The notes below the pieces were generated by a model. That model saw only the letters and a list, made by a program, of their open reading frames with translations, was not told the origin of the DNA and ran no database searches. Shown here piece by piece: positions 1 through 50,454 of a stretch of 50,454 nucleotides of DNA. Positions within the stretch are counted from its first letter, which is position 1; each line of letters begins with the position of its first letter. The position numbers were made by a program, and so were the translations under genes. The DNA lies in assembly GCA_011390265.1 (NCBI GenBank), contig JAABSU010000001.1:1-50454 (forward strand). Direction: 5' to 3'. This DNA comes from Spirulina sp. (GTDB lineage: Bacteria > Cyanobacteriota > Cyanobacteriia > Cyanobacteriales > Spirulinaceae).

Positions 1-870
1 GATCGCGCCCTGATCCTGAACCGACGGCGGGATATGGCCCTGGGCATTGTTGACGGTTTGGAGGCTTGGAGTCGGGAAGTTACCGGCACGGCTCCCTCGG
101 TGGAGCAGAGCCATCCCGTGATTAATATCCGGATCAACGGCCAGGACTACGGCGAACAGGGGATTTTAATTAATAACAATGCCTTTATCCCGATTGACCT
201 GATCGATCGCCTCGGGGTTGATCTAAGCCAAAACCCCGAAACCCGCCTCGTCCAGTATCGCGGTGTCGTCTATGCCAAGGCGATCGAACTGCGGGAGTTC
301 ACGATTAATGTCGGTTGGGATAATCCCACCCGTACCGTGGTGCTGCGATCGATTACCCAAATTTGCCCCGGTATGTTCGATCGCATCATCGGCCATGGCA
401 ACACCTCTGAGGTGCAGTTGATCATGTTCCTCAAGGCCAACAATGAAAACGCTCTCGCGGAATTCCCCGATCTGCCCAAACTTTATCGGGAAGAAGCCAC
501 CGTCGAAGGGATTAATTATGATATTGCCTTCTGTCAAATGTGCCTGGCTACCAACTTCCTGCGGTTTGGCGGGGAAGTGAAACCGGCTCAGAATAATTTT
601 GCCGATTTAGGGGCCGTTGGCGGCGGAGCGCAGGGGGCGACGTTCCCCAGCGCCCAAATCGGGGTACGGGCGCACATCCAACACCTGAAGGCCTATGCCA
701 ATTTAGAACCCCTCGTGCAGGATGTTGTCGATCCCCGGTTCCGATTTGTGACCCGTGGGATTGCGCCCTTGGTGGAGCAGTTATCGGGGCGGTGGTCTTC
801 GGATTTGGAGTATGGCAAGAAGATCCTGGCCATCCTGCGTCGTCTCTATGAATCGGCGGATTTAATTTAA
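1..870 (+). CDS. N-acetylmuramoyl-L-alanine amidase/glucosaminidase-domain cell-wall hydrolase (TftA-like), 5'-truncated by the window edge
   Basis: Frame is open from base 1 (DRALILNRRRDMALG...). The C-terminal half has glucosaminidase-like motifs (GINYDIAFCQMC, QNNFADLG, FPSAQIGVRAHIQHLKAYA, DPRF, LSGRWS..YG). Confidence 0.8.
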   Translation, partial: DRALILNRRRDMALGIVDGLEAWSREVTGTAPSVEQSHPVINIRINGQDYGEQGILINNNAFIPIDLIDRLGVDLSQNPETRLVQYRGVVYAKAIELREFTINVGWDNPTRTVVLRSITQICPGMFDRIIGHGNTSEVQLIMFLKANNENALAEFPDLPKLYREEATVEGINYDIAFCQMCLATNFLRFGGEVKPAQNNFADLGAVGGGAQGATFPSAQIGVRAHIQHLKAYANLEPLVQDVVDPRFRFVTRGIAPLVEQLSGRWSSDLEYGKKILAILRRLYESADLI

Positions 871-905
871 TCGTGCCCCTCATCCGCTGATAACGACTGG
901 AGAGG

Positions 906-1018
906 GATCCCCCCCTGCCCCCCCTTAAAAAGGGGGGGTTCTACACTTAGGCCCCTTTTTGGGGGAGGTTCTGCAATTAAGCCCCCTTTTTAAGGGGGCC
1001 GGCGTAGCCGGGGGGATC
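906..1018. repeat. Composite palindromic repeat with GATCCCCCC...GGGGGGATC inverted ends and internal CCCCCTT-AAGGGGG hairpins
   Basis: Inverted ends and three C/G-tract hairpins are visible. A single arm recurs as a reverse complement at 18722-18753. Confidence 0.8.
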
Positions 1019-1096
1019 ATCGGCATCAGGGGAAGGAAGAGATGGCCCCTTCTTCCCAGCAGGAAGAAGGGGAGCAAAATGTAATGGCAAGGCGGA

Positions 1097-1117
1097 GGTG
1101 GGCACTGCCCACCCTAC
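1097..1117 (-). repeat. GTAG-family REP (GTAGGGTGGGCAGTGCCCACC)
   Basis: GTAG followed by a GGTGGGCA/TGCCCACC palindrome. A second copy is at 28418-28441. Confidence 0.8.
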
Positions 1118-1127
1118 ATCTATTGGC

Positions 1128-1769
1128 TTAGGCTATTGCGCTGGGGCAGAGGTCAGCGAGGGCGCATTGCTCACAATTGGGCTGACGGGCTTTGCACAAG
1201 GCTCGGCCGTGGTAGATGAGACGAATTGACCAGTTTTCCCATTCCGGTTGGGGCAAGAGTTTCATTAAATCCCGCTCAATTTTGACGGGATCGCTGTGGG
1301 TGGTGAGGCCGAGGCGGTTGCTAAGGCGTTTAACGTGGGTATCAACGGTTACGCCTTGGTTGATGCCGAAGCCGTGGGCGAGGACGACGTTGGCGGTTTT
1401 GCGGGCTACGCCGGGGAGCGTGAGGAGTTCGGCCATGGTGTGGGGGACTTCGCCGCCAAAGTCGGTGATGATTTTTTGACAAGCCCCCTGGATGTGCTTG
1501 GCTTTGTTGCGGTAGAAGCCGGTGGAGCGGATTAGGGTTTCGATTTCAAGGCGATCGCCCCCCGCAAAGGCGATCGCATCAGGAAACCGCGCAAATAGGG
1601 CCGGCGTAACCTGATTCACCCGCTCATCGGTGCATTGGGCAGAAAGAATCGTCGCCACCATAAGCTGAAGGATTGAACCATAATTCAGGCTACAGGTGGC
1701 ATCGGGATAGAGGCGATGTAACCGCAACAGCAGTTCCGTCGCCCGTTGCTTCTGGCTCGCTTTAACCAT
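1128..1769 (-). CDS. nth: Endonuclease III
   Basis: LSAQCTDERVN, HhH motif LPGVARKTAN, VDTHV and C-terminal 4Fe-4S CxxxxxxCxxCxxxxxC. Confidence 0.97.
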   Translation of the reverse strand: MVKASQKQRATELLLRLHRLYPDATCSLNYGSILQLMVATILSAQCTDERVNQVTPALFARFPDAIAFAGGDRLEIETLIRSTGFYRNKAKHIQGACQKIITDFGGEVPHTMAELLTLPGVARKTANVVLAHGFGINQGVTVDTHVKRLSNRLGLTTHSDPVKIERDLMKLLPQPEWENWSIRLIYHGRALCKARQPNCEQCALADLCPSAIA

Positions 1770-2870
1770 CTAGGGACGTTCTTGGAACAGGTCTTGGATC
1801 ACCGCGAGGTTGGCGGTATCGCGGATGATTAAAAACGCCCCCAAGCCCATCAACAGGACAATCCCGGTTTGCATAATCCCATCCTGAATCCGACCCGGCA
1901 CCGGCTTACCCCGCAACCCTTCGATGATCAAAAAAGCTAACTGACCGCCATCAAGGGCCGGCAAGGGCAAAATATTCAAAATCGCCAGGTTAATACTGAT
2001 CAACGCCCCAAACTGAAATAAATTGCTCAGATCGGAATTGGCCAATGTGGCCCCAATTTCAACAATTTTCACCGGACTAGCCACCTGGCCCGCCGTTTCT
2101 TGGAAATTGAGGAATAGGGAACCAAAACCCCGGAACACAAGACCCGTCAGCCGTTGAAATTCCGTTGCGCCACTGGTGACGGCGGTGAGGAGACTGGCGG
2201 GGGTGCGGGTGACGGTTTGGTTGGGGGAAAGGGTTACGCCAATTTTGCCCGCGCCATCGGCTCCCGGTTGGGGGGTGATTTTGAGGTTGAGGGTTTCGAG
2301 GTTGTGTTTAACGGTGAGGGTGAGGGGTTGATTGGGGGAGGCTTGGATCCGCTCCATTAGCGTGCGTACTGCTTCGCTGGAGGCCTCTAGGGGTTCTTGA
2401 TTGACGGCAAGGATAATATCACCGGATTGCAAACCTGCCATTTGAGCAGCATTGACTTCGCCATTGACCATGACCTCAGGAATGACTACGCCGGGATCGT
2501 AATGGACTTGGGGAATGCCGACGGTGGCCATTTGGGTGACGATTAGCAAATAGGCGAGGATGAAGTTGGCAATTACACCGGCAGACATGACGATCGCCCG
2601 ATCCAGAATGGGGCGATTCCGCAGTAGGTTCGGGTCATCCGGCTCAATTTCACTATCGGGGTCATCGTCGGGAAACCCCACAAATCCCCCCAGGGGTAGA
2701 GCACGCAGGGAATATTCCGTGACCGGCCCCTGGTAACGCAACAGCACGGGGCCAAAACCAATGGCAAAGCGGTTGACATGGATATTTTGCAGCCGGGCGG
2801 CGGCAAAGTGGCCAAATTCATGAACCACAATAAGCAAACCCAAAACGGCGATCGCAGCCAAAACGGACAT
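1770..2870 (-). CDS. rseP: RIP metalloprotease RseP (M50, PDZ domain)
   Basis: HEFGH zinc motif, LPLGGFV, PDZ-like middle and NILPLPALDGG. Confidence 0.95.
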   Translation of the reverse strand: MSVLAAIAVLGLLIVVHEFGHFAAARLQNIHVNRFAIGFGPVLLRYQGPVTEYSLRALPLGGFVGFPDDDPDSEIEPDDPNLLRNRPILDRAIVMSAGVIANFILAYLLIVTQMATVGIPQVHYDPGVVIPEVMVNGEVNAAQMAGLQSGDIILAVNQEPLEASSEAVRTLMERIQASPNQPLTLTVKHNLETLNLKITPQPGADGAGKIGVTLSPNQTVTRTPASLLTAVTSGATEFQRLTGLVFRGFGSLFLNFQETAGQVASPVKIVEIGATLANSDLSNLFQFGALISINLAILNILPLPALDGGQLAFLIIEGLRGKPVPGRIQDGIMQTGIVLLMGLGAFLIIRDTANLAVIQDLFQERP

Positions 2871-3050
2871 AGGTTAAATCTTTAAATCTGTGAATCTGTG
2901 CAAAAACGGGAATTAGGGCAAACCTGATTTTCATTGTGACACATCTTCACAAATTGTAACGGTAGCGTTGCAGCCCTCTCTCCCCCAGTCAGTTTGAGGA
3001 TGATTTTGGCATCGCTGTCCGTATCGATTTAAACCATTTTTTCAAAAATG

Positions 3051-3090
3051 GTAACAAACAATACAATTTAGCCCCAAAATTATTTACACT
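3051..3090 (+). promoter_or_regulatory. Candidate NtcA-activated promoter (GTA-N8-TAC plus TAN3T -10)
   Basis: GTAACAAACAATAC at 3051-3064, TACACT at 3085-3090 (20-nt spacer), and GGAGG RBS at 3109-3113 before ATG 3124. Confidence 0.55.
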
Positions 3091-3123
3091 AGAAGGAAGC
3101 AATCCACAGGAGGGACTGAAACC

Positions 3124-3321
3124 ATGCTGCACACCTATGCAAAATTTGAACGCCAAACCCCCAACCGTCGCACCCCCCTAGAATGGGCGGCGATCGCCTG
3201 TGGTGGTGGCATTGTTGCCCTCTTAGTTCTGCTCCCTCTCACCCAAGTGGCCACCAATGGCAGTCCCAACCACGAAGCCAGCGAATGGCAACCTACCCTC
3301 ATGATTCGCGGCGGCCGTTAA
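3124..3321 (+). CDS. Small hypothetical single-pass membrane protein (65 aa)
   Basis: Strong GGAGG RBS, ATG start, one hydrophobic segment (WAAIACGGGIVALLVLLPL), and it fills the intergenic gap. Confidence 0.7.
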   Translation: MLHTYAKFERQTPNRRTPLEWAAIACGGGIVALLVLLPLTQVATNGSPNHEASEWQPTLMIRGGR

Positions 3322-3396
3322 TTCATCGGCAATCCGGATACAGCATTGATAGATTCGCGATTCTCCTGCGGAGACGGTGTGCGATCGCGAATCGGC

Positions 3397-3448
3397 GTGG
3401 GGGCGTTGGCATCAGCCTGCCGGAGGCACAAAAATTTTTCGCCCCTAC
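3397..3448 (+). repeat. REP palindrome GTRGGGGCG|AAAAATTTTTCGCCCCTAC carrying a 24-nt insert (3406-3429)
   Basis: Removing TTGGCATCAGCCTGCCGGAGGCAC restores the 28-nt palindrome seen uninterrupted at 22556-22583 and about 31442-31469. Confidence 0.9.
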
Positions 3449-3451
3449 TTC

Positions 3452-4258
3452 CTAATCCCGATTTAACGCCGTAATCATCGCCTGCTGGCGAATTTGCCCA
3501 TAGGCTTCTAGGAGCGCACTGTGGAGTAAACGGGCTTCAGAGGTGGGCAGGGGGATGGGGCCGAGGCGATCGAGGAGCGTCTGTTGGTCTTCGGGAGGGG
3601 CGATGGCCACCAAAGAGGCATCTAAGGGTTCTTGATAAGACCAAAACCGCCGCATCACGAGGGGGATTTGGTTGTATTGGCTATTGCCTTTTTTGGTATT
3701 TTTCTTCGCTTTACGCCCTTCGCCGCTACCCTTCCCCCGCAACTGGCGTAGGGCTTCGAGGATCTGCGTTTTCGTGCGGCCCCGCAGTTGAAACAGCACA
3801 AAGGGATCTTCACTGAAGCGATCGCCCAACTGATAATAAACCGCGCCAATATGTTTGCAAGGATTGGCCTTATCGGGACAGGTGCAACGGGAATGAATTT
3901 CCGACAGCGTAAAGGGAAACAGGCTTAACCCATTGGCGGTAAACACATCCTCAATTTCAGCGGGCATCTCCCCCGCCAACAATTGCGCTGAATAGAGAGC
4001 TTTTTCCGCCATCGTCGTAATCACATAGCGCCAATCTTCATTACTAAAGGGATTGAGAGACAGGGAAACTTCGTAGGGTTCCGCCTCACTGCCCTGCACC
4101 TGGGCCATCACCCGCACCCCTTTAAATTCAATGCTCAAAACATTCCCTTCCATGGAATAGCGGCGAGCGCGTTCCAGACGTTTTTTAAACCGATAGGAGT
4201 CGAGGAGTTCTAACCACCGCTCCACCCACCATTCACGGTTTTCTAGTTCATAGCTCAT
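3452..4258 (-). CDS. SWIM zinc-finger protein
   Basis: CTCPDKANPCKH SWIM motif, RLERARRY and DPFVLFQLRG. Confidence 0.9.
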   Translation of the reverse strand: MSYELENREWWVERWLELLDSYRFKKRLERARRYSMEGNVLSIEFKGVRVMAQVQGSEAEPYEVSLSLNPFSNEDWRYVITTMAEKALYSAQLLAGEMPAEIEDVFTANGLSLFPFTLSEIHSRCTCPDKANPCKHIGAVYYQLGDRFSEDPFVLFQLRGRTKTQILEALRQLRGKGSGEGRKAKKNTKKGNSQYNQIPLVMRRFWSYQEPLDASLVAIAPPEDQQTLLDRLGPIPLPTSEARLLHSALLEAYGQIRQQAMITALNRD

Positions 4259-5034
4259 GGATTAATCGGGGGTAAATTTTGGGCACGATAAAAGGTTTCT
4301 AGGCTGTCCATATCCCCCACAAATCGCCAATGCCAAGGCTCATAGGCAATGCCTTGGGGGTTATCCCGGGGAAAGGAAAGCTCAAAGCCATAGCGGGCGG
4401 CGTTGGTTTCCAGCCAGGCAAAGGCGGGGGTATTTTCAAATTGGGGGCTGAGGTGGGTGGCCGGCACATTGGCATCGCCAATATCAATGGCATAGCCGGT
4501 ATGGTGCTCACTAAACCCTGGGGGGGCGCTCACCTCCGCCCGCTCACTGGGGCGTTGGTTGCGCTGCTCTTTGATCTGAAAAAAGAGATAATCCTGTTGG
4601 GCTTTGGTGCGGTAGCCGGAGAGGGCCGCTAAAAGCACCCCTTCGCGGCGGGCGGCTTCGCTCATTTCCTGATAACGGGCAGCGGCGGCGGTGCGCAGTC
4701 GAATGGAACCATCGGCGGTGATGTTGACGAGATCACTTTCCCCTGCCTCCTCGTAGGGGAGATGCCCCAGCACATTTTCAATGGGGGCAGCTTCTGGCTC
4801 CGGTTCTGGCTCTGTTTCGGTGACGGGTTCCGGTGTCAGTTGGGCCAGCCAGAGGCCGACAGCGGCGGCGATCGCCCCCACCCCTAAAAAAATTCCCACC
4901 AGAATTCGACCCCAAGGAACCGAGGGAGAAGCATCGGGGAGATCTCGCTGGGCGATGGGAATCTCATCCATGGAGTCCAGGAGGGATTTTTGCGGCTGTT
5001 TGGGCACAGATGGTTTGCTCCGGCAGAATCGCAA
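4255..5034 (-). CDS. D-alanyl-D-alanine carboxypeptidase (M15B/VanY-like), membrane anchored; true start may be downstream (MDEIP...)
   Basis: SGYR, SAPPGFSEHHTGYAID and YEPWHWRFVG motifs, plus an N-terminal TM helix. Confidence 0.92.
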   Translation of the reverse strand: MRFCRSKPSVPKQPQKSLLDSMDEIPIAQRDLPDASPSVPWGRILVGIFLGVGAIAAAVGLWLAQLTPEPVTETEPEPEPEAAPIENVLGHLPYEEAGESDLVNITADGSIRLRTAAAARYQEMSEAARREGVLLAALSGYRTKAQQDYLFFQIKEQRNQRPSERAEVSAPPGFSEHHTGYAIDIGDANVPATHLSPQFENTPAFAWLETNAARYGFELSFPRDNPQGIAYEPWHWRFVGDMDSLETFYRAQNLPPINP

Positions 5035-5154
5035 CGGTGAAGGAGTGCGGGGCGATCGCGCACTCCCCTAAAACTCTAACCCAAGAAGCGATAAGATCAG
5101 CAAGGCAAAATTCTTGATTTTTGTTTATTTTGTGTTTATTTTTGGTGGGGCATC

Positions 5155-6090
5155 ATGGAACCTAAATTAATTATTCACGGCGGGGCAGGCAGTTCGCTCA
5201 AGGGCAAAGGCGGTTTAGCGGTGGTGCGTCAAGCTCTCCATGAAATTGTGGCGACGGTGTATCAGGATCTTTGTCAGGGCAAAACGGCTTTAGATGCAGT
5301 GGTGCAAGGTTGTCAACTTTTAGAAGATCATCCCCGGTTTAATGCCGGTACGGGGTCTGTGTTGCAGTCCGATGGCCAGATTCGCATGAGTGCGGCGCTG
5401 ATGGATGGCACGGCCCAGCGGTTTAGTGGCGTGATCAATGTGGCGCGGGTGCAAAACCCGATTCAGTTAGCTCAAACCTTGCAAGGGGAGAGCGATCGCG
5501 TTCTTTCCGATTATGGGGCGGCGGAACTGTTGCGGGAGTTACAAATCCCCATCTATAACCCCCTCACGGATCTCCGTTTAGAGGAATGGCTTTTAGAGCG
5601 GAAGGGGGATTTTAATAAGGACATGGCCGGCGTGATTGCTGAGGCGGAACACAGCGAACCGGGCCGGGGCACGATTGGCGTGGTGGCTTTAGATCAGCAG
5701 GGGCAAATTGTCGCGGGAACTTCTACCGGCGGCAAAGGGTTTGAGCGCATCGGCCGGGTCAGCGATTCCGCCATGCCCGCCGGGAACTATGCCACCCGTC
5801 AAGCCGGGGTGAGTTGTACCGGCATTGGGGAGGATATTATTGATGAATGTTTGGCGGCAAAAATTGTGATTCGGGTCAGTGATGGTTTGAGCTTGGCCGA
5901 TGCGATGGCGAAATCCATGGCGGAGGCTCAGGGGAATGGGCGGGATTTGGGGGCGATCGCCCTTGCTGCCGATGGCACCCTGGCTTGGGGCAAAACCAGC
6001 GAGGTCTTGTTAGCTGCCTATCATAATGGCCAAAACATCGGTGATACCCTGGAATGGACTGGCCCAGATTTAACCGGCCAAACGACCTAA
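5155..6090 (+). CDS. iaaA: Isoaspartyl peptidase/L-asparaginase (Ntn hydrolase)
   Basis: IIHGGAG, FNAGTGS, GTIGVVA..TSTGG, GRVSDS and TGIGE motifs. Confidence 0.9.
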   Translation: MEPKLIIHGGAGSSLKGKGGLAVVRQALHEIVATVYQDLCQGKTALDAVVQGCQLLEDHPRFNAGTGSVLQSDGQIRMSAALMDGTAQRFSGVINVARVQNPIQLAQTLQGESDRVLSDYGAAELLRELQIPIYNPLTDLRLEEWLLERKGDFNKDMAGVIAEAEHSEPGRGTIGVVALDQQGQIVAGTSTGGKGFERIGRVSDSAMPAGNYATRQAGVSCTGIGEDIIDECLAAKIVIRVSDGLSLADAMAKSMAEAQGNGRDLGAIALAADGTLAWGKTSEVLLAAYHNGQNIGDTLEWTGPDLTGQTT

Positions 6091-6218
6091 GGCCATGGCC
6101 GGTTCAGAGGCTAAAATGGGTGAAATCACTGCCAACAAACCGTGAAAATTCGCTAAATAGCTCGTTACCAGATTTCAGGAACGGGCTTGCAATCTCCTAC
6201 TCAAGAGGGAACACCTGT

Positions 6219-7451
6219 ATGACTAAATTCTGGTTTATGACCTATTCCACCACCGCCGCCCTGGGTTGGGTTGCCCTCGGCAGCACCGGAGCCCAGGCGG
6301 TGGATTCGCTCACCCCGGAAGCAATGGCGGGGGATGCCCCATTATTGGCTCAGGTCAATACCAGGGCCGCTATGGCTGCCCAACCCAATCCCCTCCAAGA
6401 CGCGGTGATTGTGGAAGTGGAGCCGACCCCTTCCGTGGAGTTTTCTCCCACGGCTCCCGCTGCGGCGTACCAAACCCCCCTGCCCAATGGGATCCCACAT
6501 CCTGAAGTGGATGCCCTGCCGGCCTCAGATGCTCAGCCCGTGGCTGCCGTGGAACCCCTTCGCTCATCTCAGCAGGCCACTGCACCCCTACGCATCGAGG
6601 AAGACCCAGCAATACGGGCCGCGATCAACCCGCAAACACCGGCCCAACGTGCGGCACTGCGGGCAACTCCCCCGGAATCCCTAATCCGGGACGGGCGCAG
6701 CTTTGAGGAATTGATTGCCCCCTCCAGCGCCCAACACCGCCAAGCAACCGTGGGCGCACCGGAGCAGATCACCACCCGCCCCCCCATGCCAGCCCCCCAA
6801 CCCATGGCGCGGCCCGCATCTAGCCCAGTTGCCCAGCAACCTCCCACCCCATCCCAACCGCGGGACACCACCCCCCTGTTGCACAAACTAGAGCAGGATC
6901 TACAAGACATTCGCCGTGAGATCACGGGTTCGAGTCGGCCCCTGGCGTTGGATTCACCGATGATCTCCCTCAGGCCGTTGCCGGAGTTGGAGGCTTATCA
7001 GTATTTCAGCGATCGCAACCCCAACGCCCCCCGCAACTCTACCGCTTGGGAGGCGGTTAGCCTCAGCCGTGAGTTTGCGCTATCCACCTTTGACGCAACG
7101 GCCCCGACGTTGGATTTAGCCCGGCTACAAACGGGAGCATTGGCCACAGACTTTATGGATTTGGGTTTGCAGTTCTTTAGCGATCGCCTCGCCTCCGATG
7201 CCTTTTTGGGCAATGCCCACTTTTTCGACTTTGACCGGGTGGCGCTGACGTTTACCGATCTGGCGACGGAGTTTACCGGGATGTTTGCGGATTGGGAACC
7301 GGTGCTAGCGGCGGAAACGATGGTTTCGGTGGAGGCCATTACCCCAGAAACGACGTTTTTCAAGGTCACTCCCACCGCAGCGGACTATTTCGCCCAATAC
7401 AATCCCGCCAACCCCTTAACCTTTGGGTTTAAACCAACCTTCAAGCTTTAG
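6219..7451 (+). CDS. Hypothetical exported protein, Pro/Ala/Gln-rich
   Basis: Long ORF. Likely start is ATG 6219 (alternative 6237), followed by a signal-peptide-like segment ending GAQA. No family recognised. Confidence 0.65.
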   Translation: MTKFWFMTYSTTAALGWVALGSTGAQAVDSLTPEAMAGDAPLLAQVNTRAAMAAQPNPLQDAVIVEVEPTPSVEFSPTAPAAAYQTPLPNGIPHPEVDALPASDAQPVAAVEPLRSSQQATAPLRIEEDPAIRAAINPQTPAQRAALRATPPESLIRDGRSFEELIAPSSAQHRQATVGAPEQITTRPPMPAPQPMARPASSPVAQQPPTPSQPRDTTPLLHKLEQDLQDIRREITGSSRPLALDSPMISLRPLPELEAYQYFSDRNPNAPRNSTAWEAVSLSREFALSTFDATAPTLDLARLQTGALATDFMDLGLQFFSDRLASDAFLGNAHFFDFDRVALTFTDLATEFTGMFADWEPVLAAETMVSVEAITPETTFFKVTPTAADYFAQYNPANPLTFGFKPTFKL

Positions 7452-7656
7452 AGCCTCAAGTCGCAACGCGATCGCCCAGCCCCCCGATTCTGCCGGATGC
7501 CTTTAATCCTGGCAGTGGGAGTCCTAACTCCCTTGGGGGGCTGGTGCTGTTTGGCCGCATTTCCCCAAAACTGGGATAGCCCGATTATCCTGAGAGAAGA
7601 TAGGGTGCTTTGAATTTAGACTTTTAACTCCGTCGTCCTTAGTCAGAATCCAAGCC

Positions 7657-10600
7657 ATGATCCGCCCCTTTTTCGGTTTTGGCCTTTGTGCCTTGAGTCT
7701 GATTGCTGCCCCTGGCTTCGCTCAGTCCATTACTCCTAGCCCTGATGGCACCGGCACCATCATTGAATATCAAGGGCAAACTTACCAAATTGAGGGGGGA
7801 ACCCAAGCGGGTACAAATTTATTCCATAGCTTTCAGCAATTTGGCCTCAGTGCGGGGGAAGTGGCTCAGTTTTTGAGTCAGCCGGAAATTGTCAATATTT
7901 TGGGGCGGGTGACGGGGGGCGATCCCTCGGTGATTAATGGTTTGCTTGAGGTGAGCGGTAGTCAGGCTAATTTGTATTTGATGAACCCTGCTGGGATCAT
8001 TTTTGGGCCGGGGGCGCGGTTGGATGTGCCGGGGTCGTTTACGGCAACGACGGGCGATCGCCTCGGTTTTTCCGGTGGTTGGTTTAATGCCACTGGCCCC
8101 AATGATTACGCGGCTTTGACTGGTGATCCGCAACTGTTTTCGTTTTTGGATCAAGGGGGGGTCATCCTCAATCAGGGGGATCTCAGCGTTAATCCGGGGG
8201 CGAGTTTGAACCTGATCGGCGGCCAGGTGCTCAATACCGGCAACCTCTCGGCTCCGGGGGGGACGGTGACGATCGCCGCTGTGGAAGGGAGTCAACGGGT
8301 GCGGGTGGGACAACCGGGGCATCTGTTGAGTTTGGAAATTGAAACGGATCAAATCGCCGTGGATAGTCCCCTCAAGATTCAGGATCTCCCCCAACTGCTG
8401 ACGGGCAAAGGCATTGATCCCCATTTCACCGTTACTCCCGACGGCACAGTCACTCTAACCGATTCAACCCTAGAAATTCCCACCCAAGGGGGGACGGCGA
8501 TCGCCTCTGGCACGATCAACACCAGCGATCCCCATAATCCCGCAGGCAATATCGGCATTTTCGGTTCCCAAATCGCCCTGATCAATGCCCAAATCACCGC
8601 CAACGGCCAACCGGGGGGCACAATCCTAATCGGCGGCGAACAACAGGGCCAAGGCCCCGTTCCCAATGCCACCCATTTATTTATCGATGCCGAAACCCAA
8701 GTCGGGGCTGATGGAGTGGGGGATGGTGATGGCGGCCGGGTGATCCTCTTTGCCAGCGATACGGCCCAAATTTTCGGGCAGGTGAGTGCGAAAGGGGGAG
8801 AGTTGGGGGGAGATGGTGGGTTTGTGGAAACCAGTGGGTTGCAAAATTTGGCGATCGCCAACAACCCAATCATCACCGCCCCCCAAGGTCAAGCCGGAAC
8901 CTGGTTAATTGATCCCAATAATATTGAAATCACTGGCTCTATATCGCAAAATATCAACCCAATCAGTCCTTTTTTGTCCAATAATGATGGCGCAATCTTG
9001 TATATTGACCTTTTGCTGAATGCCTTGTCATTGGGAGGAACCGTCATTGTCAAAACAGGAACCGGGGGAACTAATGGTGAAGATGGTAATATTACCCTCT
9101 CCAGTGCGTTACAGTATTCCACACCTTTATCTGATGAAACTACACTCATTTTAGAAGCCCATAACTCCATTTTTATTAATGCACCCATTGAGCCAGATTT
9201 CTATGCAGATCCGTTGGCTGGGTTAAATATCGTTTTGATAGCTGATCGTGATCAGAGTGGTATGGGGCGAGTGGAAATCAATCAGAATATTGATACTGAT
9301 GGTGGTTCACTGAAGATCAGCGGTGCGAGTACCAACAATCAGCCGGGGATTTTGAGCAATGGATTTTTAGCAACGGTAGGGGGAGATGTGGAAATGAGCG
9401 GCTCTACAGCGGGAGATGTGGGAATTTTACTCAATGAGCCGGTCATTGCTTTGGGGGGTAATATCACGCTCAAATCTCCCCAAAGTATTGAAGTTCTTTA
9501 TTTAGATTCAGGCAATTTTGACGGCGCAGCCGGTGAAATTATCGTCCAAGCCGGGCAGTTTTTCCGCGCAACGGGAACTTTTGCGCCAGAGCCAGATTTG
9601 TTGGCCACTGTTGCGGCTTTGGGTTTAACCACGGCTGGAGCAATTACGATTACCCATGGGGGCAATGGTAAGACTCCTTTTATTGTGGGGGATCCCAGTA
9701 TTAATGGCACAGCGGCGGCAATTACAAATGGTGACTATGCCATTGAGCCAAATCAAAGTTTTATCGGTAACTATACCCTCGGTAATGTGCAGATCCGCAC
9801 CGGAGAAGCTGCCCCGCCTATTGGGGGAGAGCCTGCCGTCGATCCGCCTTCCCCGGCAGTTTGTTCCCTCGATTGTCTTGAGTCGCCAGGAATGAATGAA
9901 CGGCTGGCAGGCACTGACACCGTGATCACAGCAGAGTCCGCACCCACGGTGATGAATGAAAATTTAGCCCAAGGCATTCTTCAGGAAATTGCCCAGGCCA
10001 CTGGAGTGCGACCGGCGATCCTGTATGCGCGGTTTGTACCGGCTGGAGTCACGACTCCCCCAACGGTGGAGCGATTAGAAGCAGATTTTAGTACGGTGGT
10101 GCGATCGCAGTTTGACCCCCTCCAAGCTGTCCCCACCGATACCACAATTCAACTCGAACCCCAGAGCACAGACCGCCTCCAACTCCTCCTGGTCACCAGT
10201 CGTGGAGAACCCCAAGTGGAAACCCTCCCCGTCACCCGGCAGGAGGTAAAAGCAATGGTGGGGCGGTTGCGGCGGGGGGTGAGCAATTCCCGTAGTCGGG
10301 CCTACTTAACCCCCGCCCAAAAACTCTATCAATGGCTGATTAAACCCTTAGAAGCAGCCCTGGTAGAGCAGGAGATTGATAATCTGGTGCTGATTGGCGA
10401 TGAAGGGTTGCGATCGCTCCCCTTCGCCGCCCTCCATGATGGCAACGGCTTCATCGTTGAACGCTACAGCATTGGGCAAATGCCCAGCCTTTCCCTCACA
10501 AACTTCAACTATCAACCGATTATAGAAAGCAGTCCCATCCTGGCCATGGGGGCATCAGAATTCACCGCCCGCAACCTTGAACCCCTTCCTGCCGTCCCCG

Positions 10601-11148
10601 CAGAACTGGAAAACATCACCCAGCAATGGGGTGGCCAAATTTATCTCAATCAAGACTTCACTTGGCGTAACCTCAAAGCCCACAACCAGAACCGCCGATT
10701 CCAAATCCTCCACCTCGCCACCCATGCCTTTTTCGACCCCAACGTTGCCGAAGATGCCTATATTCAACTCTGGGGTGATGAAGCACTCACCCTGAAAAGT
10801 TTGCGGGAACTCAAACCCTATCAGGCTCCTGAGCTAGAATTGCTGATCCTCAGTGCTTGTGAAACGGCGATCGGCAATCAAGAAGCAGAACTCGGCTTTG
10901 CCGGGGCCGCCGTTCAAGCGGGGGTAAAATCCGTTTTAGCGAGTTTGTGGCAAGTTTCTGATGATGGCACGGCGGTTCTCATGGATCAGTTTTATCGGCA
11001 ACTGGCCCAAAATGATGTCACCATCAAAGCCGAAGCCCTGCGCCGCGCCCAACTGGCCCTGATCGCCTCCAGGGACAATCCAGACACAGGCGATCTTTCC
11101 CATCCCTTCTACTGGAGTGCCTTTAACCTCATCGGTAGCCCTTGGTAA
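7657..11148 (+). CDS. Filamentous-haemagglutinin (TPS) N-terminal domain plus C-terminal CHAT (caspase-like) domain protein
   Basis: Signal peptide, NLFHSFQQF and LMNPAGIIFG TPS motifs, GGFVETSG/WLIDP, CHAT dyad ILHLATHA and LSACETA, and HPFYWSAFNLIGSPW end. Confidence 0.93.
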   Translation: MIRPFFGFGLCALSLIAAPGFAQSITPSPDGTGTIIEYQGQTYQIEGGTQAGTNLFHSFQQFGLSAGEVAQFLSQPEIVNILGRVTGGDPSVINGLLEVSGSQANLYLMNPAGIIFGPGARLDVPGSFTATTGDRLGFSGGWFNATGPNDYAALTGDPQLFSFLDQGGVILNQGDLSVNPGASLNLIGGQVLNTGNLSAPGGTVTIAAVEGSQRVRVGQPGHLLSLEIETDQIAVDSPLKIQDLPQLLTGKGIDPHFTVTPDGTVTLTDSTLEIPTQGGTAIASGTINTSDPHNPAGNIGIFGSQIALINAQITANGQPGGTILIGGEQQGQGPVPNATHLFIDAETQVGADGVGDGDGGRVILFASDTAQIFGQVSAKGGELGGDGGFVETSGLQNLAIANNPIITAPQGQAGTWLIDPNNIEITGSISQNINPISPFLSNNDGAILYIDLLLNALSLGGTVIVKTGTGGTNGEDGNITLSSALQYSTPLSDETTLILEAHNSIFINAPIEPDFYADPLAGLNIVLIADRDQSGMGRVEINQNIDTDGGSLKISGASTNNQPGILSNGFLATVGGDVEMSGSTAGDVGILLNEPVIALGGNITLKSPQSIEVLYLDSGNFDGAAGEIIVQAGQFFRATGTFAPEPDLLATVAALGLTTAGAITITHGGNGKTPFIVGDPSINGTAAAITNGDYAIEPNQSFIGNYTLGNVQIRTGEAAPPIGGEPAVDPPSPAVCSLDCLESPGMNERLAGTDTVITAESAPTVMNENLAQGILQEIAQATGVRPAILYARFVPAGVTTPPTVERLEADFSTVVRSQFDPLQAVPTDTTIQLEPQSTDRLQLLLVTSRGEPQVETLPVTRQEVKAMVGRLRRGVSNSRSRAYLTPAQKLYQWLIKPLEAALVEQEIDNLVLIGDEGLRSLPFAALHDGNGFIVERYSIGQMPSLSLTNFNYQPIIESSPILAMGASEFTARNLEPLPAVPAELENITQQWGGQIYLNQDFTWRNLKAHNQNRRFQILHLATHAFFDPNVAEDAYIQLWGDEALTLKSLRELKPYQAPELELLILSACETAIGNQEAELGFAGAAVQAGVKSVLASLWQVSDDGTAVLMDQFYRQLAQNDVTIKAEALRRAQLALIASRDNPDTGDLSHPFYWSAFNLIGSPW

Positions 11149-11249
11149 TCTCATGGGTACGCAAAATTGCTCAATTGTGATGAAAAGATGATTCCCTTGG
11201 GAAATTTAGCTACGATAGGTTGTAGAAGAGAAAAAACTGGCAAAATTCG

Positions 11250-12434
11250 ATGGCACGCAAAACCCAAAAAAAAAGCGGGTGCGGTTGTAGTAGCATCCCT
11301 TTTTCTGTGATTCTACTCTGTTTGGGAGGGGGTTATTTTCTATTCACCCAATGGGATAACCTGGGGCTAAGTCGGCTGATTCCTGATCATATCAGCGAAG
11401 AATTAGCATTGTATTTACCCATTCTTGAGACAACTGCAACCCCAGAGTTAATCACCCCTGATCTGACTCCGACTCCAGCGAATCTTCCCCCCCCCATTTC
11501 ACCCCCTTCCCTCGAAGCCAGCCCAATTCCTATATCCCCTCGCCAACCGATTGAAAACATTCGCGGCATCTATCTCAGTCGCTATCAAGCTACCAATAAT
11601 GCCGATGAAGAAACGATTCGTCAGCGGGTGCGCTACTACCGCAGTAAAGGAATTAACACGATTATTCATGGGGTTTGGGGCAATGCTTGCACGATGTACC
11701 GTAGTCAGGTGATGCAGGCTAAGTTTGGTTATGACAGTTGCCTCAATCAGTTTCAGGATCAATGGTTAGATTGGCTCATTGATGAAGCCCATCAACAGGG
11801 GATGGAGGTGCATGCCTATTTTGAAAAGGGGATTAAGATTGATCAAAATAGTCATGCTTTTGATCTTGCTGTTCAACGGGGTTGGATTGTTCCCGGTGTT
11901 GATCGCACCCATCCAGGGGTAGATCACTATGTTTTAGATGTGAGTATTCCTGAAGTGGCCGAGTTTTTTACGGCGATTTCTGTGGAATTTGTCCAAAAAT
12001 ATCCCCAAATTGATGCGGTGCAATGGGATGATTACCTAGGCTATTATGACGAATTACCGGGGGATGTCGATCGCACCGCAAAACTAACAGAGTTTGTCCG
12101 CACAATGATCGCTCAAACCAAAGCCGCTAACCCCAGGGTCAGTTTTGATATTTGCCATCATAATCCCTATTGGGCCAAACGCTATTTTGCGGCAGATTGG
12201 GAAACGTGGGGGGTGGATCGGGCGTTTATTCAGGTTTACGGGGATGAAAATTTTGAGGATGAATTGCCCTATGTCCAGGCCAATGATGGCATTTCAATTA
12301 CGGAGCGACAATTTGACCGGATTGCGGGCTTAATTGCCAACCCTAAAATTGAGCATATTCTCTTTTTCCCCCTGTCCGGTAATCCTGAAAAAATGGCGGA
12401 GGCGGTGCATCGCTTGACGGCTGAGGTGAATTAA
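11250..12434 (+). CDS. Glycoside hydrolase family 10-like (GHL10) protein, membrane anchored
   Basis: IRGIYL, EAHQQGMEVHAYFE and IDAVQWDDY motifs, plus an N-terminal TM helix and Pro-rich linker. Confidence 0.8.
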   Translation: MARKTQKKSGCGCSSIPFSVILLCLGGGYFLFTQWDNLGLSRLIPDHISEELALYLPILETTATPELITPDLTPTPANLPPPISPPSLEASPIPISPRQPIENIRGIYLSRYQATNNADEETIRQRVRYYRSKGINTIIHGVWGNACTMYRSQVMQAKFGYDSCLNQFQDQWLDWLIDEAHQQGMEVHAYFEKGIKIDQNSHAFDLAVQRGWIVPGVDRTHPGVDHYVLDVSIPEVAEFFTAISVEFVQKYPQIDAVQWDDYLGYYDELPGDVDRTAKLTEFVRTMIAQTKAANPRVSFDICHHNPYWAKRYFAADWETWGVDRAFIQVYGDENFEDELPYVQANDGISITERQFDRIAGLIANPKIEHILFFPLSGNPEKMAEAVHRLTAEVN

Positions 12435-12443
12435 GGGCGATGA

Positions 12444-12743
12444 TTAATCTTCTGCGTCCATGGCGACGGATTCATGGCCAAAATGGGCTTGGAGTTGGGC
12501 ACGAGCGCGATCGCCATCCTGATAAATCAACTCCAAAAATTCTTCTGGCTCTACCCCAATTTGACGGGCATAAAATTTCACCTCCTGCATAATCCGCCCC
12601 TCCCCTTGGCGGAAATACATACTGAGGCAATGGCGGGCTTGAGAGGCGATCGCTCTTTGGAACCGAAAAAAGGCGAGGGCGGCTAAGAGCCGGTCTTCGT
12701 AGGGAGCTAGGGGGGCAATCTCTAGGGGTTGGGGGGAGGGCAT
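12444..12743 (-). CDS. Hypothetical protein (99 aa)
   Basis: ATG-started ORF with natural composition that fills the gap. Confidence 0.7.
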   Translation of the reverse strand: MPSPQPLEIAPLAPYEDRLLAALAFFRFQRAIASQARHCLSMYFRQGEGRIMQEVKFYARQIGVEPEEFLELIYQDGDRARAQLQAHFGHESVAMDAED

Positions 12744-12800
12744 GGGGTTAAACGTGAAAATTTTGCGATTAAGGCGGCGAAATTAGCAAAAAGCGAACAA

Positions 12801-12850
12801 GAGGGCGAAAAATTTTTGTGCCTCCGGCAGGCTTACGCCAACGCCCCTAC
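12801..12850 (-). repeat. REP palindrome with 24-nt insert TTGGCGTAAGCCTGCCGGAGGCAC (12818-12841)
   Basis: Reverse complement reads GTAGGGGCG-[24 nt]-AAAAATTTTTCGCCCTC. Confidence 0.9.
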
Positions 12851-13455
12851 CAGATGCGGGTTACGGGCAGAACAAAACCCGGTAGGACATCTTCCCCCGA
12901 TAATTCCAGCGGCTGCTCTAAACAATCGACCCCTTGGCCGGGGCGATACACCCACACTTGCCGATTTTGGGGATCAATCAACCAGCCCAACCGCGCCCCA
13001 TTGTCGATGTATTCCGCTAATTTGGCTTGCAATGGGGCGAGTTGATCGGATTTTGAGCGCAATTCGACGACAAAATCCGGGCAAAGGGGGGCGAAACCTT
13101 GGCGTTCTTCAGGGGTAAGGGCTTCCCAGTGCGATGTAGCCACCCAAGCGAGATCGGGGGAACGAATCGCCCCATTGGGCAACTGAAACCCAGTGGAGGA
13201 GCCAAACCCTAAACCTGATCCCCCTTCTTCTTCAATCCAACGCACTAAATAATAGGCAAGACGGACATTGCGATTACCGGTTTCGCTACCAGTGGGGGGG
13301 GTCACGATTAAGCCTCCTGTGGCGGTGCGTTCAAATTGGAGTTCGGGGTTAGCAGCGGCAAGGGCGGCGAATTCTTCAGGGGTGACGATCGCCCGAATCT
13401 CTGGGGGCCATTGCAGGGTTACGGTTTGAACAGTGGGGGGAGCAGAAATTAGCAT
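12847..13455 (-). CDS. Uma2 family (DUF820) PD-(D/E)XK endonuclease
   Basis: GFQLPNGAIRSPDLAW, CPDFVVELRS, YIDNGARLGWLIDP and LSGEDVLPGF. Start taken at MLISAPP (13455), just after the upstream stop. Confidence 0.95.
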   Translation of the reverse strand: MLISAPPTVQTVTLQWPPEIRAIVTPEEFAALAAANPELQFERTATGGLIVTPPTGSETGNRNVRLAYYLVRWIEEEGGSGLGFGSSTGFQLPNGAIRSPDLAWVATSHWEALTPEERQGFAPLCPDFVVELRSKSDQLAPLQAKLAEYIDNGARLGWLIDPQNRQVWVYRPGQGVDCLEQPLELSGEDVLPGFVLPVTRIW

Positions 13456-13459
13456 AGCT

Positions 13460-15271
13460 CTATTCCTCTTCTGAATGTAGACCAGCAAGATCGCGGGCAA
13501 TTGGTTTGCCAATCACCTGTTCAATTTTGAGTAATAAGGCTTGCCCCCGTTTGGCAAAAAATGTATTGAAATCGTTGGCTCGTAATGAATCGGGATCAAT
13601 ACAGTGCGATCGCAAGATCTCATCCATTCGTGCCGGTGAAATTTCTGCACCTTTTTCGAGACGTTCTAAATAAATGGCGGGAGCTTTCCCGCCAATCATC
13701 CGATTGGTCTTGGCAGAAATGGGAATTTTATTGATAATGCTATTGTATCGTCGCCGTTCAATACCATTTTGTTGGCACCATTGCTGTGGAAAAATATGAT
13801 GAATATCAATATAATCATCAAAATAAAGCTGTGTATCAATTTGCTCCCCCGTGCGAAAATCTCGGCCGCCATCACGCATGAGCAAAGCGTATAAACCCTT
13901 ATAGGCAGCACTATTACGAGTTTGCAAGCCAACTAAGCGAGATTGGGCGACATTACAATCATTAATCGTGTCCGGTTCATTGCCTCCATCAATCCAAGCG
14001 AGAACCTCGGGTAAATCTTTCGCAAATCTTGTTTCAATGGAACCACCATAGAGTTCACCAAACACTCCACACCAATACCAACGAGCAATCTTCGCCCGAA
14101 TACCATCGTTATCACCCCGGTCACTCAAAACTGCAAAAATGGCTGACATGGGTGTGAGTTGAGTGCGATAGGGTAAATCGCGGTAGGAGAAAATATATTG
14201 AGACTGAAGGAGGCGAGCCGATTTCTCTAGTCCTTTCGTGACTAAATCAGCCCATTTTTGATAGTCACTTAAGGTTAGCTTTAAAACATCTTTGCGCTTA
14301 CAGCTAATCGCTGGAGCACGTTCAGTTTCACTATTGGAGCAACCTAAAGCCACCAGGCGTTTTTCACGAGTAACCAGCAAACTCACCGCTTGCAAAAAAT
14401 CGGTACTTTCGATGGACTGTAGCATTTTATGCTTGGCCAGTTGAGCACGTCGCTTATCCCAATCATCCCTCAAGCTAAAATCATCAACTGCAAAGGTTGC
14501 CGTTAACAACTCAAAAACCGTTAAAGAAACCCCACCAGTATTGACCTTCTCGAACACTTGACATACCGCCTCTTTTGGTGTTTCTTTGCGTAAAGAAATA
14601 ATCGGCATTTGGTATTGTTTAAACCGTTGAATCACTTGACTTAGCTTTTTCCAAAGCTGCAAGCGTTCTGATGTTAGTTCAGGATCACCTTGTAAATAAG
14701 CAAACTGCCAATCAGGCAGTTTAACATCATCAAATACAAGGGGTAAAGGCAGCAATCCAAACTCGCGTTCTTTTTCTGGTGTGGAGTAATCAAACTTCAA
14801 TTCACCACGAAAGTTGTGCAATTGGCGAGTTTCGGGCAAACTAACAATATACTCATCTGCATCAATATAGGGATCGACTGCCTTTTTGATGTCGAGATAA
14901 TACCAACGTTTAATAGGCTTGCCACGAACATCACGAGTGATAACCGGTTGATCGGAAAACAAAGCCTGAAAGAGAGAGGTAAGGCGTTGCTGTCCATCTA
15001 GAATTAATCGTTCTGGTTGTGGGGGAGAATCTAAAACAACCCCTTCGATTAAGCGGGGTTTAAATTGAACATCTGGATTCCCCGTTTGCAACAACATAAC
15101 TGTACCAACAGGATAAGAAACAGCAATGCTAGCCAGCAAACTGCAAATATGTTCATCATCCCAAACCCATCCTCGTTGAAAATCTGGTAGTTGAGATTTT
15201 CCGACCTTAATACTTTGCAGCAGATCACTGAGGGATTCTTTTGTACTGTCAAAAGTTGTAAATTGATTCAC
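13460..15271 (-). CDS. GmrSD-family (DUF262 + DUF1524/HNH) modification-dependent restriction endonuclease
   Basis: DUF262 motifs LPDFQRGWVW, LDGQQRLT and FEKVNTGG, plus C-terminal DIHHIFP...N...N. GTG start at 15271 with AGGAG RBS 6 nt upstream. Visibly AT-richer than the flanks. Confidence 0.88.
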   Translation of the reverse strand: MNQFTTFDSTKESLSDLLQSIKVGKSQLPDFQRGWVWDDEHICSLLASIAVSYPVGTVMLLQTGNPDVQFKPRLIEGVVLDSPPQPERLILDGQQRLTSLFQALFSDQPVITRDVRGKPIKRWYYLDIKKAVDPYIDADEYIVSLPETRQLHNFRGELKFDYSTPEKEREFGLLPLPLVFDDVKLPDWQFAYLQGDPELTSERLQLWKKLSQVIQRFKQYQMPIISLRKETPKEAVCQVFEKVNTGGVSLTVFELLTATFAVDDFSLRDDWDKRRAQLAKHKMLQSIESTDFLQAVSLLVTREKRLVALGCSNSETERAPAISCKRKDVLKLTLSDYQKWADLVTKGLEKSARLLQSQYIFSYRDLPYRTQLTPMSAIFAVLSDRGDNDGIRAKIARWYWCGVFGELYGGSIETRFAKDLPEVLAWIDGGNEPDTINDCNVAQSRLVGLQTRNSAAYKGLYALLMRDGGRDFRTGEQIDTQLYFDDYIDIHHIFPQQWCQQNGIERRRYNSIINKIPISAKTNRMIGGKAPAIYLERLEKGAEISPARMDEILRSHCIDPDSLRANDFNTFFAKRGQALLLKIEQVIGKPIARDLAGLHSEEE

Positions 15272-15498
15272 GTTAGACTCCTGCGATGACGTGAGATAGA
15301 AGGATCCTAAACCAATGGGTAGAGCCATCACCCCCAACCCCTTTCCCAAACTGTGGGAAACAGGGGGTGGAAGGTTCACGAACCAAATGGATTGCTATAT
15401 GACGGCTACCAGGGTAATCCTTGAATGTTCAGTTCTGCCTAAAAGTATACCAATGGAGGGATGGGGGTGAAATCAGATTCAATCCCATACCCTAAACA

Positions 15499-18135
15499 CT
15501 AACCCGCTAACGCCTCCAACAGTTGGGCCTTAGCTGCTGCTAAGGCTGCTGGTAATTGGCTGGCATCCCGGCCCCCGGCTTGGGCCAGGTTGGGACGACC
15601 GCCGCCGCCGCCGCCGCAGAGTTTGGCAATGCCGCCGATGAATTTGCCTGCTTGCAGTTTTTTACCTTGGTAGATGGCAGGACTGAAGGCCGCTACAAGG
15701 GAGACCTTATCGGGTTCTGGCGTGGAGGCGAGGACGACGGCACTTTCCCCCAGTTTTTGCTGTAATCGTTCCGCTGCGGTTTGGAGGGATTTGGGATCGA
15801 GATCTCCCAAATGGGCCACCAAGAGGCGAAATTCTCCCACGGTTTCCGCTTCGGTGATCAGTTGGTCGGATTTGAGGATCGCTAATTCCCCTTTTAGGGC
15901 CTCTAGTTCCTTTTGGGCCGCTTTTAGATCCGTTTGGAGCTTATCCACCCGCTCCACCACTTCCTCCGGTTGGGCCTTGAAGCGATCGCCTAATTCCCGC
16001 ACAACGCGATCGCGCACCGCTAAATAATCCAAAATCGCCGGCCCCGCCACCGCTTCAATGCGCCGCACCCCGGCAGAAATCCCCGTTTCTGAAATCACCT
16101 TAAACGCGCCAATTTCCGCCGTATTGCTCACATGGGTTCCCCCACAAAGCTCCATCGAAACACCGGGGAAATCAATCACCCGTACCTCATCACCATATTT
16201 TTCGCCAAACATGGCCACGGCTCCCTTCGCCTTCGCCGCTGCGATGGGCATCACTTCCACCTCGGCGGCGTGGGCTTCGGTGATCCATTGGTTGATCTGG
16301 GCTTCGATCTGCTCCAATTCCGCTTTACTCACGGCACGATTCAAATTGAAATCAAAGCGCAGCCGCTCAAAATCCACCAAAGAACCCGCTTGGCCAATGG
16401 TGGGATCGACGATGAGTTTTAACGCCGCCTGTAGCAGGTGCGTCGCGCTGTGGTTGGCCTGTACCCGTCGCCGACAGGTGCGGTCAATGGTAGCGGTGAG
16501 GCGATCGCCCACCTGCACCGTCCCCCTTTCCACCTGGCCATAATGGATGAACATCCCCCCTTCCTTCTGCACATCGCTAATCGCAATCAGGCAATCTTCA
16601 CCACTGAGATAGCCGCGATCGCCAATTTGCCCCCCGGATTCCCCATAAAAGGGGGTGGTATCGAGGAGGATTTGCACCGCCTCCCCTGGGGATGCGGTGG
16701 CGATGGTTTTCCCAGCTTGGAGGAGGGCGACGACTTGGGCGGGGGCTTGGAGGTGGGTATAGCCGGAGAATTCCGTAGGGTGGAGGGTTTGAGCTAATTG
16801 ATCGAGGCTGGCTTGGATGGTGAGGTCGATGGTGGTGTGGCTGGCCCGGGCGCGATCGCGCTGTTGGGCCATTTCTGCCTCAAACCCCGCCACATCGACG
16901 GTAATCCCCTGTTCAGCCGCAATTTCCTCGGTTAATTCCAGGGGGAAGCCGTAGGTATCGTAAAGGGTGAAGGCTTCGGAGCCGGTGATTTGGGTCGGGT
17001 TTTGGGCGAGGATTTCCGCGACGAGCTTTTCCCCCCGGCTCAGGGTTTTCAGGAATTGGGCCTCTTCCCGTTCTAGTTCGGCAAAAATCACGCTTTGGCG
17101 ATCGCCCACGTTGGGATAGGCAGATTGGGCAAGGGCGATCGCCTGCTCCGCCACCCGATTAATAAACGCCCCCTCAATACCAATCAGCCGGCCATGGCGC
17201 ACCACCCGCCGGATCAACCGCCGCAACACATAGCCCCGATCCGTATTGGAAGCAGTAATGCCGTCAGCAATCATGTGTACCACTGCTCGCACATGATCGC
17301 CAATTACCTTCAGGGAAACCTGCGTCGCTTCAGGGGATTTAAAGTAATCTAAACCGGCAATTTCCGCCGCCGTTTTAATAATCGGTAGGATTAAATCTGT
17401 TTCGTAATTATTGGGAACCTGTTGGAGAATTTGCGCCATCCGCTCCAAGCCTAAGCCCGTATCAATGTTTTGATTTGCCAAGGGCGTTAAATTGCCCTCG
17501 CTATCGCGGTTGTACTGCATGAAAACGAGGTTATAAAACTCAATAAACCGCGTATCATCTTCAAGATCAATCACCGCATCGCCTTGTTCCGGGTGGAAAT
17601 CATAGTAAATTTCCGAACAGGGGCCACAGGGGCCGGTGGGGCCGGAAACCCAAAAATTATCGGCTTCATCCATGCGTTGAATGCGATGCTCTGGAATGCC
17701 AATATGATCGCGCCAAATGGCAAAGGCTTCGTCATCTTCACGAAAGACGCTGGGAATTAATCGCTCTGGGGGGAGGTTAAACACTTCGGTGGAGAGTTCC
17801 CAAGCCCAGGCGATCGCCTCCTGCTTAAAATAATCCCCAAAGCTGAAATTTCCCAACATTTCAAAAAAGGTATGGTGGCGAGCGGTGCGCCCGACGTTTT
17901 CAATGTCGTTGGTGCGGATACATTTTTGGGAGGTGGTGGCGCGATCGCAGGGGGCCGGCCGTTGACCCAGGAAGATGGGCTTGAAGGGCAGCATCCCGGC
18001 GATGGTCAGCAATACCGTCGGGTCTTCCGGCACAAGGGAGGCGCTGGGTAAAATTTTGTGCTGTTTGCGGGCGTAGAAGTTCAAAAACTGCTCGCGAATT
18101 TCTGGGCCTGTGAGATTGGGGAGAGTATTAGCCAT
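15499..18135 (-). CDS. alaS: Alanine--tRNA ligase
   Basis: [28 protein letters not shown], editing HxxxH/ELCGGTH and GGGGG DHHA1 end. Confidence 0.99.
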
Positions 18136-18322
18136 CGATGTGCCGGTTGGGAGATTCTATACATTTCTTATTTTGACATTAAACCCCTCAGGGCGACTGT
18201 GCCAATGGCGTGAGGCCTAGGAAGTGAGGCGTGGGCAGTGAGCCGTTGCGATCAACTTTGCCTGCAACTTCCAGAATCACGCCCTATGATGGGGGCCAAG
18301 CACACACCATCGGAGATTGATT

Positions 18323-18658
18323 ATGAGTTTTGTAAGTAGACTTTTTGGTAAGGCGGAAGAAGTCAAGGCTAAGGCAGTTGAAAAAATTCCTGTCCTCCAA
18401 AATGCCAAGGAAAAATCGATCCCTGCGGAAAAGGTCGGTCTTGATGGCAATTTTGATGAAAGCGGTCTGGCTAAACGGGTGGCAAAAGCCCTCGATGATG
18501 CCAATATTTCGGATGAGGTGGGGTTGTGGGTTGCCCAAGAGGGGAGCGTTGTTGTCCTCAAATACAATGAGGATGCTAAAAGCGTTTTATCCCAAGCCGA
18601 AAAGGTGGCGCGGGGTGTGGACGGCGCAACCACTGTGAAAACGGTTGTAAACAGTTAA
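18323..18658 (+). CDS. BON-domain/phospholipid-binding small protein
   Basis: VGLDGNFDESGLAKRVAKALD...VAQEGSVVVLK...VDGATTV pattern. GGAG lies upstream of ATG 18323. Confidence 0.75.
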   Translation: MSFVSRLFGKAEEVKAKAVEKIPVLQNAKEKSIPAEKVGLDGNFDESGLAKRVAKALDDANISDEVGLWVAQEGSVVVLKYNEDAKSVLSQAEKVARGVDGATTVKTVVNS

Positions 18659-18721
18659 TTCCAACCCTCCGCTTGCGAAGACAGAGCCGACCAAAGGTAT
18701 AACCAACGCTCATCTGTACCA

Positions 18722-18753
18722 CCCCCCTTTTTAAGGGGGGGCAGGGGGGGATC
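18722..18753. repeat. CCCCCCTTTTTAAGGGGGG-GCAGGGGGG-GATC repeat arm, possible bidirectional terminator
   Basis: Reverse complement of the left arm of 906-1018. Lies between convergent genes. Confidence 0.75.
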
Positions 18754-18800
18754 CAGCCACAGCCCCAAATAAATCCAGGGCGGGCAGCGAGATCAAAGCG

Positions 18801-19325
18801 TTAAATCCGTTTACGCATCGATTCAGCCCGCTTTTTCGACACTTTATTCTCAGGATCATGTACTAAAGCCTCCTCATAGGCCTTCAATGCTTGAGCCACG
18901 AGCTTTTTCTTTTCGTAAACATTGCCCAAATTATTCAACGCCACCACATAGGCCGGGTAAAGGGCGATCGCATCTTTGTAATGGCGGATCGCAATATCGT
19001 ACTGCTCCTGGGCAAAATAGGCAAAACCCGTCGCATTATGGATTAACGCCATGTTTTCTGGCTCCACCTCTTCCTTTTCCGCTACCTTCAGCGCCCGCTG
19101 AAACACCGCCACCGCTTGGACGTAGAGCTTTTTATCTAAACAGAGACTACCAAATTCATAGTAATCCTTGGCCGTGCTTTCTCCTTCCTTGAGGGTGTTT
19201 TGTAACTTCTCAAAACGGAGATCTTGCTGCCGGGTGCGCCAAACTTGGCGAAACACAAAAATTGAGGCAGCACTCAATAAAATCAGTAAAATTACAATGT
19301 AAAGCGTGGGTAACGTTTCGTTCAT
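18801..19325 (-). CDS. ycf37: TPR protein Ycf37 (photosystem I assembly)
   Basis: N-terminal TM helix plus three TPR repeats, 174 aa, matching the Ycf37/Pyg7 architecture. Confidence 0.75.
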   Translation of the reverse strand: MNETLPTLYIVILLILLSAASIFVFRQVWRTRQQDLRFEKLQNTLKEGESTAKDYYEFGSLCLDKKLYVQAVAVFQRALKVAEKEEVEPENMALIHNATGFAYFAQEQYDIAIRHYKDAIALYPAYVVALNNLGNVYEKKKLVAQALKAYEEALVHDPENKVSKKRAESMRKRI

Positions 19326-19357
19326 AACAGGGAATTAAAACAAGAATTGAGCGTAGG

Positions 19358-20038
19358 TTAACGGCGGGAGGGACGACGGCGGCGGGCCGGCGGCGGCTGG
19401 CGTTGTAGATCCCGACTCATACTGATGAAAAAATCCCGCCGTAAACAGGGGTATTCTCCCACCCAAAGGTCTTGACTGGGGATATAAACGTCGCTAATTT
19501 TTTTGATCTCGTTGAGATCTGGCTGATTAGACATCACCAGACATTCCGCCACTTGACCGGGGGCGAGGAGCTTGTGGGTACGGCGGAGGGGGGCTTGGAC
19601 GATGGTGCGGAAGCCGGTGCGATCGCCAATTTCTAAATTAATCCGCCGCTCCCGATTTTCGACAATTACCAACTCCCCCCGCTGGTTAAATGTCTCCTCC
19701 TCTCGCACCAAATCGTCAGAAATAAACACATCCAAGACCCGCCCCCGCCAAAAGCCGCTATATTTCCAGCGGCGATACTGGCTGTTGCGGACACTGGCAA
19801 AATAGACCGGCGACCATAGCCAATAGAGGCCCATGATGATCCCCAGGAAAAATTTAAACCCGGCGGCTACCCCTTGAAAGAGAATATTCAAGAGCAACAA
19901 CGCCACCACCCCGACGACGCTAATCAAGATGCGACGCACGAGATCTTGAATCCCCCCCCATTGGGCCATGTATTGGGAGCCGGTGGCGATCGCCGGAATC
20001 AGTTGTTTAAATTTTTCGCGGGTAATCGGCACTAACAT
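19358..20038 (-). CDS. Conserved cyanobacterial membrane protein
   Basis: Two TM helices, LIPAIATGSQY and EETFNQRGELVIVENRERRINLEIGD. Co-oriented after dapB. Confidence 0.8.
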   Translation of the reverse strand: MLVPITREKFKQLIPAIATGSQYMAQWGGIQDLVRRILISVVGVVALLLLNILFQGVAAGFKFFLGIIMGLYWLWSPVYFASVRNSQYRRWKYSGFWRGRVLDVFISDDLVREEETFNQRGELVIVENRERRINLEIGDRTGFRTIVQAPLRRTHKLLAPGQVAECLVMSNQPDLNEIKKISDVYIPSQDLWVGEYPCLRRDFFISMSRDLQRQPPPARRRRPSRR

Positions 20039-20047
20039 GGGCAGGTT

Positions 20048-20875
20048 CTAAAGGATATTTTCCAGACCATAAACCAAGGTTTTCAATTCCGTCACCTTGC
20101 GGATCGCCAGCACCACACCGGGCATAAAGGAGGCGCGATCGCTCGTATCGTGGCGCAGGGTGTAGATCTGCCCAGGGGAGCCAAAGAGCACTTCTTGATG
20201 GGCTAATAGCCCCGGCAGGCGAACGCTGTGCATCCGGATATTCTCCGCTGTACAACTGCCCCGCGCTCCGGGGAGTTGTTCCGTTTCCTTCACTTGGGGG
20301 GGATTGTAATGGTTTTTAATCTCCGCCAACATTTCAGCGGTTTTAATCGCCGTACCGCTGGGGGCATCGGCTTTTTGGTTGTGGTGGAGTTCGATGATTT
20401 CCACATGGTCGAAATATTTCGCCGCCTGCATGGCGGCCTGCTGCATCAGGATCACGCCGATGGAAAAATTGGGGGCAATAATCGCGCCCGTGCTGGCTTT
20501 TTCCGCAAAGGCCCCTAGATCTTCGATTTGCTCCGCCGTCAGTCCCGTCGTCCCCACCACCGGCCGCACCCCATAGGCGATCGCACTGCGAACATTTTCA
20601 TAAACGCTATCGGGGTGGGTAAAATCTACCATCACCCCTTGAACGGGTTCTTGGGTGGCGAGGACTAAAACACTCTGGAGGTCAGGCAGGATCGGGATTT
20701 CCAATTCCCCACACCCCGCCAGAATCCCCACATCCTGGCCCGTTAACTCCGGGGTACGATCCACCGCCCCCACCAGGTGCATTCCTTCGGCCGCGGCCAC
20801 AGCTTTCACCACTTCGCGGCCCATTTTGCCCGCAGCCCCATTAATGACAACGGGGATTGATCCTTCCAAGGTCAT
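20048..20875 (-). CDS. dapB: 4-hydroxy-tetrahydrodipicolinate reductase
   Basis: GAAGKMG, GTTG, APNFSIG and [17 protein letters not shown]. Confidence 0.98.
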
Positions 20876-20946
20876 AGGTTTACGTTTCTGTGAATTGACG
20901 TGCGATAAAATCCGATCCCCATTGTACAGGGGAGTGGGGAGTGGGG

Positions 20947-21531
20947 TTAGCTGTGAATGCGGGGTTCGGGGTGGAGGGTGCTGAGGATCTCGCTTTCGGC
21001 GATCGCCAATTCCTCTAGGCGGGTTTTTACCACGGCGCGATCAAAATAGGTGTCTGCCAGCACCCAATAGGCCCCGTAGTGGCGAGCCTCCGAGGCCATC
21101 AGGCTGCGGTAAAACTTCGCCAACTCTGGATCGGGGCAATGCTCCCCAATCAGCCCCAAACGCTCATGGGAACGGGCTTCAATCAAACAGGAAACCAAGA
21201 GGAAATCGAGCATTCGCTCTGGTTCTTGGCGACGGATCAACGCCCGCAGGGCCGCGCCGTAGGGGGGCGCATTGAGGGGGGCGAGGGGAATGCCCCGACG
21301 GTCGAGCCATTGGTTCACCAGGGTGAAATGTTCCAGTTCTTCCTGGGCGATCGCCGTCAATTTATCCACCAAGGCACGACTGGAAGGGTAGCGAAACATT
21401 AAATTTAAGGCCGCTGCCGCTGCTTTGCGTTCACAATGAGAGTGGTCGAGTAAGATCAAGTCAAGGTTAGCGATCGCTTGATCAATCCACGCCGTCGAAG
21501 TGGGCTGTTGAAGAATGTTGATGGTGGTCAC
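20947..21531 (-). CDS. miaE: tRNA-(ms2io6A)-hydroxylase
   Basis: [26 protein letters not shown] and SEARH di-iron motifs. Confidence 0.95.
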
Positions 21532-21782
21532 TGGCCGCCGTGCTCTCAGGGAATCTACAAGTTGTTAATTTAAGCGATCTACCGGGTTTTTTACGAAAAA
21601 TCTGCACAAGAGGTCGCAAGTTTTAAAGGGTGAGCCGCCGGAGTTACAACTAGAACCCTAGGAGTTGACTAGAATAGAACCCTGATCTCAGGGAATTTTG
21701 CGGTCATCTTTTCTTTAACGATCGGGTTCCCCCCCATCGGTTTCACTTTGTCCCTCAACGCGAAGGTGTAAGATCACGCTTT

Positions 21783-22526
21783 ATGAATCGTCGCATATTT
21801 GTTGGAGATGTTCATGGCCACTACGATGCGTTAGTGATCCTGTTGGAGGCGATCGCCCCCAGCCGGACGGATCAGGTCTATTTTGTCGGGGATTTGATTG
21901 ATCGCGGCCCCAAGAGTGCCCACGTCGTCGAATTGGTCAAGAGTCATGGCTACCATTGCCTCTTGGGGAATCATGAGCAAATGGTCTTGGATGTCATTGA
22001 TGGCCCCTATAGCCAGGAGCATTGCCGCCAAGCTTGGCTCTATAGCGGTGGCCAAACGACACTGAACAGCTATACCCAGGGCAACATTACCCCGGAACAT
22101 CTCGCTTGGATGCGATCGCTCCCCACCCACCTCGATTTAGGAGATGTGTGGCTTGTCCATGCCGGGATTGACCCCCGCATGCCCCTTGACCAACAAACCG
22201 CCGAACAATTCTGCTGGATTCGTGATGAATTTCACAGCATGCAACAGCCTTTTTTTAAAGATAAATTAATCATCACGGGCCACACGATCACGTTTACCCT
22301 CCCCGGCGTGATGCCAGGGAAACTAGCCCAAGGCCCCGGTTGGCTCGATATCGACACCGGAGCCTATCACCGCCAAAGCGGTTGGCTGACGGGCTTGGAT
22401 TTAACCCACAAACGGGTTTACCAGGTCAACTGCCGCCAAAACCGCCTCCGCACCCTCGACCTCGCCGATGCCGTCACCCGCATCAACCCGGCTCGCATCT
22501 TCCCCCGCCGCATGGTCAGCCGCTAA
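21783..22526 (+). CDS. Ser/Thr protein phosphatase-like metallophosphoesterase
   Basis: GDVHG, GDLIDRG, GNHE, VHAG, GHT and IDTGA. Confidence 0.93.
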   Translation: MNRRIFVGDVHGHYDALVILLEAIAPSRTDQVYFVGDLIDRGPKSAHVVELVKSHGYHCLLGNHEQMVLDVIDGPYSQEHCRQAWLYSGGQTTLNSYTQGNITPEHLAWMRSLPTHLDLGDVWLVHAGIDPRMPLDQQTAEQFCWIRDEFHSMQQPFFKDKLIITGHTITFTLPGVMPGKLAQGPGWLDIDTGAYHRQSGWLTGLDLTHKRVYQVNCRQNRLRTLDLADAVTRINPARIFPRRMVSR

Positions 22527-22555
22527 ACCATTGTTGATCGTTGTTGATCGTTAAT

Positions 22556-22600
22556 GTAGGGGCGAAAAATGTTTCGCCCCCACGCCGATTTGCGATCGCA
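22556..22600 (-). repeat. Uninterrupted REP with HIP1-containing extension (empty counterpart of 3380-3448)
   Basis: Reverse complement TGCGATCGCAAATCGGCGTGGGGGCGAAACATTTTTCGCCCCTAC matches 3380-3448 minus the 24-nt insert, with 2 mismatches. Confidence 0.9.
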
Positions 22601-22629
22601 TCCCTCAAACCAGATTCTCGATTGAGTCC

Positions 22630-23589
22630 TCATCTTGACATGGGCAAAAAGGGCGTAGGCTTTTGATCCGTGGGCGGGTTTACCAGTTGTACTTCGTCAC
22701 AATCAACGACACTGACTTGGTTTTGCTGACGGATGCTACAGATCAAATAGGCATCGTAGGGGCTATTTTCCGCCGCACTGCGCGATCGCGGCCCCTGCCA
22801 TTGGGCATCCCAGCGGAGTTGATAAGTATTGGGTGGATCTAGTTGGGGAGAGGCGATCGCCGTCACCTGCCAAAAATCATCCTCCGCAATGCGCTCCCAT
22901 TCGGCCCGATCTAAGGCCGGTTCAACAAAATCCGGCATTTGATAAGGGGTGTGATAAAGCCCCTGGAGCCAACGCTCCATGGTGCCCCAATCTTGATTAC
23001 TGAGTTGTAACTCAATCGCCGGGCGAAGTTGACCCAATAAAGGCACACTGCGAGGTAACACTAAAGAACCTAACTCCACTTGGCGCACAAACATACTTTC
23101 GCCAAAATCATCCACAAACAAACTGGGATACATCACCAACCAGCTTTGCAAAATAAAGAAAAACTGAATCCAGCAGGTGAGTAAAATTTGGCTGCCAAAT
23201 AGAATGACTAAAAACTGACGCGATTCTCGTTTGGGTAGATGCCAATGCAAATCTTGATCAACGGCATAGGGAATGACGGCTAAACTGGCAGCAAGGGGTA
23301 ACCAAGCCAGGAGCAGAGGTTGAATATCAATTTTGATTAAGTCATGGATGAATAAACAGATGAGGGCGGAGGTCAGCCAGGGAGTCCAGGGCCAGGACTT
23401 TTCCAGGCCAACCCAAGTTAGGCCAACGGAAATACAGATAAAGCCGGCATAGGCGAGGACTTCACGAAAAAAACCTTGAGAGAATACTGAAGTGATGAAA
23501 AAGAGGACGGCTAGACCATTGAAGGTTTGCCATGAATTAAACTGCGTCGGCTTAACTAGGTTTAATAAATAGCTGAGAAATTTAAGCAT
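22630..23589 (-). CDS. fraD: Septal junction protein FraD (DUF5357)
   Basis: About five N-terminal TM helices, SWQT, CWIQFFF..WL..YPSL..DDF..S.FV motif, and a periplasmic C-terminus with two Cys. Start overlaps the fraC stop. Confidence 0.8.
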   Translation of the reverse strand: MLKFLSYLLNLVKPTQFNSWQTFNGLAVLFFITSVFSQGFFREVLAYAGFICISVGLTWVGLEKSWPWTPWLTSALICLFIHDLIKIDIQPLLLAWLPLAASLAVIPYAVDQDLHWHLPKRESRQFLVILFGSQILLTCWIQFFFILQSWLVMYPSLFVDDFGESMFVRQVELGSLVLPRSVPLLGQLRPAIELQLSNQDWGTMERWLQGLYHTPYQMPDFVEPALDRAEWERIAEDDFWQVTAIASPQLDPPNTYQLRWDAQWQGPRSRSAAENSPYDAYLICSIRQQNQVSVVDCDEVQLVNPPTDQKPTPFLPMSR

Positions 23590-24136
23590 AGTATTGTAAG
23601 ACTGCAATGAGCAGCACCAATAAAATGACGCTATTGCTGGCAGCATTTGCCCAAAAAATAGCGGTGATTTTTTCGGGATCTGTATAGGTGATGGCTGCGA
23701 TTAATCGTTGCCAAAACTGGAGGCGTTCTTCATCTGTTTTTAGTTCTGGCCATTGACTAAAAATTATTTCTAAAAAACCCAAACCTTTAAATTCAACAAA
23801 ACAGACTAAAAAAAATAAAAACAGCAATAATGCCACAATGACGAAGTTGAACAGGGTTTGATTTTGAATGTCATAAAATCGTCCTAACAAAATATAGCTG
23901 ATCAGTTGTAACTTAGCCTGCGGTGGGAGAAATACCTGCATCACAAACCCAAACAGCCAGACGGCGATCGCCGACAGCAAGTTAATCGCCGCTGAATACT
24001 GAATACACTCGCGATGGGTGAGCAGGAGTTGGCGGGAGAAAATATAGGCCTCGATGGCAATGCTGAACAGCAACGCCAGCAGTTGGAAGATGATGATCGG
24101 AATCGGGATCACAACCCAGGTGAAAATTTCAGCCAT
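23582..24136 (-). CDS. fraC: Filament integrity protein FraC
   Basis: FQLLALLFSIAIEA, YSAAINLLS, KLQLISYI, VEFKGL and FWANAAS. Hydrophobic 184 aa, directly upstream of fraD. Confidence 0.82.
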   Translation of the reverse strand: MAEIFTWVVIPIPIIIFQLLALLFSIAIEAYIFSRQLLLTHRECIQYSAAINLLSAIAVWLFGFVMQVFLPPQAKLQLISYILLGRFYDIQNQTLFNFVIVALLLFLFFLVCFVEFKGLGFLEIIFSQWPELKTDEERLQFWQRLIAAITYTDPEKITAIFWANAASNSVILLVLLIAVLQYYA

Positions 24137-24191
24137 CGAGAGAGGAATAGCAAAGTTAAATGAACGAACCGCAACTTTTATGAAGGTTTGG

Positions 24192-24209
24192 CTGTAATTG
24201 CGGTTACAG
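24192..24209. promoter_or_regulatory. Palindromic operator CTGTAA-TTGCGG-TTACAG (fits NtcA TGTA-N8-TACA; alternatively a TetR operator)
   Basis: Perfect 6-bp arms in the divergent fraC/tetR intergenic region. Confidence 0.5.
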
Positions 24210-24260
24210 TCAACACCCTAACGCTACCTTTAGATCATATACCCCACCTGAGTCAAAGCC

Positions 24261-24902
24261 ATGCGAGTTTTTCACCGGCGACCTTCTACTCCTACGGTTC
24301 CCACTGAAGCAAGTACTCGTGATCGTATTCTTCAGGCAGCCTTGAAGCTTTTTGCCCGCCAAGGCTATGAAGGCACGACCACTAAAGATTTAGCCCTAGC
24401 CGCAGGTGTAGCAGAGGGAACTTTATTCCGTCACTTTAGTAACAAAAAGGCAATTTTGATCGAAGTTGCTACCAAAGGCTGGGTTGAGATTCTCACGGAT
24501 TTGCTGACGGAATTGAGTGAGATGGGCAGTTATAAAGCGGTGGCCCAGGTGATGCGGCGGCGGATGTTGCGGATGGCGGAAAGTAGCGACCTGATGCGGG
24601 TTTGTTTTATGGAGGCCCAGTTTCATCCTGAACTGCGCGATCGCATTCAAACAGAAGTAATTGTCAAAATGACCGATGTGGCGGAAGCCTTTTTTGAAAC
24701 TGCTATGGATAAGGGCATTTACCGACGGATGGATCCGCGTATTGTCGCCCGTGTTTTTCTGGGGATGTTTGCCGTCGCAGGTTTTTCCGACCAAACGATT
24801 ATGGAACCCAACGCTTCCCCTCAAGCCATGAAGGAAATGGCGGAGGGTTTGGCGGATATTTTCCTCAATGGGGTGTTAGCCCCGGAGGGAGGAAAAGGGT
24901 AA
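24261..24902 (+). CDS. TetR/AcrR family transcriptional regulator
   Basis: RDRILQAALKLF..GYEGTTTKDLA..AGVAEGTLFRHFSNK HTH. Confidence 0.95.
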   Translation: MRVFHRRPSTPTVPTEASTRDRILQAALKLFARQGYEGTTTKDLALAAGVAEGTLFRHFSNKKAILIEVATKGWVEILTDLLTELSEMGSYKAVAQVMRRRMLRMAESSDLMRVCFMEAQFHPELRDRIQTEVIVKMTDVAEAFFETAMDKGIYRRMDPRIVARVFLGMFAVAGFSDQTIMEPNASPQAMKEMAEGLADIFLNGVLAPEGGKG

Positions 24903-24947
24903 AAAGGGCGAAAAGGGCGAAAAGGGCGAAAAATGTTTCGCCCCTAC
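24902..24947 (+). repeat. REP palindrome preceded by tandem AAAAGGGCG units
   Basis: (AAAAGGGCG)x3 followed by AAAAATGTTTCGCCCCTAC. Confidence 0.85.
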
Positions 24948-24954
24948 CGATTAT

Positions 24955-26265
24955 TTAGGTGATTTCGTCGGCGCTTACCCATTCATCATCGGAACTGCCA
25001 TAACCGATGTAATGGACAAAATATTCATCCTCTTTGGCCTTGCGGATCACGGCGGAACACCATTCCTCCTCATCCTCATCCCAAACCTTCACCGTTTGCC
25101 CCACGGCATAGCCATTATCATCGGGGTCGCCGAAGTCGCGCGATCGCACATCCGAGGGATCAACCCAATCATCATCGTCGCTGTCATAGCCCTCATAGTG
25201 AACCTTATATTCCAGCAGGTTCTTTTTCTCCCGCACTTTGAGGATTGTCGCCTCATACCAATCCTCATCATCCTCATCCCACACATCCACCCGTTGCCCC
25301 ACCGCGTAATCGGAGGAAGGCGTAGTTCCAGGGGTTGCCGTGGGTTGGGCGGCACTGGCGACGGGTTCCGGTTCCGCTTGCACTTGGGCATGGGCGGCTA
25401 AGATCACCGCCCGGGCGACGGTTTGAATCCCGGTATGTTCGTAGTAGTTGGTCATTTGATCCAACAGGGCGGCGATCACATCCAGTTTGCCACCAGCTCC
25501 CTGAATGAAATTGCCTAAACTATTGGCAATGGTTTCGGGGGTAATCCCGGTTTTACTCACAAACCCGCTCATCCACCCCTCAACAGCGGTAAAACTTTGG
25601 TTGACAAAGCCCGCCTTATCCTGGGGACTGTTGCCCGGTAGATATTGATTAACGGCTAAAAAGAGGGGATTTTGGGTGATGATGCTCGTGTCTGCGGCTT
25701 GGGTCAGTTCATGGATTTTGAGCAAAAAGTCTGTGCCCAAGGGTAGGAGCGCATCAATACAAACCAAGCTGGCCATGCGGATCAGGGCCGCATCTTGGTA
25801 GTTGTTACTCAGGGCTTGGACAAAGAGGGCGGGATTCGGTTCGAGTCGATTGAGGCGACAAAAAGCCAGTAACTCCACCGCCACCTTGAGCACCAGATCG
25901 ATACTTTGTAATGTATCGGGCTTGGGGGTGATGTTGTTCAAAAAGCCGAGAAAGCTAATTTTTTCCCCCACCTTATTGGCAAGGGCAGCGGTTGCCATGC
26001 CAAAATCCGCTTTATCGATGGTTTGGTAGAGGCGGACTGTGCCTTGGTAGGGCTGTTGATTGTCGAGGTAGAGGGCCTGGGCGCGATCGCGAATCCGGGC
26101 AATGCGGCTGGGGTTGGTTTCCCCCGTCACCGTTTTGATCATCTCGTCAAAATCAACGGTATTCTCCCACTGGCCGGGAGCAATCAAATCAATGGCCTTC
26201 AAAACCTTAACGGTAATATTGTCGGCGGGTAGGGCATCAACAAGCTGAACAATCGTATCTGCCAT
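24955..26265 (-). CDS. Conserved cyanobacterial hypothetical domain fused to two C-terminal Tudor-knot/chromo-barrel-like repeats
   Basis: Two repeats of YAVGQxVxVWDED.E.W..A.I.K....Y.VHY.GY....D.WV after a Pro/Thr linker. Confidence 0.8.
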   Translation of the reverse strand: MADTIVQLVDALPADNITVKVLKAIDLIAPGQWENTVDFDEMIKTVTGETNPSRIARIRDRAQALYLDNQQPYQGTVRLYQTIDKADFGMATAALANKVGEKISFLGFLNNITPKPDTLQSIDLVLKVAVELLAFCRLNRLEPNPALFVQALSNNYQDAALIRMASLVCIDALLPLGTDFLLKIHELTQAADTSIITQNPLFLAVNQYLPGNSPQDKAGFVNQSFTAVEGWMSGFVSKTGITPETIANSLGNFIQGAGGKLDVIAALLDQMTNYYEHTGIQTVARAVILAAHAQVQAEPEPVASAAQPTATPGTTPSSDYAVGQRVDVWDEDDEDWYEATILKVREKKNLLEYKVHYEGYDSDDDDWVDPSDVRSRDFGDPDDNGYAVGQTVKVWDEDEEEWCSAVIRKAKEDEYFVHYIGYGSSDDEWVSADEIT

Positions 26266-26315
26266 CGTTAGTCCTTGGGTGAAATCCCGTAATTCTTCTT
26301 TAGGATCGAGCCACT

Positions 26316-27230
26316 TTAAGGATTTTCAGCCGCTGTCGTTATGAAATGTGATATTTCCTCGCCAAGGGCATGGCGCTGAGAACCCTGGATGTGAAAAACG
26401 GTGATTTCGGGGCGACTCCGCAGGCGCATCGGTACGCCCCCCATGCCAATGCCGCGATTGGTGTATTGGATCATTTGCCCTACTGAGTATTGGCCGGAGG
26501 GATAGCGATCGCTCATTGGGGGTAGGTTATAAAAACGGTGGAGCCGGATTTGGCCGCCGTGGGAATGGCCGGAGAGTTGCAGGGCAAAGCGGCCGGTTTG
26601 GGCGGCGGTGTCGGCAAAGTTGGGTTCATGGGCGAGGAGGATAGCGCAATGACCGGGGGGCATTCGTTGCAATAAGCCTGGTAAATCCGGCTGCCCCACC
26701 CAGGGATCATCAATCCCCGCGAGGGTGAGGGTTGCGCCGTGGTGGGTGAGGGCGATCGCCTGATTGCTCAAATCCCGGATCTGATTTTCCTTGAGGAAAT
26801 GGCGCACTACTAAGGGATTCGTCCAATGATCATGGTTGCCCAGGATGCCATAAACCCCTTGTTTTGCCCGTAATTTTTGCAAGGACGCAAGGATAATCCG
26901 GTCATCATCAAGATCATCCCCTTCGGTGACAAAATCCCCGGTAATCACAACAGCATCGGGGGTTTGGGCATTGACTTGCTCCACAACCCGCTCCAGGGTA
27001 TTGGCGTGGAGGGATCTGACATGGAGATCGCTGATCTGCACCAGGGTAAAATCCTTGAGCGTGCGATCGCACCCCCCCAGGGTCAGATCCACCGATTGCA
27101 CCGCTAGCCAACGGGGTTCGATTTGGATCATATAGGTGAGGAGCATCGGGATCAGGATCATAGCGAGGAGGGCGATCCGCAACAGCGTACCCATCACCCC
27201 CCTGCCTATCCATCGCCGCAATCCTGCCAT
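26316..27230 (-). CDS. YkuE/YaeI-like metallophosphoesterase
   Basis: SDLH, TGDF, GNHD, LAHEP, SGHSHGGQ and NRGIG. Start taken at ATG 27230, just after the GST stop. Confidence 0.9.
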   Translation of the reverse strand: MAGLRRWIGRGVMGTLLRIALLAMILIPMLLTYMIQIEPRWLAVQSVDLTLGGCDRTLKDFTLVQISDLHVRSLHANTLERVVEQVNAQTPDAVVITGDFVTEGDDLDDDRIILASLQKLRAKQGVYGILGNHDHWTNPLVVRHFLKENQIRDLSNQAIALTHHGATLTLAGIDDPWVGQPDLPGLLQRMPPGHCAILLAHEPNFADTAAQTGRFALQLSGHSHGGQIRLHRFYNLPPMSDRYPSGQYSVGQMIQYTNRGIGMGGVPMRLRSRPEITVFHIQGSQRHALGEEISHFITTAAENP

Positions 27231-27232
27231 CC

Positions 27233-27886
27233 TCAACCGTGCCGTTGGAGGGCGGTGCGAATCCGGGGCAGGAAGGCCATCACCTCCATGGGGGTGGGTT
27301 GGGTGGCTTGCCAACTGGGGCGGGTCGAAAGGCGATCATACCAAGCGGAAATTTGCGGATAGGGGGTTAACTCCACGCCCAGGAAGGCATCCAGGATCGT
27401 GATCGAAACGCCCGCAACGATATCGGCAAATGTAAATTGGCCCGGCACGAAAAAGTCCTCGCTCAAATGCTGTTCATAGAATTGCAACACCGTAGCCATT
27501 TTTTCTGTGGTTTGCGCCAGGACTTCAGCGGGAACCTCAATGCCCACTTTGGCCTTGAGTTGGGGGTACATCAAGGGGGTTAGTTCGTGAACCTGTACCA
27601 TTTCGATCATGCGCACGCGGGCGATCGCCTTTGGTTCTGTAGGCATCAGCGGCGGCGTGGGGTATTGGGCTTCGAGGTAGTCCAAAATGGCCAGGGATTC
27701 AATCACAGTAAAATCCTCATCCACCAGCACCGGCACATGATGGAAGGGGTTCATGGCGAGAAATTCCGGGGTGAGTTGATCGCCATTGAGTTGTACCGGC
27801 ACAATTTCCGCATCGAGGCCCTTTTCGAGCAGAGCAATATGGACGCGGCGGCCGTTATTGGAGAGGCGATTCGTATGGAGTTGCAT
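27233..27886 (-). CDS. Glutathione S-transferase family protein
   Basis: NPFHHVPVL, ESLAILDYLE, FTFADI and RPSW. Confidence 0.93.
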   Translation of the reverse strand: MQLHTNRLSNNGRRVHIALLEKGLDAEIVPVQLNGDQLTPEFLAMNPFHHVPVLVDEDFTVIESLAILDYLEAQYPTPPLMPTEPKAIARVRMIEMVQVHELTPLMYPQLKAKVGIEVPAEVLAQTTEKMATVLQFYEQHLSEDFFVPGQFTFADIVAGVSITILDAFLGVELTPYPQISAWYDRLSTRPSWQATQPTPMEVMAFLPRIRTALQRHG

Positions 27887-27990
27887 GGGAATTGCGATCA
27901 ATAGGATAGGGATGGGATCAATTTAGGCTTGTATGGTTGCCCAAGATTGGGACAAAATTAAAGCCATTGGCTTCTTTCACTCTCCCCATT

Positions 27991-28314
27991 ATGGCTATCG
28001 GACGCACGTTGCGAAATCTCCACCGGGCGATCGCCCCCATTATCATCCTGCCCCTGATGATCACGATCCTCACGGGGGTGAGCTACCGCCTGGGGAAAAG
28101 TTGGTTCGGTTTATCCCGCGATCAGGTGCATTGGTTAATGGTGGTGCATGAGGGGGAATATTTAGGCTCTTGGTTGGAGCCGGTCTATGTGTTGCTCAAT
28201 GGTTTGGGGGCGTTGTTTATGCTCTCCACGGGGATCGGCATACTCTGGTCAACGCTGCGCCCCAAGAAGTCGGCCGCCAAAGCAGAGAAGCCAGAGCAGG
28301 CCACAGAAGGATAA
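27991..28314 (+). CDS. PepSY-associated TM-helix small membrane protein
   Basis: LHRAIAPIIILPL..T.LTG and HEGEYLG..YVLLNGLG. Confidence 0.75.
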   Translation: MAIGRTLRNLHRAIAPIIILPLMITILTGVSYRLGKSWFGLSRDQVHWLMVVHEGEYLGSWLEPVYVLLNGLGALFMLSTGIGILWSTLRPKKSAAKAEKPEQATEG

Positions 28315-28316
28315 CC

Positions 28317-28368
28317 GTAGGGGCGTTGGTGTAAGCCTTCCGGAGGCACAAAAATCTTCCGCCCCTAG
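28317..28368 (+). repeat. REP palindrome with 24-nt insert TTGGTGTAAGCCTTCCGGAGGCAC (28326-28349)
   Basis: GTAGGGGCG-[24 nt]-AAAAATCTTCCGCCCCTAG. Confidence 0.9.
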
Positions 28369-28417
28369 ATCAACCCACATTCCGTAGGTTGACCAATTTT
28401 CAGCAATAAACCCTAAC

Positions 28418-28441
28418 GTAGGGTGGGCACTGCCCACCTAC
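28418..28441 (+). repeat. GTAG-family REP (GTAGGGTGGGCACTGCCCACCTAC)
   Basis: Same family as 1097-1117. Confidence 0.8.
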
Positions 28442-28468
28442 ACTAGCGATGATCAGGGAGCCTCGGCC

Positions 28469-29884
28469 CTAAAGCACCCGCCCCGATGCCGTCCGAGGCA
28501 AATATTGCCCCATCCCCGGCTTCCCTAACCACTGCTCCCCATCGACAATACAATTGCCCCGTAAAAACACCTTACGCACCTTCCCCGTCACTTCCCGCCC
28601 CTCAAATAGGGAATAATCCACCAAAGAATGGTGATTGCTGGCACTAATGCGGTGGGTGGCATTCGGGTCAAAAAGCACCAGGTCGGCATCACTGCCGGGG
28701 GCGATCGCCCCTTTCCGGGGGAATAACCCAAACATTTTCGCCGGAGCCGTCGCCGTCAGTTGCACAAAGCGATTGAGGTTAATCCGCCCCGCCCGTACCC
28801 CGCCATCGTAAAGGAGCGTGAGCCGCAATTCTACCCCCGGCGCACCGTTGGGGATGCGGTTGAAATTCTCCCGGCCGTACTGTTTGGATTTCAAAATGCC
28901 TAAAGGATTTTCATTGAAACAGAAAGGACAATGATCCGTCGCCACCAATTGCAGATCATCAAACTTTAACCCGCGCCACAGGGCGTGCTGGCAATGGTGA
29001 TCCCGCAAGGGGGGAGTCATCACATATTTAGCGGCTTCAAAATCGGGGCGATCGTATTCCGTGTGATCTAGGAATAGATAATGGGGGCAGGTTTCGGCAA
29101 AAGCATGAATGCCGCGATCGCGGGCCTCCACCACCGCCGCCAGGGCCTCCTCTGCCGAAAGATGGACAATATACACCGGCATTTCCGCCAGTTCCGCAAT
29201 GCGAATCACCCGATGGGCCGCCTCCCCTTCCATTAAACTAGGGCGGGTCATTTGGTGAAATTGCGGTGAAGTATTGCCCTGCTCTAAGGCCTCCTCAATG
29301 AGCGCCTGAATCACCACGCCGTTTTCCGCATGGAGAATCACCATCCCCCCGTGACCCCCCACCTTCCGCATCGTCTTAAAAATGGCCGCATCATCCACCA
29401 TCAACACGCCGGGATAGGCCATGTAGAGCTTAAAACTGGAAACACCATCATTGTTAATTAAATCGGGCAGTTCACTGAGAGAACCGGGATTCACATCGGT
29501 GAGGATGACATGAAAGGCATAGTCTACGCAGCATTGAGGGGCCGCAGCGGCGAGGCGGCGATCGAGGGCGGCCTTGGGGCTATCGTCGTGGAACTGTTGG
29601 GCAAAATCGATAATCGTCGTTGTGCCCCCGAAGGCAGCGGAAATCGTGCCGGATTCAAAGGTATCGCAGGTGTAAACGCCATTGCCCATGGGGGTTTCCA
29701 TGTGAACATGGGCATCAATGCCGCCGGGAAAAACGAGGAGATCCGTTGCGTCGTGAATCTCGGCATTTTCCACCGGCAAATGGCGGCCGATCGCCTCAAT
29801 TACGCCATCCTGGATCAGGATATCGCCCACATAGTCATCGGTAGCGGTGACGATGCGGCCATTTTGGATCAGTACGGAATTCAT
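28469..29884 (-). CDS. hydA: Dihydropyrimidinase (hydantoinase)
   Basis: PGGIDAHVH, GGTTTIIDF, SSFKLYMAY, HAENG, ETCPHYL, TDHCPF and IPNG. Confidence 0.93.
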   Translation of the reverse strand: MNSVLIQNGRIVTATDDYVGDILIQDGVIEAIGRHLPVENAEIHDATDLLVFPGGIDAHVHMETPMGNGVYTCDTFESGTISAAFGGTTTIIDFAQQFHDDSPKAALDRRLAAAAPQCCVDYAFHVILTDVNPGSLSELPDLINNDGVSSFKLYMAYPGVLMVDDAAIFKTMRKVGGHGGMVILHAENGVVIQALIEEALEQGNTSPQFHQMTRPSLMEGEAAHRVIRIAELAEMPVYIVHLSAEEALAAVVEARDRGIHAFAETCPHYLFLDHTEYDRPDFEAAKYVMTPPLRDHHCQHALWRGLKFDDLQLVATDHCPFCFNENPLGILKSKQYGRENFNRIPNGAPGVELRLTLLYDGGVRAGRINLNRFVQLTATAPAKMFGLFPRKGAIAPGSDADLVLFDPNATHRISASNHHSLVDYSLFEGREVTGKVRKVFLRGNCIVDGEQWLGKPGMGQYLPRTASGRVL

Positions 29885-30095
29885 AGATTTTCCCCAGCAT
29901 TGATTCTTGAATCCTATCGGGGTTCATCCTCAGGCATCCCAACCGCAAGGAAGATTTTAGAGTTGTGGCGGTTCGGTTGCCGCGCAATTCCCCGCCATGG
30001 CCAACCCCCTTAAATACGTTAAAATGCCTAAACAGTCCTTAACAAAGACCCTTTGGACTGTGGCGATCGCCTTCAACGAGATCATTATTGATGAT

Positions 30096-30782
30096 ATGAA
30101 CTTACCCATTCAGGCCGTCCAAGCCCCCTACCGAGGCGGCGGTTCCTACCGCACTCCCCCCCCAGACCTACCCTCGCTGCTCCTCAAGGAGCGGATTATT
30201 TATCTGGGTTTGCCCCTCGTCTCCTCCGACGAATACAAAAACCAGATCGGCCTTGATGTTACGGAATTAATCATCGCCCAACTGCTTTATCTTCAGTTCG
30301 ATGATCCCGAAAAACCAATCTTCATGTACATCAACTCGACGGGAACCTCTTGGTATGGTGGCGATGCGATCGGCTTTGAAACCGAAGCCTTTGCGATCTG
30401 CGACACGATGAACTACATCAAGCCCCCGATCCATACGATTTGCATCGGCCAAGCCATGGGCACTGCCGCGATGATCCTCTCCTCTGGAACCAAGGGCCAT
30501 CGCACCAGCCTCGCCCACTCGACGATCATCATGCACCAACCCCGCCAAGGTGCTCAGGGGCAAGCCTCCGATATTCAAATCCGTGCCAAAGAGGTGCTGA
30601 ACAATAAACGGGCGCTGCTGGAAATTTTTGCGAAAAACACAGGGCAACCCATCGAACGGCTCGAAAAAGATACCGACCGGATGCTCTACATGACCCCACC
30701 CCAGGCCCGAGACTACGGCATTATCGATAAAGTCTTAGAAAGCTCCAAAGACTTGCCCAAGGCGATTCCCGCTGTTCTCTAG
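30096..30782 (+). CDS. clpR: Clp protease non-catalytic subunit ClpR
   Basis: TPPPDLPSLLLKERIIYLG and the YINSTGTSW insertion. QAMG replaces the catalytic Ser motif. Confidence 0.92.
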   Translation: MNLPIQAVQAPYRGGGSYRTPPPDLPSLLLKERIIYLGLPLVSSDEYKNQIGLDVTELIIAQLLYLQFDDPEKPIFMYINSTGTSWYGGDAIGFETEAFAICDTMNYIKPPIHTICIGQAMGTAAMILSSGTKGHRTSLAHSTIIMHQPRQGAQGQASDIQIRAKEVLNNKRALLEIFAKNTGQPIERLEKDTDRMLYMTPPQARDYGIIDKVLESSKDLPKAIPAVL

Positions 30783-30815
30783 ACTCTCCCATCCACCCCT
30801 ACCCCTTCAGTTACC

Positions 30816-31415
30816 ATGCCTATCGGTGTTCCCAAGGTTCCCTATCAAATGCCCGGCCAGCCCTATTCGGACTGGATTAATATCTACGATCGCCTCTACC
30901 GGGAGCGGATTATTTTTTTAGGCCGTGAGGTTAATGATAGTCTGGCTAATCAAATCATTGCGATCATGCTGTATCTGGATTCGGAAGATTCCGGCAAGCC
31001 GATCTATCTCTATATCAACTCCCCTGGCGGCTCTGTCACGGCGGGCTTGGCCATCTTTGACACGATGCAACACATCAAGTCGGAGGTGGTGACGATCTGT
31101 GTGGGTCTGGCGGCTTCGATGGGGGCGTTCCTGTTGACGGCGGGCAGTAAGGGCAAACGCCTGGCTCTGCCCCATGCACGGATCATGATTCACCAACCCT
31201 TAGGGGGAACTCAGGGCCGCCGTCAAGCCACGGATATTGAGATCGAAGCGCGGGAGATTCTGAGGATTAAGCGCCAACTCAATGGCATCATGGCGGAAAA
31301 AACCGGCCAGTCTCTGGAAAAAATCGAAAAAGACACCGATCGCGACTATTTCATGTCTCCCCATGAGGCTTTGGCCTATGGGTTGATCGATAAGGTGATC
31401 GAAGAAACCCCCTAG
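30816..31415 (+). CDS. clpP: ATP-dependent Clp protease proteolytic subunit (ClpP3-type)
   Basis: [23 protein letters not shown] and IHQP. Paired with clpR. Confidence 0.97.
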
Positions 31416-31441
31416 AGGATTGATCTCTGAGGGCGAAAAGG

Positions 31442-31469
31442 GTGGGGGCGAAAAATTTTTCGCCCCTAC
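31442..31469 (+). repeat. Uninterrupted REP palindrome (G-tract-CGAAAAATTTTTCGCCCCTAC)
   Basis: Empty-type copy between convergent genes, with a partial extra arm GAGGGCGAAAA just upstream. Confidence 0.85.
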
Positions 31470-31496
31470 ATTGTTAATGGCGGTAGAAGTAGGGGG

Positions 31497-31697
31497 TTAG
31501 GGGTGCTTTTTGCGCCAGCGGGTATAACCCCAATAGCCTAGGGCCAAAATTTGGAGAGGCAGAATCGCCAAAAACTCCCGCAAGAGGCCCGATTCCACCC
31601 CGGAGCGGGAAATGGTGGCAAAGCAAAGTAAACCGAAGCCAAGACTGACGATAAAAACGAGGGATTGCGGGGAAGGGTGACGAGCGGGCATAGGCAA
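31497..31697 (-). CDS. Small hypothetical two-TM membrane protein (66 aa)
   Basis: Two hydrophobic helices and a basic C-tail. Fills the gap. Confidence 0.5.
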   Translation of the reverse strand: MPMPARHPSPQSLVFIVSLGFGLLCFATISRSGVESGLLREFLAILPLQILALGYWGYTRWRKKHP

Positions 31698-31751
31698 GCA
31701 GGATTAACGATTTTTGGTATATTAAGGGCTGTTTCTGTTTCCCCATGATCA

Positions 31752-32666
31752 ATGGCTGGTTATGCCTTGCCCGAAAATACTGCTGCGTTGACGGAAACCA
31801 CTTCCATCGCGATCGCCCAGCAGATCCAATTTCACCCCATCTTAACGCCCTTGGCGGATGAGGCGATCGCCTCCAGTTTTGTCCAGGGTGGAACCGGGGG
31901 GCCGCCGATCCTCCTCCTCCACGGCTTTGATAGTTCCCTTTTGGAATATCGCCGCCTCTGGCCCCATCTGAGCCAGCATCATCACACTTGGGCGGTGGAT
32001 CTCTTGGGCCTTGGCTTTACGGAGCGTCCTCCCGGCTTGCCCTACGGCCCGGCAGCAATTCAGTCCCATTTATTCGCCTTTCATCAAAGCCAGATTAAAC
32101 AGCCGGTGATTCTCGTCGGCGCTTCTATGGGGGGAGCAGCGGCTCTTGATTTTGCCCTCACCTATCCCGATCTAGTGGAGCGGTTGGTTCTGATTGATAG
32201 TGCGGGGTTAGCGGGGCGGCCGATGGCGGGTAAGTTGATGATTCCGCCTTTGGATCGGTGGGCGACGGATTTTTTACGCAGTCCTAAAGTGCGGGAGGGG
32301 ATCAGCCGTAAGGCCTATTACGATTCCCGTTGGGTGACGGCGGATGCGACGTTATGCGCCTCGCTCCATCTAGAGCAACCGGGTTGGCGGGAGTCGTTAA
32401 TTGCCTTTACCAAAAGTGGCGGCTATGGTTCCTTTGCCGCCCAATTGCCCCAATTACAACAGCCGACGCTGATCCTTTGGGGTGAGCAGGATCGGATTTT
32501 AGGCACGAAGGACGCGCCCCGGTTTGAGCGGTTGATTCCTAACAGTCGGTTGGTCTGGATTCCTGAGGCGGGCCATGTCCCCCATTTGGAACAGGCGGCA
32601 ACGGTGGCCCAGGTCATGCTGGAGTTTATCCACCAGGGCCAGCCGATGATTTCCACGGTGTCCTGA
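31752..32666 (+). CDS. Alpha/beta fold hydrolase
   Basis: LLHGFDSS, GASMGG nucleophile elbow, WGEQD and GHVPHLE. Confidence 0.93.
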   Translation: MAGYALPENTAALTETTSIAIAQQIQFHPILTPLADEAIASSFVQGGTGGPPILLLHGFDSSLLEYRRLWPHLSQHHHTWAVDLLGLGFTERPPGLPYGPAAIQSHLFAFHQSQIKQPVILVGASMGGAAALDFALTYPDLVERLVLIDSAGLAGRPMAGKLMIPPLDRWATDFLRSPKVREGISRKAYYDSRWVTADATLCASLHLEQPGWRESLIAFTKSGGYGSFAAQLPQLQQPTLILWGEQDRILGTKDAPRFERLIPNSRLVWIPEAGHVPHLEQAATVAQVMLEFIHQGQPMISTVS

Positions 32667-33886
32667 TGCGGGTTCTTCATGTCATTCCTTCCCTTTCACC
32701 CTTGCGGGGTGGGCCAACGGCGGTGGCGTTGAATTTGGTGCGGGAGTTGCGATCGCAAGGTGTAGATGCAGAAATTTGTACCACCAATGATCACGGCCCT
32801 GATACCCTCGCGGTTCCCTTGGGGGAACGGTGCGATTATGAGGGTGTGCCGGTGTGGTTTTTTCCCCGGTTTTCCCTGCCCTTAAAGCAATTGTCTTTAG
32901 GGCGCGATCGCAGCTTTCTCTTTTCCTTAGCCTGGACGCGGTGGCTTTGGGATCATGTCCGGGATTATGACGTACTCGATACCCATTACCTGTTTGCCTA
33001 CGGCTCCACGGCGGCAACGGCGATCGCCCGTTGGCATTCCGTCCCCTACACGATGCGCACCATGGGGCAATTGGCCCCCTGGGCTTTGGCTCAGAGTGCG
33101 AAAAAAAAGCGGGTTTATGGGGATTTGATCGAACGGCGATCGCTCAACCGGGCCGCCCTTGTCCATTGCACGACAGCGGGGGAAGCGGCGGATGTGACGG
33201 CCTTTGGCGTTACCAGTCCGACGGCGGTTGTGCCCTTGGGGGTAAAACCAGGGGCCAAAATTCCCCAAGCGGGTCAGGCTCTACGGCAACGCTACAGCAT
33301 TGGGGCCGATGTGCCGATTATTTTATTTTTATCTCGCCTCCATTACAAAAAACGGCCGGAATTACTCTTAACTGCTTTAGCCAATTTGGACAGTCCCTTT
33401 CATCTCCTCCTCGCAGGGGAAAGTCACAGCCCCGCCTATCAGCAGGCTTTGGAGATCCAGATTCAGCAATGGGGGCTAGGGGAGCGGGTGACGTTTACAG
33501 GCTTGGTGACGGGGGAAGAAAAAGAGCAGGTATTGCAGGGGGCGGATCTGTTTGTGTTGCCGTCCTTTGCGGAAAATTTTGCGATCGCCGTTGCCGAAGC
33601 GATGGCGGCGGGCCTGCCAGTGATTGTCACGCCGGATGTGCAAATCGCCCCGGAGATTGCCCAAGCTCAAGCCGGTTTAGTTGTAGAAGGTGCGCCCCAA
33701 CCTCTCGCCGCAGCCATTCGGCAACTGTTAAAAAATGCCCCCCTCCGGCAGCAATTGGGCAAAAATGGGGCAGAGTTAGCGCGATCGCGTTACTATTGGC
33801 CGGCGATCGTCACACAACTGATCGATCTTTATCGGGGTGTCGTGGAACAAGCGCGTCACGCCGATCATCCCCCTCACCACCGTTGA
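32666..33886 (+). CDS. Glycosyltransferase family 4
   Basis: MRVLHVIPS..GG, FLSRLHYKK and LPSFAENFAIAVAEAMAAG. Confidence 0.93.
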   Translation: MRVLHVIPSLSPLRGGPTAVALNLVRELRSQGVDAEICTTNDHGPDTLAVPLGERCDYEGVPVWFFPRFSLPLKQLSLGRDRSFLFSLAWTRWLWDHVRDYDVLDTHYLFAYGSTAATAIARWHSVPYTMRTMGQLAPWALAQSAKKKRVYGDLIERRSLNRAALVHCTTAGEAADVTAFGVTSPTAVVPLGVKPGAKIPQAGQALRQRYSIGADVPIILFLSRLHYKKRPELLLTALANLDSPFHLLLAGESHSPAYQQALEIQIQQWGLGERVTFTGLVTGEEKEQVLQGADLFVLPSFAENFAIAVAEAMAAGLPVIVTPDVQIAPEIAQAQAGLVVEGAPQPLAAAIRQLLKNAPLRQQLGKNGAELARSRYYWPAIVTQLIDLYRGVVEQARHADHPPHHR

Positions 33887-33911
33887 TTAGTTTTTAAACT
33901 GTCCTCACCCC

Positions 33912-34565
33912 ATGTCCTCCTCTGGAGTTTGTTTACATATTGGCTGTGGCCTCGTCGTTGCCCCCGGTTGGCAAAATTTAGACACCTCCCCTTCTCTGCG
34001 GTTGGTGCGTCTGCCGGTGATTGGGCCGGGGTTGCAGCGCTTGGCCGGGTTGCCCCCTTGGCCGGCGGCGGTGGGCTATGGGGATATTGTGCGGGGTTTG
34101 TCCCTCAAATCGGGGAGTTGTGACCTGGTTTACGCCTCCCATATGTTGGAGCATTTGACGTTACCGGATTTCCACCGGGCCATGGGGCATATTTTTAGCT
34201 ATTTGCGATCGCAAGGCACGTTTCGGGCGGTGGTTCCGGATTTGGCGGCGTTGGTGGCTTGTTATGAGCGCGATCGCCAAAATTCCGAAGCTGCCCCCCA
34301 AGCGGCCCACCGTTTAATGATCGATTCCCTCTTAGGCAACAATCTCCCCCGCCAAACTCTCCCCCAACGGCTCCGCCTCGCCTTTGCCAATAATCATCAC
34401 CAATGGATGTGGGATCAAGCCTCCCTTAGTGAGGCATTTCGGGATCAGGGTTATCTCCATGTGCGCTGTTGTGACTATGGGGATTGGCGTGATCCCCGCT
34501 TTGCTGATGTGGAGCATCCTGAAAGTTTTGAAGGGGCGATCGCCGTGGAAGGCATCAAACCCTAG
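33912..34565 (+). CDS. SAM-dependent methyltransferase (type 11-like)
   Basis: LHIGCG, DLVYASHMLEHL and FRAVVPD. Confidence 0.85.
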   Translation: MSSSGVCLHIGCGLVVAPGWQNLDTSPSLRLVRLPVIGPGLQRLAGLPPWPAAVGYGDIVRGLSLKSGSCDLVYASHMLEHLTLPDFHRAMGHIFSYLRSQGTFRAVVPDLAALVACYERDRQNSEAAPQAAHRLMIDSLLGNNLPRQTLPQRLRLAFANNHHQWMWDQASLSEAFRDQGYLHVRCCDYGDWRDPRFADVEHPESFEGAIAVEGIKP

Positions 34566-35047
34566 GGTTTTGCCGTTTTGATCGGGGATCAGGGGAATGG
34601 CAAGAGCTGCCTACCACCCGGGAAAAAATCATGATGGCGGTGAGCTAAGGCAATTGATCGGTTAATATGGGAGCGTAGGAATAAATACTCAGTGATTCTT
34701 GTCCATAATGTTAACTTTTATTAAGTTTTTAAACAAATTCCAGAGATTGTCGTTACAATTTCGGGTCTTTGCTCACATTTAACCCTTGATTATTAGTCTC
34801 CCCTCCAATTGCGGGAACCATTGCCGTCGATGGGCAATCAATCTAAAAAAGACCGGCTCACCTCTTGACTTTTTGTTTCAAGTGTGTATAAAGATAGACA
34901 GTGGCATGATTCCCCAGATCTCGCCGTCTGTGCTGGGGCGATCGCTCCTCTGGTCTTGACCTAAACCCCGAAATTTCGAGTAGGATACGGGAATCTTAAG
35001 AAAAGACTAAAATTTATCAAGCTCTTTGGTGTTTGGAGAATTCCGTT

Positions 35048-35407
35048 ATGTTTTTAAGACTTGCACAGCAGCATCGCGCCTTTGTCCGCGACTTGGTGAT
35101 GGATCTCCAAGCCTTGGCAACGGTTCTGGAAAATCGGGGCTACCTGGCATCCTGCTATACCTGTGGGGAGGAAATGAATAGTGCCTCGTTCATGGTCAGC
35201 CTGGGGGAAAGCCATCTGATTCGCTTTTTAGTTTCCGATTACGGGATCACCTGGACGGAAATGCGCGACGACCGGGAATTGATGAAGCTGGAAGGGGCTG
35301 AAGCGATTAGTCAACTTCAGGAGTTGGCCAATCTGATCAAATACCACACCACCCCAAATCCAGAGCAGTTAGCTGCGGCAACGATCCCCACCGCTGCCCG
35401 TCGTTAA
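35048..35407 (+). CDS. DUF1815 family protein
   Basis: MFLRLAQQHR..V.DLVM.LQALA..LE.RGYLASCYTCG and IRFLVSDYGITWTE. Confidence 0.85.
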   Translation: MFLRLAQQHRAFVRDLVMDLQALATVLENRGYLASCYTCGEEMNSASFMVSLGESHLIRFLVSDYGITWTEMRDDRELMKLEGAEAISQLQELANLIKYHTTPNPEQLAAATIPTAARR

Positions 35408-35600
35408 GCCGGAGGGAGCCGCCAAAGGTCGGTTGCTTCCGTTACAAAACTTTGCAATTGCATATCAAACGTTAAAAAAATAAAGAAAACATTATGAAAA
35501 CCGGCAATTCCGTTGATCCCTGTCATGATTAGGCTAATTCAAATGGGGTCAGCGCGGATTCGCACATAAAGACCTTAACTATAGTAAGTCCGATTAAGAT

Positions 35601-35640
35601 TAAGGGGGGCTAGCTAGAAATGGCTAGCCCCCCTTATTTT
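35601..35640 (+). terminator. Rho-independent terminator-like hairpin
   Basis: TAAGGGGGGCTAGCTA-GAAA-TGGCTAGCCCCCCTTA (16 bp, one U-G) followed by TTTT. Confidence 0.75.
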
Positions 35641-35754
35641 CGCGGTGGGGGAGTGCGTCGCTATTTTTGTCCAGGGACAGGAAAGGCGGCAGCCCTCCCG
35701 GATTACCGGGCAGCGCCAAATAATCAGGGCAACCTTGATCTATTCTCTGTCCCC

Positions 35755-37068
35755 CTAAAGTCCATTTTCCCAAATCACGTTTAAACCAGAGCGGGGATGG
35801 AGGGTGGGGATTTGACTCAAACTCAGATCCTGTCCCGGAGCCAACCGCCAACGGGTTTTGCGTAAGACATGGGCAGCAAAAATTTTCATTTCCATCTGAG
35901 CAAAGGCTAATCCTAAACAGATGCGCGGCCCACCACCAAAGCCCACAAGGCGAAAATCTCCCGGTTTGGATTCGGGGTGATCGGGATTGAAGCGATCAGG
36001 GTTGAATTGTTCGGGGTGGGTGTAGCAGCTCTCTAATTGGTGGGTGCCCTCGATGCGATAGAGAACTTGCCAACCGGCAGGGATGTGATAACCGTTGAAT
36101 TCAAAGGGTTTGACCACACCGCGAAAACCGCCGGCAACGGGGGGATAGCACCGCTCAACTTCTTTTAAAACTTGCTCTAGGTAGGGCATGGCTTTGAGTT
36201 GGGCCATGTCTAGGGGGCCTTGTTGGGCCAGTTCCATTTGTTCGGCGCGGGCGCGATCGCCCACCTCTGGGTGTTGGGCCAAGGCCATGATCAGAAATGT
36301 GAGCATGGCGGTGGTGGTTTCATGGCCGGCAAAGAGCATCAGCAGGGCTTGGGCCTGTAGCTCCTCCATGGAAAGGCGATCGCCCCCTTCATCTTCCGTT
36401 TGCACCAATAACCCCAAGGCATCCTGGGCGGGGTGGGCCTGACGCGCTAAAATGGCCTGCTCTAAATGGGCGAGGATGCGATCGCGGGCCCTAACCGCTT
36501 TGCCAAAGGTTGTCCAAGGCAGATCGATGGGAACGGCAAATAAGCCCTGGGTGAGGGTTTGAAAATCTTGAGCTAACGTTGCAGTTTCTGCCCCTGGCTC
36601 ACTGCCCAGCAGGAGGGTACTGGCGATCGCAAACGTCATTTGCTTCACTTCCCCCCAAAATTGGGTTTCCCCCTGCTTAACCCAACGCTGAAGGGCTTCA
36701 GCACAGATCTGATCCATCGTGGCAAAGTAGTTGGCCAGGGCGGGGCCGTGGAAAGCAGGCATCAGGAGCTTGCGATTGCGCCGATGTTCTTCTCCTTCCA
36801 TAAGAAAGAGCGATCGCCCCAACAGAATCTTAAAGGTTTCCGGCCAACCCCCCTCCCAGGAAAAATGATCCATGTGGGTGGAGAGAATAAAGCGATTGGC
36901 TTCCGGCCCCATCATTACTACCGTGGGGCGGTTGAGCAGATGGGTTTTAAAAATGGGGCCATAGCGACGATTGCGCTTGGTGGCAAATTGGCGATCGCGC
37001 AAAAAGCTCAAGGTTTCCCCGACAATGGGCAAACCAAAGGAGCCAGGGGGGAGAGGGGTAGTATTCAT
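35755..37068 (-). CDS. Cytochrome P450 (CYP120-like)
   Basis: LPPGSFGLP, FAGHETT, KEVER and heme motif FGGGPRICLG. Confidence 0.95.
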   Translation of the reverse strand: MNTTPLPPGSFGLPIVGETLSFLRDRQFATKRNRRYGPIFKTHLLNRPTVVMMGPEANRFILSTHMDHFSWEGGWPETFKILLGRSLFLMEGEEHRRNRKLLMPAFHGPALANYFATMDQICAEALQRWVKQGETQFWGEVKQMTFAIASTLLLGSEPGAETATLAQDFQTLTQGLFAVPIDLPWTTFGKAVRARDRILAHLEQAILARQAHPAQDALGLLVQTEDEGGDRLSMEELQAQALLMLFAGHETTTAMLTFLIMALAQHPEVGDRARAEQMELAQQGPLDMAQLKAMPYLEQVLKEVERCYPPVAGGFRGVVKPFEFNGYHIPAGWQVLYRIEGTHQLESCYTHPEQFNPDRFNPDHPESKPGDFRLVGFGGGPRICLGLAFAQMEMKIFAAHVLRKTRWRLAPGQDLSLSQIPTLHPRSGLNVIWENGL

Positions 37069-37133
37069 GGTCGTGCAATGGGCAGCAGAGTAGTGCTTTT
37101 GGGGTATCCCCCCATCGTGGGGAAGCCTGGGAT

Positions 37134-37319
37134 TTAGGAGGCGGCAAACACCCGCTCATATTCCTCAATCAGTTCATCCAACTCCTCTAGAGCCTGATTA
37201 ACATCAAGGCGTAACGTTCCTAAATCCGGTTGTTCTAGCAGGTTAAGCAAAAAATTGCGCTGTTCACGGACTTGGCTAACCCGCTCATGCAGCGTTTGTT
37301 CATTGATTGTTTCAGTCAT
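37134..37319 (-). CDS. Small conserved hypothetical protein (61 aa)
   Basis: Coiled-coil-like LLEQPDLGTLRLDVNQALEELDELI. Co-oriented after ssb. Confidence 0.75.
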   Translation of the reverse strand: MTETINEQTLHERVSQVREQRNFLLNLLEQPDLGTLRLDVNQALEELDELIEEYERVFAAS

Positions 37320-37402
37320 GGCAAGGTTTTTTCAAAAATGGGGTTTTGTGGACAGGTTAACAGGAGATTGCTTTTTAGGGGAGGCGATCGCCGCCATCCC
37401 CC

Positions 37403-37774
37403 CTAGAACTCACCGCTAGAATCATAGTTCTGGTAGCCACCACTTTCAGTATTGTCGCGCTTAGACCCCAAGAGATCGAGGCGATCGACCTGAACCACCG
37501 GCTTAGATCGACTTGCCCCCGTGGCACGATCCTGCCAAGTTTCAATCACCAAGGTTCCCTCGATTCCCACCAATCCGCCCTTGCGGACATAATTAGCCGC
37601 CACCTCCGCCGTCTTTCCCCAAATTTTGAGACTGAACCAATCCGGTTGATCATCCCGGCTGCTACGACGATTCACCGCAATGTTAAATTCACACAACACC
37701 GCCCCCGACTCAAAATAACGAACCTGGGGATCTGACCCGGCGCGGCCCACCAAATGCACAATATTTAAGCTCAT
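37403..37774 (-). CDS. ssb: Single-stranded DNA-binding protein
   Basis: LNIVHLVGRAGSDP, WGKTAE..ANYVRKG and an acidic C-tail ending in F. Confidence 0.97.
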   Translation of the reverse strand: MSLNIVHLVGRAGSDPQVRYFESGAVLCEFNIAVNRRSSRDDQPDWFSLKIWGKTAEVAANYVRKGGLVGIEGTLVIETWQDRATGASRSKPVVQVDRLDLLGSKRDNTESGGYQNYDSSGEF

Positions 37775-37990
37775 TCTGTCCTTCAACCCCTTCCAATGAT
37801 AGGTTGGCAAAGATAGCCTGTACTATGTTAGCTTGTTTCCTGATCCCTTAACCGCAACCCTGTAAACAATTTCTACCGTGACCTAGACGATTCGCCAAAA
37901 AGGGGCTAGAATCCACATCGGTTGCATTACGAGCATCACATCACATTAAGTTAATTAGTACCGTATCGCACTTTGGGGGCGGAAATAAAC

Positions 37991-39034
37991 GTGGGATTAT
38001 TTAGTCGTTTTACATTGTCTCGGGACATGGGTATCGACTTGGGAACAGCCAACACCCTCGTCTATGTCTCCGGAAAAGGAATTGTGTTGCAAGAACCTTC
38101 CGTTGTTGCAATTGACCAAGACTTAAAAGTCCCCCTTGCGGTCGGGGAAGATGCCAAGAAAATGCTTGGCCGTACCCCTGGTAACGTTGTGGCGCTACGG
38201 CCCCTCCGGGATGGTGTGATTGCTGACTTCGATACCGCCGAACTGATGCTGAAGCACTTCATTCGGCAGGTGCATGAGGGCCGTGCCTTGGTCTCGCCCC
38301 GTATTGTGATCGGGATTCCCAGTGGTGTTACTGGGGTTGAGCGCCGTGCAGTCATGGAAGCCGCGTCCCAGGCCGGAGCACGGGATGTTTACCTAATTGA
38401 TGAGCCGGTAGCCGCAGCCATTGGCGCGGGCTTACCCGTTGCTGAACCCACCGGCAACATGATTATTGACATCGGCGGGGGAACCACCGAAGTTGCCGTC
38501 TTGAGTTTGCAAGGTACAGTTCTCAGTGAATCCGTTCGGGTTGCTGGGGATGAACTGAGTGAATCCATCACCCAATACATGAAAAAAGTCCATAACCTCG
38601 TGGTTGGGGAACGGACAGCAGAAGAAATTAAAATCCAAATCGGCTCAGCTTATCCTCTCCAAGGTGATGATGAACTGACAATGGAGGTACGAGGCTTGCA
38701 CCTCCTATCGGGTTTACCCCGCACCGTCACGATCAAATCTTCAGAAGTTCGTGAAAGTATGTCCGAACCCTTGGCGGTGATTGTCGATGCGGTCAAGCGA
38801 ACCCTTGAGCGCACACCCCCAGAACTGGCTGCGGATATCATTGATCGTGGGATTATGCTCGCCGGTGGCGGTGCATTGCTCAAAGGCATTGATACGCTGA
38901 TCAGCCATGAAACCGGGATTGTCACTCACATTGCTGCTGATCCCCTCAGTTGTGTTGTTTTAGGAACCGGGCGTGTGCTGGAGAACTTTAAACAACTGGA
39001 GCGGGTCTTTAGTAGTCGTTCACGAATCATGTAA
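37991..39034 (+). CDS. mreB: Rod shape-determining protein MreB
   Basis: GIDLGTANT, EPSVVA, DIGGGTTEVA and LAGGGALL. GTG start taken at 37991. Confidence 0.99.
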   Translation: MGLFSRFTLSRDMGIDLGTANTLVYVSGKGIVLQEPSVVAIDQDLKVPLAVGEDAKKMLGRTPGNVVALRPLRDGVIADFDTAELMLKHFIRQVHEGRALVSPRIVIGIPSGVTGVERRAVMEAASQAGARDVYLIDEPVAAAIGAGLPVAEPTGNMIIDIGGGTTEVAVLSLQGTVLSESVRVAGDELSESITQYMKKVHNLVVGERTAEEIKIQIGSAYPLQGDDELTMEVRGLHLLSGLPRTVTIKSSEVRESMSEPLAVIVDAVKRTLERTPPELAADIIDRGIMLAGGGALLKGIDTLISHETGIVTHIAADPLSCVVLGTGRVLENFKQLERVFSSRSRIM

Positions 39035-39039
39035 GCTCA

Positions 39040-39192
39040 ATCTTGTTGTTACAATGATTTGAGATCTAGCTGCTGCTAAAGCACAAACGACTTGCAGCCG
39101 TAGGGCATACGGTGAAGAAGCTCAAGGAGGGTAAGGTCAATGGACTCCCGACGAACTGAGAATCCCCGCCCTTTTGGGACGGGGAGTGTCAA
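39040..39192 (+). mobile_element. IS200/IS605-family relic: decayed tnpB 3' end plus right end/omegaRNA-like scaffold
   Basis: Frameshifted residues DLAAAK / LAAVGHTVKKLKEGKVNGLPTN*ESP resemble cyanobacterial TnpB C-termini. Subterminal hairpin TCCCCG-CCCTTTTGGGA-CGGGGA is followed by GTGTCAA, a typical right end. Confidence 0.78.
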
Positions 39193-39215
39193 CGCAGACT
39201 GTTGAGGCAGAGTTG

Positions 39216-39962
39216 ATGTTTACAGTGCGCCGCTGGTGGGATCGCTACGGGCCGAAGTTTTTCGTCACGGGTTTGGTGTTGGCTGTTGCCCTGTTCCTGC
39301 GCCAAACCCAGGGGGCGTTCGTTTCCGAACTTTATTATCAAGTGGTTCAGTCTTTCCAGCCTGGCCCAACGCCTCAAGAGCGTTGGGCTGATGCGCGGGT
39401 GTCTGAGCTTGAGACGAAGTTGGTTAATCTGGAACAACAGAATCAAAAATTACAAGAACTGTTGGACTATACCGAAACCTACCAGGGGGAGTTAATTGCT
39501 GCGCCGGTGATTGGCCGTAGTGTTGACCATTGGTGGAAACAGGTGACTTTGGGCCGAGGCTCCACCAGCGGGATTAAGACGGGCTACGTGGTCAGTAGTC
39601 CGGGTGGTTTAGTCGGTCGGGTGATTAAGGTGACACCGAACACGAGCCGTGTGCTCCTTGCCAGTGATCCCACGAGTAAAGTGGGGGGGAAGATTGCCCG
39701 GAATAACTTTATGGGCTATATCCGGGGTGAAGGCTCAGACATGGCGGTGATGGAATTTTTTGATAAGGTTCCGGATGTGAAGCCGGGGGATAAGATTGTT
39801 ACCTCTCCGGTCAGTTATTTGTTTCCCGCCGGCATTCCGATTGGGACGGTGGAAACGGTGGATTTGGAAAAAAGCCCTGCTCCTGAGGTGGTGGTGAAGT
39901 TTACGGCTCCGTTTGATTATTTAGAGTGGGTTGTGGTTCATCCCTTTGAAAGTCGTCTTTAA
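39216..39962 (+). CDS. mreC: Rod shape-determining protein MreC
   Basis: MFTVRRWW, coiled coil, VIGRS..WW, GLVGRV and FPAGIPIG. Synteny with mreB and mreD. Confidence 0.96.
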   Translation: MFTVRRWWDRYGPKFFVTGLVLAVALFLRQTQGAFVSELYYQVVQSFQPGPTPQERWADARVSELETKLVNLEQQNQKLQELLDYTETYQGELIAAPVIGRSVDHWWKQVTLGRGSTSGIKTGYVVSSPGGLVGRVIKVTPNTSRVLLASDPTSKVGGKIARNNFMGYIRGEGSDMAVMEFFDKVPDVKPGDKIVTSPVSYLFPAGIPIGTVETVDLEKSPAPEVVVKFTAPFDYLEWVVVHPFESRL

Positions 39963-39992
39963 GGGTTGAGAATGGAGGATGGAGGGTAAATT

Positions 39993-40622
39993 GTGCTGAG
40001 ATTTCTTGATTTTTCGCCACGGTCTCGCAGTTTTTTCAATTGGCTGATTGTGGTTGGCTCGATTTTGCTGTGTTTGATGATTTTGCCCACCCGTTTGCCG
40101 GGGACAGAGTTGTTGGGGATTCGCCCCAATTGGTTATTGATCTGGGTGGTGGTGTGGAGTGTGAAGCGCAATGCCTATCAGGGGGCGATCGCCGGCATTG
40201 CCCTGGGGTTAATCCAAGATGGTCTAACGGCCTTTGATGGCGTGCCGATGGTGGATGGGATCATGCCGCCGAATTTTGAGGGCAGTGAGGGGAGCGCAGC
40301 GGATTTGTTATTGTCCTATCCGTCCCACGTGATTAGTCTGATGCTGGTGGGGATTTTGACGGCCAAAATTCAGAAACAACGGTATATCCAAGAAGATTTT
40401 ATTTCCATTGCCTTAATTGTCTTTGGCATGGCGGTGGTAGCTGAAACGATCACGGCGATCCAATATAGTATCCAAGGGCTGCGCAATATCACGTTAGTCT
40501 GGACGGAGCATCAACGCATTGCCTTATCTTCGGCAATTCTCAGTAGTCTTTGGGCTCCCGTGTTGTACTATCCCCTCAATCGTTGGTGGGAATACATGAG
40601 CGATCGCGACCAATCCCTTTAA
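39993..40622 (+). CDS. mreD: Rod shape-determining protein MreD
   Basis: [18 protein letters not shown] and [11 protein letters not shown]. Synteny with mreBC. Confidence 0.93.
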
Positions 40623-40654
40623 TCCTCGAAACCACAAGCTTTTTAAACCTCAGC

Positions 40655-41527
40655 ATGAACCCGATTCCCATTGGCATTATTGGTGGCAGCGGCCTTTATC
40701 AAATGGAGGCCTTGACCGATGTTGCAGAAATTAGCCTCGATACCCCCTTTGGTTCCCCCTCTGATGCCTTCATTACCGGCAAACTCAACGGTACGCCCGT
40801 GGTTTTTCTCGCCCGTCACGGCCGTCATCACCACCTCACCCCCACCGAGTTACCCTTTCGTGCCAATATCCACGCCATGAAGCAGTTGGGGGTGGAATAT
40901 TTGATCTCTGCTTCGGCGGTGGGTTCCCTCCAAGCGGAGGCTAAACCCCTGGATATGGTGATCCCGGATCAGTTTATCGATCGCACCCAACACCGCAAGG
41001 CAACATTTTTTGAAGAGGGGATTGTCGCCCATATTGGTTTTGGCCATCCCGTCTGTAAGCAGTTGGCGACGCTTTTAGGGGACGCGGTGGAGAGTTTGAA
41101 CCTGCCGGAGGTGGGGCTACATCGGGGCGGGACTTATGTGTGTATGGAAGGGCCGGCCTTTTCCACCCAAGCGGAATCCAACCTCTATCGGAGTTGGGGG
41201 GCGATGGTGATTGGGATGACGAATTTAACGGAGGCGAAGCTGGCGCGGGAGGCGGAAATTGCCTATGCAACCCTGGCGTTGGTGACGGATTACGATTGCT
41301 GGCATCCCGACCATGATCATGTCACGGTGGAGATGATTATTGATCATCTCCACCGCAATGCCCATAACGCCCAGCAGGTGATCCAGACGGTGGTGGCCAA
41401 GTTGGCGGCGAATCCCCCGGCTTCTGAGGCTCATCAGGCGTTAAAGTACGCCATTCTGACTCGCCTAGATCAAGCTCCAGCGGCGACGAAGGCGAAACTA
41501 GAGGTGATTTTGCGCAAATATTTGTAG
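40655..41527 (+). CDS. mtnP: S-methyl-5'-thioadenosine phosphorylase
   Basis: [21 protein letters not shown] and VTDYDCW. Confidence 0.96.
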
Positions 41528-41537
41528 ATCATGGGAG

Positions 41538-41562
41538 AGGGCGAAAGGTTTTTCTCCCCTAC
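41538..41562 (-). repeat. Degenerate REP GTAGGGGAGAAAAACCTTTCGCCCT overlapping the nblB stop
   Basis: Same family as 22556 and 31442. Its TAG is the nblB stop codon. Confidence 0.7.
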
Positions 41563-42221
41563 ACCCCGTGGCCGTTTTTCGCTTCTTGGGCGACAATCTC
41601 CACCGAGTCGGTGGCCAATTGGGTGAGGACGGCTTGGGCCGCTTCTCCCCCAAGACGGTTTAAAGCTTGGGCGAGGCGATAACGCAGTTGCCAATCTTCA
41701 TTGTCCTGAAAGGGCAGGAGTAGGGGAACGGCGCGGGGATCTCCCAGTTCGCCAAAGGCACTGATGGCGGCGGTTTGGAGGAGGTTGTTGTCGGAGGCGA
41801 TCGCCTCCGCCAGGATTTCAAACCCACGGGGATCGCCCATTTCCCCGAGGGCGGCCACAATACTAAATTGGAGGAGCCATTCGGAACTGCCTTCATAGGC
41901 GGCTTTGAGATCCGGAAAGCCTTCAGTCAGCTTGAGGGCGGCGATCGCATCCGCCGCCGCCGATTGCACATCCACCTCAGAATCATGGAGGAGCACCTCC
42001 CGCAGCAACTCCAAGGTTTTCTCCAGATCCACCACACCGAGGCGATCCATTTGGCTCACCGCTGCGTAGCGCACCCGAGGTTGGGAGTCAGCCAAAACCG
42101 GCTGAATCAGTTCAAACCCCGTCGCATTATCCAGATGGCGCAGTTGGTTGAGACCACTAATGCGATCGCCATAGTCCTCAGAACTTAACAACGCTTGTAC
42201 TGATTCAGGGGTGATGCTCAT
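41559..42221 (-). CDS. nblB: Phycobilisome degradation HEAT-repeat protein NblB
   Basis: MSITPESVQALLSSEDYGDR, RVRYAAVSQ, EWLLQFSIVAALGE and DWQLRYRLAQAL. Adjacent to a CBS gene. Confidence 0.85.
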   Translation of the reverse strand: MSITPESVQALLSSEDYGDRISGLNQLRHLDNATGFELIQPVLADSQPRVRYAAVSQMDRLGVVDLEKTLELLREVLLHDSEVDVQSAAADAIAALKLTEGFPDLKAAYEGSSEWLLQFSIVAALGEMGDPRGFEILAEAIASDNNLLQTAAISAFGELGDPRAVPLLLPFQDNEDWQLRYRLAQALNRLGGEAAQAVLTQLATDSVEIVAQEAKNGHGV

Positions 42222-42258
42222 AGAAAATATTTGCGAGGTGCACAATATTTAGCCAGAC

Positions 42259-42729
42259 CTAGCTGAAACCTTCGCTAGCGGCCATGGCTCGAATAATATC
42301 ACTATGGGAGATAATCCCGACCACTTTCCCCTCCTGATCCACCACCGGTAAACGCCGAATGTGTTTTTCGTGCATCACTTTAGCCGCTTCTCGCAGGCTT
42401 TCTTGGGGGTGAATCGTGATCGGTTTATTCGTCATCACCTCCCCCACCGTTTGCCCCAGAGATTTATGGAGTTCCTGCTCATAACGGGCGGGATTTTGGA
42501 GAAAAATTACACTGTCAAGAAACATCACATAGGGCGGGGGATCGGCTCCCGTTTCCTGCCACATCAAATCCGTATCCGCTAATACGCCCACCAGTTTGCC
42601 CCCCGCATCCACCACCGGCAGCCCACTGATCTGCTTTTCTGACAGCAGTTGGATCGCTTCCCGTAAAGAAGTTGTCGGAGTGACCGTAATCGGCGTGGGA
42701 GTCATAAACTCCGCCACAGTTTTCGTCAT
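42259..42729 (-). CDS. CBS domain-containing protein
   Basis: Two CBS repeats (ISGLPVVD..G.LVG; IRRLPVVD..GKVVGII). Confidence 0.93.
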   Translation of the reverse strand: MTKTVAEFMTPTPITVTPTTSLREAIQLLSEKQISGLPVVDAGGKLVGVLADTDLMWQETGADPPPYVMFLDSVIFLQNPARYEQELHKSLGQTVGEVMTNKPITIHPQESLREAAKVMHEKHIRRLPVVDQEGKVVGIISHSDIIRAMAASEGFS

Positions 42730-42872
42730 AAACCTATAGGTTTGGAAAAGTTCGCCCCTCCATTGTAGGGAATTGAGGGATCGCCCTTGAAGTTGCGTCA
42801 AGGATCGTTACAGGCAATGGAGAGAGCTAGGCCCTTTAGAATGGGGGATGAGATTCATTCGTGAGGTTCTGT

Positions 42873-43529
42873 ATGGTTTCTGCCCCCGATCGCCGTCAAT
42901 ATGCCCCTGCCACTGAGCGTAACCGTGACCATATCCTGCAAGTGCTACAGCAGGTTTTACCGCCTCGGGGTGCGATTCTGGAAGTGGCCAGCGGCACTGG
43001 ACAGCATGCGATTTACTTTGCCCCAGCCCTAGCCCCCCGGCGTTGGTTACCCAGCGAATTTGACCCGGAACTACAGGGGAGTATTTTGGCGTGGCGGACT
43101 CGCCATCCAGCCAGGAATTTAATGGCCCCCATTGTCCTGGATGCGGGCGATCGCCCCTGGTCTATTGAAACTGGAACCCTCCCCCCTGACTGCACAGCCG
43201 CTGAGCTGGAGCAGGAACCCATTGGTGCCATTGTGGCAATTAATCTCCTCCATATTTCCCCTTGGTCTGTGGGCTTAGGGTTGCTAGCCGGAGCAAGTCG
43301 GATCTTGCCCTCCGGCGGCATCTTGTATCTCTATGGCCCCTTTATTGAGCCAGGCAAACCCCTCACGCCAAGCAATCTAGCCTTTCATCAATCCCTCCAG
43401 TTCCGCAATCCCGATTGGGGTCTACGGAAGTTGGACAGCGTTCAAGCCGCAGCCGAGGCTGAGGGTTTACAACTTCAACGGGTGTTCCCGATGCCCGCCA
43501 ATAATCTTTCAGTGGTTTTTCGTAAATGA
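42873..43529 (+). CDS. DUF938 SAM-dependent methyltransferase
   Basis: APATERN, LEVASGTGQH, NLLHISPW, YGPF and MPANN. Confidence 0.92.
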   Translation: MVSAPDRRQYAPATERNRDHILQVLQQVLPPRGAILEVASGTGQHAIYFAPALAPRRWLPSEFDPELQGSILAWRTRHPARNLMAPIVLDAGDRPWSIETGTLPPDCTAAELEQEPIGAIVAINLLHISPWSVGLGLLAGASRILPSGGILYLYGPFIEPGKPLTPSNLAFHQSLQFRNPDWGLRKLDSVQAAAEAEGLQLQRVFPMPANNLSVVFRK

Positions 43530-43939
43530 GCCAGGGGAGAAAAATCCCCCCATCAGGAACATCTCCCCCTCAATCAATCGTCCTTAATCTAGAATTCTCC
43601 GGATAGAGGGAAACCTAAACGTAAATATTTTCAGGGTCTTCAGCCTTTGCGGGTCTGTCGCCAACACCGCTTAATCCAACAGTTCAATGGCAAATAAAAC
43701 TTTTTCTCTCAAGGATCGAATTTTGCTACCCTAGAGAGTACGGTTTTTACCAATCCCCTGGCCGGCCCGTTGTTTGTTCAGGGCATCAACCGTAAATTAA
43801 CCGCAGCCGATTGCTGATTGAGTACTGATGTATTTTGAGGGGTTAGCTTGGATACACGACAGCACTGGTGACCGCAATTCAGGGTGTATCCACGGTGATT
43901 GTGCACGAGTTACCCGGGAACTTTCGATGGTTTAGAGCT

Positions 43940-44299
43940 ATGAAATTTGAAGACATTCACACTTTTTTCAACAACCCGCCCCCCCATTACCTGAATCGGC
44001 AATTGGCGGTCTGCTACGTGCTTTCGGTGCTTCTCCACCGTGAGTCCTACGGCACGGAGTTGATTGAACAACTAGAACAAGATTACCCCTGTTATCGGCT
44101 TTCTGACACAGTGCTCTACGGAGCGCTGAAGTTTTTAGAGCAGGAAAAAACAGTCGTGGGCTATTGGAAGAAGGTTGAAGGCCGGGGCCGTCCTCGCCGG
44201 ATGTATCAGTTAAACGAGGCTGCCCAGCCTCAAGCGGAGGAACTGGCCTGGTATTGGCAACGCTATGTCCGCCAAGACCCCCAGGGTTTGGCGATGTAA
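43940..44299 (+). CDS. pex: PadR-family regulator Pex (circadian period extender); alternative GTG start at 43868
   Basis: FFNNPPPHYL, AVCYVL, ESYGTELI, RLSDTVLY.ALKFL and YWKKVEGRGRPRRMY. Confidence 0.85.
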   Translation: MKFEDIHTFFNNPPPHYLNRQLAVCYVLSVLLHRESYGTELIEQLEQDYPCYRLSDTVLYGALKFLEQEKTVVGYWKKVEGRGRPRRMYQLNEAAQPQAEELAWYWQRYVRQDPQGLAM

Positions 44300-44339
44300 G
44301 CGATCGCGCCTTCCCTTTCCATGAAAACGCCACCTCAAC

Positions 44340-44370
44340 CGACGGAGTTAGGGAACTCCGTCGATTTTGT
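44340..44370 (+). terminator. Terminator-like hairpin after pex
   Basis: CGACGGAGTT-AGGG-AACTCCGTCG followed by ATTTTGT. Confidence 0.65.
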
Positions 44371-44485
44371 CGTCGGAAATCCTGAGGGTTTGTGGGGCGG
44401 GATGGAGTTTCGTCGTTGGGCTTAAAGGGGAGAGGCGATCGCTGTATAGTGCTTAATTGAAGACCTTCGCTACTTTGAAAAACTT

Positions 44486-44941
44486 ATGAAACCCCTACGT
44501 TCATTGTTCATGGTGCTGTTGGTGATGGTGGCTATCACGCTCACGGCCTGTGGTAGCAATGTAGTTAAAGCACCCCCCACCTATACCCCGGAAAAAATTG
44601 TCGCCATTGAACGCGCCCTCGCCCCGATTGAAGTGGTTCATGACCGGATGCCGGAATTGGGCAACTATGTGGCGGCCAAAGACTGGAATAATGTGAAATC
44701 CTTCCTCCATGGCCCTTTAGGTGGGTTGCGCTCTGCTCTCGGCTATCTCGATCGCAGCTTACTGTTGAAAAAAGACCAAGACCAAGCGACCACCTTGGCC
44801 GAAGCTCTGTTTGAAGATATTGAGCAGTTAGATTCGGCGGCCAGTGAGCAGGTGGGTGATATTGCCCAAGGGATTTACCGCAAAACGGTGACTGATTTTG
44901 ATGCTTATCTAGAGTTCATGCCCCGCACCCCCGACGCATGA
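44486..44941 (+). CDS. psbQ: Photosystem II lipoprotein PsbQ (CyanoQ)
   Basis: Lipobox LTAC, PPTYTPEKI and W..V..FLHGPLG.LR. Confidence 0.93.
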   Translation: MKPLRSLFMVLLVMVAITLTACGSNVVKAPPTYTPEKIVAIERALAPIEVVHDRMPELGNYVAAKDWNNVKSFLHGPLGGLRSALGYLDRSLLLKKDQDQATTLAEALFEDIEQLDSAASEQVGDIAQGIYRKTVTDFDAYLEFMPRTPDA

Positions 44942-46029
44942 GCCGGGTCGTGATCATTGGGGGTGGCGTAGTTGGGGCCATGGTGGCCTACGAGTTGAGC
45001 CGATTGGGTCAAGCCGTCACCCTCTGCGAACGGGATACCCCTGGGGCTGGCTCCACCGGGGCCGCCCTGGGGGTATTAATGGGCATTGTGAGCCAGAAAA
45101 TGACGGGGCGAGGTTGGCGATTGCGGGAACAGAGCATCCGTCGCTATCAAACGCTGTTGCCGGAATTGACGACGCTCACCGGCCGGGAAATTCCCCATAA
45201 TCCCCAGGGGATTGTGATGTTGCGATTTACGGATGATCCCCGCGATGATCGCTGGCACAGATTGCAACGGGTGCGGGAAAAGCAGGGTTGGCCGCTGGAG
45301 GTTTGGGATCGGGAAGAATTGCGATCGCACTGTCCCCAGTTGGAGAGCGATCGCCTTTTGGGGGCCGTCTATTCCCCCCAAGATGGCCAAATTAATCCCC
45401 GTGCCCTCACCGCCGCCCTTTGGGCCGGGGCGCAGCATTATGGGGCAGATTGTCGCCTCAGTACAGCCGTTGAAAGCTTTGGTTTTGATGAAGAACGCTG
45501 TAGAGAAGTGATAGTCGCCGGAGCAACTTTAGCCTGTGATTGGCTGATTCTCGCCGCAGGGTTAGGCTCTACCCCTTTAACGGCCCAACTTCAGCAGCCG
45601 GTAGAGATTCAGCCGGTACTCGGCCAAGCCTTTCGGGTGAAATTGCCCCAACCCCTGAATGGGGGGAACTTTGACCCGGTGATTTCCGGGGAAGATGTGC
45701 ATATTGTTCCCTTGGGTGGGGGAGAGTATTGGATTGGGGCAACGGTGGAATTTCCCGATTCTCAAGGTGATGTCATCGCTGATCCCGCTTTAAAAGAGCA
45801 GGTTTGGCAACAGGCGATCGCCCTTTGTCCCGCCCTGGCCCAAGGGGAAATCGTCGAAAGTTGGTCAGGTTTGCGCCCTCGGCCCCAAGGTCAGCCCGCC
45901 CCCCTCATCGGCCCCCTACCGGGTTACACCAACGTTCTCCTCGCCACCGGCCACTACCGCAACGGCGTACTCCTTGCCCCAGCCACGGCTCAAGCCATCT
46001 CTGAGCCAATTTGTGGCATAATAGCTTAG
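44938..46029 (+). CDS. FAD-dependent oxidoreductase (DAO/ThiO-like)
   Basis: IIGGGVVG, STGAALG, WSGLRP and GHYRNGVLLAPATA. Confidence 0.9.
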   Translation: MSRVVIIGGGVVGAMVAYELSRLGQAVTLCERDTPGAGSTGAALGVLMGIVSQKMTGRGWRLREQSIRRYQTLLPELTTLTGREIPHNPQGIVMLRFTDDPRDDRWHRLQRVREKQGWPLEVWDREELRSHCPQLESDRLLGAVYSPQDGQINPRALTAALWAGAQHYGADCRLSTAVESFGFDEERCREVIVAGATLACDWLILAAGLGSTPLTAQLQQPVEIQPVLGQAFRVKLPQPLNGGNFDPVISGEDVHIVPLGGGEYWIGATVEFPDSQGDVIADPALKEQVWQQAIALCPALAQGEIVESWSGLRPRPQGQPAPLIGPLPGYTNVLLATGHYRNGVLLAPATAQAISEPICGIIA

Positions 46030-46235
46030 CCTCTCAAGGCTGAAGTAAACAAATTTAGCGACAAGATGGGCGATCCGCGCTAGCGCACCGATCGCAGCCC
46101 CCAAAGCTCCCACCCCATCGGCTGATTGCGATCAACTCAAAAATTTCCCACTCAAAAATTTTCCTAAATCCAGCCAATCCTATGGCTGGAAATTTTTTGC
46201 ATCTAATTGCCCTCACATCGCCATTAACCCTTTTG

Positions 46236-46244
46236 TGCTACAAT
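46236..46244 (+). promoter_or_regulatory. Extended -10 (TGcTACAAT) upstream of gyrB
   Basis: TG-n-TACAAT about 60 nt before the ATG. GAGG RBS precedes the ATG. Confidence 0.4.
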
Positions 46245-46306
46245 TCGGTATGCTTTTTGTCATTTGAGAGCCTTAAGCCCGCTTCTCTGCGATTCGAGGA
46301 ATTTCC

Positions 46307-48232
46307 ATGGCCAGTAACTACAGTGCAGATCAAATTCAGGTTCTCGAAGGGCTAGAGCCTGTCCGTAAACGCCCCGGTATGTATATCGGCACCACCGGCC
46401 CGAGAGGTTTACACCATCTCGTTTATGAAGTGGTGGATAACTCCATCGATGAAGCTTTGGCGGGCTACTGTACCCATATTGAGGTGGAGTTGAATGCCGA
46501 TGGTTCCGTGTCCGTCGCCGATGATGGTCGCGGTATTCCCACCGGGATCCATCCCACCACTGGCAAATCTGCCCTAGAAACCGTGATGACGGTGCTCCAT
46601 GCGGGAGGCAAGTTTGGCGGCGGCGGTTATAAAGTTTCCGGGGGGTTGCACGGGGTCGGGGTTTCCGTGGTGAATGCCCTTTCCACTTGGGTAGTCGTCA
46701 CGGTACGACGGGATCAAAATGTTTATACCCAACGCTACGAAAAGGGTGATCCTGTCAGTGAGCTAGAGACGGTTCCCGATCCCCAGCAGGAATTTACAGG
46801 CACAGCTTTAACGTTTCTCCCGGATAACACGATTTTTACGGAAACCGTTGAGTTTGAATACAACACCCTTTCCGGTCGCCTCCGGGAATTGGGCTATCTC
46901 AATGCAGGGGTGAAAATCACCTTTAGCGATCGCCGCATTGATCCCTATCGCGTTGAAACCTACTGCTACGAAGGCGGCATCAAGGAATACGTCGCCTACA
47001 TGACCCGCGATAAGGAACCCCTCCATACCGACATTATCTATGTGGAAGGCGAACGGGATGGGGTGACGGTGGAAGTGGCTTTGCAATGGTGTATTGATTC
47101 CTATAGCGACAATATTCTCGGTTTTGCCAATAACATTCGCACCATCGACGGGGGCACACACCTGGAAGGCCTGAAGGCGGTGCTCACCCGCACGATGAAC
47201 AATGTGGCCCGTAAGCGCAACAAGATTAAAGAGAATGAGGCCAATTTAGGGGGGGAAAACGTGCGGGAAGGCTTAACTGCTGTCATTTCCGTGAAGGTTC
47301 CCGATCCCGAATTTGAGGGACAAACTAAGACCAAGTTAGGGAATAGTGAAGTGCGGGGGATTGTCGATTCCTTGGTGGGCGAGGTGTTGAATGAGTATTT
47401 AGAATTCAACCCCGCTGTAGCAGACACGATTATTGAAAAGGCGGTGCAGTCCTTTAAAGCGGCTGAGGCGGCCCGGCGGGCGCGGGAGTTGGTGCGGCGT
47501 AAATCGGTGTTGGAATCCTCCCCCCTACCGGGGAAATTGGCGGATTGTAGTTCCCGCGATCCCAAAGAGTCAGAAATTTTCATTGTGGAGGGGGATTCGG
47601 CAGGGGGATCAGCGAAACAGGGGCGCGATCGCCGCATTCAGGCAATCCTGCCCTTGCGGGGCAAAATTCTCAATATCGAAAAAACCGACGATGCCAAGAT
47701 TTATAAAAACAATGAAATTCAGGCATTAATCACCGCCCTCGGTTTAGGGATTCGCGGCGAAGATTTTAACCCTGCTCAGTTGCGCTACCACAACATCGTG
47801 ATCATGACCGATGCGGATGTGGATGGGGCGCACATCCGCACGTTGCTGTTAACGTTCTTTTTCCGCTATCAACGGGACTTGATCGATCAAGGCTATGTCT
47901 ATATTGCTTGCCCACCCCTGTATAAGTTGGAGCGGGGGCGCAATCACCAATATTTGTATAGCGATCGCGAACTGAGCCAAGCGATTCGCGAATTTCCCGA
48001 CAATGCCAACTACACGATCCAACGGTTTAAAGGTTTGGGGGAAATGATGCCCCAACAGCTTTGGGATACGACGATGAACCCAGAAAGCCGGATGTTGAAG
48101 AAGGTGGAAATTGAGGATGCGGCGGAAGCTGACCGGATTTTCACGGTGCTGATGGGGGATAAGGTGGCTCCCCGCCGGGAATTTATCGAAACGGAAGGGC
48201 CGAAGCTCAATTTAGACCAATTGGATATTTAA
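46307..48232 (+). CDS. gyrB: DNA gyrase subunit B
   Basis: [46 protein letters not shown] and RFKGLGEM. No intein. Confidence 0.99.
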
Positions 48233-48308
48233 TCGCCATTGCCACCGCTTCGGGAATCCCCTTAGGCTGGACTGTTGTAGTCTGTTGAGCATAATTAGGG
48301 GATCAATC

Positions 48309-49454
48309 ATGGGGCGTAGGAAACGGTGGCAAACTTGGCTCGAATCGCGCTGGGTCTCCCCTGCCTTTGGGGGTGGGGTGTTGCTGGCCATTGGGATCTG
48401 CTTTTTTGGGGCAGCGACAAACACGATGGCGGGCTGGCTCTATGTGATTAGTGGCTTGATGTTTGCCCTTTTGGCGTTGGGGGCGATTTTACCGGGGCGA
48501 TCGCTCCGGGATTTAAAAGTGGAACGGCAGCAGATCCCCCCGGTGAGTGTGGGGGATCTGTTGCGCATTGAGGTGAAGATCACGAATCCAACCCCAAAGC
48601 CTAAACTGTGGCTGCAATATCTGGAGGCTATCCCTCCGACTCTGGGAACACCAAAACCCATGGGGATTGAGATCATCCCCCCCCAAAAGACCTACAACGC
48701 CACAAGCCACTACCGAGCCACCCGTCGGGGGGTGTACCGTTGGCCGGGGCTGTTTGTCCGTACCGCTAGCCCCTTGGGATTGTTTTGGTGTCGGCGGTGG
48801 CGATCGCTCCCTGCCCAGGCGATCGTTTATCCGCAAATTCTGCCCCTGCGTCGCTGTCCCCTCATCGACAGCCTCCACCACGATGAACAGGTGCAATGGC
48901 AGCGGGAACACCGCTACGAAGCCGCCACAGAAGGGATCACCAAAGCCCTCCGCCCTTACCGCTTTGGCGATCCCACCCGCTTAATCCATTGGCGCACCAG
49001 TGCCCGCTTTGGCATGTTGCAGGTTCGGGAGTTGGAAATTCTCACCAGTGGTCGGGAAATGATTATCGCTCTGGATACGGCGGCCCCCTGGTTACCGGAT
49101 CAGTTTGAAGCGGCGGTGACGGCGGCCGCTTCCCTCTATTTCTATGCGAGCCGTGCTCAGTTGGGGGTGAGTCTCTGGACTGCCACTACAGGAGCCGTCC
49201 AGGGGAATCGGGTGGTATTGGAAACCTTGGCCGCTACAGAATGTGCCGAAACTGCCACCCATGAGCCGCCGCGCCGTACCCCGCTCCTGTGGCTGACGGC
49301 TAACCCTCAGCCGAATAGCCAATTGCCCCAGGGCAGTTTAACGCTGCTGTTTGTGCCACCGGGAGTAACGGCAAGGGCAGGGGAGGCACAGCTTTTGATT
49401 CGGGGCGATCGCCCCCTCACCGAAGAACTGAGCCAATCCCTGCCCCGTGGTTAG
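48309..49454 (+). CDS. DUF58 domain-containing protein
   Basis: Two N-terminal TM helices, RRGVY, SPLGLF and [20 protein letters not shown]. Confidence 0.92.
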
Positions 49455-50454
49455 GATTCGGGGGTAGCGTGACGCTCTAGGGCTAACTGCACCAGTTGAT
49501 CCACCAGTTCGGGGAATGTGATCCCCGTTTTTGCCCACAGTTGCGGGTACATACTCAGGGACGTAAATCCCGGCAACGTGTTGATCTCATTAATAAAGAT
49601 TTCCCCGGTGGCTTCCACATAGAAAAAATCCACCCGCGATAACCCTGCTCCATCCACCGCCAGGAGTGCATCAATGGCCATGGCTTGAATTTTAGCCACC
49701 ACTTCCGGCGGCAGGGGGGCAGGCATCAACAGATTAGCGCGGCCATCGGTGTATTTGGTTTCGTAATCATAGAATTCTCCATCAAAGGTGATTTCCCCCA
49801 CAATCGAGGCCTTGGGGTTCTCATTGCCTAACACCGCACATTCCACCTCCCGCGCCACAACCCCCGCCTCGACGATAATGCGGCGATCGTACCCTGCGGC
49901 CTGATCCAAAGCTGCTTCTAACTCGCTGCGGCTTTTCACCTTGGCAATCCCCACCGAAGACCCCAAGTTTGCCGGTTTGACAAACATCGGGTAATCCAAT
50001 TGGGCCTCAATATCATCGCAGAGCTTGGGAAACACACAGGGATTTGACCAGATTTGCGATCGCAACACCCCCACATACTTCACCTGGGGCAAACCCGCCA
50101 CCGCAAAAGCCGTCTTCATCGCCAGCTTATCCATCCCCATCGCCGAACCCAGCACTCCACTCCCCACATAGGGAACCTGCATCAACTGCAACAACCCTTG
50201 CATCGAGCCATCCTCCCCATTGGGGCCATGGAGAATGGGGAACCACACATCAACACTGGCCGCTTCGGGGGGAAATTGCCAACGGGGTTTTTCTGAGGCG
50301 TTGGCTAAATCCATCTCATCCAAGGTTTCCCCCTGCAAAACCGCCGCCGCCACCTCTGGCCCGCACCAGATCCCATTCTTCTGAATATAGAAGGGGGTGA
50401 CTTGGTATTTCTCGCCGTTGCTATCGGTATTGAGACCTTGGGCGATCGCCCGCG
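49451..50454 (-). CDS. ddl: D-alanine--D-alanine ligase, 5'-truncated by the window edge
   Basis: [31 protein letters not shown] and [10 protein letters not shown]. Frame stays open to the window end (RAIAQGL...PFYIQKNG). Confidence 0.97.

Follow-up and report, generated by a model that had tools for sequence, protein, structure and literature searches.

We found an orphan omegaRNA scaffold, the RNA half of a TnpB system, between the cell-shape genes mreB and mreC of a Spirulina genome. The window, the whole stretch of 50,454 nucleotides that was analysed, belongs to a draft assembly of 3.57 Mb in 343 contigs that is 83% complete (G000). The insert is a true omegaRNA scaffold with neither left end nor protein, and it has probably been selected at this core cell-shape operon within a small clade. 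Our best explanation, which we hold with moderate confidence, is that the host would have selected the orphan scaffold as a cis-acting structured leader or stabiliser, a role for which TnpB is not needed.

The scaffold lies in sense orientation with mreBCD. mreB (37991..39034, plus strand, stop at 39032-39034) scores above the cut-off of NF010539/TIGR00904; its longest open reading frame opens at TTG 37973, and the in-frame GTG at 37991 is the likely start. mreC (39216..39962, plus strand, ATG at 39216) and mreD (39993..40622, plus strand) also exceed their cut-offs (NF010527/TIGR00219 and TIGR03426). Elsewhere in the window, two tandem ORFs at 29997-31415, presumably ClpP/ClpR-like from their translation, lie upstream of glycosyltransferase-like and methyltransferase-like genes.

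Behind mreB, frame 39037 translates to KRLAAVGHTVKKLKEGKVNGLPTN*, a near-match to the C-terminus RGLAAVGHTVKKLKEGKVNGLPTN of an intact 395-aa TnpB encoded on contig C299 of the same genome. The remnant agrees with the 3' end of the C299 element at 83% over 151 nt, a similarity far above chance (E 2e-39). An 8-nt deletion has shifted the upstream D-L-A-A-A codons into a different frame, which confirms the frameshift that the first-pass annotation had read in the 5' part of the tnpB residues. The C299 element measures 1,328 nt, with its left end after TTGAC, and we take it to be of the IS1341 type (the tnpB-only IS605 group) because it has tnpB and no tnpA. Its ORF belongs to NF040570 guided_TnpB (273 bits), and the translation contains D, E and D residues and CPQC/CPEC, which we take to be the RuvC acidic residues and the zinc finger. 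An intact relative, for which the annotation had proposed to search this genome, is thus present as a cognate TnpB with all three acidic residues and the zinc finger, and the omegaRNA core of its own element is identical to the orphan at 93 of 103 positions. No TnpA was found in G000 (at 83% completeness) and one in the congener G005. On the window's contig, C1, no match to the left end of the element was found and the host flank runs straight into tnpB codons; an Rfam search at E up to 5 gave no match to the scaffold. In G005, whose assembly is 99% complete, the cognate tnpB is reduced to a truncated fragment (92%) and a piece of 28 residues beside another IS end (C41:86-499 and C1:44710-44793, adjoining ends of another IS605-group element). 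One of these pieces is identical over 71 nt to the G000 copy, which suggests a recent exchange between the two species.

The boundaries of the insert follow from the empty site. The mreB-mreC spacer measures 181 nt in the window and 47 nt in the empty-site congener G002, and the insert therefore comprises 134 nt at 39059..39192 (plus strand), an IS1341-type element remnant made of the tnpB 3' end and the right end, without the left end. The annotation was right in placing a remnant between mreB and mreC, but its start is 39059 and not 39040. Among five congeners, G005 carries the insert, and G001, G002, G003 and G004 are empty, with spacers of 71-72 nt in G001, G003 and G004. The insert is dispensable, since these four congeners lack it and no stable fold was found in the G002 spacer. 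The empty site reads AATGAC in G001, G003 and G004 and ATAAC in G002, and the carriers have TGAT. TGAC stands directly before the left ends of the closest full elements, so that the intact copies do yield the target motif of the family, as the annotation had expected; the insert lies directly 3' of this motif, with flank in the guide position.

The left junction ACAATGAT (39051..39058, plus strand) is host flank in which the target motif survives as a relic, with TGAT in place of TGAC. A metagenome locus, L037, retains the junction ACAATGAT-TCGAGA, colinear with tnpB codons ACAACGAA-TCGAGA, and at the left junction the flank ACAATGA and the tnpB codons ACAACGA are alike in 6 of 7 positions. 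We infer that the common ancestor of G000, G005 and L037 received a full element at TGAC, 3 nt downstream of an internal -10 box, and that a microhomology deletion between flank ACAATGA and tnpB ACAACGA likely removed the left end and the tnpB body. Such a deletion would have returned mreC to within 160 nt of the -10 box. As microhomology explains the 5' boundary, the omegaRNA-like size of the remnant need not reflect selection. Further carriers appear among run contigs, namely X7 record 20, X8 record 26 and, over the whole stretch, X5 record 9; none of them entered the substitution counts. X1 may be the source sample and does not count as independent.

The remnant consists of decayed tnpB codons (R-D-V-A-A-A region, 39059..39089, plus strand), which lie outside the RNA core and hold the 8-nt deletion, and of the 103-nt omegaRNA core itself (39090..39192, plus strand). 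In a model built on 14 tnpB-linked right ends, no orphan among them, the core scores 110.4 bits, compared with 116.2 for an intact training copy, 99 for the G005 and L037 orphans and 14-25 for five other scars in G000, which are shorter or decayed. Both sides change in 14 of the 28 consensus pairs of these right ends. With the pseudoknot included, 16 distinct sequences have 92.9% of their cells paired, versus 84.5% in shuffled and 32-48% in slid controls, where the shuffle test is inflated by kinship among the sequences. The orphan forms 33 of 35 tested pairs, a count that includes three inner hairpin pairs derived from the orphan's own sequence. All parts lie on the plus strand: the 5' hairpin at 39097..39113 (CCGTAGGGCATACGG at 39098-39112), central nested stems at 39121..39160, the right-end subterminal hairpin at 39163..39185 and the right-end terminal TCAA at 39189..39192. 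A predicted pseudoknot joins the hairpin loop GGCA (39104-39107) to TGTC (39187-39190), paired in 98% of family cells. The central stems described by the first-pass annotation are present, but its GGAG/CTCC pairing gives way to a covarying inner stem of GGG/CCC (39129-31 with 39147-49) and GGTC/GACT (39135-38 with 39143-46). Its main claim, an orphan TnpB omegaRNA scaffold with the guide position over the mreC ribosome-binding site, is upheld by the match to C299 and by the fold, and every string that it quoted lies where it had been placed.

The guide-position string CGCAGACTGTTGAGGCAGAG (39193-39212) contains GAGG at 39204-39207, 8 nt 5' of the mreC ATG, and falls within the ancestral mreC leader (39193..39215, plus strand), which is present in the empty-site genomes G001-G004. 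The guide covers the mreC ribosome site because of where the element landed. This bears on the suggestion that the guide is aimed at a second locus or at phage, which we consider extremely unlikely: the guide is the mreC leader and older than the insertion, and only an ancestral empty allele would fit as a matching target. G000, at 83% completeness, has 0 TGAC or TGAT sites with up to 2 mismatches in the 12-nt seed, and four viral 16-mer matches reach just 13-14 of 20 nt.

Both natural variants of the orphan depart from the family. In the loop of the right-end hairpin they have G, compared with A in 14 of 14 other copies, and the stem is lengthened; of 401 genomes, 2 have this hairpin variant, each in a single copy at the mreB-mreC site. 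In the G005/L037 variant, another A, shared by 14 of 14 other copies, is substituted and one base is added, and both changes create new pairs, by which the central stems are lengthened. Its predicted folding energy is -41.9 kcal/mol versus -38.9 in G000, a value that 3.75% of random change sets equal. The right-end hairpin was rejected as a terminator, with no plus-strand call there and no U-tract. On the minus strand, the right-end TGTCAA (39187-39192) reads TTGACA, a perfect -35 facing mreB, with no -10 at 17 nt. Two further places in the window, 43956-44060 and 25087-25107 (both minus strand), match the first hairpin of the scaffold weakly (16 bits, E 0.09; BLAST E 0.66-2.3), probably by chance.

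An element absent from the earlier account lies directly upstream of the insertion. This TG-n-TACAAT extended -10-like box (39047..39055, plus strand), whose last base is overlapped by the target motif, may be an internal mreCD promoter that predates the insertion. Each of the 7 congener loci has TACAAT or TAAAAT (5 of 6 matches to TATAAT), and the distance from this hexamer to the mreC ATG is 32-33 nt in the four empty alleles and 166-167 nt in carriers; in the empty alleles, a start 6-7 nt past the hexamer would coincide with the first base of the conserved leader. A promoter scan found no -35 element for the box, and outside the genus a -10-like hexamer occurs in 4 of 20 spacers. In Anabaena, the available text of PMC7593598 places a putative start point 37 nt upstream of mreC and describes separate transcripts of about 1.3 kb for mreB and about 1.7 kb for mreCD. 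Since the insertion sits just behind the conserved -10 box, the scaffold probably serves both as 5' leader of an mreCD transcript and as an intercistronic structure.

A transcript initiated at the internal box would have its 5' end near 39062 and carry the scaffold as mreCD 5' leader; in read-through RNA, the scaffold would stand as a barrier to nucleases 55 nt downstream of the mreB stop. Compact 5' and intercistronic RNA structures protect mRNA from nucleases, as intercistronic REP hairpins do, and we infer that the folded leader would protect both the mreB and the mreCD messages from decay. Folding predictions also suggest that the leader would hamper opening of the mreC ribosome site: in transcripts started at the internal box, the mreC start has a predicted opening energy of 14.0, 11.4 and 9.2 kcal/mol in the carriers versus 7.8-8.4 in empty alleles, and for read-through RNA the ranges overlap (9.1-11.6 versus 8.7-17.0). 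The idea that the fold is kept only to spare the ribosome-binding site was dismissed, because simulated random mutants opened as easily or more easily. A general need for a hairpin in the mreB-mreC spacer was likewise rejected, with strong folds in only some relatives. In L013 and L014 this spacer is filled by a long stable hairpin (z -6.6 and -4.5) of unrelated sequence. A metatranscriptome contig (X7 record 20, 38967-39344, 378 nt, depth 4.7) crosses the insert; it comes from one library with possible DNA carry-over, gives neither ends nor strand and was not counted as RNA evidence.

The conservation of the insert makes selection on its fold quite likely. The comparison of G000 and G005 covers 253 kb aligned out of 364 kb of G005, in which 31.0% of 30,941 four-fold sites differ (mreB 0.309, mreC 0.315) and intergenic divergence is 16% in 45 alignable regions. 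The whole insert differs at 12 of 135 positions, which places it in the lowest fifth of these 45 regions; the mreB promoter spacer, at 10.5%, is close to this value. Between the core sequences of the two genomes there are 7 substitutions and 1 insertion in 103 nt. For the three-carrier, identical-run and coding-window comparisons, G005 was represented by L040, whose spacer is letter-identical. Four-fold divergence in mreB and mreC amounts to 100, 111 and 74 of 320 sites in the three carrier pairs (23-35%), and the pair of G005-type and L037, with 74 of 320, shows 0 differences in 104 core positions. The same variant is thus identical between two lineages that are 23% apart. The dead codons serve as an internal control: across the three carriers they changed at 7 of 31 positions, compared with 7 of 103 in the core, about three times faster (Fisher P 0.019). 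None of the 7 core substitutions breaks a pair (P about 0.02 by simulation), so that the expectation of relatives that keep the scaffold with pair-preserving changes holds for G005 and L037. These conservation tests are not independent and cover three lineages only.

Divergence along these genomes is patchy, and the binomial P values therefore overstate the case. Of 1,230 coding windows of 135 nt, 4.5-5.7% are equally low in four-fold divergence, and stretches of 191 and 134 nt outside the insert are also identical in G005-type and L037. Together with the four congeners that lack the insert and with the 24 right-end matches in G000, several of them scars without a left end, this patchiness agrees with a near-neutral scar, tolerated and hard to delete between the -10 box and the ribosome site, that owes its conservation to chance and patchy recombination. 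We regard this as somewhat unlikely. A recent recombination patch would not leave 5 differences in the 21 nt of dead codons between G005-type and L037 beside none in the core, nor does such a scar account for the lack of broken pairs. The 40 codons on either side of the insert differ at 6 of 21 and 4 of 22 four-fold sites, and no long recent transfer tract between G000 and G005 was seen around it. Gene conversion from other copies is an unlikely source of the conservation, because the hairpin variant is private to the mreB-mreC site; among 150 scored candidates in G005, the next-best match reaches 62.5 bits, and no second copy of the scaffold RNA family exceeds 63 bits.

Persistence also sets the insert apart from the other scars, which score only 14-25 bits, being shorter or decayed, and are unshared. 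Five scars of G000, picked by eye from the 24 right-end matches, one of them with a single flank matched, gave 0 of 5 in G005. Conversely, 54 pattern matches to right ends in G005 led to 32 taken, 27 mapped and 17 near a junction, and of these 17 only the mreB-mreC one is common to G000. No shared neutral IS scar usable as a clock was found among the five G000 scars and the 17 G005 junctions. The five scars (C129:549-606, C314:13637-13688, C13:18233-18283, C139:2103-2137 and C3:4922-4950) have no left-end match and are in several cases decayed; all are missing from the same sites in G005, and in G002 the site that corresponds to C129 is empty and follows TGAC. In G000, these elements seem to lose their left end repeatedly.

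Selection on the fold could act through the RNA itself or through a protein that binds it. TnpB supplied in trans might bind the scaffold on the mRNA, cut on its 5' side and lower MreC; it would cover the first 12-16 guide bases, GAGG included. The intact C299 TnpB, with its closely related core, and the retained loops and pseudoknot agree with such a regulator, and the conserved loops, linker and pseudoknot appear to fit protein binding at least as well as a structural role. In the accessible part of PMC10278001, apo TnpB processes the 5' side of RNA supplied to it and leaves the 3' side unprocessed, and action in trans is described for standalone omegaRNAs (PMC10691335, in part) and likewise for PATEs (10.1101/2023.03.14.532601, in part). 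The regulator nevertheless seems unlikely to us. The cognate tnpB is fragmentary in G005, though draft assemblies lose IS copies, and none of 10 G005 loci compared has a TnpB at a shared orthologous site. The G005/L037 variant scores only 99 bits and lacks an invariant A, although it does not differ between the two lineages. A stronger form of this reading, in which the guide RNA and not the protein was domesticated, is equally doubtful: an orphan omegaRNA expressed from mreC's own promoter would be a TnpB-responsive leader, on which an incoming TnpB would dock and cover the mreC ribosome site. We prefer an action in cis, because the cognate tnpB of G005 is broken and its variant departs from the family invariants. 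The drift of the orphan variants towards a tighter fold and away from these invariants appears easier to reconcile with a structural role in the host than with continued binding of a protein.

The conserved core beside free-running dead codons would also fit a selfish homing relic, in which the scaffold and a passing TnpB cut arriving empty alleles (TGAC followed by CGCAGACTG) and convert them, so that only working scaffolds spread. TnpB-driven retention is established as such (10.1101/2023.03.14.532601, as far as its available text goes), and 4 of 4 empty alleles would resist cutting (G002 with TAAC, the other three with another seed). No cuttable allele is among those seen, however, the element has no left end and hence no excision that would regenerate cuttable empty alleles, and G000 and G005 show no low-divergence tract of co-conversion. 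We judge this relic very unlikely.

Among known systems, the orphan is most similar to the IS200/IS605 TnpB omegaRNA (reRNA) of the IS1341 type, with which it shares the overlap with the tnpB 3' end, the right-end hairpin and TCAA, and a flank at the guide position, as described in the available parts of PMC10278001 and PMC8612924. The processed scaffold of AmaTnpB has 106 nt (PMC10278001, same part), the orphan core 103. Unlike these omegaRNAs, the orphan has no tnpB or left end in cis, occupies one host site in three lineages and has a host ribosome site, with no target, in its guide position. PATEs and standalone omegaRNAs are protein-free IS605 derivatives that keep the omegaRNA, as the orphan does (10.1101/2023.03.14.532601, PMC10691335 and PMC3119063, each in part). 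PATEs, however, have both ends and are mobile, and the orphan is single-copy, with no left end and an altered right-end loop. If the regulatory reading is right, TldR and other domesticated TnpBs would share with it the theme that a host has put a TnpB system to use (PMC10705468, PMC10691335, in part); TldR keeps a nuclease-dead protein with its guide, whereas the orphan keeps the RNA alone, and its cognate TnpB is catalytically intact by its residues and not co-inherited. By membership tests, the mreB-mreC orphan is neither a PATE, as it does not have both ends and does not occur at several sites, nor a TldR system. Structured RNAs derived from IS200/IS605 also act on host genes as Salmonella IS200 5'-UTR regulatory RNAs (available text of PMC5435999 and PMC12594629); these come from the left end or the tnpA 5' UTR, whereas the orphan comprises the whole right-end omegaRNA fold, with a predicted effect. 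REP hairpins (PMC3733652) are short multicopy repeats, compared with the single site of the orphan.

True PATEs of the scaffold family occur in G000, G240 and G008. The one in G000 (C299:33266-33618; L106/L180) has its left end after CTGAC, measures about 350 nt, contains an omegaRNA of 105.8 bits and lies 5 kb from the intact tnpB element. Those at L221 and L232 (G008) and at L099 and L107 (G240) are multicopy protein-free elements of about 230-280 nt, with a left end after TGAC, a common middle segment and an omegaRNA core, and represent cyanobacterial PATE families. Two more full omegaRNA cores, L104:1499-1601 (G240) and L096:1495-1598 (G016), score 109.5 and 86.9 bits; a left end was seen upstream of neither, and the L104 core starts a few bases past TTGAC; they are possible further orphans of the same kind.

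Standalone omegaRNAs are known, and the available text of PMC10691335 calls their role unknown. Searches of open-access literature listings brought up no earlier account of the mreB-mreC orphan, nor of any omegaRNA that a host retains as an mRNA leader. In the accessible parts of the cited work, exaptation concerns the TnpB protein; here, the RNA half is kept, in a core cell-shape operon. An empty-site sister, dead codons as an internal control and two natural variants make it a testable question whether, and for what purpose, a host can keep the RNA half of an OMEGA system. A TnpB-responsive leader, if true, would couple transposon activity to cell-wall elongation. If the scaffold acts as a cis leader only, it would be a small case of regulatory exaptation in a few Spirulina-type lineages.
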